Origin: an uncultured virus (IMG/VR IMGVR_UViG_3300032893_002794)
Lineage: Duplodnaviria > Heunggongvirae > Uroviricota > Caudoviricetes
Reading direction: 5' to 3' (one strand)
DNA: 64,000 bases
Virus record (IMG/VR): IMGVR_UViG_3300032893_002794
A program made the position numbers and the translations under genes. Shown here in pieces: positions 1 through 64,000 of this stretch; positions within the stretch are counted from its first letter, which is position 1, and every line of letters begins with the position of its first letter. Below the pieces are notes generated by a model. That model made no database searches and was not told the DNA's origin. It saw only the letters and a list, made by a program, of their open reading frames with translations.

Positions 1-681
1 GGTCTCGGCCAAGGTCTCGCCGGTCGGACCGGGCGAGCTGCTCGGGACGCGCCCGCCGACTGTGACGACGGTGGGAGCTGTCGTGACTCCGGCGACATCG
101 AGCCGCAGGTACCTGACGTTGTCCTGCGTGGGCAGGGGACCGAGCTCGAGCACTGCGGGTGCGTTGTCGGGGAGAGCGTCGATCCTGAAGGTGCCTATGG
201 GGTTGAAGGCAGCACCGTCCATGCTGCCGAGCACGACGACGGGACCGCGGAAGCCGCCGCGGCACAGGTAGCAGATCTCCACCTCGACGCCGGTGGGTGG
301 AAAGAGCGACCAGGTGTCGACGATCGGAGTGAGACCCGTGAAGCCTGCCCCGAGGCTAGCTACCGTCGTGAAGTGGTTCTCGCCGGCGGCGCTTTGGGCG
401 GTGACCTCGCACGCGACCACCGTCGCGGGGGTGGCGTTCACGTTGCGCAGCTTGAACGCGCTGAAGGCTCCCGACACGGTCTGCTTGAGGCCTTCGGGGT
501 CGCCGGTGTTGAAGCTGACGATGGGATCGTAGGTGATGCCGTCCTGGGTCGCCAGGAGGTCGTAGCTGCCCTCGAAGGTACCCGACAGCTGGACCGTCTT
601 CGGACCGACGAGGTGGGAGACGTCGGCCGCGGCGCCTGTGCCCGTCGCTGGTACTGGTACTTGCACTGTGGCGTTGCTCAT
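1..681 (-). CDS. Putative virion structural protein, beta-rich; C-terminus runs off the window edge
   Basis: My translation from ATG at 681 (MSNATVQVPVPATGTGAAADVSHLVGPKTVQLSGTFEG...) stays open to position 1. GGAG RBS upstream. T/V/G/P-rich. Absent from the ORF track because it is truncated. Confidence 0.6.
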   Translation of the reverse strand, partial: MSNATVQVPVPATGTGAAADVSHLVGPKTVQLSGTFEGSYDLLATQDGITYDPIVSFNTGDPEGLKQTVSGAFSAFKLRNVNATPATVVACEVTAQSAAGENHFTTVASLGAGFTGLTPIVDTWSLFPPTGVEVEICYLCRGGFRGPVVVLGSMDGAAFNPIGTFRIDALPDNAPAVLELGPLPTQDNVRYLRLDVAGVTTAPTVVTVGGRVPSSSPGPTGETLAET

Positions 682-689
682 GGTTTCTC

Positions 690-1652
690 CTACACGTAGA
701 TCTCGGAAGGCAGTCCCGGTCCGACGCTCGGTGGCTGGTCGGGCACGTTAACATTTATTGCGGTCGGCACCGCGACCCCGGACGTGATGACGACCTCGCC
801 GGGCTGCGGCCCGGTGGAGACGTCCGCGTCGACCGTGGCGGCCGCGGGCGGCGCCGCGGCCGGGACGAAATTAGGCGGCGGCGGGGAGATGAAGACGTCG
901 ACTGTGCCGCCCTCCGTGTTGACCTGCTCGGAGCCCTGCCGGTTGACCGCCACCTCGAAGGTGTCGCCCGACTGGGGGGTCGTGAGGGTCGGCACGTCAC
1001 CGTTGTTGACGGTGGTGTCGTCGCGATTGATGACGACGAAGCTCGAACCGTAGTTCTGTATGGAGCGCGAGGCCCCCTGGTCGGCAGCGGTCAGCGTGTC
1101 GTCGCTGAACGTGATCTGCCTGCCCAGGAGCGAGACCGGGTAGGACGTCAGGCGGGGGGGCGAAGTGACGAGGTAGTACCGAGTGGTGGAGGGGGACGGC
1201 GGGTGGGGCAGGTTGTCGGCGTCGAGCACAATAGTGACCGTCACGGTGACGATCTCGTCCTCGACCAAGTTGGTCTGGAAGGACTCGGCCGGCCCCACCA
1301 CGGTGAAGTCGGACGGCTCGACGAACGTCTTGCCCTTGGCGTGGTCGGCCGGGTCGACCCACACCCACGTGCCCTGCCCGATCACCTGGGAGTCCACGTC
1401 GAACTCCGCTGCCCGCGGCGCGGGGGTGCTCGACGACGGCGCTAGGACGGGGAGCTCGTCGACGAGGAGGTTGCCGAACGTCGGGAAGACCCTCGACTGG
1501 ACGTCGTTTCGCGGCTTCGGGTAGCCCTCGTCGGCCGCGGCCACCAGGTCGTCTGTCTCGAGCGGGACGTCCTCTACCGTGCCGCCGTTGGGCGACGGGT
1601 TGCCGTAGGTCTCGGACTCGACGCTGACTAGACCGGGGTTCGTGACGTCCAT
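690..1652 (-). CDS. Putative virion structural protein (acidic, Pro/Thr/Val-rich)
   Basis: 320-aa ORF tightly packed in the minus-strand block; no recognisable enzyme motif. Confidence 0.55.
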   Translation of the reverse strand: MDVTNPGLVSVESETYGNPSPNGGTVEDVPLETDDLVAAADEGYPKPRNDVQSRVFPTFGNLLVDELPVLAPSSSTPAPRAAEFDVDSQVIGQGTWVWVDPADHAKGKTFVEPSDFTVVGPAESFQTNLVEDEIVTVTVTIVLDADNLPHPPSPSTTRYYLVTSPPRLTSYPVSLLGRQITFSDDTLTAADQGASRSIQNYGSSFVVINRDDTTVNNGDVPTLTTPQSGDTFEVAVNRQGSEQVNTEGGTVDVFISPPPPNFVPAAAPPAAATVDADVSTGPQPGEVVITSGVAVPTAINVNVPDQPPSVGPGLPSEIYV

Positions 1653-1660
1653 GCAGATCC

Positions 1661-1885
1661 TTAGAAGAGGTGTTTTTCTTTGCGGTTGAGCCAGACCCAG
1701 GCGATCAGGAACCCGAGACCTGGCAAGATGAATGGATGGTGGTCCAGCCAGGTATCATGTTGCTTGAGCTGGGCTTCGAGCTGGTCACGCGTCTCTTTTT
1801 GCGACTTCAATATCTCGTCGCCGGTGGGACTCGGGCCCGTGGCCCAGTTGCGAATCGTCTTGCCGAAAATTAGGTCGTGTGCCAT
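1661..1885 (-). CDS. Small membrane protein with one C-terminal TM helix
   Basis: FILPGLGFLIAWVWL followed by basic NRKEK; AAGGAAGG RBS. Confidence 0.65.
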   Translation of the reverse strand: MAHDLIFGKTIRNWATGPSPTGDEILKSQKETRDQLEAQLKQHDTWLDHHPFILPGLGFLIAWVWLNRKEKHLF

Positions 1886-1886
1886 G

Positions 1887-3749
1887 TCATCCTTCCTTGT
1901 GCCCCGAGTACCCGAGCATGCGGCGCAGCTCCGCCGACTGCGAGCGGGGCAAGAACTTCTTCTCCTCGCGCGACCACCCGATCGCGGCGTCGACGTCGAA
2001 CTCGGTCTCGCCGAGCAAGATCTCGTTGCCGAGGTAGGCTCCGAGCTCAGGGTCGCCCGCCGTACCGTGGAGCTCGTCCTCGCGCTTGGCGAGCAGGTCG
2101 CGGACCTTCTGATCGAGCTGCGGGGCGATGCCGCCCGCGTACCCCGACGGTTTTTCCGGGTCGACTACCATGACCTCGGGAGCCTTGGCGTACTGGAGGA
2201 CGACGGGAGCGCCGTCGCGCAGCTTCTCAGCCGTGCCGGCGGCGGCGAACTCGGCCTCGCGGCCCATGCCGAGCACGAGCGAGGGATCTTCGAGCCTGCC
2301 GTCAGGCAGGTAGACGAGCGCGTGGTAGTGGTAGTTGCCCTTGGGGCCGCGGCGCCACTTCGCGAAGGGCTTGGCTCGGATGCCTCCCGCGATCTTCTTC
2401 CACCCGGAAAACGTGCCCCCCTGCTGCGGGTAGCGGGGGTCGGCGACCTCCGTCCTGCTCTTGTCCCAGGTGGCGGTGCGCTCGTAGTGGTAGGGTAGCT
2501 CGCGCAGCTCGGCCACCCTGTAGCACGCTAGATCTTCGCAGTTGTGGACGATGACGTCCGACTCTGGGAGGTAGAATCGTCCGGTGTCGGTTGTGATGTC
2601 GCAGCAGAGCTCCGGTTCGCACTCCCTTATGCCCACGACCCTGGCGTTGTCGCGGGTGCTGTCCGGCTGTCGCACGGTGACTCTGTACATGGGGTGGGTG
2701 CCCAGTCCGCCGTGGTCGTCCCACCGACGCACGTGTACGCTCTGCCCCAGCATGCGGTAGAGGATCCGCAGCTGCAGGGCCAAGATTTCCGACGTGGTGC
2801 CGTGAGTGAAGGTTCCTGAGCTGGAGCAGGAGGCGTCGGCCAGGAGACCATCGATCAGCGAGACGACTTGATCACGAGACATCGAGAGTGACGGGAGATG
2901 CTTGTCGGGGGCTCGGTGTCCGCAGCCGTGCATGTGGGCTGCCAGCTCCCGGTGGTTGACGGCTATGTACCTCTCATGCCACCTGGTGCTGCACTGGATC
3001 TTCTTGCAGAGAGCCTCCACGCGACGCTTTTGCTCTTCTTTCTTGCACCCGTCCTTGCCTGATATGCAGAAGCGCGGGTGGCGAGGATAGTCGGACCAGC
3101 CGTCAGCCACGTAGACACCGAGAAGCCAGGCGAAGTCTCTCGGATCGAGACCAAAAGATTCAGACTCTGTTCTGGTGGGGAACTCACTCGTGGGTACTTT
3201 GAGGTAGTCTCCTACTACTACCTGCTCAGCTCTCTTCTCGGTATCGTCGCGCAGAAATACGCGGTGCTCGGGCGAGCATCGAAGGACAGAGCCGTTGCGA
3301 AGGTCGAGCTCGAGTATCGGCTTCTCGCCGGTCACGAGATTTTCGGTAACGGTCGTGAAGCAACCGTCACCCATGATCTTATCGCCAGGTACCAAGCTGC
3401 CGATGGCCTTGACGGTGTAGTCCTCGAGGAGGACCAGCGTGGAGACGGGTAGGCAGTCCCCCCAGTAGCCGGGGTAGACCCCTCGGCCCATGGTGCCCAT
3501 GAGCAGCGAGGGGATGTCGGGCCAGATCTCGGTGCCTTTCTCGGTCTCGTAGTGCAGCCCCGACCGGTAGACCGACGGGTAGTTGTGCTCGACGAGACCC
3601 CTCTTCTTGAACTCCTCGAACTGCCGGAGGTGGGTCTGGTTCACTCGACACAGACCCTCCATGAGCCAGAGCATGCGCATCTGCGACCACACCTGGTCGA
3701 AGTCGCCCCGGAACATCTGGCACCGGATGACGATGTTTGGCATTCCCAT
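1887..3749 (-). CDS. Transglutaminase-like (papain-fold) cysteine protease containing an intein
   Basis: Removing the intein restores WGD-C-EDLACYRVAEL; downstream YHA...EDPS gives candidate His and Asp triad residues. Confidence 0.75.
   Translation of the reverse strand: MGMPNIVIRCQMFRGDFDQVWSQMRMLWLMEGLCRVNQTHLRQFEEFKKRGLVEHNYPSVYRSGLHYETEKGTEIWPDIPSLLMGTMGRGVYPGYWGDCLPVSTLVLLEDYTVKAIGSLVPGDKIMGDGCFTTVTENLVTGEKPILELDLRNGSVLRCSPEHRVFLRDDTEKRAEQVVVGDYLKVPTSEFPTRTESESFGLDPRDFAWLLGVYVADGWSDYPRHPRFCISGKDGCKKEEQKRRVEALCKKIQCSTRWHERYIAVNHRELAAHMHGCGHRAPDKHLPSLSMSRDQVVSLIDGLLADASCSSSGTFTHGTTSEILALQLRILYRMLGQSVHVRRWDDHGGLGTHPMYRVTVRQPDSTRDNARVVGIRECEPELCCDITTDTGRFYLPESDVIVHNCEDLACYRVAELRELPYHYERTATWDKSRTEVADPRYPQQGGTFSGWKKIAGGIRAKPFAKWRRGPKGNYHYHALVYLPDGRLEDPSLVLGMGREAEFAAAGTAEKLRDGAPVVLQYAKAPEVMVVDPEKPSGYAGGIAPQLDQKVRDLLAKREDELHGTAGDPELGAYLGNEILLGETEFDVDAAIGWSREEKKFLPRSQSAELRRMLGYSGHKEG
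2541..3455 (-). other. Intein (305 aa) with LAGLIDADG homing endonuclease
   Basis: Starts CLPVSTLV; block B CSPEHRV; LAGLIDADG motifs LLGVYVADGW and LIDGLLADAS; ends VIVHN followed by +1 Cys. Confidence 0.93.
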
Positions 3750-3818
3750 GGAGATCTCCGCGGCGAAAAGTCTGCGCCGGCCTGTCGTGGTGGGATCGCT
3801 CCTAGTCGGTGAAGATCT

Positions 3819-3858
3819 CCGGGGTCGCGGCGCGAACCCACCGCGCGCCGGACCCCGG
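3819..3858. terminator. GC-rich intergenic hairpin (terminator or RNA processing/stability element)
   Basis: CCGGGGTC-G-CGGCGCG ... CGCGCCG-GACCCCGG inverted repeat just downstream of the 3887-4237 gene; no clear U-tract. Confidence 0.4.
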
Positions 3859-3886
3859 GACTATTCAGTTGTGTTGCGGGGCCGAA

Positions 3887-4237
3887 CTAGGCCGGGCTGC
3901 CGGGCTTGACCGTCGCCAAGATCAGCACGTTGAACGCGCTGTCCGCGAGGGTCGCGAGGGGCGATCCCTTGTAGATCGCGATCCGTTTGACGAACGGGTC
4001 GCTGGCGTCCACCGAGCACGACACAGGGACGCCCGTGATCGTGCCCTTCGGGGTCACGACGGCTTGCATGCGCGCGTCGTCGATGCCGTGGGCGGCCGGC
4101 AGGGTGACGGTGTAGAGACCGGCGCTCACGCGCGCGGTGACCACGCCGCTGTTCGTGTTGGGGCTCGTCCCGTCGGCGAGCACCTCGGCGTACGCCGCGA
4201 TGGCGAGGCCGACGCTGTCGTAGATCATAGCTGGCAT
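3887..4237 (-). CDS. Small beta-rich putative structural protein
   Basis: Likely start MPAMIYDS at 4237 with GGAG RBS; VTARVSAGLYTVT strand pattern; adjacent to the candidate capsid gene. Confidence 0.55.
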   Translation of the reverse strand: MPAMIYDSVGLAIAAYAEVLADGTSPNTNSGVVTARVSAGLYTVTLPAAHGIDDARMQAVVTPKGTITGVPVSCSVDASDPFVKRIAIYKGSPLATLADSAFNVLILATVKPGSPA

Positions 4238-4362
4238 GAGATATCTTCTCCCAGAGTTGAGGGTTGGATGTTTGAGACCCCTCGCCGGCGGCTCCTGCGT
4301 AACTGCCGACTGACTGCGCGACACTCCCTGCCGCCGGTCGAGTGATCTCGGTTTTTGACTGC

Positions 4363-4968
4363 CTACTCGACGGCCGGGCCGACGAGACCGCCCTGGAACT
4401 GCTGGGCCTGCCCGTTCTGGTTGGTCACGCTGATCGTGACGAACATGCTGATCTGCGCCGTGTCCATCTTGAGGCGGACGCCGAACGCGTTCTCGGTGAA
4501 CATCACGGCCGGCAGGGCGCCGGTCGAGACGAGCTGCGAGTTCTTGCCGACCTTGATGTCGGTGATGAGGAAGAACGGGGCCAGGTTGCTCGGAACGACA
4601 AGTCGCTCCGGGCGAAATATCACTTGCGGTTGCACGTTGATATTCGCCGAGCTGTTGCCGGCGACGGTCGTCGACCCGAGACCGAGAGCGTACTCTCGGC
4701 TCGAGCGCGGGGCCACGGAGCGCAGGAGGGTGCCCGCGGCCACGCGGCGGCGGAGCAGGTCGCGCGCCATCGCCTGCTTCTGCGCCTTGTTGCGGCTGTG
4801 CTGCTTGAGGACGGCCCCGAGGACGTCGTCGCCCGAGTCGTCGCCCGAGTCGTCGCCGACGAAGGCGCCGAGGGCGTCGTCGCCGTCGAGCAGGTCGCCC
4901 AAGATCTCGCTCCGGTCGAGTCCGGCCAGCTCGTCACCTTCGATGTCGCCGTACATGTCACGCATCAT
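4363..4968 (-). CDS. Candidate major capsid protein: acidic Gly/Asp N-terminus plus all-beta domain (possible single jelly roll)
   Basis: Strong RBS (AGAAAGG) and GDDSGDD low-complexity leader. The ~110-aa alternating beta-strand domain QPQVIFRPERLVV...IKVGKNSQLVS...SVTN is shared with three other ORFs. The capsid role is inference. Confidence 0.5.
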   Translation of the reverse strand: MMRDMYGDIEGDELAGLDRSEILGDLLDGDDALGAFVGDDSGDDSGDDVLGAVLKQHSRNKAQKQAMARDLLRRRVAAGTLLRSVAPRSSREYALGLGSTTVAGNSSANINVQPQVIFRPERLVVPSNLAPFFLITDIKVGKNSQLVSTGALPAVMFTENAFGVRLKMDTAQISMFVTISVTNQNGQAQQFQGGLVGPAVE

Positions 4969-5108
4969 GATCGTCGTACCTTTCTTGCACACCGCGAGAC
5001 CTCGTCCCGGGCCTCGTGCTGACGGCTCGGTAGTTAGCTCCCGCGGCTGATGTTGTTGGGGAGTTTGGGTGTCTCTCGTGCTGCCTAACTAGGTCGAGAA
5101 GTGGAGAC

Positions 5109-5576
5109 CTAGGCCCTGACCAAGGACGCGAGCTCCTTGTCCGCGATGGATCCGCCACCCGCGGGCTCCTTGCCGACGTCGCCGAACATCCCGGACATCC
5201 CCTTGACGAAGCTGCCGCCAGCCGCCCAGCGCTCGCCCACTCGGTAGCCCGTCGTCGTGAAGAACGACGCGAGGGCACCGTCGGCGAAGGCGTGCAGGTG
5301 GTGGGCGTAGCCCCGTGCGAACGGGAAGAGTCCCAAGATGTGGAAGGTCGCACCTGCCAGGAGGTCGACCGGGAGGGCGAAGAGCGTGAGCCCGCCCTGC
5401 GACTTGAAGCGTCCCTGCAGGACGCCGAAGGCGAAGGACGAGATCGACACTTCCGAGCTCCGCACGACCTTGAGCTCTTTCGAGAGGATGGAGTCTGCCC
5501 GACGGAGCAGGCCGCGGGCTCCGAGCCCGTAGCTGCCCAGAGAGGACCGGATGTTCGCGCTCGACAATGAAAGCAT
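5109..5576 (-). CDS. Gly-rich membrane protein, putative virion membrane component
   Basis: AAGGAG RBS; two or three hydrophobic Gly/Ala/Phe-rich segments. Confidence 0.6.
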   Translation of the reverse strand: MLSLSSANIRSSLGSYGLGARGLLRRADSILSKELKVVRSSEVSISSFAFGVLQGRFKSQGGLTLFALPVDLLAGATFHILGLFPFARGYAHHLHAFADGALASFFTTTGYRVGERWAAGGSFVKGMSGMFGDVGKEPAGGGSIADKELASLVRA

Positions 5577-5728
5577 GCTGTGTCTCCTTTTACTTTTTCT
5601 TCCCGAAGCCTCGGCCTCGGACCGTTTGGCCCACTCGTGGGCCCAGTGCCTATCAATCGTAGGCGACGCAGGAGCCCCACGACAAAGCAGTCAGCACGAC
5701 CCCATTTTTCGGAGAGAAAAGTGAAAAA

Positions 5729-5854
5729 TTCTCGCGAAACTAAGTGCCAAGATTCGCAATTCGCGAATCAAGGCAGGCACCTCTGCGCGATGGAGAGCGG
5801 ACCTTTGTCTCAGTAATGAGACAATTTTGGTCGTGGTTGAATAATTCGCGAATT
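5729..5854. promoter_or_regulatory. Repeated TCGCGA-core palindromes in an AT-rich divergent intergenic region (putative operators)
   Basis: TTCTCGCGAA 5729-5738, ATTCGCGAAT 5759-5768, AATTCGCGAATT 5843-5854. Confidence 0.35.
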
Positions 5855-5875
5855 GTGGATATCCTCCGCTGGTCG

Positions 5876-6421
5876 ATGCTCAAAGCCGAGTCGCTCAAGC
5901 CTCAGGACATCTTGACCGCGTGCAAGCTCTTTGCCTACGAGGCGAGGGGTGGCGAGCTCACGTACTCTGGGCTCGGCAGGGACGTCGGTCTCTCGCCGTC
6001 CGAGGCTCACGCGTCCGTCGAGCGGTGCCGCAGGGCCGCGCTCCTCACGCCCAGCAACGTGGTGGTGAGGCGCAACCTGCGCGAGCTGCTCGTCGCGGGA
6101 GTGCCGCTCGTCTACTACCCCACCCGGGGAGGGCTCGCCTGCGGCATGCTGACCTCGATCCACGCTCCGTCCTTGGTCGGCCGGATAGCGCCGTCGGCCC
6201 CCGTGCTGGTGCCCGTCGTGTGGCCGGGCTCGGGCAGGGACAGGGGCGAGAGCCTCTCGCCGGTCTACAAGGCGGTGCCGCAGGCCTGCGCCGCGGACGC
6301 CGTCCTATACGAGGTCATGGCGCTCGTCGACGTGGTCCGGGTCGGGGCACCGTCGGAGAGGTCGGCGGCAGTGGACATCATCGACAAGCTCCTCTCAGCC
6401 CGGAGGGGAAGCAGGGACTAG
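5876..6421 (+). CDS. Winged-HTH (MarR-like) protein of the 'LKPQD' family
   Basis: LKPQDIL...TYSGLGRDVGLSPSEAHASVER HTH; C-terminal VWP...PVYKAVP...LYEVMALVDVVRVG. Confidence 0.65.
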   Translation: MLKAESLKPQDILTACKLFAYEARGGELTYSGLGRDVGLSPSEAHASVERCRRAALLTPSNVVVRRNLRELLVAGVPLVYYPTRGGLACGMLTSIHAPSLVGRIAPSAPVLVPVVWPGSGRDRGESLSPVYKAVPQACAADAVLYEVMALVDVVRVGAPSERSAAVDIIDKLLSARRGSRD

Positions 6422-6430
6422 GAGGTCATC

Positions 6431-7429
6431 GTGAGCACGACAAAATCGAAGATCAGTTTCTACCTGGGAATCGTGAAGGCCGGCAGTTACCTCACCCACA
6501 TCTGCTACGACTACCCGATCCACAAGTGCGTGGCAGATCCATCGCACTTCCAGAGCTTCACGCCCTCAAGCGTTCAGCTCAGTGCCACCAGCGATCTTAC
6601 GAGAGCCAAGAGCGACGCTCCTGAGCTCAAGAAGATCAGCGCGAATGGCCGATCTCTGAAAGTCAATCGATTGGGTGACTCCTCCGTATACGATGTCTTG
6701 GGTGAGACGCCTCTCGAGATGGGAGCCGTCTTCAGCTTCGAGGTGGAGAGCAAGCTGGATCATGACGTCGTTCTCTGGGCCACGGTGTCTGGTCACTTCC
6801 AGGACACCCATACCAGCGGCAGGCAGACCAGCGAGAGACAGCAGGGCGAAAGCTCTGAGGCCCCGGGCCTGCTCAGCACGGTCCGCCGCACTGTCGCCAA
6901 GCTGTGCCAGGGAGTAGTCGAGTCCGTCGACGCTTCTCTGCGCGCGTGGCGGGAGGTCGAGGACGGAGCCCGGCAGATCGCCACCTCGAGACCTGCAGTC
7001 GAGGCCTCCGCTGCGTTCGGGCCCGTTGTCGTGGACGGGTTCTCCGCGGAGCGCCCATCCGAAAAGCTCGTGGACGTCGTCGTGGTGAGGTTCGCCAGAC
7101 CCTTCGTCCCGAGGGTGCTCTGGTTCTCTCCCCAGCATGTCACGGCGTTTACGATCGTGGACCTGAGGGTGCGCAGGCGGGTAGACGGACCGTCGCACCT
7201 CAAGAAACTTGATCTAGATAGTCTCAAAGAGGACAAACGACTCACAGATCTCTTGGGCAAGAGCATGATGCTGAGCTCGTCGCCCATGCCGGGGCTCTGC
7301 TTCGCAGATGGCGGGGGAGCGATCTACTGCGACCCCGTGGGAGTGGACGAAGAGCTCTGCATCTTCGTGCGGAATAACGATGCGACTCCCGCTGAGCTTG
7401 GCGGCCTGGTGATCGGGGACGTGATTTAG
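6431..7429 (+). CDS. Divergent paralog of the candidate capsid beta domain (probably two copies)
   Basis: C-terminal PFVPRVLWF...FTIVDLRV...SSPMPGLCF...IFVRN...LGGLVIG aligns by eye with 4363-4968. Confidence 0.55.
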   Translation: MSTTKSKISFYLGIVKAGSYLTHICYDYPIHKCVADPSHFQSFTPSSVQLSATSDLTRAKSDAPELKKISANGRSLKVNRLGDSSVYDVLGETPLEMGAVFSFEVESKLDHDVVLWATVSGHFQDTHTSGRQTSERQQGESSEAPGLLSTVRRTVAKLCQGVVESVDASLRAWREVEDGARQIATSRPAVEASAAFGPVVVDGFSAERPSEKLVDVVVVRFARPFVPRVLWFSPQHVTAFTIVDLRVRRRVDGPSHLKKLDLDSLKEDKRLTDLLGKSMMLSSSPMPGLCFADGGGAIYCDPVGVDEELCIFVRNNDATPAELGGLVIGDVI

Positions 7430-7525
7430 GACTTGGTAGTTTCTAAGTAGTCCAACGACTCTGAAGTTTTCAGGTGAGAGGAGCTCTGCAGATCTCCTGA
7501 CGACACCTCAAGAAAGGAAAATTCT

Positions 7526-8110
7526 ATGGGACGACAGTCCGTAAAGCCACCAAGCGCCGACGGCCAGCTCGCCACTCGCGAGTACTTGCTGGGGCTGCAT
7601 ATTCACATCACCGACGAGGACGTCAAGTCGAACGTCCGCATCGCCGTGGCGAGGATGCGCAAGATCTGGGCCCACCGGGCCAGCGGGCTCTCGATCCAGC
7701 AGAGCCCCGAGGAGGAGGAGCTCGACAGGAAGCTGCTCGCGGGCGAGCTCGAGATCTTAGTGGCACCCGGCCAGACGATCAGCCTGCACGCGCAGCCCCA
7801 GGTGGTGTTCAGGCCGACCCACCTCGTCCTCGACGACGAGGCCGCCGAGTGGTACGACGTCGTCGACGTCAAGGTCGGCAAGAACAGCCAGCTGGTCAGC
7901 GGCGATCGGCTACCCGGCACGGCCTTCAGGGCGAGCACCTCTCCGTGCTGCAAGATGGACATCGCTCAGATCAGCATGTACTGCGCGGTGTCCGTCGTCA
8001 ACGTGTCCGACAGGCCACAACGGCTGCCCCGGGCGATGCTCAGGGGAGTCTCCGGTGACTACAACATCACGCCTCAGATCGCCGCCGGTCTGGACTTTCC
8101 GACGGTCTGA
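7526..8110 (+). CDS. Close paralog of the candidate capsid beta domain
   Basis: QPQVVFRP, KVGKNSQLVS and KMDIAQISM are nearly identical to 4363-4968; unrelated N-terminus; AGAAAGG RBS. Confidence 0.8.
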   Translation: MGRQSVKPPSADGQLATREYLLGLHIHITDEDVKSNVRIAVARMRKIWAHRASGLSIQQSPEEEELDRKLLAGELEILVAPGQTISLHAQPQVVFRPTHLVLDDEAAEWYDVVDVKVGKNSQLVSGDRLPGTAFRASTSPCCKMDIAQISMYCAVSVVNVSDRPQRLPRAMLRGVSGDYNITPQIAAGLDFPTV

Positions 8111-8130
8111 ACATATCGACTGCTCTCTCC

Positions 8131-8661
8131 ATGTGGGATACAGAGCTCGACGACTTGATGGCCTTCTGGTCGGCCACCGAGACCGCCGCCCGGAGGTCGC
8201 AGGGGCTCGATCGCTGGCTACTTCGAGTAAAGAGCGACCTCGTGCTCGCCCTGCTGCTGTGGCAATTCTTGGCCGGTAGGTATGGGAGACGCTCGCCACG
8301 AGTTGAGGCGAGCGGAAGCCTCCACTCCCGAGGGTGCTTGGTGGCGCTCGTCGCACCATGTCTCTACGAGGTCCTGGGGGAGGTGGGGGAGGTCATCGCG
8401 CGCGATCTTCTGGACCCTCCCGCCCAGGTGAGGTGCCACGCCGCCGGTAAGCTGGTCCACCGCCGGTGGCTGGCGTACTATCGCGCGGTGCTGTCGTCGA
8501 CGGGGTGGCTGTGCCGCGAGAACACCAGCCAACATCAACGTGCAACCACAAAATTGGGCACCGCCTCTGCTCACCGGAGGGAGGCGGGGCCTCTCACGTC
8601 GGAGGTGAAGCATGGGAATGAGGTACGAAGACGTCGGCGGATCTTTCGAGGCCGGTTATGA
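8131..8661 (+). CDS. Hypothetical protein
   Basis: 176-aa ORF continuing the plus-strand block; competing minus-strand ORF exists. Confidence 0.35.
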   Translation: MWDTELDDLMAFWSATETAARRSQGLDRWLLRVKSDLVLALLLWQFLAGRYGRRSPRVEASGSLHSRGCLVALVAPCLYEVLGEVGEVIARDLLDPPAQVRCHAAGKLVHRRWLAYYRAVLSSTGWLCRENTSQHQRATTKLGTASAHRREAGPLTSEVKHGNEVRRRRRIFRGRL

Positions 8662-8912
8662 CGGCCAGTCCTGCGTGGTGCTCAGGCTGAAGGATTCTAC
8701 GGGACCGAACTACCACCTGACTCGTCAGGTTATCCACGAGCTCCTTGGGTTGTTCCCAGCGGAGAGTAAGGGAACAGAGGCTCCATCTGAGCGCTGCCCG
8801 TACGGTGGACCAGACACGCCGTCGTCGTGCCGGCTGCCCAAGGGGCACGGAGGACTTCACGAGCGTCGTCCGGGCCGCTAGTCTCTGAGTGGGAGAGGTA
8901 GAGAGATCTCGC

Positions 8913-9374
8913 TCACCGGCGCTCGCGCCGCAAGATCTTGAGGGCGTCCCTCAAGATTGGCAGCTGGGCGCGATCTTTCATGCGGTTTGCCGCCCTCTTC
9001 GAAGCTATCACGCGGTCGAGTGGCAGCACCCGCACGACGATTTCAGGAGCGAGCTCAACTCCTACCGACCTCGCGAGCTCGGCGCCGAAGCTCTCGAGCC
9101 CGTCAGGTCTCCACACGAGGTCGAAGTCGTCGAGCCCGGGGCCCGACACCACGGGTGGGTTGGCTCGCCAGGCGTATACTCCGCCGACCGTGCGGCAGGC
9201 CTCGGACAGCTTGCTCGTCTGACCTTGGTCCACCCACAGGTCTATGTCCATGGTGGTGCCCGGGACTCCGTGCAGTATGGCGGCGCTCATGCCCACCACC
9301 ATGTACGATACGCCGCTCGTCTCGAGTGCCCTCAGGAAGGCGAGCTGCTCGTCCGTCAGGAGCGGGGTACTCAC
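8913..9374 (-). CDS. Pol-beta-superfamily nucleotidyltransferase (putative toxin)
   Basis: YMVVGMSAAILHG...TMDIDLWV and C-terminal KRAANRMKD; GTG start overlaps the upstream stop. Confidence 0.8.
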   Translation of the reverse strand: MSTPLLTDEQLAFLRALETSGVSYMVVGMSAAILHGVPGTTMDIDLWVDQGQTSKLSEACRTVGGVYAWRANPPVVSGPGLDDFDLVWRPDGLESFGAELARSVGVELAPEIVVRVLPLDRVIASKRAANRMKDRAQLPILRDALKILRRERR

Positions 9375-9664
9375 TTCATGACTCCTGACCAGCGCCCTCG
9401 CATGAGACCTCGAGCGAGCCTCTCCTGCGGCGAGCGCTCGAGCGCCAGGAGGGTGCCCTCTGCCACCCCGGCGTCGACCCCGAGCACGCCGGAGAGGGAC
9501 GCGGCGCGCTCCACTCGGGCCAAGCGCCGACGCACGTCCCACCTCGCGCGGACGGCCACCCTCGAGATCTCAGATCTCTTCTCCGGCGAGAGCTTCGCCG
9601 CCCGGGCCGGACCTCCCCGCAGCCCTCCCAGTCGTCCCAGTGCGACAGCGTGAGCGTTCTTCAT
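9371..9664 (-). CDS. Small basic protein with AVALGRLGG motif (putative antitoxin/regulator)
   Basis: MKNAHAVALGRLGGLRGGPARAAKLSPEKRSEI...RW plus SPQERL; translationally coupled to the NTase. Confidence 0.65.
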   Translation of the reverse strand: MKNAHAVALGRLGGLRGGPARAAKLSPEKRSEISRVAVRARWDVRRRLARVERAASLSGVLGVDAGVAEGTLLALERSPQERLARGLMRGRWSGVMK

Positions 9665-9714
9665 GGCGCGTATTCTGCCACGTGAGCGCTCAAGTATCCA
9701 GCTAGTGTGAGGGT

Positions 9715-9927
9715 TCAGCCCCTGCCCTGTCGCAGGGCGGAGCGCCGCTCGACTTCCTCCTCGTACGCAGACCAATCCTCGTCACTCATGTCGTCTGGGT
9801 GGCCGTCGTGGCAGTTGGTCTCCATCCACATGTCCAAGCATGCCTCGTGGATGGTGGCCTTGGACCACTTCTCGTGCAGTCGTCGTCCCATCTTTCCGAT
9901 GTTCGGATTCCTCTTCAGTCCTGACAT
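9715..9927 (-). CDS. Hypothetical protein
   Basis: 70 aa; AAGGAG RBS. Confidence 0.5.
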   Translation of the reverse strand: MSGLKRNPNIGKMGRRLHEKWSKATIHEACLDMWMETNCHDGHPDDMSDEDWSAYEEEVERRSALRQGRG

Positions 9928-10734
9928 GGCTCGCGTCTCCTTCCGTGGATATGTTGTTTAGGCCGCAGTGTACGCAGCGACAGCGGACGGGTGCCAGCGC
10001 GAGCTTTTTTGTGTGGAGGAGCCTGCCGATCTCGCGCTGCGGGCTCGCGGACGGTCGTCGCCTGAAAGCGACGTGTCCGCACTCGAGTCTCAAGCACCAG
10101 GCCTGACTTCCGCGGAGTCCTGGCTTGGCATAACTGATGTGCACGACCAACCGCAGTGGATCTAAGTTCGGAGAGACGCTCGTACCTCGTCTCTTCGGCA
10201 CGCCGTGAGCCCAACTCATGTCTCTGATCGCCGCTTCATGGGTACTACTCTTACTTGGGCGTCATACGCGACGATCCTCCGGTCTCGCGCGATGAGGGCT
10301 GGTTTCTCAAAATTCGAAGCGATCAGATTATTGACATACAGGGCAACTTCTCGGAGCTTCGGTGGCTCGGCTCTGCTCTGTATTCTCACCATCACTTTGA
10401 GCTCGAACACCGTGGATCGTATCGTGGCATGGAACTTGATGGGTCGCCTCTTCAGTCCCGGCATGATCTGTACCTCCAGTGTAGATCTCATCCTGTGGGC
10501 AGTAGTGGTGAATTGCAGTGGATCTCGAACTCGACGACCTCTGAGCCGGGCACCTGCTCCTGGCGACCGCGCACGAAGTTGAGGGCGTCGGCGTCGGCCG
10601 CCAGGCAGAAGGGACCGAACCAGCACGTGAAGCGGCCCATGCCCGCGCCGGTGCAGATGAGCCACTCGGGCAGGGCGAGGCCGTACCGGGCCGACGGCCT
10701 CCGGAGGGCTAAGCACTTGATCACCTGGCCGCGC

Positions 10735-12417
10735 CTAGGATCCACCAGGCGGCTCCAGCACGCCGACGAGGCTCGCGGGGTAGTAGGCACCCTCGTCGCT
10801 GGTGGGGACGACCTTACTCGCCCCGGTCTGGTCGTCCTCGAGGACTTTGACCTTGCGGGCCTCGTACTCCACGTGGGCCGCCGCACCTACGACGAGCTCA
10901 CGCTTCTTACTCTTCGACCTGATGAGAAACTGCTGACCGTCCTCGGCTGTGAGGACATAGTCGTGGACCGTCTCGAGCACGCACGTGTGCTGAGCGTAGA
11001 AGCTCTGCTGGGCCTCTGTGGTGTCGGTCACGCGCACCCGCTTGCCGAGGTCGGCCTTCCGGAGCTCGTGCGAGGTCACCGTGGCCCGAGCGCACAGGGT
11101 GCATCGGGTGAGCACCGTCTGCTTGAAGTCGGGTCCTCCCTTGGTGGTCCTGACTTTGTGCTCCTTAACGGTGCCGCGCAGGGAGACCACCTGGCCGGGC
11201 TCGAGGCCCATGTCGCGGGTGGAGAAGTAAGCGAACATGTTGTCCTGGGGGTCGGACATGGCGTACAGGTACTTGGGCCCGAAGTCTCCCTCGAGCACCC
11301 TGCTGTACTCGACCCGGAGGGCCTCGAACACTCTCCGCTCCTTGACGACTCCCTGGTGGGTGGACCGGGCGGCCCGCTCGGAGAAGCTAGACCTTTGGGC
11401 GCGCCGCTCGAGGTCTCTCTGGTAGAATATGATGGACGATGCGACGATGCCCTCGAAGCCGGGCCGCAAGATCCCTGAAGCCATCGCCACGCGCAGGGAG
11501 TTCTCGTAGTCGGAGAGCGCGTCGACGTCGCAGCCCTCGAAGTGCTCACGGCAGTGGTCGATCGCCTTTCTGGCGAGCTCGTAGTCCGCCTCGCTGGGCA
11601 TGTAGCGAGTGCGCTGCTGGGGAGACGCGAAGAGGCCGCACGATTGGGCCAGATTGGCGGTGGCCTGGTGGTCCTTGCCCTGAGCTCGCGCCGCCCTCCG
11701 CGACAGCCACCCGTCCTCCCGGATGGAGCACGCCACGAACGGCAGGTAGCTCTCGATCGTCGAGTACCTCGGACCTCCGCGGTCGGAGACCTCGCGCTCG
11801 GAGTCCTCGAGCAGCTCGCCGGCCGAGCACAAGATCTCCGAGGCCTCGCACAGGGCCCAGGGGTCGGCGATGCCGGTGTAGTCCGACAGGCACTGCCGGC
11901 CGACCTGCCGGAGGCTCCCCGAAGCGTCCCGCAAGACGAAGGTGTCGTTGCGCCGGCGGGCGAGGTGGCAGTGGTCGCAGTTCTTGGGGTCGGCTTGCCG
12001 GTACCTCTTGAGCTCGCCCTCCGCGACGTCTGCTCCCGGGCACACCCGGAGCACGGTCCCCACCTCCTCGACGTGCGACAGCACCGCCACGAACTGCCAC
12101 CCCTCTACGCGCGAGGGCTTCGGAGCCACGAGCTCGACCACCGCGTACACCTCACCGACTCGCCTCGCATGTGCCCTTCCCTCGAAGTCGAGGGCGGACT
12201 GGAGCTGGTCGACCTCGGGCTGGCGCACCTTAAGATCGCCCACGTTGATCACGATCGGCTCCACGGGATAGCCGCGCTTCGCGAGGCGGGATGCGCGCTT
12301 GTTGAGCTCGACTATCCTCGCCCTCAGGCGCTCGACGTTCTCGGCCGGCACCTCGAAGACGGTGCGCGCACTGCCGCCCTGCCCTGCCACAACTTCTGCG
12401 ATCGTCGCGTTTTCCAT
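10735..12417 (-). CDS. Phage-type protein with Cys motif and C-terminal OB-fold-like region
   Basis: 560 aa; CDHC...RRRNDTFVL...QVGRQCL; C-terminal VVSLRGTVKEH...QTVLTRC; has its own promoter. Confidence 0.65.
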   Translation of the reverse strand: MENATIAEVVAGQGGSARTVFEVPAENVERLRARIVELNKRASRLAKRGYPVEPIVINVGDLKVRQPEVDQLQSALDFEGRAHARRVGEVYAVVELVAPKPSRVEGWQFVAVLSHVEEVGTVLRVCPGADVAEGELKRYRQADPKNCDHCHLARRRNDTFVLRDASGSLRQVGRQCLSDYTGIADPWALCEASEILCSAGELLEDSEREVSDRGGPRYSTIESYLPFVACSIREDGWLSRRAARAQGKDHQATANLAQSCGLFASPQQRTRYMPSEADYELARKAIDHCREHFEGCDVDALSDYENSLRVAMASGILRPGFEGIVASSIIFYQRDLERRAQRSSFSERAARSTHQGVVKERRVFEALRVEYSRVLEGDFGPKYLYAMSDPQDNMFAYFSTRDMGLEPGQVVSLRGTVKEHKVRTTKGGPDFKQTVLTRCTLCARATVTSHELRKADLGKRVRVTDTTEAQQSFYAQHTCVLETVHDYVLTAEDGQQFLIRSKSKKRELVVGAAAHVEYEARKVKVLEDDQTGASKVVPTSDEGAYYPASLVGVLEPPGGS

Positions 12418-12426
12418 CGTGTGACC

Positions 12427-12455
12427 AGGCTACCACTTCTAGAAGTAGGTGTCAA
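12427..12455 (-). promoter_or_regulatory. Sigma70-type promoter
   Basis: TTGACA-N17-TAGCCT, 9 nt upstream of the ATG at 12417. Confidence 0.65.
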
Positions 12456-12612
12456 ACGATAAAAATGATGCATCTGCGTCGCACCGGGTCGGTGGCGGAC
12501 TGACCCTAATTTTTATCCTTGACACCTGGTGAGCTGGTGCCGCAATATGGTCAACGACACCAGGTGCGAAAGTGCCAGAAGACATCAATGAGAATAGGAG
12601 CTGTGGACCAAC

Positions 12613-13203
12613 ATGAGCAGAGGAAAGCGAACGAAGAGCAGCAACGGAACGTCGTCGACATCGAGCGCGAGCCGCGGGGATAGTGAGAGCGCCGCCGCGC
12701 CGCTAGTCAAGAAGATGCCCACGGTCGCGGAGCGGATGCGCGCCAAGGCAAAGACCGCTCGCTCCCTGCTCGAAGATCTTGCCGTCCTGGCGAAGCGCAC
12801 GGTCGCTCCGCAGGAGATCGTCGAGAAGTCTCAAGCCTTGGGATCGGAGATAGGTTTTCTGCAATCCATCATCGGAGCACTCGATACGAGCGGCTGGCAG
12901 CCGGCCAAGCTGGTACCCCTCAAAGATCTCGCGGAGGGGGACGCCATCACCGTCGCCCCGAAGCACCGCGAGACCTACTCGTTCGTCCCCGGGCTCGCGG
13001 ACGGCACCGTCAAGCTCGTGGCGGGCACGATCGTCCGCTCTTCGAACGGCCGCATCCTGCGCGTGCTGCTCAAGAGGTCTGCCATAGACATAAGGGCCAC
13101 GCCGCACGACTTGGGCCCCACCAAGTGCGGGTCTGATGGCGAGGAAACTTACCCCGAGGCCGTCTACGGCTTCGCGCCGCTCGCGCACCTGCAGCGGGCG
13201 TAG
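12613..13203 (+). CDS. Hypothetical protein, paralog of 52300-52764
   Basis: IGALDTSGWQP...LAEGDAITVAPKHRETY resembles VGSLESAGYAP...YEVGDKVKVAQQYRPRY; AGGAG RBS. Confidence 0.6.
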   Translation: MSRGKRTKSSNGTSSTSSASRGDSESAAAPLVKKMPTVAERMRAKAKTARSLLEDLAVLAKRTVAPQEIVEKSQALGSEIGFLQSIIGALDTSGWQPAKLVPLKDLAEGDAITVAPKHRETYSFVPGLADGTVKLVAGTIVRSSNGRILRVLLKRSAIDIRATPHDLGPTKCGSDGEETYPEAVYGFAPLAHLQRA

Positions 13204-13306
13204 CCCGCCAGCACGCGCGCTGAGCGTGTGGGGGCGGACCGGCTCGGTGGGCCCGCCCCGCCGCGAGAGCTGCAAGGTCGTCAACCGGACAGGCACGGTT
13301 TTCTAC

Positions 13307-13381
13307 TGCGGGGTCGACAAGCGGTCAAAGTCTCCGGGCTCATAACCCGGCAATTCGCTGGTTCGAATCCAGCCCCCGCAA
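13307..13381 (+). tRNA. tRNA-Met(CAT), initiator-like, copy 1
   Basis: Acceptor stem TGCGGGG/CCCCGCA; anticodon arm CCGGG-CTCATAA-CCCGG with three G-C pairs; T-arm GCTGG-TTCGAAT-CCAGC; CCA not encoded. Confidence 0.9.
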
Positions 13382-13444
13382 CAACGCTCAGGATCTTCGC
13401 TTGTCATGCAACTTGCTGGAAGAGACGGGCAATGGGAGACGGTC

Positions 13445-15016
13445 ATGAGGCAAGAAGAGAGAGGCTCAATCATACTGGTAGTATTGCTGGTCATCCTCGT
13501 CCTCGCAGCTGTGGGGATGGTCGCGATCTTCGCGACGAACAGCACGCTAAGGGTCGAGGCCAACGTCAACATGTACAACCAGGCGCTGGTAGTGGCCGAG
13601 GCCGGGGTCGAGCGAGCTCGCTACATCCTCACGAACCAAGCGGCGCCCCTCGACGTGCACGCGCTCCTTGAGGGGTCGCACCACCCTAAAGACGAGGTCC
13701 CGCAGGCCGAGCAGGAGTGCGCGGGGCAGTGCGGGAATGTCTCGGAGTGCGACGGGGTGAAGCGCGGGGCGATCGTGGTCGACCCTCAGGGCGCTTCCCT
13801 CCTCCTCGACGTCAGCTACCCGTCGATCGATCGCAACCACCTGCCCGACGGGACGCACGTGGCGTCCACGATGGGCAGGTATACCGTCTACGTCAGGCAG
13901 GACGTGGTAGACTGCAGGATGGGCAACTTCACCTGCGACGGCGTCCCCGCGGGAGACGCCGGGATCTCGGGGTGCGAGGTTCCCGCCGGAGCGCCCTCTC
14001 CGAACGGCGTTCTGACCGTCCGCTCCGAGGGGGTGGCCCTCGACGGCTCTCGAGCTGTTGTGGAGAGGAGCATCAGCATCAGGGCACTAGCACCAGTAGG
14101 ACTCAAGAGAGACTCGGGCGCGGGTGGTGGTCCTGACTTGGGAGATCCCGCGGGGTCGGGCGGAGCCGGCGGATCTGGCGGGGACTCCGGGACCGGAGGA
14201 TCTACAAGTTCAGGAGGAAGCACCGGCACAGGGGGAGCGGTGCTACCGGGAACCGGAGGCCTGGTCGGCACCGGCGGCCTGGTGGGCACGGGAGGGCAGG
14301 TGGGCACGGGTGGCACCGTGGGTCCTCCCGTCGGCGTGTGCCTCTCCTACGCTGTCTCTGCCGTGGGGCCCTGCAGGACGGACTCCGGGTGCATCACGAT
14401 CGACAACAACTCGCTCGTGGACAGCAAGGTCTCCATGAGGTGCTCGCACGGCAGCGCCTCTGGGATATGCCCCAACAACTGCCCCAGCGGCTGCGTCCCC
14501 GCCGTCGACTACAGCTCGAGCATCAGCCTGACTACCAGCACGTTGCCGGTGCCCCCGCACACGACCAGCTCGGCGTCAGTCCTCTCCCCACCAGCCACTT
14601 CCGTGCCAGCGCCGCCAGATTCAAGTGACGTCACCTACTACGACGAAATCAAGGTGACGTCAGGGACCTTGACCCTGCACAGCGGGCGCTACGTGGTCAA
14701 CAACCTCCGGCTGGACGGGGGCACGCTGCACGTCGATGACGCTCGCGGCCCCGTCGTGGTTTATGTGCTCGGCACCCTGAGCCCGAGCTCGAGGGTGACG
14801 GTCCAGAGCGGCACGGCTAACGGCTTCTGGCTGGTCTACGACGGACCCTACGACGTCAACAACAACACCGGCAACGACTTCACTGGCGTCATCTTCGCTC
14901 CGGGCGCGGTGGTCAACCTCAACTACAAGGTCCACGGGGCAGTAGTGGGGGCGAAGGTCACGCTCAACAGCCAGTCGCGCGTGTCCTACGATGCCGACCT
15001 AGCCTGCCCGCTCTGA
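13445..15016 (+). CDS. PilX-like minor pilin N-terminus, Gly-rich linker and C-terminal beta-solenoid domain
   Basis: MRQEERG|SIILVVLLVILVL class III signal peptide; QALVVAEAGVE PilX motif; GTGG repeats; C-terminal FTGVIFAP...GAVVG. Confidence 0.8.
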   Translation: MRQEERGSIILVVLLVILVLAAVGMVAIFATNSTLRVEANVNMYNQALVVAEAGVERARYILTNQAAPLDVHALLEGSHHPKDEVPQAEQECAGQCGNVSECDGVKRGAIVVDPQGASLLLDVSYPSIDRNHLPDGTHVASTMGRYTVYVRQDVVDCRMGNFTCDGVPAGDAGISGCEVPAGAPSPNGVLTVRSEGVALDGSRAVVERSISIRALAPVGLKRDSGAGGGPDLGDPAGSGGAGGSGGDSGTGGSTSSGGSTGTGGAVLPGTGGLVGTGGLVGTGGQVGTGGTVGPPVGVCLSYAVSAVGPCRTDSGCITIDNNSLVDSKVSMRCSHGSASGICPNNCPSGCVPAVDYSSSISLTTSTLPVPPHTTSSASVLSPPATSVPAPPDSSDVTYYDEIKVTSGTLTLHSGRYVVNNLRLDGGTLHVDDARGPVVVYVLGTLSPSSRVTVQSGTANGFWLVYDGPYDVNNNTGNDFTGVIFAPGAVVNLNYKVHGAVVGAKVTLNSQSRVSYDADLACPL

Positions 15017-15058
15017 GGAGCTCGCTCCGTGCTGCCGATGGCGTAGAAGGATATTTAC

Positions 15059-15133
15059 TGCGGGGTCGACAAGTGGTCAAAGTCTCCGGGCTCATAACCC
15101 GGCAATTCGCTGGTTCGAATCCAGCCCCCGCAA
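15059..15133 (+). tRNA. tRNA-Met(CAT), initiator-like, copy 2
   Basis: Identical to 13307-13381 except for one C>T change in the D-loop. Confidence 0.9.
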
Positions 15134-15508
15134 CAACGCTCGGGATCTTCCGGGCGCCCGGCGGCGATGCTCGCTTGTCATGCAACTTGAGAGCCTCCAC
15201 ATCGCCGCCGGTTTTTTCTGCTCTGTCTCATTGTGGCTTGACTCAGTTCATTCCGATATCGGATCACTTCAATAACTAAGTGTTAAAAAGTATTTCTTGA
15301 CCTCATTACCTCGTGGTACGATCGAGTGCATGTCGAAGAGCAAGGTCCGGTCACAACCGAGAGATCGCGCCACGGGCCGCTACTCGTTCGACGGCAAGCT
15401 CGAGCGACTCTGCCGGTGCGCCAAGCTGCTCGGCACGCACCTGGCCGAGCCTCCCCATCCTGGGCTCGCAGAAGTTGACGGAGTGAAGTACATCATTCAT
15501 CTTTGTTC

Positions 15509-16126
15509 TCATGCATAGCTCCAGAAGCGGGTGTCCGGCACTCCCGGCACTCGGATCTCGCGGGCCCCGGCGGCGACCCTCCTCGCGGCGATCTCGGCCG
15601 AGCTGTGCCTGTACTTGGGGTACCTGCCGGGGTCCTGCAGGTAGAGGGCGTGGAGCCTGTCCTGAGTCCTGGGGGCGTCCCACTGGGTAGCGCCTCTGAC
15701 CAGGTCGGGCACACGGCCCTCGACGACGGCGGCCGCCAGCTGGAGCGTGCGGGCCGTGGGCGGCCGCTTCGTGTCGGCGTAGTGATTCACCTCCTGCGAT
15801 CCGAACCTCCCCGAGGGGCAGAGGACGGCGAAGATCTTGCTCTTGACCCCCCGGACCTTGTTCCACACCGCCCGCCCCACCGCGAGCCTACCCTTGTCCA
15901 TCTTCTCCTCGCTCTGCATAGCGGAGGCCAGCGCGTACGTGTCGAGGTCAGCGCCGGCGGCCTGGGCGAGACCCTCGGGGTCGGCGGCGACGAGCCCGTC
16001 CGGCCCGACCGCGTGCAGCCGGCCCTCCACCCTCAGGTGAGCCAGGGACCGCGCGACCAGCGCCAGGCCGACCGTGCCGCCGACACCGGCGGCCCACGCC
16101 CTCCAGCCGAGTCGCAGGTCACGCAT
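15509..16126 (-). CDS. Membrane-anchored SleB/Hydrolase_2-like cell-wall hydrolase
   Basis: N-terminal TM; YALASAMQSE (candidate catalytic Glu), LAVGRAVWN, DLVRGATQWD. Start set at ATG 16126, downstream of a promoter. Confidence 0.55.
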   Translation of the reverse strand: MRDLRLGWRAWAAGVGGTVGLALVARSLAHLRVEGRLHAVGPDGLVAADPEGLAQAAGADLDTYALASAMQSEEKMDKGRLAVGRAVWNKVRGVKSKIFAVLCPSGRFGSQEVNHYADTKRPPTARTLQLAAAVVEGRVPDLVRGATQWDAPRTQDRLHALYLQDPGRYPKYRHSSAEIAARRVAAGAREIRVPGVPDTRFWSYA

Positions 16127-16132
16127 CACTCG

Positions 16133-16161
16133 AGGGTAGTCCGATAGCGCGAACGTGTCAA
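16133..16161 (-). promoter_or_regulatory. Sigma70-type promoter (leaderless transcript)
   Basis: TTGACA-N17-TACCCT, 6 nt upstream of the ATG at 16126. Confidence 0.5.
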
Positions 16162-16278
16162 CGTCACCCGGCAGTCGGTAGTGGGTCAGTTTGGGGAAAG
16201 ATCGTGAGGCACGGATCGGCCGTTGGCGCAAGTCATCGATAAAGGAACGGGCTAGCGGCCATCGTCGGTGGTAAGTAC

Positions 16279-17439
16279 ATGCAAGGATATCGCGACATGG
16301 TGGATAACGCTAATAGTCAGGATGTTTTGGACTACGGCGAAAATGTGGGTTACGATGATGCTGCAATGGGATGGGCAACTCTTCAATACTCCCTGGATGA
16401 GGTGGCCTCTGCCGGAGATGTTCTGGTGGACAAGAAATGCTCCGCGGATGATTATGATCGCGCGCTAGATGTCGTAAATAATTGGAGATCGTGTCACGCA
16501 TTTGCGCTGAATACGCTCCAAATGAACCTGCGAAGAAAGGCCAGTGCGATGGATGTGAATGCGACCATCGCGCAGAGGATCAAGCGGCTGCCTGCCATCA
16601 TTCACAAACTAGATCGTCTCCGATGGCTCAGGCTCTCTAAGATACAGGACATCGGCGGATGCCGAGGAATTCTTTCAAACGTAAGGCAGGTGAACAAGTT
16701 ACGTGATGAATTCGTCAACGGCTCTGGAATGCAACACATTCTTATTACACAGGATGATTACATCACCAACCCCAAGAAGACAGGATACCGTGGAATTCAT
16801 CTCGTGTATGAGTATCGCAGTAAGAGGAACTCATTGCACAACGGTAGGAAGATCGAAATACAATTGCGTTCTCGTCTTCAGCATGCATGGGCCACTGCCG
16901 TAGAAACTGTTGGTTTGTTTTCACAACAGTATCTTAAGTCGAATCGCGGAGACACTAGATGGTTGCGTTTCTTTTCCCTTATGGGATCTGCAATGGCTCA
17001 GCGAGAAAAGGTTTCTCCCGTTCCAGGTACCCCAACAGACACCACCGAACTGATAAGCGAACTCACCACTCTGGCGTCTGAACTTGAAGTTAGGACCAAA
17101 CTGGCCGCGTGGACGAGTGCGTTGCAGTGGGTAAGGCCGCAGCAGGAAGGGTCACACTTCTTATTATCACTTGACACCCGCGCCGAGCGCTTAACCGTCA
17201 CGACATACGGAAAATCACAATTGGAACAGGCAAATGCGGATTATCTCAAATTAGAGAAGGACAATACTGGTAAACCTGGTCGAGATGCCGTTCTGGTCAC
17301 GTTAGAGTCGGTGAAATCACTTCGAACCGCATACCCGAACTATTTTGCTGATACGCGACTGTTCATGGAGGCCGTAGACGCAGCTACGAAGAATCTTCTG
17401 ACCAAGGGAAATCCCAGGCAGCTATCCCTGCCTATCTGA
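16279..17439 (+). CDS. RelA/SpoT synthetase-domain protein, CapRel-like fused toxin-antitoxin
   Basis: AQRIKR, QDIGGCR, GYRGIHLVY and IEIQLRSRLQHAWATAVE synthetase motifs; C-terminal AYPNYFAD (YxxY). True start is probably ATG 16366. Confidence 0.85.
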   Translation: MQGYRDMVDNANSQDVLDYGENVGYDDAAMGWATLQYSLDEVASAGDVLVDKKCSADDYDRALDVVNNWRSCHAFALNTLQMNLRRKASAMDVNATIAQRIKRLPAIIHKLDRLRWLRLSKIQDIGGCRGILSNVRQVNKLRDEFVNGSGMQHILITQDDYITNPKKTGYRGIHLVYEYRSKRNSLHNGRKIEIQLRSRLQHAWATAVETVGLFSQQYLKSNRGDTRWLRFFSLMGSAMAQREKVSPVPGTPTDTTELISELTTLASELEVRTKLAAWTSALQWVRPQQEGSHFLLSLDTRAERLTVTTYGKSQLEQANADYLKLEKDNTGKPGRDAVLVTLESVKSLRTAYPNYFADTRLFMEAVDAATKNLLTKGNPRQLSLPI

Positions 17440-18256
17440 GCAGATCCACAATCTCCCCAACCTCCCAAACGTGGTCGGTGACGTCCGCTGCCATCGCAGG
17501 CGTCACCCGCAGCGTCTGATGGATGCGCGCGAAGTTGTAGTGCATGAAGTGCAGAGCGACGGCTGCGCAGTGGTTCTCAAGTTTCTTTGAGAAGGCGTTA
17601 GTCAGGCGCGTGAACCGTCGCATGCTCATGCGCATTGTGAGGTTCTGACGCTCAACGTAGCTCGTGGAGATGTGCACCTTATCCGGTGTGCCGACGATGA
17701 TTTCCTTCTTTGCGCCAGTGCAAAGCGCTGGACTGTAGCGGACCTCGGTGCCGACGTCGCGGTTGTCACTGCCGTACTGCTTGACCAGCATCGCGTAGTC
17801 GATGTCGTTGCCGAAGGCGCGCTCTACCGCATCCACGTAGACCTTGTGGCCGTCGCTCGTGAGCTGCACGCGGTTGGCAAGCCGGCCAGCAAGGTCCGAG
17901 ATGAAACGGTAAGCGGTCTCGGCGCTGCGGTCGCCAACCACCCACGAGGCGATCAACTTCGTCTCAGCGTCGAGCGCGGTCCACGTCCAAACGTCGCCAA
18001 TTCCGTGCGCGCCAGCATTCACCTGCTTCTGTTTGGCGCCGACGAATGACCAGATCTCATCGACCTGGACGCGCTTGCATGGAAGGTTCACGAGGTGCTC
18101 GACCTGATAGGCCTCGCAGGCTTCGCCGAGTTCGAGCAAGAGCTTCTGAATCGTGTTCTTCGCGATGCCCGTCATGCGGACGGTGCCGCGGATGCTGTTA
18201 CCCTCGACCAAAGCCTTGACCACTTGGATCTGCTTCTCTCGTGGCAACCGATTCAT
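17432..18256 (-). CDS. IS1-family DDE transposase
   Basis: N-terminal HTH; VQVDEIWSFV, LTSDG, STSYVERQNLTMR...RFTRLTNAFSKK. Confidence 0.93.
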   Translation of the reverse strand: MNRLPREKQIQVVKALVEGNSIRGTVRMTGIAKNTIQKLLLELGEACEAYQVEHLVNLPCKRVQVDEIWSFVGAKQKQVNAGAHGIGDVWTWTALDAETKLIASWVVGDRSAETAYRFISDLAGRLANRVQLTSDGHKVYVDAVERAFGNDIDYAMLVKQYGSDNRDVGTEVRYSPALCTGAKKEIIVGTPDKVHISTSYVERQNLTMRMSMRRFTRLTNAFSKKLENHCAAVALHFMHYNFARIHQTLRVTPAMAADVTDHVWEVGEIVDLLR

Positions 18257-18286
18257 ACTGACCATTATGCGTGAGGGCTCTCGCAT

Positions 18287-18371
18287 ATGCAAGCATCTTT
18301 TTACAACCATGCTTGCATTCTTCTACATCTAGCGTAGTATGCAAGCATCAACAGAGAAAGGATGCTTGCAT
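18287..18371. promoter_or_regulatory. Two inverted-repeat operator pairs between the divergent transposase and P63C genes
   Basis: ATGCAAGCAT-N12-ATGCTTGCAT (18287-18318) and ATGCAAGCAT-N13-ATGCTTGCAT (18339-18371). Confidence 0.6.
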
Positions 18372-19359
18372 GTCCGATGAACCTACAGGAAAGGCAAAGG
18401 GTGGAGTCGCTCGGGCACTGGCCCTCTCGCCAGAGCGAAAAAGCAGCATTGCCAGAAGTGCAGCCATGGCGCGATGGGGTGAGAAACCGCTTCACGCTAC
18501 GCACCGCGGTAATTTTAAGGAGGAATTTGGCATCGATGTTGGATGTTACGTGCTCGATGACGAACAAAAGACAGCAGTAATCAGTCAAAGCGGAATGGCG
18601 CCAGCTCTGGGGTTAGTCGCCGGAAGCGGTGGCCAGGCGCTGCGATTCGTCAACAGCATTAGACTTGCCCCATACGTCAGTGCCGAACTGGCGGAGAAAT
18701 TGAAGAAGCCGCTTGTTTTCCAGTGGTTTTCTCCAGTGCCGAACAATCCGACGGTCATCGTACACGGCTATGACGTCACGATATTGGTCGACATCTGCAA
18801 AGCCGTTCTCCAAGCGCACATGGACGGCAAGCTCCAGAAGCGCCATCAAAACATGGTGAGGCAGGCCCACATCATCCTGAATGCTTCGGCGAAGGCAGGA
18901 ATTAAGGGCCTGGTCTACGCGTTGGCCGGGTACGACGCGACCAAAGAAGAGGTTATCGCCGCCTTCAAGACGTTTGTCCGAGAAGAGGCGCGCGAGTACG
19001 AAAAGGAGTTTCCGGACCAGCTCTACACTGAATGGTATCGTCTCTACAAATTGCCAAAACCAGAGAAGAATAGACCGTGGAAATTCAAGCACCTTACAAT
19101 TCGGCACGTCTACTATCCGCTGGCCAGAAGCAGCGGAAGGGTGCTCGATCTGCTTAAAGCGTTGCGGGCTAGAGGAACTGAGCGTCACAAGAAGCTACAT
19201 CAATTCCTTTCGGATACTGGAGTCAAAGCGCTTCGCACTCATCTCGGACAGTTGGCCGGCATCGCCCAGGTATCTGACGACCGGGAGATGTACGAACGCT
19301 ACTTCGATAGGATATTCGGTCGACAGCAAAGCCTCGACTTCTCGACGAGGACGACCTGA
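18370..19359 (+). CDS. P63C-domain protein
   Basis: GKAKGGVARALALSPE N-terminal motif; CYVLDD, YEKEFPDQLY, VYYPLA and KKLHQFLS; AGAAAGGA RBS. Confidence 0.85.
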   Translation: MSDEPTGKAKGGVARALALSPERKSSIARSAAMARWGEKPLHATHRGNFKEEFGIDVGCYVLDDEQKTAVISQSGMAPALGLVAGSGGQALRFVNSIRLAPYVSAELAEKLKKPLVFQWFSPVPNNPTVIVHGYDVTILVDICKAVLQAHMDGKLQKRHQNMVRQAHIILNASAKAGIKGLVYALAGYDATKEEVIAAFKTFVREEAREYEKEFPDQLYTEWYRLYKLPKPEKNRPWKFKHLTIRHVYYPLARSSGRVLDLLKALRARGTERHKKLHQFLSDTGVKALRTHLGQLAGIAQVSDDREMYERYFDRIFGRQQSLDFSTRTT

Positions 19360-19361
19360 TC

Positions 19362-19598
19362 CTATTTATCCCACCGCGCCAGCGCCGCCTTCTTCGCCGC
19401 CTCGCTCAGCTTCTTCTTGCCGAGCTTCTTCGCCCTGGCCTTCCCACCCTTGAGCCCACCCAAGCGCCCTAGCGCAACGGCTGCTGCGTTCTTGCCTTCG
19501 TCCGTCTTGACCTCTGCTGGAGCTTCTCCCGTGGCCATGGCCGTCACCATGTGGGCTAGTTGGTTCGTATCGCGTGGCATGCGTGAGCGCTTTTGCAT
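19362..19598 (-). CDS. Small basic 'histone H1-like' protein
   Basis: PRDTNQLA...KNAAAVALGRLGGLKGGKARA...AALARW. Confidence 0.8.
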   Translation of the reverse strand: MQKRSRMPRDTNQLAHMVTAMATGEAPAEVKTDEGKNAAAVALGRLGGLKGGKARAKKLGKKKLSEAAKKAALARWDK

Positions 19599-20110
19599 AC
19601 CTTAGCCATGCCACAGGTTGGGAGCGGAGTCCACGAAACGCCAGCGCGCGTCAGGTCCAAACTGACCCACTACCCGGCAGTCTGGTCAGCTCGGAGTGTA
19701 GCCGCCTCGGTGCCTCGAGCACACGACCCTCGTGCGCTGTCCCTCACCTGGCCCCATACTCTCGATTATCCGGATGCCCTGCTCCTGGCAGCGCACGTAG
19801 ACAGCGTCGTCCGCTGTCGGTATCAAGTCGCTGGCCTCACACTGGCCATGGTCGCTCTTTTCGGCAAAGGCCGGTAGCCATGTAGCCGGCAGCGCAGGTA
19901 CCGAGCGAGATTGAAGGCATGAATTTTCAGCGCAGACACAAGCCGTTAAAGTGCCGCAAGCTCGCGGCTGCGACCTGTGCTTGCCTGAAGGTTCCACTCG
20001 ACGAGACGGTATTCCACCCGTGCTGCGGACGATATCACATCGGCTGTGGTCGAATCATGCGCTCGAGCGCGATCTACAGTCGCGGGCGACCGCCGAAGCT
20101 CCCGATCTAG

Positions 20111-20950
20111 TCAACCTTTGTTGTCGGGCGCCATCCAAACGCCGTCAGGGTAGCCAGCCGCGGCGAGCGCCCGGGCGGTGGCGAGCCCGGGGACTCCGTC
20201 AAGCGCGACGAGACCGAGCGCCCTCTGGCGCTCCCTCCACACCGCCAAGTCTTGCCCGGTGGCGAAGTCGAGCCGCTCGCAGCCGGAGGCCTCGAGCGCT
20301 CCCATCATGGCGTCACCCGGGTCGCCGGACCCGCGCGTGGCGGTGAGGTCGCGGTGCCCCACGATGCCGACCACGTCCGAGAGCGGGGGGTGCCTGAGCA
20401 GTGAGCTCACGACCCTGGCAGAGGGGCCACCCTCGTAGCGCGCAGGGATCTGCCACTGGATGGGCAGGGGGAGGAGGCGGCACACCCAGAGCATGAGCTT
20501 AGCCGCCACCGCGAGCTGCCCCTCGTAGACGTCGGCGTCCGCGCGGCCCTGGACGACCTCGACGCCGACCGAGCACCCGTTGGCGACCTTCGCGTGGTAT
20601 GCGGCCTCGAGCAGCAGGTCGGCGCAGCAGTAGGCGGAGCCGTCAGAGTCCACCACCAGGTGGGCCCCGCCCGACCGCTCTCGGTCGTGGGTCCACGACG
20701 CCACGACCCTCGCCCCGCCGCCGGTAGACGGCCCAAGCCCCGGCCGCACGAGCTGCGGCCTCTGGTCCGCGCCCCCGGGGATGCCGCCCGTCGTGTGGCA
20801 AACGACTAGATGGACCCACTTCCGCTCCTCGCCCGACCTCTGCCGGTAGTCAGAAGGGTCGAGCCGCAGGCGCGGGTCGTCGTCGTAGTTCTTGACGTCG
20901 ATGCCCGGAACTACGACCTTCTTCCGGGCTATGACGAGTCCCGTGCCCAC
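20111..20950 (-). CDS. N-acetylmuramoyl-L-alanine amidase (endolysin) with C-terminal peptidoglycan-binding domain
   Basis: VVCHTT, AHLVVDSDG, AYHA, SVGVE, GHRD and DPG; QRALGLVALDGVPGLAT. Confidence 0.88.
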   Translation of the reverse strand: MGTGLVIARKKVVVPGIDVKNYDDDPRLRLDPSDYRQRSGEERKWVHLVVCHTTGGIPGGADQRPQLVRPGLGPSTGGGARVVASWTHDRERSGGAHLVVDSDGSAYCCADLLLEAAYHAKVANGCSVGVEVVQGRADADVYEGQLAVAAKLMLWVCRLLPLPIQWQIPARYEGGPSARVVSSLLRHPPLSDVVGIVGHRDLTATRGSGDPGDAMMGALEASGCERLDFATGQDLAVWRERQRALGLVALDGVPGLATARALAAAGYPDGVWMAPDNKG

Positions 20951-21004
20951 GTCGATGAGGATAGCACGATCTCTACTGCCACGCGGTGGTATGATCGAAG
21001 CACC

Positions 21005-21298
21005 ATGTTACGAAATCGCTTCGTGATGGTCTTGAGCAGTGCAGCCTATGAAGCAATCTCCATCGTCTACCCGCCGACCAGGGCCAAGCTTCACAGGATC
21101 TTGCATGTGGCGGGCACCGCCATGACCCTCGCGTTCGTCTTGTCGACGTGGCTCCTGTCCGAGCTGCAAACCAAGACCAAGATCGAGACCGACCCCGTGG
21201 TGGTGGTCGCCTACCTGACGAGGCGGCAGGCCGTGGTCACCAAGGCTGACAAGGTAGTCGACCGACTGTCGATCTCAGACAGCGACACTCCGACCTAA
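21005..21298 (+). CDS. Small membrane protein
   Basis: Hydrophobic VAGTAMTLAFVLSTWLL; TGGTATGAT extended -10 just upstream; divergent from the amidase. Confidence 0.45.
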   Translation: MLRNRFVMVLSSAAYEAISIVYPPTRAKLHRILHVAGTAMTLAFVLSTWLLSELQTKTKIETDPVVVVAYLTRRQAVVTKADKVVDRLSISDSDTPT

Positions 21299-21351
21299 AA
21301 AGCCAGTAGAGCTGGCGAAAGTCCGCCGTTCTCCCTTGGTCGTCAATAGAG

Positions 21352-21612
21352 CTAGGGACTCGTGAAGATGCGATCTTGTCCGCAGACTCCGGAGGTGACC
21401 TCTCTGATGGCACCCAGCTCGACCAGGCGATCAAGGATCGCCATCGCCTTGAAGGTGTCACCGTACGACACGTCGACGAGCGACTTGAACGCCTTGAAAG
21501 CTCCTGCCGTTTCCAGGAGCTTCCTGGCATTGTCGCCTGCCTTGAACAGGCAGCGACCTCCCTCGTCGGTGAACAGCCACTTTTTCTCTTCCTCGTAACA
21601 GTAGATTGACAT
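21352..21612 (-). CDS. Hypothetical phage protein (wHTH-like)
   Basis: 86 aa; AAGGAG RBS; LDRLVELGAIREV. Confidence 0.6.
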   Translation of the reverse strand: MSIYCYEEEKKWLFTDEGGRCLFKAGDNARKLLETAGAFKAFKSLVDVSYGDTFKAMAILDRLVELGAIREVTSGVCGQDRIFTSP

Positions 21613-21642
21613 CTGTCTCCTTTTCTAACTCCAATAGTGTGT

Positions 21643-21864
21643 TTAGTCTGTTGACTGCGACGCGTTCCGCACGGTCTTAGCAGCTAATTTTCGATAACAA
21701 GTCGCACAGTCATCAGGTCCGCGTCCGCCCGATGCCGGTTCGAGACGGCCCGTAAACATCCACTTCCCGCAGAGCGATCGACCCTGTTCGAAAAAATGCG
21801 CCTTCTTCGAGAGCAGAGGCCAGCCCCAACCTACTTGTTCGTTCGTGTCTTCACTTGACATCAT
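21643..21864 (-). CDS. Small Zn-binding hypothetical protein
   Basis: KAHFF...SLCGKW...CATC. Confidence 0.55.
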   Translation of the reverse strand: MMSSEDTNEQVGWGWPLLSKKAHFFEQGRSLCGKWMFTGRLEPASGGRGPDDCATCYRKLAAKTVRNASQSTD

Positions 21865-22146
21865 GTTTTCCTAAGACCATCACTAGAGCCTCGCAACCTT
21901 ACTTCGAGCTCTTTGAAGGGATATCCAGTTGGCCTCCACCAATTAGACTTGGACACTCTGACCGTGATCAGTCCTGCTCGGTACAGTCGCTCGGCAATCC
22001 TGAAGTCGGTGGTTCGATCTATGAAAGAAACTGTCGAATCCCAACGACTCGTTCCCTTGAAGTCGTCGTAGAAAGCGAGCGTGGCGACTGCGCGACCTGC
22101 CGGATAATTGCCACAGCTTCTTCAAGTCCGATTCCCCTAGCCTCAT

Positions 22147-22512
22147 TCACAAGAAGATCTTGGCTTCTACAATTCGGTCGATCTCGTCGCTCCGGTCGAG
22201 GATCCTGGCGACCCTGACCATGCAGTTGTCACCAAGTGGAGGGTTGAACCACTCTAGTGGTCCGCCCTTCTTGAAGCACTTGACCCACTGCTGAGGGTTT
22301 ACGCGATAGCTCCAAGGAGAGGACTCAATCTCCAGAGATGTTGATGGCAATGAAGTGGGCTCGGAATAGGGCTCAACCTTCTCCTTGGCCATGAGAGCTG
22401 TGAGCTCTTCTGGAGAGTCTGCCCTGGCCACGGGTCTAGTGTCCTCTGAGTGCGCCATTCTCATGTCGTTGAGGAATAAGATCCACACGAAGTCGAACCC
22501 AACAGCCATCAA
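22147..22512 (-). CDS. Hypothetical phage protein
   Basis: AGGAGG RBS; FKKGGPLEWFNPP. Confidence 0.55.
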   Translation of the reverse strand: MMAVGFDFVWILFLNDMRMAHSEDTRPVARADSPEELTALMAKEKVEPYSEPTSLPSTSLEIESSPWSYRVNPQQWVKCFKKGGPLEWFNPPLGDNCMVRVARILDRSDEIDRIVEAKIFL

Positions 22513-23085
22513 CCACCTCCTTTTACCTCGACGGGAGTCTCGGGCGGAAAGCGAGGTGGCCTGGCGAGCACGCCTCGAGATCCCTCGCCGCCACCCTCCT
22601 GACTCGCCAGACGATCTCCCGACTCGGGTACCTTCAGATCGGTTAACCTCCCGGCCCTCTCGGATTCGAGCTTCTTAATACAGGTGATGTCGGACCTCAC
22701 GAGCTCCACCGATACGCCGAGCGCGACGGCGATCTCGTCATCGCTCTTGCCTTCAGCTAACAGATCTCTTATTTCTATATGGCGATGGTGCTGAGATCTC
22801 ATCTTCGCGCCTCGATCGGAAGGAACCGGCATACCCAGGGCGGCTGTCATCTCGGCAACAGATTCAATCAGATCGTCTACAGCTGTTGAGCTCACGGTTC
22901 GAACCTCCACAGTTTATAGTTGTCTTCGACTACCACGTAGTAGTCGTCTTCACCCCTCTTCGGATCGCTGTTGAGAGTCTGGGCCAACTTCTCGGCCTCG
23001 GACTGCGTGAGGCTCGCGCCTCCGGCCACGAAGTACTGGTTACCCCTCTGATCTTCGTGGTCGTAGGCGCTCGTCCTTATTATCT

Positions 23086-23865
23086 TCACGAGGCGTCTCC
23101 CAGGGTGCCGAGCAAGGCGCCCCTGAAGTAGGATGGACTGCCTGCCACTTGACGAGCCCATAGGGTAAGGAGGCTGCCCGCTCGGGCCGCTTGGTCAGGC
23201 AAGAGAGAGATCTCGGCACCCGCGCGCAGCGACTTGTCCGTGAGCATCGCGCTCGGCACCCTCGAGTAGATCCCTCCTGAGAGGACAGAAAGCTCATCCA
23301 CTCTGTACTCGTCGAGCACTCCGTACGGGACGTAGAGATGGGTCAACGTCATTCCCAACCGCATCATCTTGCTCACGACGGCGTAGAGGCCCACCCTCGT
23401 GCGCGTAGCTCTAGTCTCGAGGCCGACCACCAGGTGCGAGCCTCCCGCGCAGCTCTGCCCGGGCTTCACGAGATTTCCGACCACGCTGCACCGGAAGCGG
23501 CGCTCGACGTCGGTGATGTTGGTGACCCTCACCTCGAGGTGCTCTCCCTCGCAGAGCAGGTCGTGAGCTAGCGATACGCCGGGAAACCTGCTCCTCGCCG
23601 ACTCAGCGAAGAGGCTGGCCGGCACCCCGTCGCCCCAGCAGTGCTGGCTCGACCTCCCGATGAGTATGTCCTCCACGACGAAGTGTGGAGCCACGTCGTC
23701 GGGGACCACGTACCAGGAGGGCAAGAGCGCGAACCCGGCGCACGCCCGCTGGAAGCGCAGGGCGGCCTCCTGCCAGGGCTTGACTCTCACCTCCCCCATG
23801 CTGTGCTCGACGAACTGAACTGCGTTCTGCATCATCGTCGCCTCTTCCCTGTGGTTCTGAGCCAC
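23086..23865 (-). CDS. Divergent tandem paralog of the candidate capsid beta domain
   Basis: VVPDDVAPHFVVEDILIGRSSQ...VPASLF...EVRVTN...FRCSVVG aligns with 4363-4968; a second weaker copy ends FRGALLG. Confidence 0.65.
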   Translation of the reverse strand: MAQNHREEATMMQNAVQFVEHSMGEVRVKPWQEAALRFQRACAGFALLPSWYVVPDDVAPHFVVEDILIGRSSQHCWGDGVPASLFAESARSRFPGVSLAHDLLCEGEHLEVRVTNITDVERRFRCSVVGNLVKPGQSCAGGSHLVVGLETRATRTRVGLYAVVSKMMRLGMTLTHLYVPYGVLDEYRVDELSVLSGGIYSRVPSAMLTDKSLRAGAEISLLPDQAARAGSLLTLWARQVAGSPSYFRGALLGTLGDAS

Positions 23866-23867
23866 GA

Positions 23868-24266
23868 CTACCTCCTTACTGCACCTCTGACTGCCCTTCT
23901 TGTCGCGGGCTTCTTCGCCGCGATCGAGCGGCTCGCGCTCGGCATCGGCTCTGGTCGCAGCAGGGCGGCGAGCTCGCTGTCGGAGATCGTCTTCTGCTGG
24001 TAGCGGTGCTCTGGATCGCCAGAGAGGTCTGTGGGTCTCCCTTCGAACCCGCAGAGCAGCTCGGCGACGCGCAGGCCGACGTGGCGCTTGATACGTGGCC
24101 AGACGAACGAGAGCGCGTTCCGGTACGCCTGCGACGTGCAGCAGACGTCAACTCCCTCAACGATGAAGCGGAAGCACGGATAGCACAGGCCACCGACAAA
24201 CTCTCCCTCGTCCCGGTGGTTCTGGCAGTCCTTCACGACGCACTTGACGTGCTTCTTCTTGCTCAT
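23868..24266 (-). CDS. Cys-rich hypothetical protein
   Basis: CVVKDCQNH...LCYPC; coupled to neighbouring genes. Confidence 0.5.
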   Translation of the reverse strand: MSKKKHVKCVVKDCQNHRDEGEFVGGLCYPCFRFIVEGVDVCCTSQAYRNALSFVWPRIKRHVGLRVAELLCGFEGRPTDLSGDPEHRYQQKTISDSELAALLRPEPMPSASRSIAAKKPATRRAVRGAVRR

Positions 24267-25015
24267 GCGATCTCCTCCATCTTCTCCAGCGCGGCGTCGA
24301 CCTCGTCGAGCACCGACACGACGTTGCCGAAGCTGAACGCGCCGCGGGCGTCGCGCGCCCCGCTCTCGACGTCGACCCAGGTGTCGAGGCTCGGAGCCCC
24401 GCGGTTGGCCCCCAAGATCTTCGAGACGACCTCTCCGACGTTGTGCGGCCCGATGCCTCCCGCGTACCCGATCTTAGCACCGGGTGGCGTCGGGCCGATC
24501 GGCCAGTCGAGCGCCACGCCTCGTCCTCCCGACGGGTCGGCCAAGACGGACGCGCAGTATATCTGCGAGGCGTCGCGGACATGCCCCGCGAGCTTGTCGA
24601 CGTCGCGGCACTGCAAGATCCACTCGGAGTACGGCATTCGCGCGACTATCCCGAGGTCTCGCAGATTGTCTAGCCAGCTCGGCTCGTATCCGTTGACCTG
24701 CACCCGGCCGAACTGAGGCAGGAAGTCCAGCTCCTTGAAGAATTCCGTAAATCGTTCCTCGCAGTCGATCGCCCCCAGCTGCCTCGCCCAGTCACCGCAC
24801 AGGTGGGCCGAGAGCTTGATCACGTCGTGCCTCGCGGCCACCTCGCAGAGCTCGCGCACCCAGCGCAGGGACGGGTAGCGAGGGCTGCCCTGGCGAGAGC
24901 TCGACAAGAGCACGCCCCACTCGACCCTGGGGTACTGCTCGGACATCGCGAGCAGCACACGAGGATCTACGTGGTCGTCAGCCCCCGTGATGGTTGCGCC
25001 GAAGTTGAGCTTCAT
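24263..25015 (-). CDS. Phosphoribosylanthranilate-isomerase-like TIM-barrel protein
   Basis: TITGADD, EWGVL, SAHLCG, DPSGGRG, GYAGGIGPHNV, WVDVESG. Confidence 0.75.
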   Translation of the reverse strand: MKLNFGATITGADDHVDPRVLLAMSEQYPRVEWGVLLSSSRQGSPRYPSLRWVRELCEVAARHDVIKLSAHLCGDWARQLGAIDCEERFTEFFKELDFLPQFGRVQVNGYEPSWLDNLRDLGIVARMPYSEWILQCRDVDKLAGHVRDASQIYCASVLADPSGGRGVALDWPIGPTPPGAKIGYAGGIGPHNVGEVVSKILGANRGAPSLDTWVDVESGARDARGAFSFGNVVSVLDEVDAALEKMEEIA

Positions 25016-25016
25016 C

Positions 25017-25628
25017 CTATTTTCCCTTCTTAACGTACCTAAAGAGCTGGCGGCTGCGCTCAGTATCTAGATCATCGTCGACTAAGTCGGCTAGGTCGGC
25101 CGCCGTGAGCGTTGGGCGCGGACTGTGCAGGAGCTGACCGTCTTTTGCACGCTCGCCGGCGATCTTCCCGGGCAGCTCAGCACCCTCTATCGACTCTTGC
25201 ACCTTCGCAGCCAATACGGCGCGACGACGCTCCTTGATGCCCTCGCATACGGCCCTGCCGTATTCATTCACTCTGCTCTCGCTTAGCGGCAACAGAGCGC
25301 CTCCCACGAAGGCGACCCAGCGGTAGCAGTCGACAGAGATCTCCATGTACCGAGACAGCACCTTGTGGTCGTGGGTCACTCCCCTCCACTCGATCGAGAT
25401 GTCCCCCAGCCGGAAGCCGACTCCCTTGCACACGGTCCACCTGGGATCGTCGGGCTGGGGCAGCACCACTCCACCCCGGAAGACGTTGACATCCGCTGAA
25501 GGTGTCTTCTTTACTTCGGAAGCTGCCGAGCGCCTCTTGATCAGAAAATAAAACAGCGACCACAAACCGCCCGTGCTCACGAGAGCTGCCATGGCAATCC
25601 ATAGTTGAAGATGGGTGAGATCTCTCAT
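25017..25628 (-). CDS. Membrane-anchored hypothetical protein
   Basis: Start MRDLTHL; TM LWIAMAALVSTGGLWSLFYFLI. Confidence 0.55.
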   Translation of the reverse strand: MRDLTHLQLWIAMAALVSTGGLWSLFYFLIKRRSAASEVKKTPSADVNVFRGGVVLPQPDDPRWTVCKGVGFRLGDISIEWRGVTHDHKVLSRYMEISVDCYRWVAFVGGALLPLSESRVNEYGRAVCEGIKERRRAVLAAKVQESIEGAELPGKIAGERAKDGQLLHSPRPTLTAADLADLVDDDLDTERSRQLFRYVKKGK

Positions 25629-26368
25629 GTTTTCTCGCTCCTCGCGGCCTCGAGCGCGAATCTCAGCGAGTCTGCGAGCCGCAGCAGCGACTGGCACTTC
25701 TCGGCCGATTCGGGCAGCTCCTCGAGGACGATCGCCAGGGCGGCGTACGCCCTCGCGACGGGCCGCTCGTGCTCGGGCAGGCCCGCGAAGACAAAGCTCT
25801 GTAGCACAGAGCTTCGGTAGGGCACGCTGCAGCCGCGCAACAGGGCCTCCACGGCGGAGTCCTCCATCGCGAGCACGTCGGCGAGCAACTGGTCGAGAGG
25901 TATGCCCGGTGACCTCCGCGGAGGGCGCCTGATGGAGCACGACGGGCACTTCAGCGCCTCGCCCATCTCGGCACCGCAGCCGCAGTAGTAGTGGGCGCTC
26001 TCGTGCTGCGACGCTGTGATCTGCTCTGCACGGAGGAGAGACAATTCGGAGGACTGGCGGACTACGAGATCCCTGAGACGCGCCAGCTCCGCGATGATAG
26101 CTTTGCGCCTCCTGGCGTATCTCGGATTTGTCGCATCCGTTATCTCAGACTCAGATCGCAGTTGTAATTCTGCCTCTTCCAGGTCAGTCATTTGTACTCC
26201 GCAATCGACTCGACTCGACGAGCTTCGGCTGGTGACCTGCTCTGCGCGAAGGCGGGACAACTCAGCAGAGAGGGTAGCCACCTGCTCCGTCGCGAAGTAG
26301 TCCCCAGCGCCCGAGCTCAGTTTTTCAAGGGCAGCTTTCAGAGCAGGTGACGGTTTGGATGACGTCAT
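25625..26368 (-). CDS. Hypothetical protein with a short internal repeat and Zn ribbon
   Basis: ELSRLRAEQVT / ELSLLRAEQIT repeat; CGCG...CPSC. Confidence 0.5.
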   Translation of the reverse strand: MTSSKPSPALKAALEKLSSGAGDYFATEQVATLSAELSRLRAEQVTSRSSSSRVDCGVQMTDLEEAELQLRSESEITDATNPRYARRRKAIIAELARLRDLVVRQSSELSLLRAEQITASQHESAHYYCGCGAEMGEALKCPSCSIRRPPRRSPGIPLDQLLADVLAMEDSAVEALLRGCSVPYRSSVLQSFVFAGLPEHERPVARAYAALAIVLEELPESAEKCQSLLRLADSLRFALEAARSEKT

Positions 26369-26979
26369 TTCGGGTCGTCCTCAAAAGCGACAGGGAACCA
26401 TCTCACCAGCTCTGTCCTGAGCAGACCAGCGACTATGCGCATCTGCGGGTGAGCCTTGGGCGACGAGCGCAATCGCAGGAAATGCCTCCATTCGCGAGCG
26501 TTGGCCGTGACTGCGAGCTCCGTCTTGAGACAAGTTGGTAGCACAGAGCGGGCGAGCTCGGGCGGCTCTCCGGTAGCGAGAAGAGCGAAGTACGCCTTTT
26601 CAGCGGACTCCATCTGTGGAAGCCAGATGTCGTGCGCCGGGCCCAGATGCAACCAGGGTGGCTCGATGACCTGGACGCAGTTTCCGAACGACTCCTTGGC
26701 GTAGTTGCAGAATCGCGTCGACTCCTGCGAAAAGGAAGCGATCCTGTGCCTGACGGCCTCGTGGGAAACTCCTCGGTCCATCACGATGCGGAACGACGCC
26801 GACACGTGCTCGATCACGGACTCGTGACCTCGGGCCAAGATCATGCGCACGAACGCGTCCGCAGAGTCCTCGGTCATCTTGTGGCTCGACTGGTAGCAGA
26901 TGCGCCCCATCTCCTCGACGACTCGCGCTGGATTGGGCGTGGCTTGAACGAGCACAACTGCAAAGTCTACTGTCTTCAT
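26365..26979 (-). CDS. thyX: FAD-dependent thymidylate synthase
   Basis: GHESVIEH, RGVSHEAVRHRIASFSQESTRF (RHRx7S motif), ARSVLP, HFLRLR...AHPQMR. Confidence 0.95.
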   Translation of the reverse strand: MKTVDFAVVLVQATPNPARVVEEMGRICYQSSHKMTEDSADAFVRMILARGHESVIEHVSASFRIVMDRGVSHEAVRHRIASFSQESTRFCNYAKESFGNCVQVIEPPWLHLGPAHDIWLPQMESAEKAYFALLATGEPPELARSVLPTCLKTELAVTANAREWRHFLRLRSSPKAHPQMRIVAGLLRTELVRWFPVAFEDDPK

Positions 26980-27503
26980 GAGCTTCCTTTGTACTCTTCG
27001 ATCGACTCGACGAACTTCGGCGAAAAGCCTCGCCTCTTGAGGCCCTCGACGGCCATGACTATGCGAGATCCCAAGCACGCGATGAATCCAGCGTCGAGAT
27101 CATCTGACACCAAGACGCTCGACGCTGACTCGGACAGCATGGTGTTAACGTGTATAGAGCTCCCCGGCTCCCCTCCTCGCCGGAAGTCCGTACGGTAGAG
27201 GACAATCGGCCTCTTCTCGAGCGCGAAGCCGCACTCGAACGAGGTCCCCGAGTCAGCGTCCGGGCCGTCGGCGCAAGCGACGACGACGTCGGACCACAGT
27301 ATCCCCTGGAGACACTGCCTGAAGATCATCCCCGAGTTCTTGGTGTAGATGCCCACCACTTCCTGGGGTAAGAACACGGCGCACCTGTTGCGGCGGAGGT
27401 AGGCGCAGAGCTCGGCGTTCCACGCTCGCTCGGCCGCCGTGAAGAGCGGACCGGCCATGTACACCTTGGCGATGACGGTTGACTGTCGGGCGATCTTCTT
27501 CAT
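26976..27503 (-). CDS. Nucleoside 2-deoxyribosyltransferase family protein
   Basis: VYMAGPLFT, VFLPQE, DADSGTSFECGFA, RTDFR. Confidence 0.88.
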   Translation of the reverse strand: MKKIARQSTVIAKVYMAGPLFTAAERAWNAELCAYLRRNRCAVFLPQEVVGIYTKNSGMIFRQCLQGILWSDVVVACADGPDADSGTSFECGFALEKRPIVLYRTDFRRGGEPGSSIHVNTMLSESASSVLVSDDLDAGFIACLGSRIVMAVEGLKRRGFSPKFVESIEEYKGSS

Positions 27504-27743
27504 CACAGCTCCCAATCGTCTTTCAATTCTTTCCCATAGGTCGTCCCCGAGAGATCCACTCAGCCCGCTCATCTGCCAGCACCTCTCGTTCTGCCTCTGA
27601 GCACTGACGACACAGAACTGGACGTTTAGGGTGCATGTTGAACGACCATCCGTGCTCGATAGCTTGGTCAGTGGTGTCATAAAATGGGCGTCTGCACATC
27701 GATGCGGAGCAAACGATCTTCTTCATCGCGCCGGTTCCCACGT

Positions 27744-28073
27744 CTAACCTCCCCTCAGGACCTTCTCCACGACGGAGATGAGCTCGCGGACTTCCTGCAG
27801 TACAGCGTCTGCGGCCGCCTCGGGCTTGGTCATCTTGCTCGCCGCCACCTCGGCGAAGAAGTGCGGTGCGAGCAGCACGGCCCCCCTCGGGTACCGGTCG
27901 GCGTAGGCCAGGAGCACCCGCACGGCGTCGCTCGCTCCCCTCTCATCGAGCACCCCGCGGAGGCGAGACGAGCGATCTCCCACGGAAGTCGCCGCCTCCA
28001 GCTCCGCTGCTCGCACGGACACCTCGTGGTCGGCCATCCTCGTCACTCTCTTGCTGGGAGACATATTTCGCAC
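27744..28073 (-). CDS. Hypothetical protein
   Basis: Shares RVLLAYADRYPRG with 28075-28554. Confidence 0.5.
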   Translation of the reverse strand: MRNMSPSKRVTRMADHEVSVRAAELEAATSVGDRSSRLRGVLDERGASDAVRVLLAYADRYPRGAVLLAPHFFAEVAASKMTKPEAAADAVLQEVRELISVVEKVLRGG

Positions 28074-28074
28074 C

Positions 28075-28554
28075 TCAGTTCAGGTATTTGCCCACGGACC
28101 GAGACGAGCGCCCGCGCTGCAGATCTCTCGCGTCCCTGCAGAGCCAGCACAGGCCGGCGTAGCTCGACCCCGCCAAGAACCCCAAGACCCAGTTGGGGCA
28201 GAACACCGCAGGATATTCGGCTCCCGGCGCGTAATCAGCCGTCGCTGCCTCGTAGGCGACAATCACCACGACGAGCGTGTAGACCACGAGCAGGACGGCG
28301 CAGAAGGTCCTCACAGCGATCTCCTGTTCCCCAAGATCGCCCGGGCCTGCGCCACCTCGGAGAGCTTCGCCCCCCCTCGGGTACCGGTCGGCGTAGGCGA
28401 GAAGCACCCGCAGGGAGTCGTCGAGCCCCCTCTCAACTCGGATGCTGCGGAGCTGAGCCGACCTCTCCGTCACGGTCATAGTTGACTCCAGCCGGGCGAC
28501 GTGCTCGAAGATCTCGTGGTCGAACAACTCGATATTCTTCCTGTCGGCAGGCAT
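28075..28554 (-). CDS. Chimeric membrane protein
   Basis: N-half resembles 27744-28073; C-half is nearly identical to 29170-29424. Confidence 0.5.
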   Translation of the reverse strand: MPADRKNIELFDHEIFEHVARLESTMTVTERSAQLRSIRVERGLDDSLRVLLAYADRYPRGGEALRGGAGPGDLGEQEIAVRTFCAVLLVVYTLVVVIVAYEAATADYAPGAEYPAVFCPNWVLGFLAGSSYAGLCWLCRDARDLQRGRSSRSVGKYLN

Positions 28555-28555
28555 C

Positions 28556-29185
28556 TCACTCCTGTTTGGCTGCCGACCTCTTGGAGGCCGACAGACGTGC
28601 TAGGCTGACTCGAACCCCGAACGGCTCTGCCACTATGAAGCTGGCTGCGCAGTCGTCGCTCTCGCAGACTACCGTCTGTCCGCTCCAGTCATATTCAGTC
28701 GCGCACTTGAGTCGCGACCCACAGTCGGGGCAGAGGCCTTCCCGCAGCCGATCGTTCTCCCTCGAGGTGCAGGGGCTCCCGACGGCTGACCTCTGCTCTC
28801 CACTGGAGTCGACGGCTAGCGTCCGAATTGTGTCGTGAGCGTCTCGCGCGATCTCTTCCAGACCACCTCGGATGAACATCGACAGTAGCCAGGACAGGCC
28901 CACAAACTCGACGACTGCGCAAGTGATCACCACCTTGATCCCCCAGGAGGTCGGCGGCAGTCTGAACCACTCTCGGCCGAGCTCGCATGCGGAAACCGCC
29001 GTGCAGGTGACGATCGCAGCGTACAGCATCCTCGCGACGTGCCTCCCCCTCCACAGGACCTTCATTCTAGTTCGCATGATTTGAGACTTCTCAGTTGCGG
29101 AAACCGCCGTGCAGGTGACGAACGCGGCGTACAGCATCCTCGCGACGTGCCTCCACCTCCACAGGACCTTCATTCTAGTTCGCAT
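28556..29185 (-). CDS. Membrane protein with duplicated N-terminus and Zn ribbon
   Basis: MRTRMKVLWR...CTAVSA occurs twice; CPDC...C. Confidence 0.55.
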   Translation of the reverse strand: MRTRMKVLWRWRHVARMLYAAFVTCTAVSATEKSQIMRTRMKVLWRGRHVARMLYAAIVTCTAVSACELGREWFRLPPTSWGIKVVITCAVVEFVGLSWLLSMFIRGGLEEIARDAHDTIRTLAVDSSGEQRSAVGSPCTSRENDRLREGLCPDCGSRLKCATEYDWSGQTVVCESDDCAASFIVAEPFGVRVSLARLSASKRSAAKQE

Positions 29186-29196
29186 GATTTGAGACT
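28988..29196. repeat. Tandem repeat, 2 x 101 bp, period 108
   Basis: 28988-29088 versus 29096-29196, three mismatches. Confidence 0.9.
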
Positions 29197-29424
29197 CCTC
29201 ACCGATTCAACCCTAACCAGTCGACCCTCTCGAGGGTGGCGGGACCGGTAGAGGTAGGCGAGCCCCGCGAACCCCAGCCCCGCCAAGAACCCCAAGACCC
29301 AGTTGGGGCAGAACACCGCAGGATATTCGGCTCCCGGCGCGTAATCAGCCGTCGTTGCCTCGTAGGCGACAATCACCACGACGAGCGTGTAGACCACGAG
29401 CAGGACGGCGCAGAAGGTCCTCAC
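29170..29424 (-). CDS. Small two-TM membrane protein
   Basis: FCAVLLVVYTLVVVIVAY and WVLGFLAGLGFAGLAYLY. Confidence 0.55.
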   Translation of the reverse strand: MRTFCAVLLVVYTLVVVIVAYEATTADYAPGAEYPAVFCPNWVLGFLAGLGFAGLAYLYRSRHPREGRLVRVESVRSLKSCELE

Positions 29425-30512
29425 AGCGATCTCCTGTTCCCCAAGATCGCCCGGGCCCGCGCCAGCTCGGAGAGCTTCGCTCCCCGCGGGTAGCAGAGAC
29501 CCTCATTGTGCTTAACAGCGTCGCGCAGGTACTGGCGCCAGTTGGGGGGTCCGCCCTCGCGGGCGTAGTAGAGGGCGAGCAGGATCTCCGCCCTGGCGCA
29601 CCCGAGCTCGGCGGAGCACGAGTACGCCTCAGCGACGGCCTGCCTCCCACGACCAAACTTCTCGCTGCACCTTCCCATTATGAGGTGAGCCCAGGCGGCG
29701 TCAGGGGCACATAATGACAGCCCCCGAAAGTTACCCACGAAGATCAAGATCGGCAGCCACGGGTCGACGTCCACCGCCTCGTCGGCCAAGTACATGCACA
29801 GGTGCGCGCTCGGGGCCTCGTCAGCCGACTCGAGGCGCTCGTACTCGCGGAGCAGCGTCTTGAAGTTCCGGTGCGGCAGCCTCGCCCCACGCCCCGCGCT
29901 GTCCCGCCGATCGTGAAATACTGCAACGTCGCCACCGACGTAGATCCAGTTCGTCGTCTTCCGGAGATGGTCCACGTTCTCGTGGCACACTTCCGAAAAC
30001 CTCACGCGGGGCTCGTTTCGCCAGAAGCGCGTGTAGCACTCGACTCGGTCCATGCTGTCATGGCCCCACACGTGGTAGGGACAGGCAGCCGCCACGACGC
30101 CTCGTCCGCACAAGTGCGTGGTCAGCCTGGCGACGTCCTCTTGCGTCCCCTCGTACACGTCGTCCGCGTCGAGCTTGCAGACATAGTCGCCAGTGCAGAG
30201 GTCGAGCCCGAGGTTGCGGGCGGCCGCGAAGTCGCGCAGGAGGGGCAGCCCCGTAAAAGTAGAGTCGAACTTGCGGCGCCACGACGACGGGACGTCAGGG
30301 AAGAAGAGATCTGGCCGAGAGAGGGGGCTTATGGCCACGCCGCTGCATCCGATCTTGAGGGCGTCGCATGCCCGCTTGATGATGTCGGGAGTGTTATCAA
30401 TGGACCCCGTGTCGACGAACACGACCTCAGTAGCGAAGCAGGCCACCGATCGGACGGCCCGCTCGACGACGGCGGCCCCGTCGCGAACCAGCATGTGCAC
30501 CGAGATCGTCAC
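29421..30512 (-). CDS. GT2 glycosyltransferase with C-terminal helical/TPR-like region
   Basis: ISVHMLVRD, VDTGSIDNT, DFAAARN, LDADD, VCHE. Confidence 0.88.
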   Translation of the reverse strand: MTISVHMLVRDGAAVVERAVRSVACFATEVVFVDTGSIDNTPDIIKRACDALKIGCSGVAISPLSRPDLFFPDVPSSWRRKFDSTFTGLPLLRDFAAARNLGLDLCTGDYVCKLDADDVYEGTQEDVARLTTHLCGRGVVAAACPYHVWGHDSMDRVECYTRFWRNEPRVRFSEVCHENVDHLRKTTNWIYVGGDVAVFHDRRDSAGRGARLPHRNFKTLLREYERLESADEAPSAHLCMYLADEAVDVDPWLPILIFVGNFRGLSLCAPDAAWAHLIMGRCSEKFGRGRQAVAEAYSCSAELGCARAEILLALYYAREGGPPNWRQYLRDAVKHNEGLCYPRGAKLSELARARAILGNRRSL

Positions 30513-31024
30513 GTCTTCTCCGTTCTCATCCCCAAGATCTGGTAGGGATCAGCTTTCTGGCACTCCTCGATTCGCTGAGCCCTGACCAGCTCGGCGACGA
30601 AGTCGAGGAGAGCTTCGCGCGAGATCGTCATCTCCACATTCGTTGGTGACACAGTGAATAACTTCGTGGCAGCATATCTCCTGTTGAGGAAGTAGGACTC
30701 GAGACCGTACTCCTGAGAGGTCAGGTAGGTCGTATCACAGTCTCGCTGAGCAGCACTGGCGATAGCCTGCAGAGTCGACTCGACCTCCTCTGCAGAGCCA
30801 TCCCCCACTTCCCAGGAGTCGAGATCATGATCGACTGCTCGCTCCTCTCCCTGAGCCGTCTTGTAGTGGGAGAGCTTCAGCCGGATGCACCTACCTGACA
30901 GCTGCCGGCGGAGCCACCCCTCGACCTGCTGAATTATTGGCCCGAGCTGCATCCTCACGACGCGGACGTCGCCCGAGACGCCATCATCGTAAAACAAGAA
31001 GCTCCCTGACTGGTATGGTCGCAT
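30509..31024 (-). CDS. Hypothetical protein
   Basis: Start MRPYQSG with AAGGAG RBS; AAQRDCD...YGLESY motif resembles 43255-43677. Confidence 0.5.
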   Translation of the reverse strand: MRPYQSGSFLFYDDGVSGDVRVVRMQLGPIIQQVEGWLRRQLSGRCIRLKLSHYKTAQGEERAVDHDLDSWEVGDGSAEEVESTLQAIASAAQRDCDTTYLTSQEYGLESYFLNRRYAATKLFTVSPTNVEMTISREALLDFVAELVRAQRIEECQKADPYQILGMRTEKT

Positions 31025-31026
31025 GG

Positions 31027-31698
31027 CTACTCCTTCGTCTCCACGAAGAACGTATCGACGATGTGGATCTTGTACCCGAGTCCCCTGGTGATGTACTGCG
31101 GGACGAGACCCCCGCCGGACGAGACGAGCTCTCGAGCCATCGCCAGGTCGTCGTGGCGGCACTGGTGCCACACAACGGAGTAGAGGTGCTGGCAGAAGGA
31201 CTCCTCTCCTGCCGACCTCGGCACCTCGGACAGCGGCTCGAGGTCCTCGATGTTCTTGACTGACAGCACCTCGCTTGGGTGAACAGGGTCCAACTTCAAG
31301 AACCTACGTCTGACTGCAATCCAGTGGTCAAGATCTTCGAGACGAGAGTGGCGCAGCAGGGACTCGAGGAGCTGCCAGGCGGTGAAATACTTGGACGAGC
31401 GGAGATCTTCGAGAGTCACGCAGTAGTCTTTGAGCTCCGAGGCCAGGTCTAGGGCGTGGATCTCCAAGGCCCGTCCGACGTTCCGGAACACATACCACCC
31501 TCGCTCCGGATCGTCGCCACCCCGAGTACTTCGGCACACGCGGAAAAAGCCCTCGTCGATAGTGCCGTTCACGATCTCGAGGTCAGCCGACCTCACCTTG
31601 CTGAGCCTCGAGACTGCCCCGAGCACGTTACCGCGCGTGAACATGCTAAACGTCACGTGGGCTCCCGGTCTCGGTCTACCGCCCACAAGAACGGACAC
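31027..31698 (-). CDS. Hypothetical protein
   Basis: 223-aa ORF in the operon; start uncertain. Confidence 0.5.
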   Translation of the reverse strand: MSVLVGGRPRPGAHVTFSMFTRGNVLGAVSRLSKVRSADLEIVNGTIDEGFFRVCRSTRGGDDPERGWYVFRNVGRALEIHALDLASELKDYCVTLEDLRSSKYFTAWQLLESLLRHSRLEDLDHWIAVRRRFLKLDPVHPSEVLSVKNIEDLEPLSEVPRSAGEESFCQHLYSVVWHQCRHDDLAMARELVSSGGGLVPQYITRGLGYKIHIVDTFFVETKE

Positions 31699-32504
31699 GC
31701 CAGCCTGAGAGCGAGCGTCCCGCCCGTCCCCAGGACGGACTCGGCGACCCCCGCGACCACGGCCAGGAGCAGGAGCGGGACCGTCGCCGCCACCACGGCG
31801 TAGTAGGTGACCTTTCGTCGCATGGGCTTCATCCTATCACCACAGAGTAGCAAATTGCAACCGCAGAGAATAGAGTGTCAAAGACGCGGGCGACTAGGCT
31901 GCGTCATCCGGGTCATCGTCATCGTCGCCGAGGTCCGGCACCCGCAGCCCGACGAGCCCTGATCGCTTTGACCGTGAGGCAGCCTGATCGCGCCTCTCGG
32001 CCGACTCGAGGGCCTCGAGCCTCGCGGGGCAGGTGGTCCACCTCGAGGTCGTGCAGTCGGTCACGTCGCAGTCCTCGCATCCCTCCATGTCGCGCGGCAG
32101 GGGCCTTATGCGCTTCGAGACGGCACCGAATATCCGGCCCGGCAACTCAGTCAGGTACTTCAGCATGGAGATCCTCCTAGCAGACCATTGGTCACCCGCT
32201 CGGCCGCCCTCGCGGCGGCGTAGAGACACTTCCTGCCAACTGGCGAAACGTCTCGTCTCTGACATAGGATATCTTGCCTCTGACAAAGGACGAGATCTCT
32301 TCGCCGATGAGCTTTTCGAGAGATATGCAGAGATCGTCAAAAGCCGTGCGGAGAGCAACTTCAGCGAGAATCTCGTACTGACTCAATCCGTGAGCATCCC
32401 AGGCTAGCGGGAAGCCCGTCAACTTTCCCGCCTCCCGCCCTGACTGAACTTTCTTTGCCATTGCCATCGCTACTCTCGTGATCACGTCGCGCATGAGATC
32501 TCCT

Positions 32505-33701
32505 TCAGCAGACGATGGTCACTCGATCGGCTGCCCTCGTGACGGCGGTGTAGAGCCACTCCCTGCGGCCCTGCCCGCGCCACTCGTCGACTATGACGAC
32601 GTGGTCCCACTCGGAGCCCTGCGCCTTGTGGACCGTGAGGGCGTAGCCGTAGTCGAGCTCGTTCGCGAGCCGCCTCTCTCCGGGATCCATCTCCACGGGA
32701 CCCCCCTCGAAGAACTTCTTGTGGGCGAAGCATCGCACGATCGTCCTCTCGTCGTCGCGCAGGGCGAGCTCGAGGTACGATGTCCTGACGCACGCGCGTA
32801 CGACTGTGAAGATCTGGCCGTTGAGCAGGCCGTCCTCGTAGTTGTTCCGCAGGCAGACGAGCTTGTCGCCCGACACCGGCATGTCGCGTACGCGACCAGC
32901 TCGCTTCCGCATGCGGTCGTTGCACATGCGCCTCGTGCTGTTCATGCCGACCAGCACCTGGTCTGACCCGAGCATCATGTCCACGAGCTCGTTGCTGAAT
33001 TTCTGCGGGCCTTGCATGACCCTGCTCGTGCCGTAGGTCCCTATGGGGATCTCCTTACCCTCGCGCACTATGGTAGCGAGGTGGATGACGGGGCTCTCCT
33101 GCGCCTGGCGGTGCACCTCGGTGAGCAGGTAGTCCGGAGCGCCGTCGAAGTAGCACCTGCCCTTGACGGGAGGGAGCTGTCCCGGGTCGCCGAGCGCCAG
33201 CACCGGGCACCCGAACGACAGGAGATCTTCCCCCACCTGACGATCCACCATGCTGTACTCGTCGACCACGACGAGCGAGGCCGTATTGAGCACGCTGTCG
33301 AGGTTCAGGTGGAAGTCGGGCCTCGCCAGGTTCTGCTGCTCGGCCGCGATCTCAGCCTCGACCTTGGCTATCTCGGCGGCCGGCCTCGGCAACCTCCTCT
33401 CGAGCTGAACCTTCTGCAGTCGCAGATCACGCAGGTGATCGTCGCACTTGTCCCTGGGGACGTAGATGAGCCGGTGGATCGTGCTGGCGGTGGGCACCCC
33501 CTTCCGCCGCAGCACCAAGGCCGCCTTGCCCGTGTAGGCAGCGAAGTAGACCTGCCCGGGCCAGCTCGCCACCAGGTGGCGGGCCAGCGTCGTCTTGCCC
33601 GTGCCGGCGTAGCCGGCGAGGCAGAAGTACGGCCGGTCGCGAGCCTTGCGCCAGGCCTCGACTTGGCGCAGTGCCTCTTCCTGCTGTCTCGACCACTTCA
33701 T
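32505..33701 (-). CDS. SF1B DNA helicase (Dda/RecD2-like)
   Basis: GYAGTGKTT, TIHRLIY, VDEYSMV, GDPGQLPPV, LTEVHRQ, YALTVHKAQGSEW, LYTAVTRA. Confidence 0.93.
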   Translation of the reverse strand: MKWSRQQEEALRQVEAWRKARDRPYFCLAGYAGTGKTTLARHLVASWPGQVYFAAYTGKAALVLRRKGVPTASTIHRLIYVPRDKCDDHLRDLRLQKVQLERRLPRPAAEIAKVEAEIAAEQQNLARPDFHLNLDSVLNTASLVVVDEYSMVDRQVGEDLLSFGCPVLALGDPGQLPPVKGRCYFDGAPDYLLTEVHRQAQESPVIHLATIVREGKEIPIGTYGTSRVMQGPQKFSNELVDMMLGSDQVLVGMNSTRRMCNDRMRKRAGRVRDMPVSGDKLVCLRNNYEDGLLNGQIFTVVRACVRTSYLELALRDDERTIVRCFAHKKFFEGGPVEMDPGERRLANELDYGYALTVHKAQGSEWDHVVIVDEWRGQGRREWLYTAVTRAADRVTIVC

Positions 33702-33709
33702 AACCAGTG

Positions 33710-33738
33710 ATACTAGCCCAGCCAGAAGATAGTGTCAA
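33710..33738 (-). promoter_or_regulatory. Sigma70-type promoter
   Basis: TTGACA-N17-TAGTAT, 8 nt upstream of the helicase ATG. Confidence 0.65.
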
Positions 33739-33880
33739 ACATAAAAAAGCTCAACCGTCTCGCGGGCGCGGCTCACTTACCTCGCTCGCCGCGCTTGCCT
33801 TCACGATCTTGATCGTCCTCCTCAGGGTCACGTTCCGGTCGTCTCTCGTCATGTTGAGTCTCCTCTTTCAATCAGATCGG

Positions 33881-34738
33881 TTATCGTCCCTCGAGCTTCG
33901 CCTTCTTATCAACCGATGTCAGAATCGTCCATGCAGTTGCAGCCACTGCCGGAACCTGACCGTTTCCAATGGCTCTAAGTCGGTCCATCCGAGAGGCCAC
34001 CCCATTAGCCACTCTACCCACGTCGGGTTCAATTGACCACCAACTCGAGTCGGTAAATCGTCGTCGCACCTCGGGCGCTCTTTCCCCAGCGACCGAGTCG
34101 ATGGTCCCTTGTAATCCGTGGCATTCGGAGTAGGCCACGTGTTGTTCTTGGCCATTGACGCCAGCGATTCCCTTGTCTTGCCGACTCTCCCAGCAGCACC
34201 CCCGCGGTTGCTCCCGTAACTGCACGCCGACAGAGTGGGCAACAACCCACATTCGTTTTCGTAAGTGTGGAGCACCAACCTCTCTCGCGGAAAGCACCAT
34301 CCACTCCGCATCGTACCCGAGGACGGCAAGATCTTTGAGGACTCGCACAAGTCCATGACCGCGCAGGAGGGGAGAGTTTTCGATAAACGCAAACCTTGGT
34401 TTAACCTCTCCGATGATCCTGGCGTATTCTCTCCACAATCCGCTGCGTTTTCCTGAGATCCCTGTCTTTTTTCCAGCTGCGCTAATGTCCTGACACGGGA
34501 ATCCTCCACTGATGACGTCAACTCGTCCTCGCCATGGTTTTCCGTCGAACGTGCACACGTCGTCCCAGATTGGGAACCGCGGCAATATCCCGTCTCGCTG
34601 TCTGCTGAGCAGGATGCTCCGGCAGTAGGGATCAATCTCAACAGCACAGACGGTGCGCCATCCAAGGAGTTTTCCTCCCAAGATGCCTCCCCCTGCCCCA
34701 GCAAATAGTGCCAACTCATTCAGAAGTTCTCCGACCAT
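33881..34738 (-). CDS. C5-cytosine DNA methyltransferase, large subunit (motifs I-VIII and X)
   Basis: LFAGAGG (I), GGFPCQDIS (IV), ENSP (VI), HLRKRMW (VIII), RLRAIGNGQVP (X); no motif IX. Confidence 0.9.
   Translation of the reverse strand: MVGELLNELALFAGAGGGILGGKLLGWRTVCAVEIDPYCRSILLSRQRDGILPRFPIWDDVCTFDGKPWRGRVDVISGGFPCQDISAAGKKTGISGKRSGLWREYARIIGEVKPRFAFIENSPLLRGHGLVRVLKDLAVLGYDAEWMVLSAREVGAPHLRKRMWVVAHSVGVQLREQPRGCCWESRQDKGIAGVNGQEQHVAYSECHGLQGTIDSVAGERAPEVRRRFTDSSWWSIEPDVGRVANGVASRMDRLRAIGNGQVPAVAATAWTILTSVDKKAKLEGR
33919..34719 (-). CDS. Nested alternative-frame ORF, putative MTase second subunit (target-recognition region plus motif IX)
   Basis: 266 aa, lying fully inside the MTase gene in another frame; LPTLSA and WPTPNATDYKG repeats; LNPTWVEWLMGWPLGWT. 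Confidence 0.75.
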   Translation of the reverse strand: MSWHYLLGQGEASWEENSLDGAPSVLLRLIPTAGASCSADSETGYCRGSQSGTTCARSTENHGEDELTSSVEDSRVRTLAQLEKRQGSQENAADCGENTPGSSERLNQGLRLSKTLPSCAVMDLCESSKILPSSGTMRSGWCFPRERLVLHTYENECGLLPTLSACSYGSNRGGAAGRVGKTRESLASMAKNNTWPTPNATDYKGPSTRSLGKERPRCDDDLPTRVGGQLNPTWVEWLMGWPLGWTDLEPLETVRFRQWLQLHGRF

Positions 34739-34765
34739 GATTAAATACTACTTGGGTCTCCTCTC

Positions 34766-35131
34766 TCAACCAGGTGAGTGTCTCATCCTGGCGGCCACCG
34801 ATCTTATCCCCCTCGGATCGGGCGAGTAGGCCCAGGCCACCAGCGCCAAGTGGCGGCGAGTCGGGCGCCTGAGCGCCTCGGCCCGACTGTCGTAAAGGGG
34901 TTCATCGTTGGCGACGAGCTGGGCCATGTGGCGGGCGATGAAGGCGCAACGGCGCTGCCGCCACTTGGCGGGGAGCCGGCGCGCGTCTCCGCCCGAGCGC
35001 CGGTAGGCGCTCAAGAACCCCCGGGGAGATCGCGCGATCTCCGAGACCCCGAGCTCCTTCATCAGGGGCACGAGCGCCTCGACAGTGGTCAAGTCCAAAA
35101 ACTCGTGGTCGGTATCAGCCTTCTGGTTCAT
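34766..35131 (-). CDS. Hypothetical protein
   Basis: GVSEIARSPRGFLSAY...RPTRRHLALVAWAYSP; AAGGAGG RBS. Confidence 0.6.
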   Translation of the reverse strand: MNQKADTDHEFLDLTTVEALVPLMKELGVSEIARSPRGFLSAYRRSGGDARRLPAKWRQRRCAFIARHMAQLVANDEPLYDSRAEALRRPTRRHLALVAWAYSPDPRGIRSVAARMRHSPG

Positions 35132-35372
35132 GCTTATCCGCCTCCTTCAGGAGCTTTGCAGCCACAACCATGCACGCTCCGCAGATGTAAACCTCAACGT
35201 TGTCGAGGCCTGCTGCCACCTCACCCAGTCGTACCACTTTCTGCCTGGCCGACCCGCAGAAGCTGCAGTAGTAGTCCTCAAGCTTCATCGCGGACAAGTC
35301 CTCAACTACTGGTCGTACTGCTCGATGTATTTCCAGCTCACCGACTTTTTCGAGAAGCTCTCTCTTGCTCAT
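35115..35372 (-). CDS. Stand-alone ClpX-type C4 zinc-finger protein
   Basis: CSFCGSARQKVVRL...VYICGAC. Confidence 0.75.
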   Translation of the reverse strand: MSKRELLEKVGELEIHRAVRPVVEDLSAMKLEDYYCSFCGSARQKVVRLGEVAAGLDNVEVYICGACMVVAAKLLKEADKHEPEG

Positions 35373-35872
35373 GAGCTCGTTCCTCCAGTCTCCAGAGAAC
35401 GAGCAACAGCCGATCCTGCCAGAGCCACGTGGTACGCGAGCTCGACGGGTGGCCAGGGCAATGGCACACCGGCTTTTGCCATCGTCTCGAACACCTGGAG
35501 CCCCATAGCCTCTGGCGTCTCCTCCACGAGCCACTCCCTCTCAGGGTGTTCCGCGCGGAAGGTAGCTACCTCGGACCGGAGCCGCTTCCTGGCGGTGCCC
35601 TGCCAGTAGAGCACGCAGCGGAGCTGCCGATCGCTCCAGTCCGGGTGTGTGGACCGCATCCGAGCGACATGCTCACCGAGGGGGAACGCCGAGTAGATCG
35701 CGTAGAAGGGACCAGCGTAGTCGAACACCCGGTAGAGGTGTCTAGCCCTCGGAGGACATCGCTCGGCTACCCCGAAGTTCGGACAGCCGCGCGGGTGACC
35801 CTCATAGGGACGGCAGCACAGGCCGCGCACCCTCTCGTCGACTACCGGAATGACCAGCAAGCTCGGCATCAC
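35369..35872 (-). CDS. Predicted metal-binding protein (DUF2284-like)
   Basis: C...GCPNFG...CPP and PEAMGLQVFETM. Confidence 0.6.
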   Translation of the reverse strand: MMPSLLVIPVVDERVRGLCCRPYEGHPRGCPNFGVAERCPPRARHLYRVFDYAGPFYAIYSAFPLGEHVARMRSTHPDWSDRQLRCVLYWQGTARKRLRSEVATFRAEHPEREWLVEETPEAMGLQVFETMAKAGVPLPWPPVELAYHVALAGSAVARSLETGGTSS

Positions 35873-36935
35873 TACCTTCTCCTCGCTTGCTGCGATCCCA
35901 GCGAGATAGACGCCATGGCCGCCAACTGCAGGACAACCGAGTATGGAATGCGCCGACTAATCTTCTTCTCGGGTGGTGGTTGAAGATTCGGTACCTTCGG
36001 CTTATCCACGTCCCAAGGCCTGCCGGCCTCGCGGGCCAGCCTACGCATCTTCGCTTCACCCATCTCTAGTGCTCCTGTTCGCGGAATATTTCTCCATGGT
36101 AGACGCTATTAAAGACAGTACGGAGCGCAAGTCCTCGCAGTGTGAGCACCTGCACTCGTGGTCGCACCCCTCGGCTACCTGCAGATCGTGGTGTGGGGCG
36201 AGCAGTCTCTCAACGAGCTCCTTGACAGGAGTCATGCTCTCGCGGACCAGCGCCAGCTCGAGATCGCCGAGTCGCTCGGGCAGGCTCGGGAAGTAGACCC
36301 GCGCCAGTCGGTGCAGGATGCGGCGTAGCAGCTCAGCGACACTCGCCAAGTCTCTCGCGTTCTCCCGATACCTACGATCACGCCCTACCACGCTTCTCCT
36401 TCACGGTCTTCACGACCGACAGCCCTACGGCAGTCAGCTTCCAGACTCGGTGCTTGCCGTCCTCCGTATACGAGTCGACCACCAGATGCATCCTCCGCAG
36501 GGCCGTGAGAGTGCGTCCTCCCTCCCTGGCGCTCGTCTGGTGGCCGTAGGAAGATTTCCTTCCCGTGAGGGCCGCACCCACGATGGTACAGGTGGCTTCC
36601 CCTCGATACCTCTCGACGAGCAGCAGAGCTTTCTCCTGATGTGGTGTTAGCACCGGACGCAGCCACCCCGCTGAAAAAAGGTCAAGACGCTGCTTCTTTA
36701 TGCTCTCGGCCTCCCTCTTGGTGGCGAACGGTCCGTAATCAGGAGGGTCGTGCCTGTAGCCATGCTCCGTGGGCCAGACCTTCGCCAGATACCAACCCTC
36801 GAGTAGAGACCCGCGACCGTTGACGTGTACCACCCGGACGTGCGTCCGACGATGCCCTACCGTCACGCTAGTCCTAGTGGTGAGCATCATGGCAGCACAT
36901 AGTATGGAGGGTCCTGCGCATCTTCGCTTCACCCA

Positions 36936-37865
36936 TCAGCTTCTCTCCTCTTCGATATTAGAATCCTCGTTCGCGTACTTAAGTCCCGACACCACTCGAG
37001 CACCCTCAGGGGTCAGTCTCCAGGTTGCACGGTCCCCTCCCTCCCCTTCGGCTTGGCTTGGAGACTCGTGCATGCCGCACGAGTCGCACCGACTGCCGCC
37101 CTCACAGCAGCACCCCTCGGCGGAGTAGTTGCCGTCTGCCAGGTGGTGCGAGCAGTAGCTCGGAGCCTCATCAGCAGGTCCGAGTCTCCTCCACCGCAAA
37201 CCCTCGGTCTTCCACGTGAGCAATATGATGCTCGACGATCTTCCATGCGCATCCTCGTGACGAATCGCGCTCATCGTCGAGGAGGACACACCGTCGGTAG
37301 AGATCACCTTCCCTACGACACCGTCAAACATCACCCTCGTCCCGACGGTCGGGGGCACCCAACCTTCAGGAGATCGTACCGCCTGGTGATCATCCCAGTC
37401 TACCCTTCCCCAGTCACCGAGCCTCCTGTCCATCTCGGCCTCGGTCTCGGGGGCGAGGTGGAGGTCGCAGACCATCCTCAAGTACAGGTGGTTCCACCTC
37501 GACCTTACTACGGCATCCGGGTGCTTGTAGCCAAGTATCTCCGCCCCGTGCATGAGGTGCGAGAGGTAGTGGTGGGGCAGCTCGTCGATCTTGTATAAGA
37601 ACTTCAGCACCACCTCCCGCCAGGTGCGGTCGTCGCCGAACAGCGTCAGGCTCATGAACGAGTCGCCGCCCTCCACTGGCCGCAGCTCGCGCCCGTAGCG
37701 GCCGGCTAAGAGCACGCAAGCGCGGTAGGCCCGCTGCACGTCCTTGCAGGGATGATCTTTGGCGACGCCGTCCGGCCCGCGGGTCGCGAGAAACAGCACG
37801 GACTGCTGCTGGAGCGGCAGGTCCGCGCACCACGATGGCTGCACCGACAGTCTCTTCTTGGTCAT
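36936..37865 (-). CDS. Hypothetical phage protein
   Basis: 309 aa; QQSVLFLATRGPDG...DELPHHY...HGAEILGYKHP. Confidence 0.6.
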   Translation of the reverse strand: MTKKRLSVQPSWCADLPLQQQSVLFLATRGPDGVAKDHPCKDVQRAYRACVLLAGRYGRELRPVEGGDSFMSLTLFGDDRTWREVVLKFLYKIDELPHHYLSHLMHGAEILGYKHPDAVVRSRWNHLYLRMVCDLHLAPETEAEMDRRLGDWGRVDWDDHQAVRSPEGWVPPTVGTRVMFDGVVGKVISTDGVSSSTMSAIRHEDAHGRSSSIILLTWKTEGLRWRRLGPADEAPSYCSHHLADGNYSAEGCCCEGGSRCDSCGMHESPSQAEGEGGDRATWRLTPEGARVVSGLKYANEDSNIEEERS

Positions 37866-38054
37866 GTCTCCTCCGACAGGTTTTCGTCCTGCTGCCGCAG
37901 CTCTCGGAGCTCTCCCTCGCCGGCGGCTATCCGGTCTTCGAGCATGATCTGGATGTCTCGCAGGCCCTCGTAGAACTCGGGCAGCGAGACCTTCGCGGCC
38001 TCGGCCCTCCGTATGAGGTCAGCACCCATCTGCTCGAACATCGACTGCGTCATC

Positions 38055-38717
38055 CTACTTCTCTCCTTCGCCCGCAGATCTGCGAGCCAGTATCCGCTCC
38101 CTGAGGCCATCCACCACCAACCTCTCGGCCTCCTCGTAGTCGCGGGCCTGGCGGTTGCGGAGCTCGTAGAACTCTGTCGCCAGCTGGTTGCGAGGAGCGG
38201 CACACTTGGCGCACACGATCTCATTATGGCCGTCCACCTCTACCCAGGCGTGACTGGCCCAGGGTCCCTGGGGACCGAAGTGGGGCGACTTGAACAGGAG
38301 ATCTTCTATGTTCGACCTCCCGATCAGCTCGGCCGCGCACCCGGACCACCTGTCTGCCAGATCCTCGAGGTGAGTAGTGAGGACTTGGACGGGAGTGTCG
38401 TCGAGGGCCGTCCTGTCGCAGAGCGCGCACTTCTGCGAGGGCAGCGGTATCTTGATCGCGACGAACCCGCCCTCGAGACCGATGCTCACTCGTCTCTGTT
38501 CGCGCTCGCCATAGGAGTTGGTGCACCCAGAGGGAGTCTCGCCGCCGACCAGCTCCAAGTACTTGCGACGCGCCTCGGGACCGAGGGCGCCGGCCACCAC
38601 AGCGAGCTCCTTGTCGGCGCCGCATCTGCAACTCGAGGGCTTGCCGCATCTTGGACACGCTTCCGCGAGCACTCCGATCTTTCTCAGTACTCCAAGCACA
38701 CCTGCATTGTCGGTCAT
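38055..38717 (-). CDS. Cys-rich hypothetical protein
   Basis: Three CxxC pairs; AGGAGG RBS. Confidence 0.55.
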   Translation of the reverse strand: MTDNAGVLGVLRKIGVLAEACPRCGKPSSCRCGADKELAVVAGALGPEARRKYLELVGGETPSGCTNSYGEREQRRVSIGLEGGFVAIKIPLPSQKCALCDRTALDDTPVQVLTTHLEDLADRWSGCAAELIGRSNIEDLLFKSPHFGPQGPWASHAWVEVDGHNEIVCAKCAAPRNQLATEFYELRNRQARDYEEAERLVVDGLRERILARRSAGEGEK

Positions 38718-38722
38718 GCTGT

Positions 38723-40495
38723 TCAGTCCTCCTGGTCGAACAGGGCGTCCGACGCCCTGACCATGTTAGAGCTGGTGGTGACGAGCCCTCGGGCCCGCAG
38801 CTTCTGCAGGAAGGTGTCGCGCGAGCTGCGCTTGTAGGGCGTGGCCTCCGAGATGTAGTCCTTGGACACCTCGTCGGGGTGCGCCGCCACGGCGATGTCG
38901 AGCACGGCGCACTCACCCCTCGAGATCCTCTCCCTCCAGTACTCGCGCAGTTTCTCGCCCGTGGGCAGTGGCACGAACGAGTCGCCCAGGCGATCGACCC
39001 CTTCGTCCGTGGCCACGAGCTTGGTGCCCGCCTGCCTGGCGAGACCGGCCGAGCGGAGCTGCTGCAGGAAGGTGTCGCGCGAGCTCCGCTTGTAGCCGGT
39101 CAGCACGGTCAGCTGCTCACGCTCGAGGCCCTCCGGGTGCTGGGCCAGCGCGATGAGCACTCGCTGCGCTCCCGTGGAGAGTCGCTGATCGGCGAGGTCG
39201 CTCGCCTCGGAGTCTGACACTTCTCGCGACCGAGCGCGGTGCGGGAGCCTCGTCCACTCTCGACGACTTTTGCTCTCGGACAGTCGCTCGCCGCTCGTCT
39301 TCTCCGGGACGAGCGCCTCGGAGCTGTGGGCGATCTCGTCGAGCCTCGTCATCGACTTGCCTAGTGCTGACCAGGCAGACTTGAGCTCGGCGACGGCGTC
39401 CTCGAGCATCTTCATCATCTTGCGCGGGACCACGTCGAGCTTGACTTCGCTCACCACCGTCCTGCGGGCTGCATCGAGCTCGGACTGCAGGACTACAGCC
39501 CTCTCCTCCCACTTCTTCCGGGCCGCGACTGCCCGGTCGCGCTCTTCCTCGCACTTACGCAGCCTGACCTGCAGCTCGCGCGGGTCGGCCGCCCTCGCCT
39601 CCGCGGCAGCCTGCCCCATGGCGGCCTCGAGCTGAGCGAGGTCGAGCGGTCTCGTCTCGACCGCCGACCTCGTGGTCAGGGGGGTAGCGCCGGCGTCGTA
39701 CGTTGACTTCATCTGAATCTGGTAGCGGCCGTATATTCGTCGCGACGGGCACCAGACGACGGCTGTGCCGGTGGTCAGGCTCGGTAGCTCGTCGGCTAGA
39801 TCGGCGCGGTCGACAGCTCCCTTCTCCTTGACCCACTCGGCGAGAGCTTTGCGCTCGTGAGTGCCGATCGTCCTGTACGCGAAGACGGTGTCGGCCAGGT
39901 TCAGGACGTCCTTGCTGATCTTCTGGGGCCTCTGGCTGATCAGCATCATGCCGATCCCAAAATTGCGGCCGACCTCGGCGATCTCCTCGAACGCCCCGAG
40001 CATGCGCTCCTGCCCCTTCCACATGGTCTGCGGCACGAAGCGCTGGGCCTCCTCGAGCACCAGCTGCACGGGGCCCGGGTGCTTCTTCTTGGAGCGGAAG
40101 TAGGTCTCGGCGAAGTCAGTGGCGAACCTGCAGCGGTCGGCCTTGCTGAGCATCGACAGGTCGAGCACCGCCGACGAGGCCCGGCTGGCGAGAGCTTCTG
40201 CCACGACGGCACCCGAGTGTGCCTGCAGCGCTATGTCGCCGTGCCTGCCCCCGATCACCGGGATGGCGTAGGCCGACGGAGTCCTGCCGTCGGGCCGGAG
40301 TCGCAGCCCGAACCAGATCCCGACGTAGTCGAGCACGACCACAGGCACTGAGGCGTCGAGTAGCTGCTCTACTATCAGCACCGACCCGTTGGTCTTACCA
40401 CCGCCTCGGTTGCCGAGCGAGGCCATGACCTCGCAGGCTACCTCGGCCGCCGGCAGAGAGAGTCCTGGAGCCAGCTCCAGCTTCTTAAGTGCCAT
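38723..40495 (-). CDS. HerA/FtsK-superfamily ATPase with coiled coil and tandem C-terminal wHTH
   Basis: GNRGGGKT (Walker A), LVLEEA (Walker B), GRNFG...ISQRP; two YKRSSRDTFLQxLR repeats. Confidence 0.88.
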   Translation of the reverse strand: MALKKLELAPGLSLPAAEVACEVMASLGNRGGGKTNGSVLIVEQLLDASVPVVVLDYVGIWFGLRLRPDGRTPSAYAIPVIGGRHGDIALQAHSGAVVAEALASRASSAVLDLSMLSKADRCRFATDFAETYFRSKKKHPGPVQLVLEEAQRFVPQTMWKGQERMLGAFEEIAEVGRNFGIGMMLISQRPQKISKDVLNLADTVFAYRTIGTHERKALAEWVKEKGAVDRADLADELPSLTTGTAVVWCPSRRIYGRYQIQMKSTYDAGATPLTTRSAVETRPLDLAQLEAAMGQAAAEARAADPRELQVRLRKCEEERDRAVAARKKWEERAVVLQSELDAARRTVVSEVKLDVVPRKMMKMLEDAVAELKSAWSALGKSMTRLDEIAHSSEALVPEKTSGERLSESKSRREWTRLPHRARSREVSDSEASDLADQRLSTGAQRVLIALAQHPEGLEREQLTVLTGYKRSSRDTFLQQLRSAGLARQAGTKLVATDEGVDRLGDSFVPLPTGEKLREYWRERISRGECAVLDIAVAAHPDEVSKDYISEATPYKRSSRDTFLQKLRARGLVTTSSNMVRASDALFDQED

Positions 40496-41111
40496 GCGAC
40501 ATCCTCCTCGGGTCAGACAGACTGAGGGCAAACATCTCCGGCACGGGCGACTCGACGACGTCGAAGAAGGGGGCTCGGTCGAGACCTCGGGCGTGGTTCA
40601 AGGCCATGGGAATCAAGTAGCGCAGGCTCGGCAGGACCGGCCAGTTGGGAAAGTCCTTCATCTCGACGACCGTGACGCTGCCCTCGTCGCTCGAGTGCGA
40701 CGCGAGCTCGGAGGGAAACTCCTGCCGGTAATAGCCGTGGAAGAGCCACACCTCCCACTCGCCCGCGGCGTCGCGGAGCCTCCCGAACGGCCGCCACTCG
40801 ACGCGATCTCCGAGGGAGCCACCCGTCTCCTCTGCAAACTCCCTCACCATGGCGGCCATGGCGCCCTCGCCGGCGCCGACCTCGATCTTACCGCCGACGC
40901 CGTTGAGCCGCCCGAACTGCCAGTCGGGCTTGAGCTTGTGGATCAAGACGACGTGCTTGTAGGCGAAGTCGAAGCAGAAACCGAGCACGTAGCGCCTCAC
41001 CGCCTGCGGGGTCCTAGATCTCCAAAACCCCAGGATGGACTGCCGGCGCTTTTCGCTGACCCTGTAGTTTAGAATCTTCATGATCGGACTTCCTTTCGGT
41101 CTCCGCTTCAT
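40485..41111 (-). CDS. NUDIX hydrolase
   Basis: GVGGKIEVGAGEGAMAAMVREFAEETG Nudix box. Confidence 0.9.
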   Translation of the reverse strand: MKRRPKGSPIMKILNYRVSEKRRQSILGFWRSRTPQAVRRYVLGFCFDFAYKHVVLIHKLKPDWQFGRLNGVGGKIEVGAGEGAMAAMVREFAEETGGSLGDRVEWRPFGRLRDAAGEWEVWLFHGYYRQEFPSELASHSSDEGSVTVVEMKDFPNWPVLPSLRYLIPMALNHARGLDRAPFFDVVESPVPEMFALSLSDPRRMSHGT

Positions 41112-41441
41112 ATTGGACTCACAGACGGCCCAGCGTGGCGGTGAAGACGCGCGCCACGAGGTAGGCCAGGGCCGCAAACGCTGCCAACACGAGAGGCTCC
41201 GCAGCTCCCGGAGCCGTCACAGCTTACTCCTCGTGCTCGTCCTGGGCACGATCCGGATGTTGTGAACGACAGTACCGTCCGACTCGATCGTAGCATCCAT
41301 CTCGACTAGCGAGCCATCGTCGTAGGTCACCCGCTGGTGGGCGCTGCGGGCTGAGCACTTCTTGGCCAGCTCGAGAGTGCTCTTGAGCCAGAAACCCGCG
41401 CTCGAGCCGCGGTAGAAAGACTCGATCGAATAGCTCATGAT

Positions 41442-42050
41442 CTACCCGAGCCCGAGCTCGAGGTTGATCTCCTCGACGGGGACCGCGAGATCTACCACCT
41501 GCGACGTGGGGCTCATGCTATCCATGAACTGGGCCGCCTCGGGCCACGTCGCGAGAAGCTGACTCGACGATCTGCAGCTCTCGAGCAGGGCCAGCACGTC
41601 CCGCCGCGCCTTCTCCCGCCTGGCGTTGAGATCTCGGCGACGCTTCGAGACCTCGGAGTGCTCGACCGCGATCGGGTGATCCGACTCGTAGTTGACGACC
41701 GGCTTGAAGCTGTTGTCCTTGTCGGCTACTCTCCTCTCACCGAACCTCACTTGGTCCACCTCACCGTCGAACGCAACTGTGAGGCTGGTAGCGATCGGCA
41801 GGAACCCCTCTGGCATCTTGGACATCAGCCTCTGGACCTCCTTCGGGTAGACGTCGTCGTAGACCATGCCGCCGAGCAATAGCTCAGACGCCCTCATCCT
41901 CTCCTCCTCGGAGTCGAACGCTCGCGCGAGAGCCCTCCGCAGGATGGTCTGCCGGTACTGCTCATTGAGCCTGAAGTTTGAGATCTCCGGCCCTCTCGCT
42001 GACTGCTTCTGCTTCTTCATGGACCACTTCCTTTCAGGTTTCCGCTTCAC
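41442..42050 (-). CDS. Nmad5-like (nucleotide-modification-associated) protein
   Basis: RLNEQYRQTILRRAL and LESCRSSSQLLATWPEA. Confidence 0.7.
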   Translation of the reverse strand: MKRKPERKWSMKKQKQSARGPEISNFRLNEQYRQTILRRALARAFDSEEERMRASELLLGGMVYDDVYPKEVQRLMSKMPEGFLPIATSLTVAFDGEVDQVRFGERRVADKDNSFKPVVNYESDHPIAVEHSEVSKRRRDLNARREKARRDVLALLESCRSSSQLLATWPEAAQFMDSMSPTSQVVDLAVPVEEINLELGLG

Positions 42051-42682
42051 CTAGGCCTCACGGCCTGCCCAGCGCGGTGATGTAGACATACGCAACGAGA
42101 TAGGCCAAAGCCGCGAACGCTGTCAGCACCAGTCCCAGGAGGACGAGTCCGACCACCCGCTCGCAGAGTGCCGCGGGCAGCGATCTTTGCAGGAGGCGCA
42201 TGGCCTCGCGCCACGAGAGCCTCGCGGGCACCGTCTTCGCGATGTCCCGGGCGACGTCCCAGGCCTCCCTGGCGAGCTCCCTGACGGTCACTCGCTTCCC
42301 CCCGTGGCGACGGTCCTGCCGACGATCTCGTCGTAGTAGTAGGTGACGTGGCAGCCGGAGCACTCGACGACGCAATCGGTGCCGTCCTCGGCCCGGCTGT
42401 TGCTGCCGGCGCACACCGGGCAGCTCCTCCTGCTGTGGCCAAGAATCTTTCGCAGAGCTCGCTCCCAGCCACAGCTGACGTCTCCTAACACGCCGAGCAC
42501 CTCGCCTATGCACACGGCTACGGCATTAACGACCATCTCGGCTGCCACGAGCGCGGCCACCACCACGAGCAGCGCGACCACGACCGCGCAGCTGGCGCCC
42601 GCCAGAAAAGATAAGATCCCCCAGAGAGATCTCCTCAGGTATCGCATCATCTTGTAGGTCATAAAGTCCACGCGAGTCTCCT

Positions 42683-43255
42683 TCAGGACCTCGGCACCCT
42701 AGTGACGGCCTCGACTATCCTCCGCACGTGGTCGCGCATCCTCCTGCCGCGAGGACTGGCGGAGATCCCGGAGAGGGCGGCGACGAGCACCGCCACCCTC
42801 CGGCCGTAGCCGCGGTCGACCGTCTCGCCGGCGTACCTCGACGTGCTGCCCTTGGCTGCCAAGATCTGTGCGGCGACCCGCACGTTGAGGGCGGGATCGT
42901 ATAGCTCCTCGAGTCGCATTCCCCTGACGAGCCCGTTCGTGCAGTGCCCTCGGTCGTCGAGCACGCACCTGACGCCGCACAACCCGGCGTCTCCCTTGCT
43001 CGGAGACGCCCAGAACACCGCCCGCGCGCGCAGGTCGCTCTCGTTGATGCAGACGGCGAGCATCTCAACCGGGTCGGCCGCCTCGCGGAGGGCCGCCGCC
43101 ACTCGCTCACACCGACCCCGCGACCACCCGTAGCGACTTGACCCGAGAGCATCCTTCACCTGGCAGACCAGCTCTCCGGTGACGACAGCGCTCGGGACGT
43201 CACCGTCACTGGCCGTCAGAAGAACTACTACTGAGATCGCAAGTGAGCTCAGCAC
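42683..43255 (-). CDS. SLT-like lytic transglycosylase with signal peptide
   Basis: Hydrophobic N-terminus; LAVCINES, DAGLCGV, LYDPALNVRVAAQIL. Confidence 0.75.
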   Translation of the reverse strand: MLSSLAISVVVLLTASDGDVPSAVVTGELVCQVKDALGSSRYGWSRGRCERVAAALREAADPVEMLAVCINESDLRARAVFWASPSKGDAGLCGVRCVLDDRGHCTNGLVRGMRLEELYDPALNVRVAAQILAAKGSTSRYAGETVDRGYGRRVAVLVAALSGISASPRGRRMRDHVRRIVEAVTRVPRS

Positions 43256-43677
43256 TACTTCGCTCCCTCAGGACCCTCATCCCCGCTGGACAACAGCTCA
43301 GTGTGTGACTCAACAACGACCTCCAATGACGGGCTCAGCACGAAGTAGACGATCGATCTCTGATTATGCGTCAAATCGTACGCCATCAAGCAGTACCTCA
43401 CCATCTCGCCTTGCAGACCACCCTTGCACTGATCGCAATCGCTCTTCGCTGTCTTGATCAATTGAGCAACTACTCCCCTAACGTAATCGGACTCTGGAAT
43501 GGAGTGACAAGTCAACTGATGGTACTCGAGGTAGGGCCCCCCAGCGTCAGACCTCCAGAGAACTATCTCGTGCTCGTTCAGGTACAATCTACAGGCCTGA
43601 GAGAGACTGCGCCTCTCCACTTCGCGGAAGTAGCTCTCCAAAAAGGTCGTGAGCAATGCGGTCGCGTCGGTAGTCAT
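43255..43677 (-). CDS. Hypothetical protein
   Basis: 140 aa; lower GC; TAKSDCD...YCLMAY. Confidence 0.5.
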   Translation of the reverse strand: MTTDATALLTTFLESYFREVERRSLSQACRLYLNEHEIVLWRSDAGGPYLEYHQLTCHSIPESDYVRGVVAQLIKTAKSDCDQCKGGLQGEMVRYCLMAYDLTHNQRSIVYFVLSPSLEVVVESHTELLSSGDEGPEGAK

Positions 43678-44399
43678 GACTTGGTTCTCTCGTCCCAGCG
43701 CATGCCGAGCACCACGAAGTTAAGGCCAAGTACCGTCTTGCCCTTAGCCCACCCAATGTCTGACGGTCGCAAGATATTGACTATCATGCCTCGCACCTCG
43801 CGTCCCGTGTACCCCAGTGCTCGCGCCCTAGCCTCCGATACGTCGATGCTGGCACACCTCTCGGGGTCATACTCGCAAAGCACTACTATGTCGCCGACTG
43901 CGAACCCGCGATCGTCCTCCCGGACCTCGAACGACTTCTTCCCGTCTACCACCTCCTGGAAACACTGGGGCCACGACTTGAGATAATGAGTAGCCTTCCT
44001 GGGGAGTCTGCGGTTACTGACGCCCCCCGATCGATCGCCATTGACCACAGTGTCTGGACCGCTCTCGCCCGACACTATCATCCCGTCCGCACTGAAGAGG
44101 AAACGATAGACCAGCCGATATTTCGTGTTCGATTCTAGCAGGTACAGCACATACGACCTAGGGCTCCCGCTACCGCATCGGCTCCAGTCCGCCCGAGCGT
44201 TGGACACCAAGTAATAGATCGCCTCGTCCAAGAGAGTTCCTCCCAATGAGAAGGTTGCTGAAGTCACGGAGCTGATGACTTCATTGCCTCGATAGACCTC
44301 CAGCTGTGTCATGCCCCCCTCATGATCGACAGAACACCTCGAGACGAAACTCTGTGCGAAATCGATCATGTACTCTACGACAACCGACCTATCGCTCAC
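43674..44399 (-). CDS. Fusion of an unknown N-domain to an ASCH/PUA-like (DUF3850) domain
   Basis: HYLKSWPQCFQEVVDGKKSFEVREDDRGFAVGDIVVLCEYD...YTGRE. Confidence 0.75.
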   Translation of the reverse strand: MSDRSVVVEYMIDFAQSFVSRCSVDHEGGMTQLEVYRGNEVISSVTSATFSLGGTLLDEAIYYLVSNARADWSRCGSGSPRSYVLYLLESNTKYRLVYRFLFSADGMIVSGESGPDTVVNGDRSGGVSNRRLPRKATHYLKSWPQCFQEVVDGKKSFEVREDDRGFAVGDIVVLCEYDPERCASIDVSEARARALGYTGREVRGMIVNILRPSDIGWAKGKTVLGLNFVVLGMRWDERTKS

Positions 44400-45694
44400 G
44401 ACTTGAGTCTCCCTTCATTCCTCAAGAAATCATTGAGCGACTCCTCGTTGTCGTCCGCCCTCAGGACGTCGAGCAGGTGCTCGATAGCATGGTTGCCTGG
44501 AAAAAGGGCGAGCGCGACCTCGCAGTAGTGCCTGGCCTCGGTCCGCCGGCCGAGCTCGCGCAGGGCCGCTGCCACGAGCACGGGAGTCGACCTCTCGAGC
44601 AGGTCGCTCTGGTCGAGCGGCTGCGGCTCGGACATGTGCCGCAGGCCCTGCTCGTACGCGACCACGGCCTCAGCGTGCCTGCCCTCGCGGAGCCTCGAGC
44701 GGCATAGCCTCATCGCGGCCGCGACGCTCGGGTAGTGCTCGAGCGCCCGCTCGTACCAGCGCGAGGCCTGCGCGAAGCTCAGCTCGTCCTCGCAGATCTC
44801 GCCGAGCATCGAGCAGGCCCAGGCCGCCTCGGCAGACCACGTCGAGCGAGGCAGATACCTCTCGAGCAGCGCGGCCGCCAGGCGCGGCATGCACGTCTTG
44901 GCCTCGGCCGCCAGGTAGAGGGTGTCACGGTTGCTGATGTCCCACCCGCTCGACCTCGCCTGGTGGTAGAGCACCTTCAAGTTCCTGCCCGGCACCCTCA
45001 GCCCCGCCCCGGAGCTGTCGCGGCAGTCGCGGACCACGAGGCTGCCGTCGACGTGAGCGACCTTGACGGGGTCGTAGCCTACCAGTCTCTCGTGGACCTT
45101 GCCCTCCCAGCGGATGCGCTGGTCATTGAGCGCGAGCCGCTCGCGCGATCCCCCGCCGGCGGGGGTCAAGTACCTCGTGCTGGCGGCCTCCACGCCCCTC
45201 TCCTCGAGGAGCTCGCACAGCCCCGGCAGGCTCTGCGGGTCGTCCACCACGTCGTCCACGTCCAAGAACAGCCTCCATCTCGCCCGGTGCAGCTGCCACC
45301 CCAGGTTCCGGGCGGCCGCCCAGTCCGCGAGCAGCGGCTGCCCAGTGAACGGTCCCTCGTACCTCTCGCCCACGAAAGATTCTCCAACCGCGTAGGTCTC
45401 GGGGACGTCGAGCAGGTAGAGGTGCGGGTGGGTAGCAGCCGTGACTTCGACCACTTCGACCGACGGTCGGCTGTGTCCCGGCACCAGATCCCTCCCCTCC
45501 CACGACCGCAGCACGGCGACGGTGTCGTCCGACGTGTCGTTGACCACCGCCACCACCTCGGCGAGGTAAGGCCCGACCGACGAGAGGAGGCGCCGCAACA
45601 CGCTAGCACCGTTCTTGACGAGCAGGTGCAGCCCCACGCTCGCCTCGCACGACTCGGACGGTCCGCGGAGGACTATGCGATCGCCAGCTCCCAC
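44396..45694 (-). CDS. GT2 glycosyltransferase with TPR repeats (paralog of 29421-30512)
   Basis: LHLLVKNG, FTGQPLLADWAAARN, LDVDD, WEGKVHE; C-terminal TPR helices. Confidence 0.88.
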   Translation of the reverse strand: MGAGDRIVLRGPSESCEASVGLHLLVKNGASVLRRLLSSVGPYLAEVVAVVNDTSDDTVAVLRSWEGRDLVPGHSRPSVEVVEVTAATHPHLYLLDVPETYAVGESFVGERYEGPFTGQPLLADWAAARNLGWQLHRARWRLFLDVDDVVDDPQSLPGLCELLEERGVEAASTRYLTPAGGGSRERLALNDQRIRWEGKVHERLVGYDPVKVAHVDGSLVVRDCRDSSGAGLRVPGRNLKVLYHQARSSGWDISNRDTLYLAAEAKTCMPRLAAALLERYLPRSTWSAEAAWACSMLGEICEDELSFAQASRWYERALEHYPSVAAAMRLCRSRLREGRHAEAVVAYEQGLRHMSEPQPLDQSDLLERSTPVLVAAALRELGRRTEARHYCEVALALFPGNHAIEHLLDVLRADDNEESLNDFLRNEGRLKS

Positions 45695-45969
45695 CCGTCA
45701 CCCTCCCGGAGTGTCCGACGACTTGACGTCCCGAGCGAAGAGACAGACGTCGGCTGTCGTCTGGGCGAAGGCCGAGCGGGCCATGGCGACAAACTCCTGC
45801 TCTGTGGTGAGCGGGAAAGCCGCCACGAGCCTAGCGGCCGTCACCCTCAGCTCAGAGTTGCAGAGGGAGACGATCGCCCCGCTGTAGCGCAGCCTGAGCT
45901 GCTGGCGCCTCTCCTCGTTATGGAGATCTTCTATCTGCCTGCCGTCCGTCGACATCGTCATGGCGCGCT

Positions 45970-46485
45970 CTAGTCCGGCAGCTTGAACGGCGAGACGATC
46001 ACCCGAGGCTCGACGTACACGGGCCGCGTCTCGGGCCCGTTCGGGTTCTTGCACAAGATCCAGGTACCCTCGGCAGATGCCGGCGAGAAGAGCCCGTTCG
46101 GGTCGGCCTGCGGCAGCGCTACGGCGGACACACCATTACCGTACTCGACGTGCGGCTTTTGCGGGCTCGTGAACTGCGTGGCGTACGGGATCCCAAAACC
46201 GACGCTCTGGCAGAAGAAGACCTTCTTGCCCTGCATGTCGCTCCACAGGTACGTGTAGGTCACGAGACCGTCCTGGTCGCGCATCTCCAAGATATCCTTG
46301 TACAGCTTGCGCTCGCGGAAATTCTTGATGGCCGGCATGCCGACCTGGCTCGTGCCCTCCTGCAAGATCTTCTCCTGCTGGTCCCGCTGGATGTCGTCCG
46401 ACGACGGACGCCGCTCCTCGCACCCGCCGACTGCGACTAGTGCCAGGAGTACTACCAATATTCTCGACGCGTTCGCGATCTTCAT
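45970..46485 (-). CDS. Lipoprotein
   Basis: Lipobox VGG-C after a hydrophobic stretch; GIPYATQFTSP, PQADPNGLF. Confidence 0.8.
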   Translation of the reverse strand: MKIANASRILVVLLALVAVGGCEERRPSSDDIQRDQQEKILQEGTSQVGMPAIKNFRERKLYKDILEMRDQDGLVTYTYLWSDMQGKKVFFCQSVGFGIPYATQFTSPQKPHVEYGNGVSAVALPQADPNGLFSPASAEGTWILCKNPNGPETRPVYVEPRVIVSPFKLPD

Positions 46486-46847
46486 TCGAAGCTCCTCTTG
46501 TTAGTGCCCGTCCTCTCGTCCTGCAGCTGCCGGACAAAGGCTCGCAGGGCGGCCGGCACCACGGGATCGTCCATGTTGTAGCCTGCCGACCTGTGCAGGA
46601 TGACGTCGGCCAAGGCCGCCCTCGCCTCCTTGTCGACCGTCTCGACGTACTTGAACTGCATGTTCTCGAGCTCCTGCACCATGCCCTGGTTGAAGGCTCG
46701 GGTCTGCTCAAATACTTGGCGCCGCACGGCCTCCTGGCGAGGAGCGAACACCTTGTAGAGGAAGAAATCGTTGCCCTGTGAGATCCAGGTCAGCGCGAAG
46801 ATGCCCGCGATGATGCCCAAGATCGCTGCCGTCGTCTTCAACTTCAT
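46482..46847 (-). CDS. Membrane-anchored protein coupled to the lipoprotein gene
   Basis: N-terminal TM; EAVRRQVFEQTRAFNQG. Confidence 0.7.
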   Translation of the reverse strand: MKLKTTAAILGIIAGIFALTWISQGNDFFLYKVFAPRQEAVRRQVFEQTRAFNQGMVQELENMQFKYVETVDKEARAALADVILHRSAGYNMDDPVVPAALRAFVRQLQDERTGTNKRSFE

Positions 46848-46882
46848 CTCGTGTTCCTTTCCAAGGATTGTTGATGTCCGCC

Positions 46883-46911
46883 AAATTACCACCTGCGGAA
46901 GCAGGTGTCAA
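46883..46911 (-). promoter_or_regulatory. Sigma70-type promoter
   Basis: TTGACA-N17-TAATTT with TG extension. Confidence 0.65.
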
Positions 46912-47549
46912 CTAGTAAAGAGCGCAGCAACCACCGACCACAGGCTGTCGGCGACCTCTCGTATCGACTTTCCACCGGCGTCAACCGTGACCCACTTCTT
47001 GTAATTTCCAGCTTGGAAAATATCCCACATGCGAGCGTACTCGGCGGCTATCTCCAGCTGCCGTCCAGAGTGCGCCTCGTACAGGTCACTGCCCCTCCGG
47101 TGAGCGACGTCACCCGCGGGGACTCGGAGCAGCACGTACAGGTCAGGCTGAAGCAGCTCCTCGTACGTCTTGACGATCCAATCTTGCAATACGAGACCGT
47201 CAAGTCTGCCGTACACGATCGCCGACGGCCACCACCTCGCGCAAACTGCCCACATGCCAGCAGACATCGCGGCCCGCACCCGAGCCGCTACCTGGTACCT
47301 GCAGGCGGCCTGCAGGCACTCGAGCTCGCGGGCCTCGGCAGAAGTCCTGCCCTCGAGCTTGTGCGTCCGCAGGTGCTCGGAGATCGCCTGTCCCACCGGT
47401 GTCGAGTAGTCAGGCGTCGTAAACCTCTCGGCGGAAACCCCAGAGCGGACCAGCCGCTCGGTCAAGATCTTGGCCTGCACGTCCTTGCCGACCCGGTCAG
47501 CACCCTCGATCACCACGAAGCGCGGACTGCTACTCGAAGTCGACGTCAT
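46908..47549 (-). CDS. tmk: Thymidylate kinase-like protein
   Basis: FVVIEGADRVGKD P-loop; CARWWPSAIVYG (DRY-equivalent); QPDL. Confidence 0.8.
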   Translation of the reverse strand: MTSTSSSSPRFVVIEGADRVGKDVQAKILTERLVRSGVSAERFTTPDYSTPVGQAISEHLRTHKLEGRTSAEARELECLQAACRYQVAARVRAAMSAGMWAVCARWWPSAIVYGRLDGLVLQDWIVKTYEELLQPDLYVLLRVPAGDVAHRRGSDLYEAHSGRQLEIAAEYARMWDIFQAGNYKKWVTVDAGGKSIREVADSLWSVVAALFTS

Positions 47550-48588
47550 CACTGTCCTCCCCGCCGACAGTGTCGTCGGCATCGTCGTGATAGTCCGGAC
47601 CAGGAGAGGGCGGGTAGACGTCGCTCCGCTGGGGCGAGACGGCGATCTCGGCGGGAGGCCCCGCGGACGCCGCGACCGGACGGTCTGCTGAGGTTGACGA
47701 CTCCTCCGACTTCTCGGCCCTCCTCTCGACCGACCTCGCCGCGATCGCCTCCTCCTGCTCGCGCAGGAGCCGGTCGACCAGCTTCTCGTCGTCAGACATC
47801 GACTGCCTCCAGTAAGCGGCCATCGAGGTGTCTAGATCTTGTCCGACAATACCTGACCGCAGCTGCTGCTGCAGCTTGATGTACCGGGCAGCGCTCTCCC
47901 GCACGTGAGTCGTCACGCACGCCGCGCGCGGCTCGCGACCTCTGTGCTTCCAGAGCCTTAGCTCCCACACGTCGCGGAACCCGGCGTAGAATCCCCGCAC
48001 GCTGTCGCCGACGTGCTTGTCGAGCGGCCACTGCCTCCACGATAGTCGAGGCAGCTCCGCGATCGAGGCGTCGGCGTACGCTGTCACGAGATATACTCTC
48101 ACGAGTCGGCCTCGCGGCGTGTACGCGACGTAGAGCGGCTCGACGAAGCGAGACCAGGTCGACACGAGTAGGGCCGAGCACGCCCGGCAGGCAGCCTCGG
48201 TCTCGGTCTCGCTGCCGAGCAGGTCGGCGGTCGGCAGGTCGAGAGTGCCGTCGGCCTGGGCGCACAGGCCGAACTCATACGAGTAGACCGACGAGGGGTC
48301 GGCCGTCTTCCCGTCGGACAACTTCATGAGCTTGGATATCACGACCTTCACGCGCGTGGGGCGAGCGCTCTCGCCCACCGGCGGCGAGTCCCCAGGCAAG
48401 AGCCTCCACAGCCAGCGGGCATGCGATATGCAACCCTCGCAGACGCCGACGTCGCTCCGCTGCTTGCCGAGCAAGATCGGAGCCTCCGCATTACCGCAGT
48501 AGATGCACGCGGGGCGCGGATCTGCGTCAGCTGCCGTGAACGAGTAGTCCCAGGGGGGCTTGTACCCCTTCTTCGGACCGTCAGCCAT
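47530..48588 (-). CDS. Hypothetical protein with Zn finger, degenerate NUDIX-like segment and acidic tail
   Basis: CIYC...CEGC; DLPTADLLGSETETEAACR. Confidence 0.55.
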   Translation of the reverse strand: MADGPKKGYKPPWDYSFTAADADPRPACIYCGNAEAPILLGKQRSDVGVCEGCISHARWLWRLLPGDSPPVGESARPTRVKVVISKLMKLSDGKTADPSSVYSYEFGLCAQADGTLDLPTADLLGSETETEAACRACSALLVSTWSRFVEPLYVAYTPRGRLVRVYLVTAYADASIAELPRLSWRQWPLDKHVGDSVRGFYAGFRDVWELRLWKHRGREPRAACVTTHVRESAARYIKLQQQLRSGIVGQDLDTSMAAYWRQSMSDDEKLVDRLLREQEEAIAARSVERRAEKSEESSTSADRPVAASAGPPAEIAVSPQRSDVYPPSPGPDYHDDADDTVGGEDSDDVDFE

Positions 48589-48958
48589 GAGTCACCTCGC
48601 GATCGTCCGAGTCGCCCACCTCTCTGTACTCGACGTACTGCCCTTCGGGCAGCTCGACCAGAGAGATCTGAGCGCTCTGACCCGACTCGATCATTCGTAC
48701 TAGATCTTCGACCGAGATACCCAGCAGCTCCGCTGCCGACTCGACCGCAAGGTCAGGAGTGCCTGGCACGTACTCCAGGATGAAGACGCCCCGCGCTGGC
48801 ATCTCTGTCCCGAGCGGCAGAATAAGGCCAGGAAACCCAAGGTCAAGCAGGGAGATCTTCGCGCTTCCGGAAGCAAGCCTGACCTCGAAGCTCCGCCGTA
48901 TAGACCATGCCTCTCCGGTTACTTGACAAAGCTCCTTTTCAGAGCTATTCTTAGAGGT

Positions 48959-50050
48959 ATGGATAGCAGAGGATTTCCTACATCCCTCCCCGAATTTCAA
49001 CGCGTCTTTCCAGACGATGCCGCATGTACTAAGTACCTGGAAGCTTTGAGGTGGCCGGATGGATTCACATGCCCCAAGTGTGGCTGGCACGGCGAGCCGT
49101 ATCGCTTCGCGACGCGTAGCTCTACCGTGTTGCGCTGCAAGGTGTGCGGTGACAAGGGCAACATTTCCCTCACGGCCGGCACGGTCATGCAAAAGACCCA
49201 CACGCCCCTTTCCACGTGGTTCTGGGGCGCGTATCTTGTGACCACGCAGACGCCGGGCATGTCGGCCCTTCAATTCCAAAGGCAACTGGGCTTGTCCCGC
49301 TACGAGACGGCCTTCCAGATACTCCACAAGCTGCGAGCGGGGATGGTCCGTCCCGACCGCGATACAATTGGAGGAGAGCACGCCGTTGAGGTCGATGAGT
49401 GCTATGTAGGCGGCAAGACGCGCGGGGAGGGACACGGTGTTCACCACCAAGCCACTGTGGTCGGCGCTGTCGAGGTACGAACACGTAAAGATGCCGATGA
49501 TCGAGCGGCCAAGTGGAAAGAGACACACGAAAAGGGAATCCCCGTCAAGCGGCTTGTCTATGCCGGTCGACTCCGATTGCAAATGGTCTCCGACATGCCC
49601 GGCAAGCTCGAAGTGATGGCTGATCCGGGTTTGTCGGGCCGAAGTGCTGAAAGGTTGCTCGGTTTCGTTCAAGAGAACGTAACACCGGGCTCGAAGGTCC
49701 GAACAGATGGGTGGATTGGCTATCGAGGCCTGACAGAAGCCGGCTACGAACACGACTCGCTTGTACTCGGTGGAGATCCTGAAAAGGCCGAGGCTCACTT
49801 GCCTATGATCCACTTGGTCTTCGGCAATTTGAAGTCTTGGCTTCGAGGCACCCATCATGGAGTTTCGCAGCAGCATCTTCCAGCCTATCTCAATGAGTTC
49901 GTGTTCCGTTTCAACCGTCGTTTCTATCCAATGACCGCGTTCAACTCCGTTTTGGGCCTCGCAGTGAAGACAATTCCACCGACTTACGAGCAGTTGTATT
50001 CCGGAGAGTGGATTCATCCGGGTTCGTCGTCTTCGTCGGAGGCTGCGTAA
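48959..50050 (+). CDS. IS1595-family transposase
   Basis: RWPDGFTCPKC Zn ribbon, VEVDECYVGG, VRTDGW, YLNEFVFRFNRR. Confidence 0.95.
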   Translation: MDSRGFPTSLPEFQRVFPDDAACTKYLEALRWPDGFTCPKCGWHGEPYRFATRSSTVLRCKVCGDKGNISLTAGTVMQKTHTPLSTWFWGAYLVTTQTPGMSALQFQRQLGLSRYETAFQILHKLRAGMVRPDRDTIGGEHAVEVDECYVGGKTRGEGHGVHHQATVVGAVEVRTRKDADDRAAKWKETHEKGIPVKRLVYAGRLRLQMVSDMPGKLEVMADPGLSGRSAERLLGFVQENVTPGSKVRTDGWIGYRGLTEAGYEHDSLVLGGDPEKAEAHLPMIHLVFGNLKSWLRGTHHGVSQQHLPAYLNEFVFRFNRRFYPMTAFNSVLGLAVKTIPPTYEQLYSGEWIHPGSSSSSEAA

Positions 50051-50128
50051 AAAAGTTGTAGTCCTCCAGAAGGATCGCCCGCTGTTTGGTGAACATGCGG
50101 CGCATGCGATAAAGGCGTTGAAGAAGCG

Positions 50129-50971
50129 TCATGTAATGGTCGCTTCTTTGACCGGCCCACTCCTACTTATGTGCCCTCGACAATAATTTTTGTTGTCGGC
50201 TCCGATTCCAGTGGCGTCTTCGCCGCAGTTGTGAATAGCGCATGGCAAATTGTCTCGCCAAACACGCAAGTACGCGTAACGTATTTCCGGTTCTTGGTGG
50301 AATAACCTTTCAAAACAATTGAGGCACACCATAGGATTATCCCCGAGTTCAGAAAGCAATGTCTTGCCTTCAGCGGAGTCCGCAAATTCATGCGGCACCT
50401 GATAGAAATAAGTGCGCTTCTGTTGATGTGAGAAGGAACGACAGCCCTTAACCGGGCAGGTTTCCAGCGTTTCCAGGTCTTCTTTCCATCGATCTTGTCG
50501 CGCTTCCAAACTTCGATTAGACGATTTCTTGTCTAATCCTGCCGGCTTGATATGCAGCTCTGTATTCGCAATAGTTGTCTCCAGTTCAACAATTCGATTT
50601 GCTCGCGCCAAAAGAAGCGCTTGATTACTCTCGCGTTCACGCGATTCGTTGCGAGCGTCTAATTCCAACGCAGCGATTCGATCCCGTAACGGCTTCGTTT
50701 CCTTCGCCAAAAAATCATCTATATGAGACCCAACAGTGTGTATCGCAATCACAGAGAAAAAAATGAACCCACCACCCAGAATGAACCAAACGGGCGTCCA
50801 GTCTCGCGCTGCCCACCAAATAGTCGGGTCAACACGCAGCATTAGAACCATTACGCTGACGACCGCCGCACCAAATATTGGCAAAAACGGCGCCACGCGT
50901 TTCATGAAGCGCCCCACAGTCTTGAGGCGTTTCCATTGTTCCTCGATATCGGGTACGAGATCAGATCCCAT
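50129..50971 (-). CDS. Passenger protein: two TM helices, coiled coil and Cys-rich C-terminus
   Basis: Low GC; two N-terminal TM segments; CPVKGC, CLNC, CAIHNC...YCRGH. Confidence 0.7.
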   Translation of the reverse strand: MGSDLVPDIEEQWKRLKTVGRFMKRVAPFLPIFGAAVVSVMVLMLRVDPTIWWAARDWTPVWFILGGGFIFFSVIAIHTVGSHIDDFLAKETKPLRDRIAALELDARNESRERESNQALLLARANRIVELETTIANTELHIKPAGLDKKSSNRSLEARQDRWKEDLETLETCPVKGCRSFSHQQKRTYFYQVPHEFADSAEGKTLLSELGDNPMVCLNCFERLFHQEPEIRYAYLRVWRDNLPCAIHNCGEDATGIGADNKNYCRGHISRSGPVKEATIT

Positions 50972-51070
50972 GGTGCGCTACAGTATCTTACCCGCCACAC
51001 CACTGTCAAGTAACCGTATAGGCATGGTATAGACTTCCTGGCGATGTCCACATCCTCGCGCATGTCAGAC

Positions 51071-51433
51071 CTACGAGTCCCAACCGTAGTCGTCGCCCCG
51101 CTCGCGCCGCCTCCCGCGACCCCCGTCTCGACGCTTGGGCTCCCTCGACGGTGCGCCGGCCCGACGCTGGCCGCTCCGCGGTCCGGTAGACACGGCGTCT
51201 TCGACGTGCAGATCTCGGTCGCCGATCATTGCTCCGGCCAAAGCGGCCTTGGCGGCATCGGCGTCAGCACCTTCCGCGAGCTCGACGAACGCGTACCCGC
51301 GCGACCTGCCGGTCTCCCGGTCCGTCACTACCTTGACAGAAGCGTGAGCGACCCCGCGCTCGCGCAGCAGGCTGCCGAGCTCAGCGTCGGTGGCGGACCA
51401 GGGCAGGTTGCCCAGAAAGAGCCTTGTTCCCAT
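51071..51433 (-). CDS. RRM (RNP-1) RNA-binding protein
   Basis: LFLGNLP (RNP2) and DRETGRSRGYAFVE (RNP1); Arg/Gly-rich tail. Confidence 0.92.
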   Translation of the reverse strand: MGTRLFLGNLPWSATDAELGSLLRERGVAHASVKVVTDRETGRSRGYAFVELAEGADADAAKAALAGAMIGDRDLHVEDAVSTGPRSGQRRAGAPSREPKRRDGGRGRRRERGDDYGWDS

Positions 51434-52299
51434 TCTTCATTCACTCCTCATTTGGTGGTCTTGCGTGCTCCAGTCGCGCACGAGGTACCGCAGCACCTCA
51501 GCGTCGGATACCTGTCCGCAGAATCCTACTACGTACTTCTTGACGACACGAAACTGCTCGAATTCTTTATTAGTGAGCAGCGTGCACACGCGCTTCGAGT
51601 GACTCTCGTCCTCAGCCGCCGGGCTCGGTCGCGAGGTCGCGCGTCCTTTAAGACTCATCGTCGTCCTCGTCGTCAGGCGGCTCGACCGCGCCTCCCGACC
51701 TGAGACCGAGGCCGAGCCCTCGCCTCGCGGGGAGAGGAGCCGCGCTCGGAGAAGCGACGCGCTTCGGGACGACCCTCACGGAGGCGTCAGGGTCTGCGAC
51801 CTCGCGCTTGCCGACGGCCAGCGCCCCGAGGCGCCTCTTGTAGCGCCTCACTATGTCCCTCGAGGAGTCGGGAGTAGACCCCTCGCGCGGGACATCCAGC
51901 CTGAAGGGACCCGCAGCGACTCGTCTGCTCGCCGAGAGGTCAGCACCTGCGTCCTCTCGAGGCTCGTCTCTCTTCCTGTCGCCCATGACTCGCGCCTATC
52001 CAGTTGAGTTCCCTGATCTGGTCGGTTGAACGCTCTCCAGTGCCGCGAAAAAAAGAGTCTTCTCCGACGGAGACAGCGACCGGCAGGCCATGGCGAGCAT
52101 CAAGGGCCGCTGCTGTGAGTCGGTTAGTCGCACGTCAGGATGAGCATCCAACCATGAAGAAACGTCGTTGAGGTCGACGTGACATGACCGTTTAGAGCCG
52201 AGACACTCCGGGAGTGGACTGTCAGGAGACTCTCGCAAAAGTAGCCTGCCTATCGACCACCACAATGAAATCAGCGTTTTTCTCATTGACACGTATCTC

Positions 52300-52764
52300 C
52301 TACCTGCAGCGACTGACGTGGCTCTTGCGCACGATTATCGGGTGGCTGCGCGGGGTGCGCCTGGCGGCTAGCTCTCCGGTCGGCAGCTTCTCGCACACGA
52401 CGAGCTCGTCGAGCAGCCTCGGGTCACTCGACAGCTGAGCCCTGTAGGCCACCTCGTACCGAGGTCGATACTGCTGCGCCACCTTGACCTTGTCGCCCAC
52501 TTCGTAGTCAGTCGACTTCGGACGGGGCGGTGGCGCGTAGCCCGCAGACTCGAGACTTCCAACGCTCTCGGAGAGGTTCGAAACCAGCGACACCGCGCTC
52601 AACACCAGCTCCACGCCCCGGACCACCTCGGAATTACGATCTTTCGCAGATCCCCACGCGGACAGGCGATCTCTGACCAGCGACAAGATCTTGTGAGCCT
52701 TGTCGACATTGCGGTGCAGACGGATCACCGGTGTGCTGCGCCTGTACTTGGTCTTGCGTCCCAC
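52300..52764 (-). CDS. Hypothetical protein, paralog of 12613-13203
   Basis: Shared helix-G(W/Y)xP-GDxVxV pattern. Confidence 0.55.
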   Translation of the reverse strand: MGRKTKYRRSTPVIRLHRNVDKAHKILSLVRDRLSAWGSAKDRNSEVVRGVELVLSAVSLVSNLSESVGSLESAGYAPPPRPKSTDYEVGDKVKVAQQYRPRYEVAYRAQLSSDPRLLDELVVCEKLPTGELAARRTPRSHPIIVRKSHVSRCR

Positions 52765-52767
52765 GTC

Positions 52768-53043
52768 CTAAGCTCCTTTCCGCCCCGCGACCTTGCGGCA
52801 GAGCCGAGCTAAATCGGCCGGCACGAGCGTGGTGTCGCCGTCGAGGTCGCGCGACTTGATCCTCTCGTAGAGGGCCCGGCTCATGGTCTCGAGCGTGACG
52901 TCCCTGCCCGTCACGTCGTCGACCACGCTGATCTGCTCGCCAGCAGCAACCAAGTCGGAGAGATCGACCACCTGGACGTAGGTGTGCGTTGCCTCGTCGT
53001 AGTGCTTGTGGTTCGCGTACTTCCTGATCTGTCTCATTGTCAT
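52768..53043 (-). CDS. PhaR-type PHB-accumulation regulator DNA-binding-domain protein
   Basis: IRKYANHKHYDEATHTYV...GEQISVVDDVTGRDVT. Confidence 0.82.
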   Translation of the reverse strand: MTMRQIRKYANHKHYDEATHTYVQVVDLSDLVAAGEQISVVDDVTGRDVTLETMSRALYERIKSRDLDGDTTLVPADLARLCRKVAGRKGA

Positions 53044-53053
53044 TCCTTACTCG

Positions 53054-53569
53054 TCAGAGCGGACCCCGGCGCTGCTCGATCTCCTCCTGGATGTCAGCAG
53101 CCAAGATCCTCATGTCGCGCACCATCTTGCGCGTGTGCTCCGTGTAGCCCCGGAACCCGCTGCCCGCCTTGGTGGCCATAACGGACAGGAGCTCGGCGAG
53201 CGTGGCGAGCTCGTTCAAGATCTCCACGTCGCCCGCCGGCATCGTCACGGTCGCCGTCACGCCGTACCTCCCGGCAGCGTACACCTCAGAGACCCTGGGA
53301 ACTGCCAGAGCAGGCGATGCTGCGAGCCTACCTCCAGGCGGCAGCACCGCCACGGACTTCGACCTGCAGGACTCGCAGTCCGAAGCCCCCTGCGGCTGTA
53401 CGCTCCCGCACGTGGTGCAGTAGAGGTTCTGACTGCCGCACCTGGGACAGTAGCCATCGCACGGCGTTGGCGGAACATACCGGCAGGCAGTGCACGCGAG
53501 GGTCACGGGGCACCTCCTGGGGCGCATCGCTGGCAGTCTCGGACCAGAGGTGGCAGGACGCTGTAGCAA
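53054..53569 (-). CDS. Double zinc-ribbon protein
   Basis: Four CxxC pairs; start uncertain. Confidence 0.55.
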   Translation of the reverse strand: MLQRPATSGPRLPAMRPRRCPVTLACTACRYVPPTPCDGYCPRCGSQNLYCTTCGSVQPQGASDCESCRSKSVAVLPPGGRLAASPALAVPRVSEVYAAGRYGVTATVTMPAGDVEILNELATLAELLSVMATKAGSGFRGYTEHTRKMVRDMRILAADIQEEIEQRRGPL

Positions 53570-53808
53570 CCGTCGCAGTAGATCTGACGCTTATGGCACG
53601 TCGGGCACTCGGCGACTCTCGGGTCACGCACGGTGGCGCACGAGACGCACACGAGGAGACGCTGCCTGCTGCACCTCGGACAGCTCTCGACCCCCTGGGG
53701 CACCTCCCAACCGCACCGATCGCAGCAGAAGGTGACCGACTTGCACTGTCTGCAGGTGCTTGATCCAGGCTGCTTGAGCGTCCGGCACATGATGCACGAC
53801 ACGCTCAC
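53503..53808 (-). CDS. Multi-CxxC zinc-ribbon protein
   Basis: Eight CxxC pairs in 101 aa. Confidence 0.6.
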   Translation of the reverse strand: MSVSCIMCRTLKQPGSSTCRQCKSVTFCCDRCGWEVPQGVESCPRCSRQRLLVCVSCATVRDPRVAECPTCHKRQIYCDGCYSVLPPLVRDCQRCAPGGAP

Positions 53809-54556
53809 GCCATAACTCCTCGAAGCTTGGCGGCGATCCTAGTGCTCGACAGCCTCCTTGCCCTCTCCTTGAGATCGCCCTCCGAGCAGTACTTGTTCCC
53901 GAGAGCTCCCGACAGCACAGACGCGAGCACGCCGTCGACCGCGAACATCTGCGGGCTCGCATCTCCAGGGATCATCAAGACGGACACCCCGTCAGGAAGC
54001 CTCGGCAGCTGCTCGTCCTGCTCGCTGGTCAGGGGACAGCGAAACTCGGCGAGCGCCCTCGAGACCCAGACGACAGCGCCAGGATTCCTGAGGTGCTCCG
54101 CATAGAACTTATTCTCGACTTCTCGCAGCTTAGAGAACACGTCATGAGCTGCCACGAGCTGGGCCCTCGTGTGGACGGCGCACGCGCAGCACCCATCCCA
54201 CAGGCGGACCAGAAGATCCTCGCGCGTAGAGAACCCGCACGCGCAGCAGATCTCGTCGCGCATCCAGTCCACCTACTGCTCCTCCATGTAAGACGAATCG
54301 TTCTCCACGGCGTGCCTACTTTATAGTTTGCCTCTTGAGCCTGGCGGAACCGGCGTAGCTCACGGTCGTGGTCAACTGACAACAACCCTCGTACATCTCG
54401 ACGCACACGGCCTTCGAGTAGTCATGGTCTCCTCCTTCCGACTGACTGACCTTCACCTCCCCCTCGTCGCAGGAGAGGCTGACTCTCTTGACCCCGCCGA
54501 ACGGTCCCCAAGTGAACGGCCACCTCTTCGTCTTCACCCGGACCTTCAAGCGGAAG

Positions 54557-55456
54557 TTACTGGTTCCCATCAGCACCTCCTGGGGAGGCCGCCTGGCGAC
54601 CCGAGAGCATGAGCTTGTCCCAGTCGACGTCGATGGCCTCCCGGACCGCCTCCGAGTCGCGGAACGTCCGCATCGTAGCGTCATGCGACTCGGGCGAGAG
54701 CTTCCCGAAGTGGTATCGCGTGCGGACGAAGAGGAGGGCCGTCTGCAGGGTGTCCTGCTGGCAGTAGCGCCTGATCTTGGCAGCGTGCTCGGCCGACAGC
54801 TCAGGCTGCTCCGCCACCTGCCGGTAGAGAACGTCGACCTTGTCGCCAGACATGTCCGTCTTGCCCGGCAGCCCTATGAGCCTGGCGCAGTCGCCGAGCC
54901 GCATCTGGCGGCTGGCACCGTAGTCGGACAGGTAGTCCATGAGGTCGCAGTGCCCCTCCGTCGAGTACCTGTAGCGCCTCTCCTCCTTACCGCCCTGCTT
55001 CTTGTAGTACCACCCGCACGATACTCTGTGCTTGAGCGAGCGCATGGAGATGACGGGCAGGTCGAAGCCCCGGCCGTTCCACGTCACCAGATGGACGTCA
55101 TCGCATATGCCCGCGCCGAACTTGTCCAAGATGATCCGCTCCTGCCTGTCGGCCTCCGCGAGGTCCCACGGGCACCACAGGCAGTCGCTCCAGCACCCGC
55201 CGAAGCGGTACTTCGGGTCGTGGTTCAAGTCGAACACGACGTCCACGCAGCTGAGCGCCACCACCCGGCACGCCTGCGGAGGAGGGAAGGGCTCCACCAC
55301 GGCGACACCGGCAGCTGACATCATCACGACGCTCCCGAGGCCCGACCCACCGCCAACCTGCTGCAGCGGACCGGGCACGAGCTTGTACGCGGGCTCCCCC
55401 CGAGTCCAGCAGGACTCGTCGGGCACGGTCTCGATGTCGAGCACCCGGAATATCAC
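54557..55456 (-). CDS. PolB-related 3'-5' exonuclease (DEDDy)
   Basis: LDIETVPD, LVTWNGRGFDLP, HCDLMD, YCQQD; GTG start at 55456. Confidence 0.88.
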   Translation of the reverse strand: MIFRVLDIETVPDESCWTRGEPAYKLVPGPLQQVGGGSGLGSVVMMSAAGVAVVEPFPPPQACRVVALSCVDVVFDLNHDPKYRFGGCWSDCLWCPWDLAEADRQERIILDKFGAGICDDVHLVTWNGRGFDLPVISMRSLKHRVSCGWYYKKQGGKEERRYRYSTEGHCDLMDYLSDYGASRQMRLGDCARLIGLPGKTDMSGDKVDVLYRQVAEQPELSAEHAAKIRRYCQQDTLQTALLFVRTRYHFGKLSPESHDATMRTFRDSEAVREAIDVDWDKLMLSGRQAASPGGADGNQ

Positions 55457-56022
55457 CTCATGGCCTCTATGCGGTTGAAGACGCAGAGGAAGCTCTGCTC
55501 CGCCCGGGAGGGCTCGAGGCAGCCGATCTCGCCAACTACGCCACCGTAATTGAACCCCCAGCTCTTCTTGACCTCCGCCGGTGCCGTCGGGAAGAGGTAC
55601 GCCATCTCGATCCCGCGGACCTCGTCGTCCACCTTCTTGACGAGCTCCCGCATGGCAGCGTCGACCTCCCCCGCGACGCCGAGCTTCTCGCAGATCGCCC
55701 CCATCCAGGCTGCCTCGAGATCCCTGTACCATTCCATCTGCGGCAGCTCCTTGAAGGGAGCGACGGCGTCGTCGAGGTAGACCTCGGCGGCATCGTGGAA
55801 GAGCAGCGCCATGAGACCGACACGATTGTCACAACCCATTCGAATGAGACCGTTCAAGTAGACGAGCACCGAGTGCTCGGCCACCGAGTAGAGCTGACTC
55901 GTGTGACCACCGTAGCGGCAGGTCTGCGAGAGGGCGTGCGCGATGTCCGCGACGTCGACGACAGACGCGTCCGGGCTCATAGGATCGTAGACCTTGCCCG
56001 AGCTGGTGAGACATTGCCCCAT
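55453..56022 (-). CDS. HD-domain nucleotidase (YfbR/YfdR-like)
   Basis: DIAHALS...RYGGH, YSVAEHS, LFHDAAEVY. Confidence 0.88.
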   Translation of the reverse strand: MGQCLTSSGKVYDPMSPDASVVDVADIAHALSQTCRYGGHTSQLYSVAEHSVLVYLNGLIRMGCDNRVGLMALLFHDAAEVYLDDAVAPFKELPQMEWYRDLEAAWMGAICEKLGVAGEVDAAMRELVKKVDDEVRGIEMAYLFPTAPAEVKKSWGFNYGGVVGEIGCLEPSRAEQSFLCVFNRIEAMR

Positions 56023-56070
56023 AAAAAATCTCCAGTCAATTAAGGTTTTACCCTACTATAGATGAGGGTG

Positions 56071-56859
56071 TCAAGTACCTTCATCAGGTGGACGTGTCTC
56101 TCGGACTGCTACCTCTTGGACGACGACCTCGCCTTCGCAGTAACTTACCATCGACGCAGTCAGCCTATAACCATACTCCATCCAGACTTCAGACGTGTCG
56201 CGCGTGGCGAAGTCGCTCCGCACCTCCGGAGCGTACTTCGCTCTGGCTGTCTCCCGCGCGCGCTCCCGAGCTCCGTCACATCCTACCACGGCAAGCACGC
56301 CGTCCAGCGGGCTCGGTGCCGCCTCGCCGCGGGCAGCAGTCGCAGCCCGTCCCACCAGCACGAGCTTGGCCAGGGCGTAGGCAGCGCCCACCCGGAACGA
56401 CCGCGCGGCCCTCCGGCTGCCGCACTCGCCGAGCTCAGCGGCCACCTCAGGGTCGCGGACCGCCTCCCCCACCTCCCTGACCATTCGGCCCTCGACCGCT
56501 CCCACGGCGGCGATCATCTGGCCGGCGAGGTCTAGCGCCCTCCTGACGGAGTCGCCCTCGCCGGACACCCGCACCTCGCGCCCCCTGCCCATCGAGCCCG
56601 ACACCGCGACCGCCCCGCAGGCCTCCGAGGCCGCGGCGACCACCACGAACTTCCAGGCGGGACCCCACTCTGGTCCCGAGAGCACCTCCTCGTGCTCCGC
56701 GACGCCTTCGACCTCCTTTCTCGCGTCGTCCTCGCTGAGCGCGTACTGACACCGCAGCCGCTCGGCCGCGGCCCTGGCTGCCGCTGCCTCGTGGTGGTTC
56801 GACGACGAGGACAGCGCCAGGAGCTTCGACAGCCGCTCTATGACCCTCCGAGGTGTCAT
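56071..56859 (-). CDS. DUF2786-domain protein
   Basis: IERLSKLLALSSSSNHHEAAAARAAAERL...Y. Confidence 0.75.
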   Translation of the reverse strand: MTPRRVIERLSKLLALSSSSNHHEAAAARAAAERLRCQYALSEDDARKEVEGVAEHEEVLSGPEWGPAWKFVVVAAASEACGAVAVSGSMGRGREVRVSGEGDSVRRALDLAGQMIAAVGAVEGRMVREVGEAVRDPEVAAELGECGSRRAARSFRVGAAYALAKLVLVGRAATAARGEAAPSPLDGVLAVVGCDGARERARETARAKYAPEVRSDFATRDTSEVWMEYGYRLTASMVSYCEGEVVVQEVAVRETRPPDEGT

Positions 56860-58409
56860 GCCGTGGATTGTCTACGTCGTCGCTTCTTGACGATCCTGAC
56901 GTGCCTCTCCCAGTGAAACCAAGCCAACCGCCACGTCGAACTGATCTGTCCACCGCACGCGCACGCGACCTCCCAGTCTCCGTCATTGTTCTTGAAGACC
57001 TTAGGACGACCGCCGTGCGGACACTCAGAGAGAGGAATTCTCTGGGTGAACCACGAGCACCACCAGCGCCACTGCTTGACGACATAGTGGACGGCTCTCA
57101 CGAGAGAGCGAACGAGCACCAACCACCCCAGGCACGAGAGAATGAGGATGGTAACTCGTGCTGGCAGAGAGATCTTGTCGAGCCAGTGCAAACTGTCTAG
57201 CATTCCGATACCAATCACTCAGTTGATTTTGGAACTGTCGATCCAATTTGACCCAGTAAAAAACCGAGACTGCGATTATGCTCCTCCTCGTCAGACTCAG
57301 AAAATCCGTAGAACGTGTCGATGCGCTCATGGACATCCCCAGCATCATCCTTGATCTGCATGCCATTCCCGAGTCCAACAGCCGCAAAGGCTTCTCGCGC
57401 TGAGGTAAGATCGTTGAACCTCATCTCTGTTGTACAACAGCCACAGTCATTTTTCGCGTAAACAGTTATCATCAGTTTTTCCTTTCATTTCTCAATGTCG
57501 GCAATACCGACTCGGCCAATATGGTGCTTCCTCGCATGCCTATCCAATTGACGTCCTTTCTAGACGTTTCCACTCATTATAATCACGTCCTTCGATCTTT
57601 TGTCGTGATCTTCGTTGTGGGGCCACGTTTCCGTATCCATTTGCAAGGGACATGCTCCATCGTGTTCGCAACCTTCGCAATTGTGCATACTTGTGGCCGT
57701 CTCTATTGATTCTTCCGGCACTTTTCCTTGATTAACCCAGTAATTGCACCCTGCCCATTTCACCATCTTCAAACTCCTATCGATCTGGTGGAGTGTGTGA
57801 ACCGGATAAGCACGCTTCCTCGAGCTAACAAGCCAATCATGAACGAGCCTGCCTGAGCTGTCTTGAGATCTCGCGCTTTTGGTGTAGAGGCGACTTAGCA
57901 TACCAAGCGTGCCACTCACAGTACCTCACGAGCAGGTCGCCACGCATGACTACCCCTCGAAAGGAGAAATTCTTCACTCGCTTCCACGTGCAGCCGCACT
58001 TCGACGTCGACACCTCGCCAGGAATCGACTCCAGCTCCTCCCGCAACTCTTTGTCCTGCGACTCTTGCGACATCGTAAACCTCATATCAGTAATCGTATT
58101 TACGAGACGCTAGAGCCTCAATCTCCCACCTGCCAACCATCATCTCGTAAGAGCAAGCGTCGAGCGACCAGCCCATGCTCGCGGCCAGCGCCGGGACCAG
58201 CTCAGCGTTTGGAACGTGGTCCACGTAGGGAGACACACCGAGTGAGTACGCCAGGTCGCAGAGCCCCTCGAAGCTCACATCCTCCACCGAGCCGTCCGGC
58301 CTCACGAGCTCGAGGCCGTACCACTTCGGGTAGTTCTCCACGGTCAAGACCGGTCGAGCTTGCGGTGCTCCCGCGTAGACCAGCGGGTGCCCTCGCCTCG
58401 ACAAGTACG

Positions 58410-59327
58410 TCACGGCGTCGTCCCCGTGATGATGCACTCGACGACGTCACCCCGCCCCTCGCCGTCGCAGCTGATCTTGCGCTTGGCCTTGACCTTCCGG
58501 ACGCTGAACTTGCGGATCTGATATTCCGCCACTAAGAGATCGTCGAGCGCCTGCGACACAACAACATGAGCCCCGCGGTCGCGCAGCTTTTCGGCGAGCT
58601 CGACGAGCTCCCTGTGTCGAGCCGCATCGAACCCGTCCCTCGTGTACCTCGTGAAGTGGGCCGTCCTCGACCTCGGCACGTACGGAGGGTCGAGGTACAC
58701 GAGCGCCCCCCGCAGCAAGTTGGCATCGCGGTGCAGGACCCCCAGCAGGTACTCTTCAAATGACTGGCAACGGAAAGTCGTAGTCCTCTCTCGCATGAAA
58801 TCAGCGCAGTCCCGCAGGTTCAAGGTGTCGCAGACGGTAACCCCTCCGTCCTTGCACCACGAGACGTTGTACTCCCCCCGGGAGTTGACCCGGTAGAGGC
58901 CGTTGTAGCAAGTCTTGTTGAGGAAGATGAACCTCGCAGCCGCCTCGACGTCCATCGGCTCGCCCAGCCCCGGGACGAGACTTCGCCCCCTCTCCCTGTA
59001 GTAGGTCCTCTCGGGATCTCGTCGATATTGAGACTCGATCATGGAGAGGTCACCGATCAGATGATCGGAGCTCCACGCCACCGCCTGCCACGCGTTCATG
59101 AGCGCCGGGCACGCGTCATTGAGCTCGGCGTACTTGGGCCCGAGGTGGAAGTAGAGGGCCCCTCCCCCAACGAACGGCTCGTAGTAGTAGTCCCTCATCG
59201 GATCCCAAGCCGGAGGCACCGCCTCCCGCAGCTCCGAGAGCAGCTGCGTCTTGCCGCCCGCCCACTTGACGAACGGCCGCGCCCGGACCTCCTCGCGAGG
59301 GAACGTCACACCCGACTCCAGCCGCAC
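58410..59327 (-). CDS. dam: Dam-family (D12) N6-adenine DNA methyltransferase
   Basis: PFVKWAGGK, YEPFVGGGA, FIFLNKTCYNGLYRVN, YLDPPY. Confidence 0.9.
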   Translation of the reverse strand: MRLESGVTFPREEVRARPFVKWAGGKTQLLSELREAVPPAWDPMRDYYYEPFVGGGALYFHLGPKYAELNDACPALMNAWQAVAWSSDHLIGDLSMIESQYRRDPERTYYRERGRSLVPGLGEPMDVEAAARFIFLNKTCYNGLYRVNSRGEYNVSWCKDGGVTVCDTLNLRDCADFMRERTTTFRCQSFEEYLLGVLHRDANLLRGALVYLDPPYVPRSRTAHFTRYTRDGFDAARHRELVELAEKLRDRGAHVVVSQALDDLLVAEYQIRKFSVRKVKAKRKISCDGEGRGDVVECIITGTTP

Positions 59328-60257
59328 TGCTCGAGCACATCCTTACCCACCGACGTCGCCGCAACGCCGAGAGGTTTCACCAGCACCTTGACCGGGCGTC
59401 CCTCCTCCCACACGATGTCGTTGACCTCGAAGATCGCCCGCTCCGACCTGCCCTCGCAGGCGAACTTGTCGCCGATCCTGGGCAGCCCGTGCGGGCCGAT
59501 CTCCACCTGCTTCGACATGGGGCCGTAGACCTCAGCACCGTTAGGCATGTAGCTCCCGACGCAGTACAAAACGCAGTACATCCTGACGAATCCTGTCCCA
59601 TTTTTCATCTTCACGCGAGCTCCTCCCGCCGGCATCGCAGCCAGCGCAGCAAGATACGACTCAGACCTCCCGTTATGCGCGAACAAGTCGGACGCCCTAG
59701 CGGCGATCTGCCTGCCTAGATCTGACGATGCCACTAGCAGACCTCGCCCTTCGGGATCTGAGTGAGGCTCGGCACCTGATCCAAGTGATCACGCACGGAC
59801 TTCTCGACAGCTCTGATGAGACCGTCGCTCGACGGTCCTCCCTCGAGCTCGGGTGCCTCGAGCACGCAGCACTGGGAGCTCCCCTCGACCACGACCGCTA
59901 CTACCACCAAGAGACCGCCGTGACTGTCGCATTTCTTCGAGAGACTGTCGGCCGCCTTCTTCACCACCGACTCCAGATCAAACGGAGTCGACTTGAACGA
60001 CTTCTGCGATCTCTTGCCCTGCTTCTCCATCAACTTCAAGACGCACTGAAAGCCTGAAGGCTCTCCTGGTATGTCTCTGATGTCGAAGAACCAGGAGCCA
60101 TGATCGTGCCTGGCCCGAATACGAGCTCTTGATACCCTCCTTGATAAGAGCTTCATCTTCTGGAGCTCTGAGATCAGATCTTCACCTCTGAGCTCGACGG
60201 ACTCACTCCTCTCGAACTCTTCACCCTCGGGAGTGACGTCGAAGACTCGATAGACAG

Positions 60258-60806
60258 TCATCGAGCCCTCGACTTCTGCCAATGTGCCTTGTCTACCAGG
60301 GCGTCCAGCTCGCGGGCCGCGTACTCGCCCAGGTGCTCCTTCACGATCTTCCTAGCCGACCGCACGTCGACAGCTCCCAGCACGACCAACGTCTTGACGT
60401 CTGACACGTCCTTGTCGCGAGCTGCCGCCATCTTCAGGGCCAGGAGGTAGTCAGGCCTCACCACCTTGAGCGGCAAACCCACGTCGACCGCGTGATCGAC
60501 AGCCGCCACGTAGAGCGGCCGGTACTCGTCGGACCGAACCACCAATTTAACAGTGTGTCCCTGAGGAGTTCTCGCCACTACTCCCCCGAAGATGAGCTCC
60601 TCGACGTGCTCGACTCCCGGTAAGTATTCGTCTACCAGAGCCACGTCGACGTCCTTCGTGAGACGGTCCGACCCGTACGCCATCATCGCGACACCACCTA
60701 TGAGAGCAGCGTCGATGTCTTCTCGCGCCGCCATCTCGGCGACCTCAGCGATGGTCGCCTCGATGACGGCGGGGTCTAAGAACTTCACCCTCTTCTCGTT
60801 TCCCAT
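60258..60806 (-). CDS. Pol-beta-superfamily nucleotidyltransferase
   Basis: LIGGVAMMAYG...TKDVD and LALKMAAARDKD. Confidence 0.82.
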   Translation of the reverse strand: MGNEKRVKFLDPAVIEATIAEVAEMAAREDIDAALIGGVAMMAYGSDRLTKDVDVALVDEYLPGVEHVEELIFGGVVARTPQGHTVKLVVRSDEYRPLYVAAVDHAVDVGLPLKVVRPDYLLALKMAAARDKDVSDVKTLVVLGAVDVRSARKIVKEHLGEYAARELDALVDKAHWQKSRAR

Positions 60807-60830
60807 AAAGAGATCCTTCTTTTGATTCAC

Positions 60831-60860
60831 ATTTTTACCGGCAATTGTACCAAGTGTCAA
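60831..60860 (-). promoter_or_regulatory. Sigma70-type promoter
   Basis: TTGACA-N17-TAAAAAT upstream of the NTase. Confidence 0.55.
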
Positions 60861-60863
60861 CTG

Positions 60864-61847
60864 CTAAAATAATTTGAGCTGCCTCCCGAGCCTCTCGCTC
60901 ATCTGACGCCGCATATCACCATGAGCGGGAAACCCCACGACGCACCTGCGAGCCGCCACGCTGCACAGCCTGCAGGTGGCGCAGGACACTCCCTCCCGGG
61001 ACACGGCCGGGCAGACGACCACCCTGCGCCCCCCGGGCGTCACGACCTTGGGCGGGTTGTGCTCGGGCAGGGTCACGACCACCGGTCCCAGGCAGAGCTC
61101 AGCCAGACTGTCAGCTTGCTCGACGCCGTCGGCCGACAGATTGATGACGAGCCCTCCTCGGAGCGTCGCCCGGCGCAGGGCCGCCCGGTTGGCGAGAGCC
61201 GTGCTGCCCGTCCCGAGCACCGGCTTGTGGGTGTACGTGAACCCCCTCGTGCGGCGGGCCGCCTCGCAGAGGTCGCGGAGCAGGTCGGACGCCACGTCGT
61301 CGCCTTCACCCGGAAGGTCGCCTGCCTCGTTGTGGCGCCATAGCTGGCCTCCGGGCAGCTCCCTCACCCGCTCGAGAAAGTCGTCCCAGGGCAAGCCGGC
61401 CCCCAGCGAGAGCCGCCGCCAGTGCATGCCGGTGAAGTGGTGCTCGGCGTAGCACCCGCGACCGAGCCAGGGGCACGAGGTCGGGCAGGTCTCCGCGCTC
61501 GTCATCGACACCGGTATCGGCCCCGTCTTCGTGTTGCGAGAGCACGAGGTCCACTTGACGAGCAGACGACTCAAAGGAGCTGCCGGTCTCCTCTCGGCTC
61601 CCTGCCTCTGCCCGCTCCGACAAATGTAGCAGCACCTGACCCTCCTCCCCGCGCTCATGAAGTAAGCGACCTCCCGCCACGTGTAGCACTCCCTGCACCG
61701 TACCTCCTCTACGCCAGTGCCGCCGCAGACGGGGCACGGATCTCGGAGTCGTAGCTCCCCCCGGCATGCCGTGCACACCTTCTCGTAGGCGCGCGACTTG
61801 AGCTCGCTGGCGATCACCTGACCCGCCTCCTGGGCAGACCAAACCAC
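60864..61847 (-). CDS. Cys-rich phage protein, radical-SAM-like, with N-terminal Zn fingers
   Basis: NTKTG...CPTSCP...CYA, RHNEAGD, FTYTH, NLSAD, VCPA...CATCRLC...FPAHG. Confidence 0.6.
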   Translation of the reverse strand: MVWSAQEAGQVIASELKSRAYEKVCTACRGELRLRDPCPVCGGTGVEEVRCRECYTWREVAYFMSAGRRVRCCYICRSGQRQGAERRPAAPLSRLLVKWTSCSRNTKTGPIPVSMTSAETCPTSCPWLGRGCYAEHHFTGMHWRRLSLGAGLPWDDFLERVRELPGGQLWRHNEAGDLPGEGDDVASDLLRDLCEAARRTRGFTYTHKPVLGTGSTALANRAALRRATLRGGLVINLSADGVEQADSLAELCLGPVVVTLPEHNPPKVVTPGGRRVVVCPAVSREGVSCATCRLCSVAARRCVVGFPAHGDMRRQMSERLGRQLKLF

Positions 61848-63013
61848 CTGAGCAAGAGTCTCAAGATCCCTCTCCCTGACCTATCGTATCGCGCTGACGA
61901 TCGCCTCTCGTAGTCCCTTCTCCTAGATCTCCCACTCGTCACCTCGCGGGGTCGCATGAGCTCACCAGCTTCCTCACTACCTTCGCCGTGTTGTTGGGAC
62001 CGTGGGCCGGCACCTTGACTAAGACGTGCTCGCTGTCGAAGTCGAGCACCAACACCAATACCCCGTCGCCGATCACCTCGCGATTCGCGACGACGACGGC
62101 GACCTCCCTCTCATCAGCGTCGGTAAATGTCGCGACCTTCTCGGTCGAAAATAGACCAGGTTTAACGGACGCCCGCATCGTAGCTACTTGTTGGCGGTGA
62201 ATCATGATCTTTTGCCTCTCCGGAAGTTTTCTTCTCCACGACTGGCCTTCGTGATCGGTGAACAGGACACCCGACCATCCTTCAGTCGTCGCTGTGAACA
62301 TACCGCGCTGTCGATCTGCACCCGTGACTTCTCCTGTCCGGACGTCTCCATCAGACAGCACACCGAAAATCACCTGGATGGAATCACCGACCTCCGGAAA
62401 TCTCTTGGCAACCCGATCTGCCATCATGCTGCCCTCGCCTCCTCGCATCCTAGATTGGTCCGAACGCATCCTCTTACTCCACCGCACGCTACTATCTTCC
62501 CAGATCGCAGCTCTGTAACTCCAAGAGAGCACTCGCTAGGTCAGTCTTTCCGGCCACCACCAAGTCCTCGATGGAGACGAGCCCCACCTCAAGTGCTCGA
62601 ACGCCTGGTCGCTGACACTGACGTCTCGACACTTGACAGCGAGCGGCCTCGTCGCCAGTGGGCTCGTGATCTTGAGCTCGATCGTTATCGTCTTCATGGC
62701 ATCCTCCTGTGTTCAACCAGCCGCTCCCACCGAGCGGCCCGTCAGCGCGCAGCGGTTGCACACCGCCACCCGCACCCGGTTACCGACGGTGGTCAGCTCG
62801 TCGCACGTGTGGCACCGCACCTCCTCCCTGGGCTCGTGGGCGTCCTTCCAGCGCCTGCACGCGAGCACGGCGATCCGGTCTGCCAGCACCTTGACAGTCT
62901 CGGACTTGGTCCCGGGAGCCACGTGGGGAGCCAGCATGAGCGCCACCTCCTTGGCGAACATAACCACCCTCTCGTCGTAGTCGAAGTCTATGAGCAGCTG
63001 CCCCGAAGCCACG

Positions 63014-63286
63014 TCACTCACCTCCTCTCGGCGGTCTTCCCACCCGAGCCGGTATGACGCCTAGGTCGATCTGGAGCACCTGCACCCTCCTGTAGAGGTA
63101 CGTCCGCGGCACCCCGAGAGCCGCCGCGGCGCGAGTGCGCGAGCCCCCGCACGACTGCAGAGCCTGTATGATGAGTATCCGCTCGTGCAGCGCCATGATC
63201 TGGGGCAGAGTGCGAGGCGGCTGCCGCTCTCCGCTTCTCTCGACGGAGGCGTCTCGCCGCCCCATCCTTTGGCTTGGCATTGGCAT
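63014..63286 (-). CDS. Stand-alone Fis-family HTH protein
   Basis: ERILIIQALQSCGGSRTRAAAALGVPRTYLYRRV. Confidence 0.85.
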   Translation of the reverse strand: MPMPSQRMGRRDASVERSGERQPPRTLPQIMALHERILIIQALQSCGGSRTRAAAALGVPRTYLYRRVQVLQIDLGVIPARVGRPPRGGE

Positions 63287-63492
63287 CTCGACCTCCTTTC
63301 AGAGTCTCCAAGTACCCTTGATCCACCGCATGCTCATAGAGCTCCAGCTTCATCTCGTGCATGTATCCCAGCACCGACCCCCTGCGCTTGTACCGATGTT
63401 TCTTGGACACCTTCAAGTGCTCGTAGGCGTCCCGAAATGCCATGTTGAGCCGGAACTCGTCATACCCGGGCAGCCCGTGCCGCCTGCCCCAG

Positions 63493-64000
63493 CTAGACGG
63501 CACGCGAGCCCCTCCCGCATGCGGACTCGTCGCTCGTCGAGTGGAGATCTCCGCACTCCTCGCACCTGCAGAGGCTCGCGCGCAGAGCGCCTATGGCCTC
63601 GTTCTTGATCTGGCATACGCGACTCTCCGTCAAGCCCAGCCTCCTGCCGATCGACTTGAGGGTGTTGTCTTCTCGGTAGTACCACGTGACGACGTCCCGG
63701 AGCCTGCCGGGCAGCCGCCCGACGGCCTCCCACAGGAGGTCGCGGCTCTCGCGGTCGAGCATCTGGGACTCGATGCTGCCTTCACAGGCGATCTCCTCCA
63801 GGTCGTCGACCCTCATCTTGCGCACTAAGCACCACGCCGGCACGGCCTCCTCGCCGCCGGCGGCGATGGCCTGCCGGCCGTCCCGCTTGACGTGGTCCAT
63901 CGTTCGGAGCTCGTCGTACATGGCCCCGCGGACCCTGTGTACGGCGTACGCGCGCCAGAAGTCCATCACCTGGAGCTTCGCGGGGTCGTAGTTCCGCCAC
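63493..64000 (-). CDS. FliA/WhiG-like RNA polymerase sigma factor; N-terminus lies beyond the window
   Basis: YDP...YAVHRVRGAMYDELR (region 2) and LP...YYREDNTLKSIGRRLGLTESRVCQI (region 4); frame is open to the window edge. Confidence 0.88.
   Translation of the reverse strand, partial: WRNYDPAKLQVMDFWRAYAVHRVRGAMYDELRTMDHVKRDGRQAIAAGGEEAVPAWCLVRKMRVDDLEEIACEGSIESQMLDRESRDLLWEAVGRLPGRLRDVVTWYYREDNTLKSIGRRLGLTESRVCQIKNEAIGALRASLCRCEECGDLHSTSDESACGRGSRAV

What the first reader, a model, noticed from the sequence alone, without database searches (positions are those of the whole stretch)
16177..19674. Intact IS1-family cargo transposon delivering a CapRel-like anti-phage toxin into a viral genome
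Seen: perfect 18-bp IRs and an 8-bp TSD enclosing the transposase, a RelA/SpoT protein ending in AYPNYF, a P63C gene and a small basic protein. The insertion is intergenic and spares the adjacent promoter. Known: fused CapRel toxSAS proteins are autoinhibited by a C-terminal YxxY motif, are triggered by phage capsid protein and pyrophosphorylate tRNA 3' ends. Inference: a recently inserted compact defence transposon that arms this virus against competitors. Its co-occurrence with capsid-domain paralogs and duplicate tRNAs is suggestive but may be coincidental.
Basis: partly seen in the sequence, partly recalled or inferred. Interest (0 to 1): 0.75.

Follow-up and report, generated by a model that had tools for sequence, protein, structure and literature searches.

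The report
Promoter-targeting transposon carrying CapRel toxin
An intact jumping gene sits 15 bases upstream of a promoter in a large, likely tailless bacterial virus and carries a CapRel protein predicted to shut down protein synthesis when another phage infects; its relatives carry many different defence-type genes and often sit at the same distance from promoters, so the virus is likely a vehicle for mobile bacterial immunity.

Summary
In detail: perfect 18-bp inverted repeats, an 8-bp target duplication and four open genes. The RelA/SpoT protein is a fused CapRel (E 1.5e-44 to CapRel-SJ46; model Z 27.9; 9 of 10 tested residues identical). The element belongs to a large family of IS1-type cargo transposons: 109 distinct elements, 85 with exact target duplications, 99 with the small basic gene. 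Cargo is scattered over the transposase tree, and 51 of 108 relatives carry defence, toxin-antitoxin or restriction-type genes. CapRel itself was not found in any other element. The spared promoter is not luck: 16 of 84 relatives have a -35 box exactly 15 bp from the same end (p about 1e-22). That habit is published for Mutator-type TnGBS elements; I did not find it for IS1. A family-wide palindrome at two element promoters points to the small protein as repressor (inferred). The host is a 151-kb linear virus with a protein-primed polymerase and a predicted jelly-roll capsid. That CapRel benefits this virus is unshown; the tRNA and capsid links look coincidental. This scan found the family, and the 15-bp rule, before on other DNA.

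The parts
16169..16176 (.). Left copy of 8-bp target-site duplication CGGCAGTC
16177..16194 (+). Terminal inverted repeat at the transposase-downstream end
16279..17439 (+). Fused CapRel (longest ORF 386 aa; likely start 16366, 357 aa): toxSYNTH domain, anchors, pseudo-zinc-finger antitoxin, YPNY motif at 352-355
17432..18256 (-). Single-ORF IS1-family DDE transposase, 274 aa; D66, D135, E202 invariant; overlaps the CapRel stop by 8 bp
18268..18285 (.). Palindromic operator-like site (11 of 14 to the family pattern) between -35 and -10 of the leaderless transposase promoter
18288..18370 (.). Four TGCWWGCA boxes (18288, 18310, 18340, 18363) in the divergent P63C/transposase promoter region
18370..19359 (+). 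P63C-domain protein, 329 aa; its N-terminus shares the GGxARA...ARW helix motif with the small basic protein
19362..19598 (-). Small basic protein, 78 aa, near-universal in the family (a relative is annotated 'histone H1'); predicted autorepressor
19580..19597 (.). Second operator-like palindrome (10 of 14) at the start of the small gene
   Evidence: (D7)
19657..19674 (-). Terminal inverted repeat at the small-gene end
19675..19682 (.). Right copy of the target-site duplication
16133..16161 (-). Viral sigma70-type promoter TTGACA-17-TACCCT, its -35 box 15 bp outside the repeat; points away from the element into a leaderless gene
15509..16126 (-). Flanking viral gene driven by that promoter (weak cell-wall hydrolase match, E 0.08; 56% homolog in a related 194-kb virus)

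Best explanation
This is an intact IS1-type cargo transposon that sits 15 bp upstream of a viral promoter, likely guided there by promoter-bound RNA polymerase, and carries a fused CapRel predicted to stay self-inhibited until a foreign phage protein binds it and then to block translation by pyrophosphorylating tRNA ends, so the virus is likely its current vehicle rather than the party it evolved to serve. Shown: boundaries, duplication, open genes, CapRel homology in both domains, the family skeleton (repeat, small basic gene, cargo slot, transposase, cargo slot, repeat), cargo turnover, and the excess of -35 boxes at 15 bp. Inferred: arrival from a deltaproteobacterial or myxococcal host; repression of the transposase and small gene by the small basic protein at a palindrome; binding of the P63C protein to its four boxes; tolerance of CapRel because no protein of this virus triggers it. 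Any cell holding the virus in a persistent state would gain abortive defence, but selection for that is not shown.
For: CapRel: E 1.5e-44 to 7ZTB over residues 35-362; A77, R79, R116, Y155, V338, L339, A351, Y352, Y355 of SJ46 kept and A341 is T (my mapping onto the numbering in PMC9712102); model pLDDT 87, Foldseek E 4.5e-23, VIA Z 27.9 over 293 residues against 14.7 for the best alarmone synthetase. Family: 109 distinct elements, 85 with exact 8-bp duplication; small gene in 99 of 109; cargo labels need 45 changes on the tree against 48 shuffled; the closest element L092 is 71% identical from the repeat to the transposase stop, then carries a methylase-Mrr gene instead of CapRel. Targeting: 16 of 84 at offset 15, background 0.0038 per position. 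Operator: at least 11 of 14 in 47 of 104 transposase promoters and 57 of 95 small-gene starts, 0 of 104 in each of two controls. P63C boxes: two or more in 12 of 15 against 0 of 92. The two closest transposases (82%, 81%) are from a deltaproteobacterial and a Myxococcales genome. CapRel absent from 108 other elements, from 136 further repeat-bearing loci, and this element type absent around 80 viral CapRel loci.
Against: No activity, expression or transposition was measured. Only 21 of 84 elements have a 5-of-6 -35 box at 15 bp on either end, and the fresh set was weak (2 of 32 ends). Defence enrichment is p 2.5e-6 after spreading labels over clusters but p 0.08 on representatives alone. L39 replaces a basic residue kept in 93 of 117 homologs. 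The element is contiguous with the virus at flank depth in three samples with no empty-site joint listed, which fits selection as well as neutrality. The operator pattern was read off the same data it was counted on.
Confidence: 0.6

Rival explanations
1. The virus persists as a linear plasmid-like prophage and keeps the element because CapRel protects its host cell from competing phages.
For: CapRel-SJ46 is carried by a temperate phage and protects the host (PMC9712102 passages). The genome has inverted ends and a protein-primed polymerase, like tectiviruses that persist as linear plasmids (recalled). CapRel shows no changed letter in three runs and no empty site is listed. An earlier unchecked note reports a Cas12m-CRISPR locus in this genome.
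Against: Lifestyle unknown; a purely lytic virus would lose its own progeny when CapRel fires. The three runs may be one campaign and include the source. The family reaches viruses routinely with other cargo (71 viral loci), and CapRel is a one-off cargo.
Confidence: 0.25
2. The CapRel is a weakened or re-specified member: it binds tRNA poorly, prefers other tRNAs, or makes an alarmone.
For: L39 where 93 of 117 homologs have R or K; N-terminal stretch net charge -5 against median -3. Basic residues near the N-terminus matter for FaRel2 tRNA binding (bioRxiv 2024.07.05.602228 passages); I did not map them onto this protein.
Against: Its closest homologs (P0002, P0003, P0004) also lack the basic residue and 36 of 117 are as acidic. 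The same paper says the acceptor-stem site is divergent among toxSAS. Catalytic and autoinhibitory residues are kept.
Confidence: 0.1
3. CapRel senses this virus's own capsid-domain proteins or is buffered by its duplicated tRNAs, forming a linked viral control circuit.
For: Four paralogs of a jelly-roll-like domain and two tRNA-Met genes are in the genome; CapRel-SJ46 can bind unrelated triggers (abstract).
Against: The tRNAs are a 75-of-76 duplicate inside a 95-bp direct repeat around a PilX-like gene; CapRel-SJ46 blocked all reporters tested, so it is not narrowly specific. The paralogs lie 9 to 55 kb away, outside the element, and self-triggering would kill the virus.
Confidence: 0.04

Closest known systems
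CapRel-SJ46 fused toxSAS (PDB 7ZTB, 9ERV; Zhang et al. 2022, PMC9712102); PADLOC model PDC-S33
   Same: Single chain with toxSYNTH, anchors and pseudo-zinc-finger; 9 of 10 tested residues identical; sensor region least conserved among homologs (0.51 against 0.73 and 0.82); carried on a virus.
   Different: 33% identity; trigger unknown; acidic first helix; sits inside a transposon in a likely non-tailed virus, not directly in a tailed temperate phage.
IS1 family, transporter IS (tIS) with passenger genes; ISMhu11-like subgroup (subgroup features recalled, not seen in any call)
   Same: Pfam DDE_Tnp_IS1 above cut-off, GG-starting repeats, 8-bp duplication, single ORF starting at a helix-turn-helix-like segment with no zinc finger; tIS are noted for several IS families (PMC7986276 passage).
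   Different: Fixed small basic gene, palindromic operator, two fast-changing cargo slots rich in defence-type genes, and promoter-distance targeting; none of these found described in my searches.
TnGBS / ISLre2 / ISKra4 Mutator-like elements (Guerillot et al. 2014, PMC3942029)
   Same: Insertion at a fixed distance upstream of the -35 box (15-17 bp there, 15 bp here), biased to one end.
   Different: Unrelated transposase family, so convergence is likely; only about a quarter of sites here show a clear box.
Tectiviridae and single-jelly-roll viruses such as HHIV-2 (for the host virus)
   Same: Inverted ends, protein-primed polymerase B, jelly-roll capsid candidate (best hit 6h82_b, E 0.019, Z 7.8).
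   Different: 151 kb, several times larger than tectiviruses (recalled); the fold match is weak.

Membership tests
Fused CapRel | N-terminal toxSYNTH with R79, R116 and G-loop Y155 | tested here: met
   R100, R129, Y170; conserved in 116, 117 and 117 of 117 homologs
Fused CapRel | C-terminal pseudo-zinc-finger antitoxin in the same chain | tested here: met
   Alignment to 7ZTB runs through 362; model has three strands with a helix between the second and third; VIA range 34-372, Z 27.9
Fused CapRel | YxxY motif and its scaffold (A77, V338, L339, A341, A351, Y352, Y355) | tested here: met
   Six identical; A341 is T, and S in 85 of 117 homologs
Fused CapRel | Basic tRNA acceptor-stem surface | tested here: inconclusive
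   L39 where 93 of 117 have R or K; the site is reported as divergent
Fused CapRel | tRNA pyrophosphorylation, phage trigger, phage defence | not testable with these tools
   Needs bench work
IS1 family | IS1-type DDE transposase | tested here: met
   PF03400 45.6 bits, cut-off 24.1; D66, D135, E202 invariant in 15 of 15; NCBIfam NF033558 78 bits, below its cut-off of 100
IS1 family | Short terminal inverted repeats and 8-9 bp target duplication (recalled) | tested here: met
   18-bp repeats, 8-bp duplication; 85 of 109 elements have an exact 8-bp duplication
Canonical IS1 (InsA/InsB) | Two frameshifted ORFs with an N-terminal zinc finger (recalled) | tested here: not met
   One 274-aa ORF with no cysteine cluster at the N-terminus
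IS1 subgroup ISMhu11 | No zinc finger, longer D-to-E spacing, passenger genes (all recalled) | tested here: inconclusive
   D135 to E202 spacing and cargo fit my recollection, but no reference element or paper was available
TnGBS/ISLre2 promoter-targeting elements | Insertion at a fixed distance upstream of -35 | tested here: met
   16 of 84 at offset 15, p about 1e-22
TnGBS/ISLre2 promoter-targeting elements | Mutator-type transposase | tested here: not met
   Pfam gives IS1 above cut-off and no Mutator match at E 0.1; it works like them but is not a member

The most novel reading that the evidence does not exclude
A very large, unnamed family of IS1-type transposons acts as an interchange system for immunity: a fixed chassis with its own uncharacterised repressor, two rapidly swapped cargo slots, and RNA-polymerase-guided landing 15 bp upstream of promoters. 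The roughly half of elements with unrecognised cargo would then be a ready list of new defence systems, and here the chassis has armed an undescribed 151-kb protein-primed jelly-roll virus with a sensor for rival phages.
Probability: 0.3. Interest if true: 0.78.

Novelty: new variant of a known kind. Interest (0 to 1): 0.52.

Why it matters
CapRel is known, but how such single-gene immune systems move between bacteria and viruses is mostly inferred. Here one is caught inside a bounded, autonomous element with a clean target duplication. The family gives a simple handle (a 17-bp end plus the small gene) for harvesting candidate defence genes from poorly studied phyla. Promoter-distance targeting in an IS1-type enzyme would be a second, independent origin of a habit known from Mutator-type elements, and a possible way to insert genes without breaking others.

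Tried and rejected
Empty site: none listed in three DNA runs at 90% or 80% likeness; these are contigs, which drop rare variants, and only 58-66% of each run was read. The related virus G001 is not syntenic here; only the left gene matched. No RNA holder listed. CapRel as recurrent cargo: rejected on 0 of 108 elements, 0 of 136 repeat loci, 0 of 80 viral and 0 of 8 metagenome CapRel loci; L172 is ambiguous because its contig ends. CapRel was not found with this query in three incomplete genomes holding related elements. The generic promoter scan missed the viral promoter because its -10 has 3 of 6. The small protein has no Pfam family and no significant solved relative; the transposase has no solved relative by sequence. 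A two-copy complex prediction of the small protein was never run because the queue was full, so dimer formation is untested. The careful tree did not finish; the quick tree is used. A clamp-binding-like tail on CapRel was dropped: 0 of 119 homologs have it. No Rfam match other than the two tRNAs. One search returned only irrelevant papers.
Full report
Observation. The element runs from 16177 to 19674. Its ends are 18 of 18 complementary and occur only twice in the genome at up to 3 mismatches in 17 nt. CGGCAGTC is duplicated on both sides. Four genes are open: CapRel 16279-17439 (+), transposase 17432-18256 (-), P63C 18370-19359 (+), small basic gene 19362-19598 (-). G+C is 54% against 64% in the virus. 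Contigs from three wetland DNA runs bridge the left junction (all three) and the right junction (X2, X3) at flank-like depth, with no changed letter in CapRel and no joint that skips the element. These runs may include the source sample.

The toxin is a fused CapRel. It matches CapRel-SJ46 (7ZTB) at E 1.5e-44 over residues 35-362, against 4.6e-7 for the best alarmone synthetase, and PADLOC PDC-S33 at 1e-116. Using the numbering in PMC9712102 (passages) on that alignment, A77, R79, R116, Y155, V338, L339, A351, Y352 and Y355 are identical and A341 is threonine. The AlphaFold model (118 sequences, pLDDT 87) finds 9ERV and 7ZTB first (E 4.5e-23; Z 27.9, rmsd 3.4, 293 residues). The sensor stretch 286-335 is the least conserved among 117 homologs, as reported for SJ46. 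One point against: L39 replaces a basic residue kept in 93 of 117 homologs, although the closest homologs lack it too, and the acceptor-stem site is described as divergent (bioRxiv 2024.07.05.602228, passages). The mechanism, YxxY blocking the ATP site until a trigger binds and then tRNA pyrophosphorylation, is transferred from PMC9712102 and PMC11782079 (passages and one section), not shown here. Triggers include non-capsid proteins (abstracts of PMC11578894 and PMC13423816). The family is common: 4,794 homologs at E 1e-20 among 7,997 candidates scored.

The carrier is one of a large family. From 171 loci plus the window, 159 held the transposase, 114 had both ends, and 109 were distinct; 85 have an exact 8-bp duplication, and sizes run 1.3-7.1 kb. 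The genome scan kept only the best 80 of an estimated 2,300 stretches, so the sample leans to close relatives. The small basic gene lies on the transposase strand in 99 of 109, within 250 nt of the upstream end in 78; its profile finds 4,775 clusters at E 1e-10 (some may share only the motif). A relative in a Mesorhizobium plasmid is annotated 'histone H1' beside 'IS1 family transposase'. The transposase passes the Pfam IS1 cut-off and D66, D135 and E202 are invariant in 15 of 15 aligned. Small gene, P63C and transposase all show dN well below dS against L092. The ISMhu11 label is recalled; no held paper contains it and the review I tried was not held.

Cargo turns over quickly and leans to defence. 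The 370 cargo ORFs (some spurious) form 257 clusters, 232 of them singletons. I scanned 150 of them, chosen as cluster representatives and longer singletons: RosmerTA components, HTH-ImmA proteins resembling PD-Lambda-2 B, PD-Lambda-5, IetA, Panacea, PemK, HipA, PIN, NYN, NotI, methylases and nSTAND1 appeared. Spreading labels over clusters, 48 of 223 cargo ORFs match PADLOC at 1e-10 against 7 of 150 random flank ORFs, p 2.5e-6; on representatives alone it is 16 of 150 against 7 of 150, p 0.08. Cluster members are not independent, and a single-component match is not a working system. By element, 40 of 108 have a PADLOC match and 51 of 108 have that or a toxin-antitoxin or restriction Pfam family. 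On a quick tree of 104 transposases (5 left out as truncated or broken), cargo labels need 45 changes against 48.0 shuffled (20 of 200 shuffles as low), and well-supported branches force at least 10 changes for P63C and 6 for RosmerTA. The closest element, L092 from a deltaproteobacterial genome, is 71% identical from the repeat to the transposase stop, then carries a methylase-Mrr gene in place of CapRel; L023 has RosmerTA in place of P63C. CapRel was found in no other element. How cargo is captured is not resolved; exchange between the conserved flanking genes is my inference.

The spared promoter is a targeting habit. The viral promoter at 16161 belongs to a motif found 12 times in the genome against 0.9 in 30 shuffles, and its -35 box begins exactly 15 bp from the repeat. 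Among 84 other elements with exact duplications, 16 have at least 5 of 6 to TTGACA at offset 15 from the transposase-downstream end (background 0.0038, p about 1e-22; 9 also have a -10) and 5 at the other end (p 4e-5); other offsets from 8 to 29 give 0-3. Three quarters show no clear box, and 16 further elements, mostly non-autonomous, gave only 2 of 32 ends. TnGBS, ISLre2 and ISKra4 insert 15-17 bp upstream of -35 boxes, with a proposed contact to RNA polymerase (PMC3942029, passages and section 12). The same mechanism here is inferred.

Regulation (inferred). The transposase ATG follows a sigma70-type promoter by 4-9 nt in 71 of 94 elements, against 0 in a control. A palindrome TGCTTGA-N4-TCAAGCA scores at least 11 of 14 in 47 of 104 regions before the transposase and 57 of 95 small-gene starts, against 0 of 104 in each of two interior controls; I read the pattern off these data. 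P63C carries the small protein's helix motif at its N-terminus (probability 96%; 15 of 17), and related boxes occur twice or more in 12 of 15 divergent P63C elements and 0 of 92 without P63C. A separate viral gene at 9371-9664 has the motif and a 10-of-14 palindrome just upstream of its start, about 1.6% likely by chance. Together these suggest the motif binds this DNA half-site.

The host. G000 is a virus record of 150,998 bp with 127-bp inverted ends (the true repeat may be longer) and a protein-primed polymerase B (E 7e-29). No tailed-phage capsid, portal or tail family and no integrase matched among 89 proteins in PHROGs and 84 in Pfam, out of about 108 ORFs of 150 aa or more. The protein at 4366-4992 has 638 homologs and three paralogs in the genome, and models as a beta sandwich whose best hit in two searches is a chain of HHIV-2 (E 0.019; Z 7.8, rmsd 4.6, 112 residues), a weak match. 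The closest transposases point to a deltaproteobacterial or myxococcal host. Lifestyle is unknown, which is why benefit to the virus stays open.

Novelty. Searches showed no paper on CapRel in a transposon, on this chassis, or on promoter targeting by IS1 elements, and search 123 none on such a virus. I saw listings only, the library lacks most subscription papers including the 2009 IS1/IS1595 paper, and I read no supplements. Passenger-carrying IS are known (PMC7986276, passage). Verdict: a new member of a known toxin family in a new variant of a known transposon kind; interest 0.52.

Noticed in passing
whole genome G000 (window is 62001-126000); window 4366-4992: 151-kb linear virus with inverted ends, protein-primed polymerase B and a highly conserved single-jelly-roll capsid candidate (119 listed homologs at 72-85%, on contigs up to 282 kb); no tailed-phage structural genes matched. 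May be an undescribed group of large viruses.
   Followed up: partly
window 9371-9664 and 8913-9388 (minus strand): Viral gene with the same GGxARA...ARW motif and the same palindrome upstream, followed by a nucleotidyltransferase-like gene (35% to a DUF2204 paralog); looks like a toxin-antitoxin pair and could cross-regulate the transposon.
   Followed up: partly
window 13304-13398 and 15056-15150: 95-bp direct repeat holding two initiator-like tRNA-Met genes (75 of 76 identical, no encoded CCA) around a PilX/DUF7305 gene; looks like a cassette integrated at a tRNA.
   Followed up: partly
window 12455, 16161, 33738, 48923: Several viral sigma70-type promoters have the ATG 6-8 nt after the -10 box, implying leaderless mRNAs.
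   Followed up: no
L189 about 9500-9900 (G001 about 87500-87900): In the related 194-kb virus, a CRISPR-like array lies upstream of the same flanking gene, so this spot may be an insertion hotspot.
   Followed up: no
L076, L080 and 11 elements; run X1 joint 16193-19658: Non-autonomous elements of 153 bp to 2.6 kb share the same ends, most with exact target duplications; one contig has only 35 letters between the two repeats.
   Followed up: no
L020, L029, L030, L110, L117, L138, L145 downstream slot: Seven elements carry a related 290-330 aa gene convergent with the transposase, with a faint proteasome-subunit match (E 0.006); candidate unknown defence gene.
   Followed up: no
window 1887-3749: Gene with an intein-like insert (Pfam E 5e-7, below cut-off) beside the capsid candidate.
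   Followed up: no
G000 8743-18095 (L180): Five tandem radical-SAM/SPASM paralogs with a sulfotransferase and a glycosyltransferase-TPR-like gene; possibly a virion or host surface modification cluster.
   Followed up: no
L172 1171-1428: A 54% CapRel homolog is followed by a convergent small gene related to those just inside the repeat of L046 and L055; the contig ends before a repeat could be seen.
   Followed up: partly
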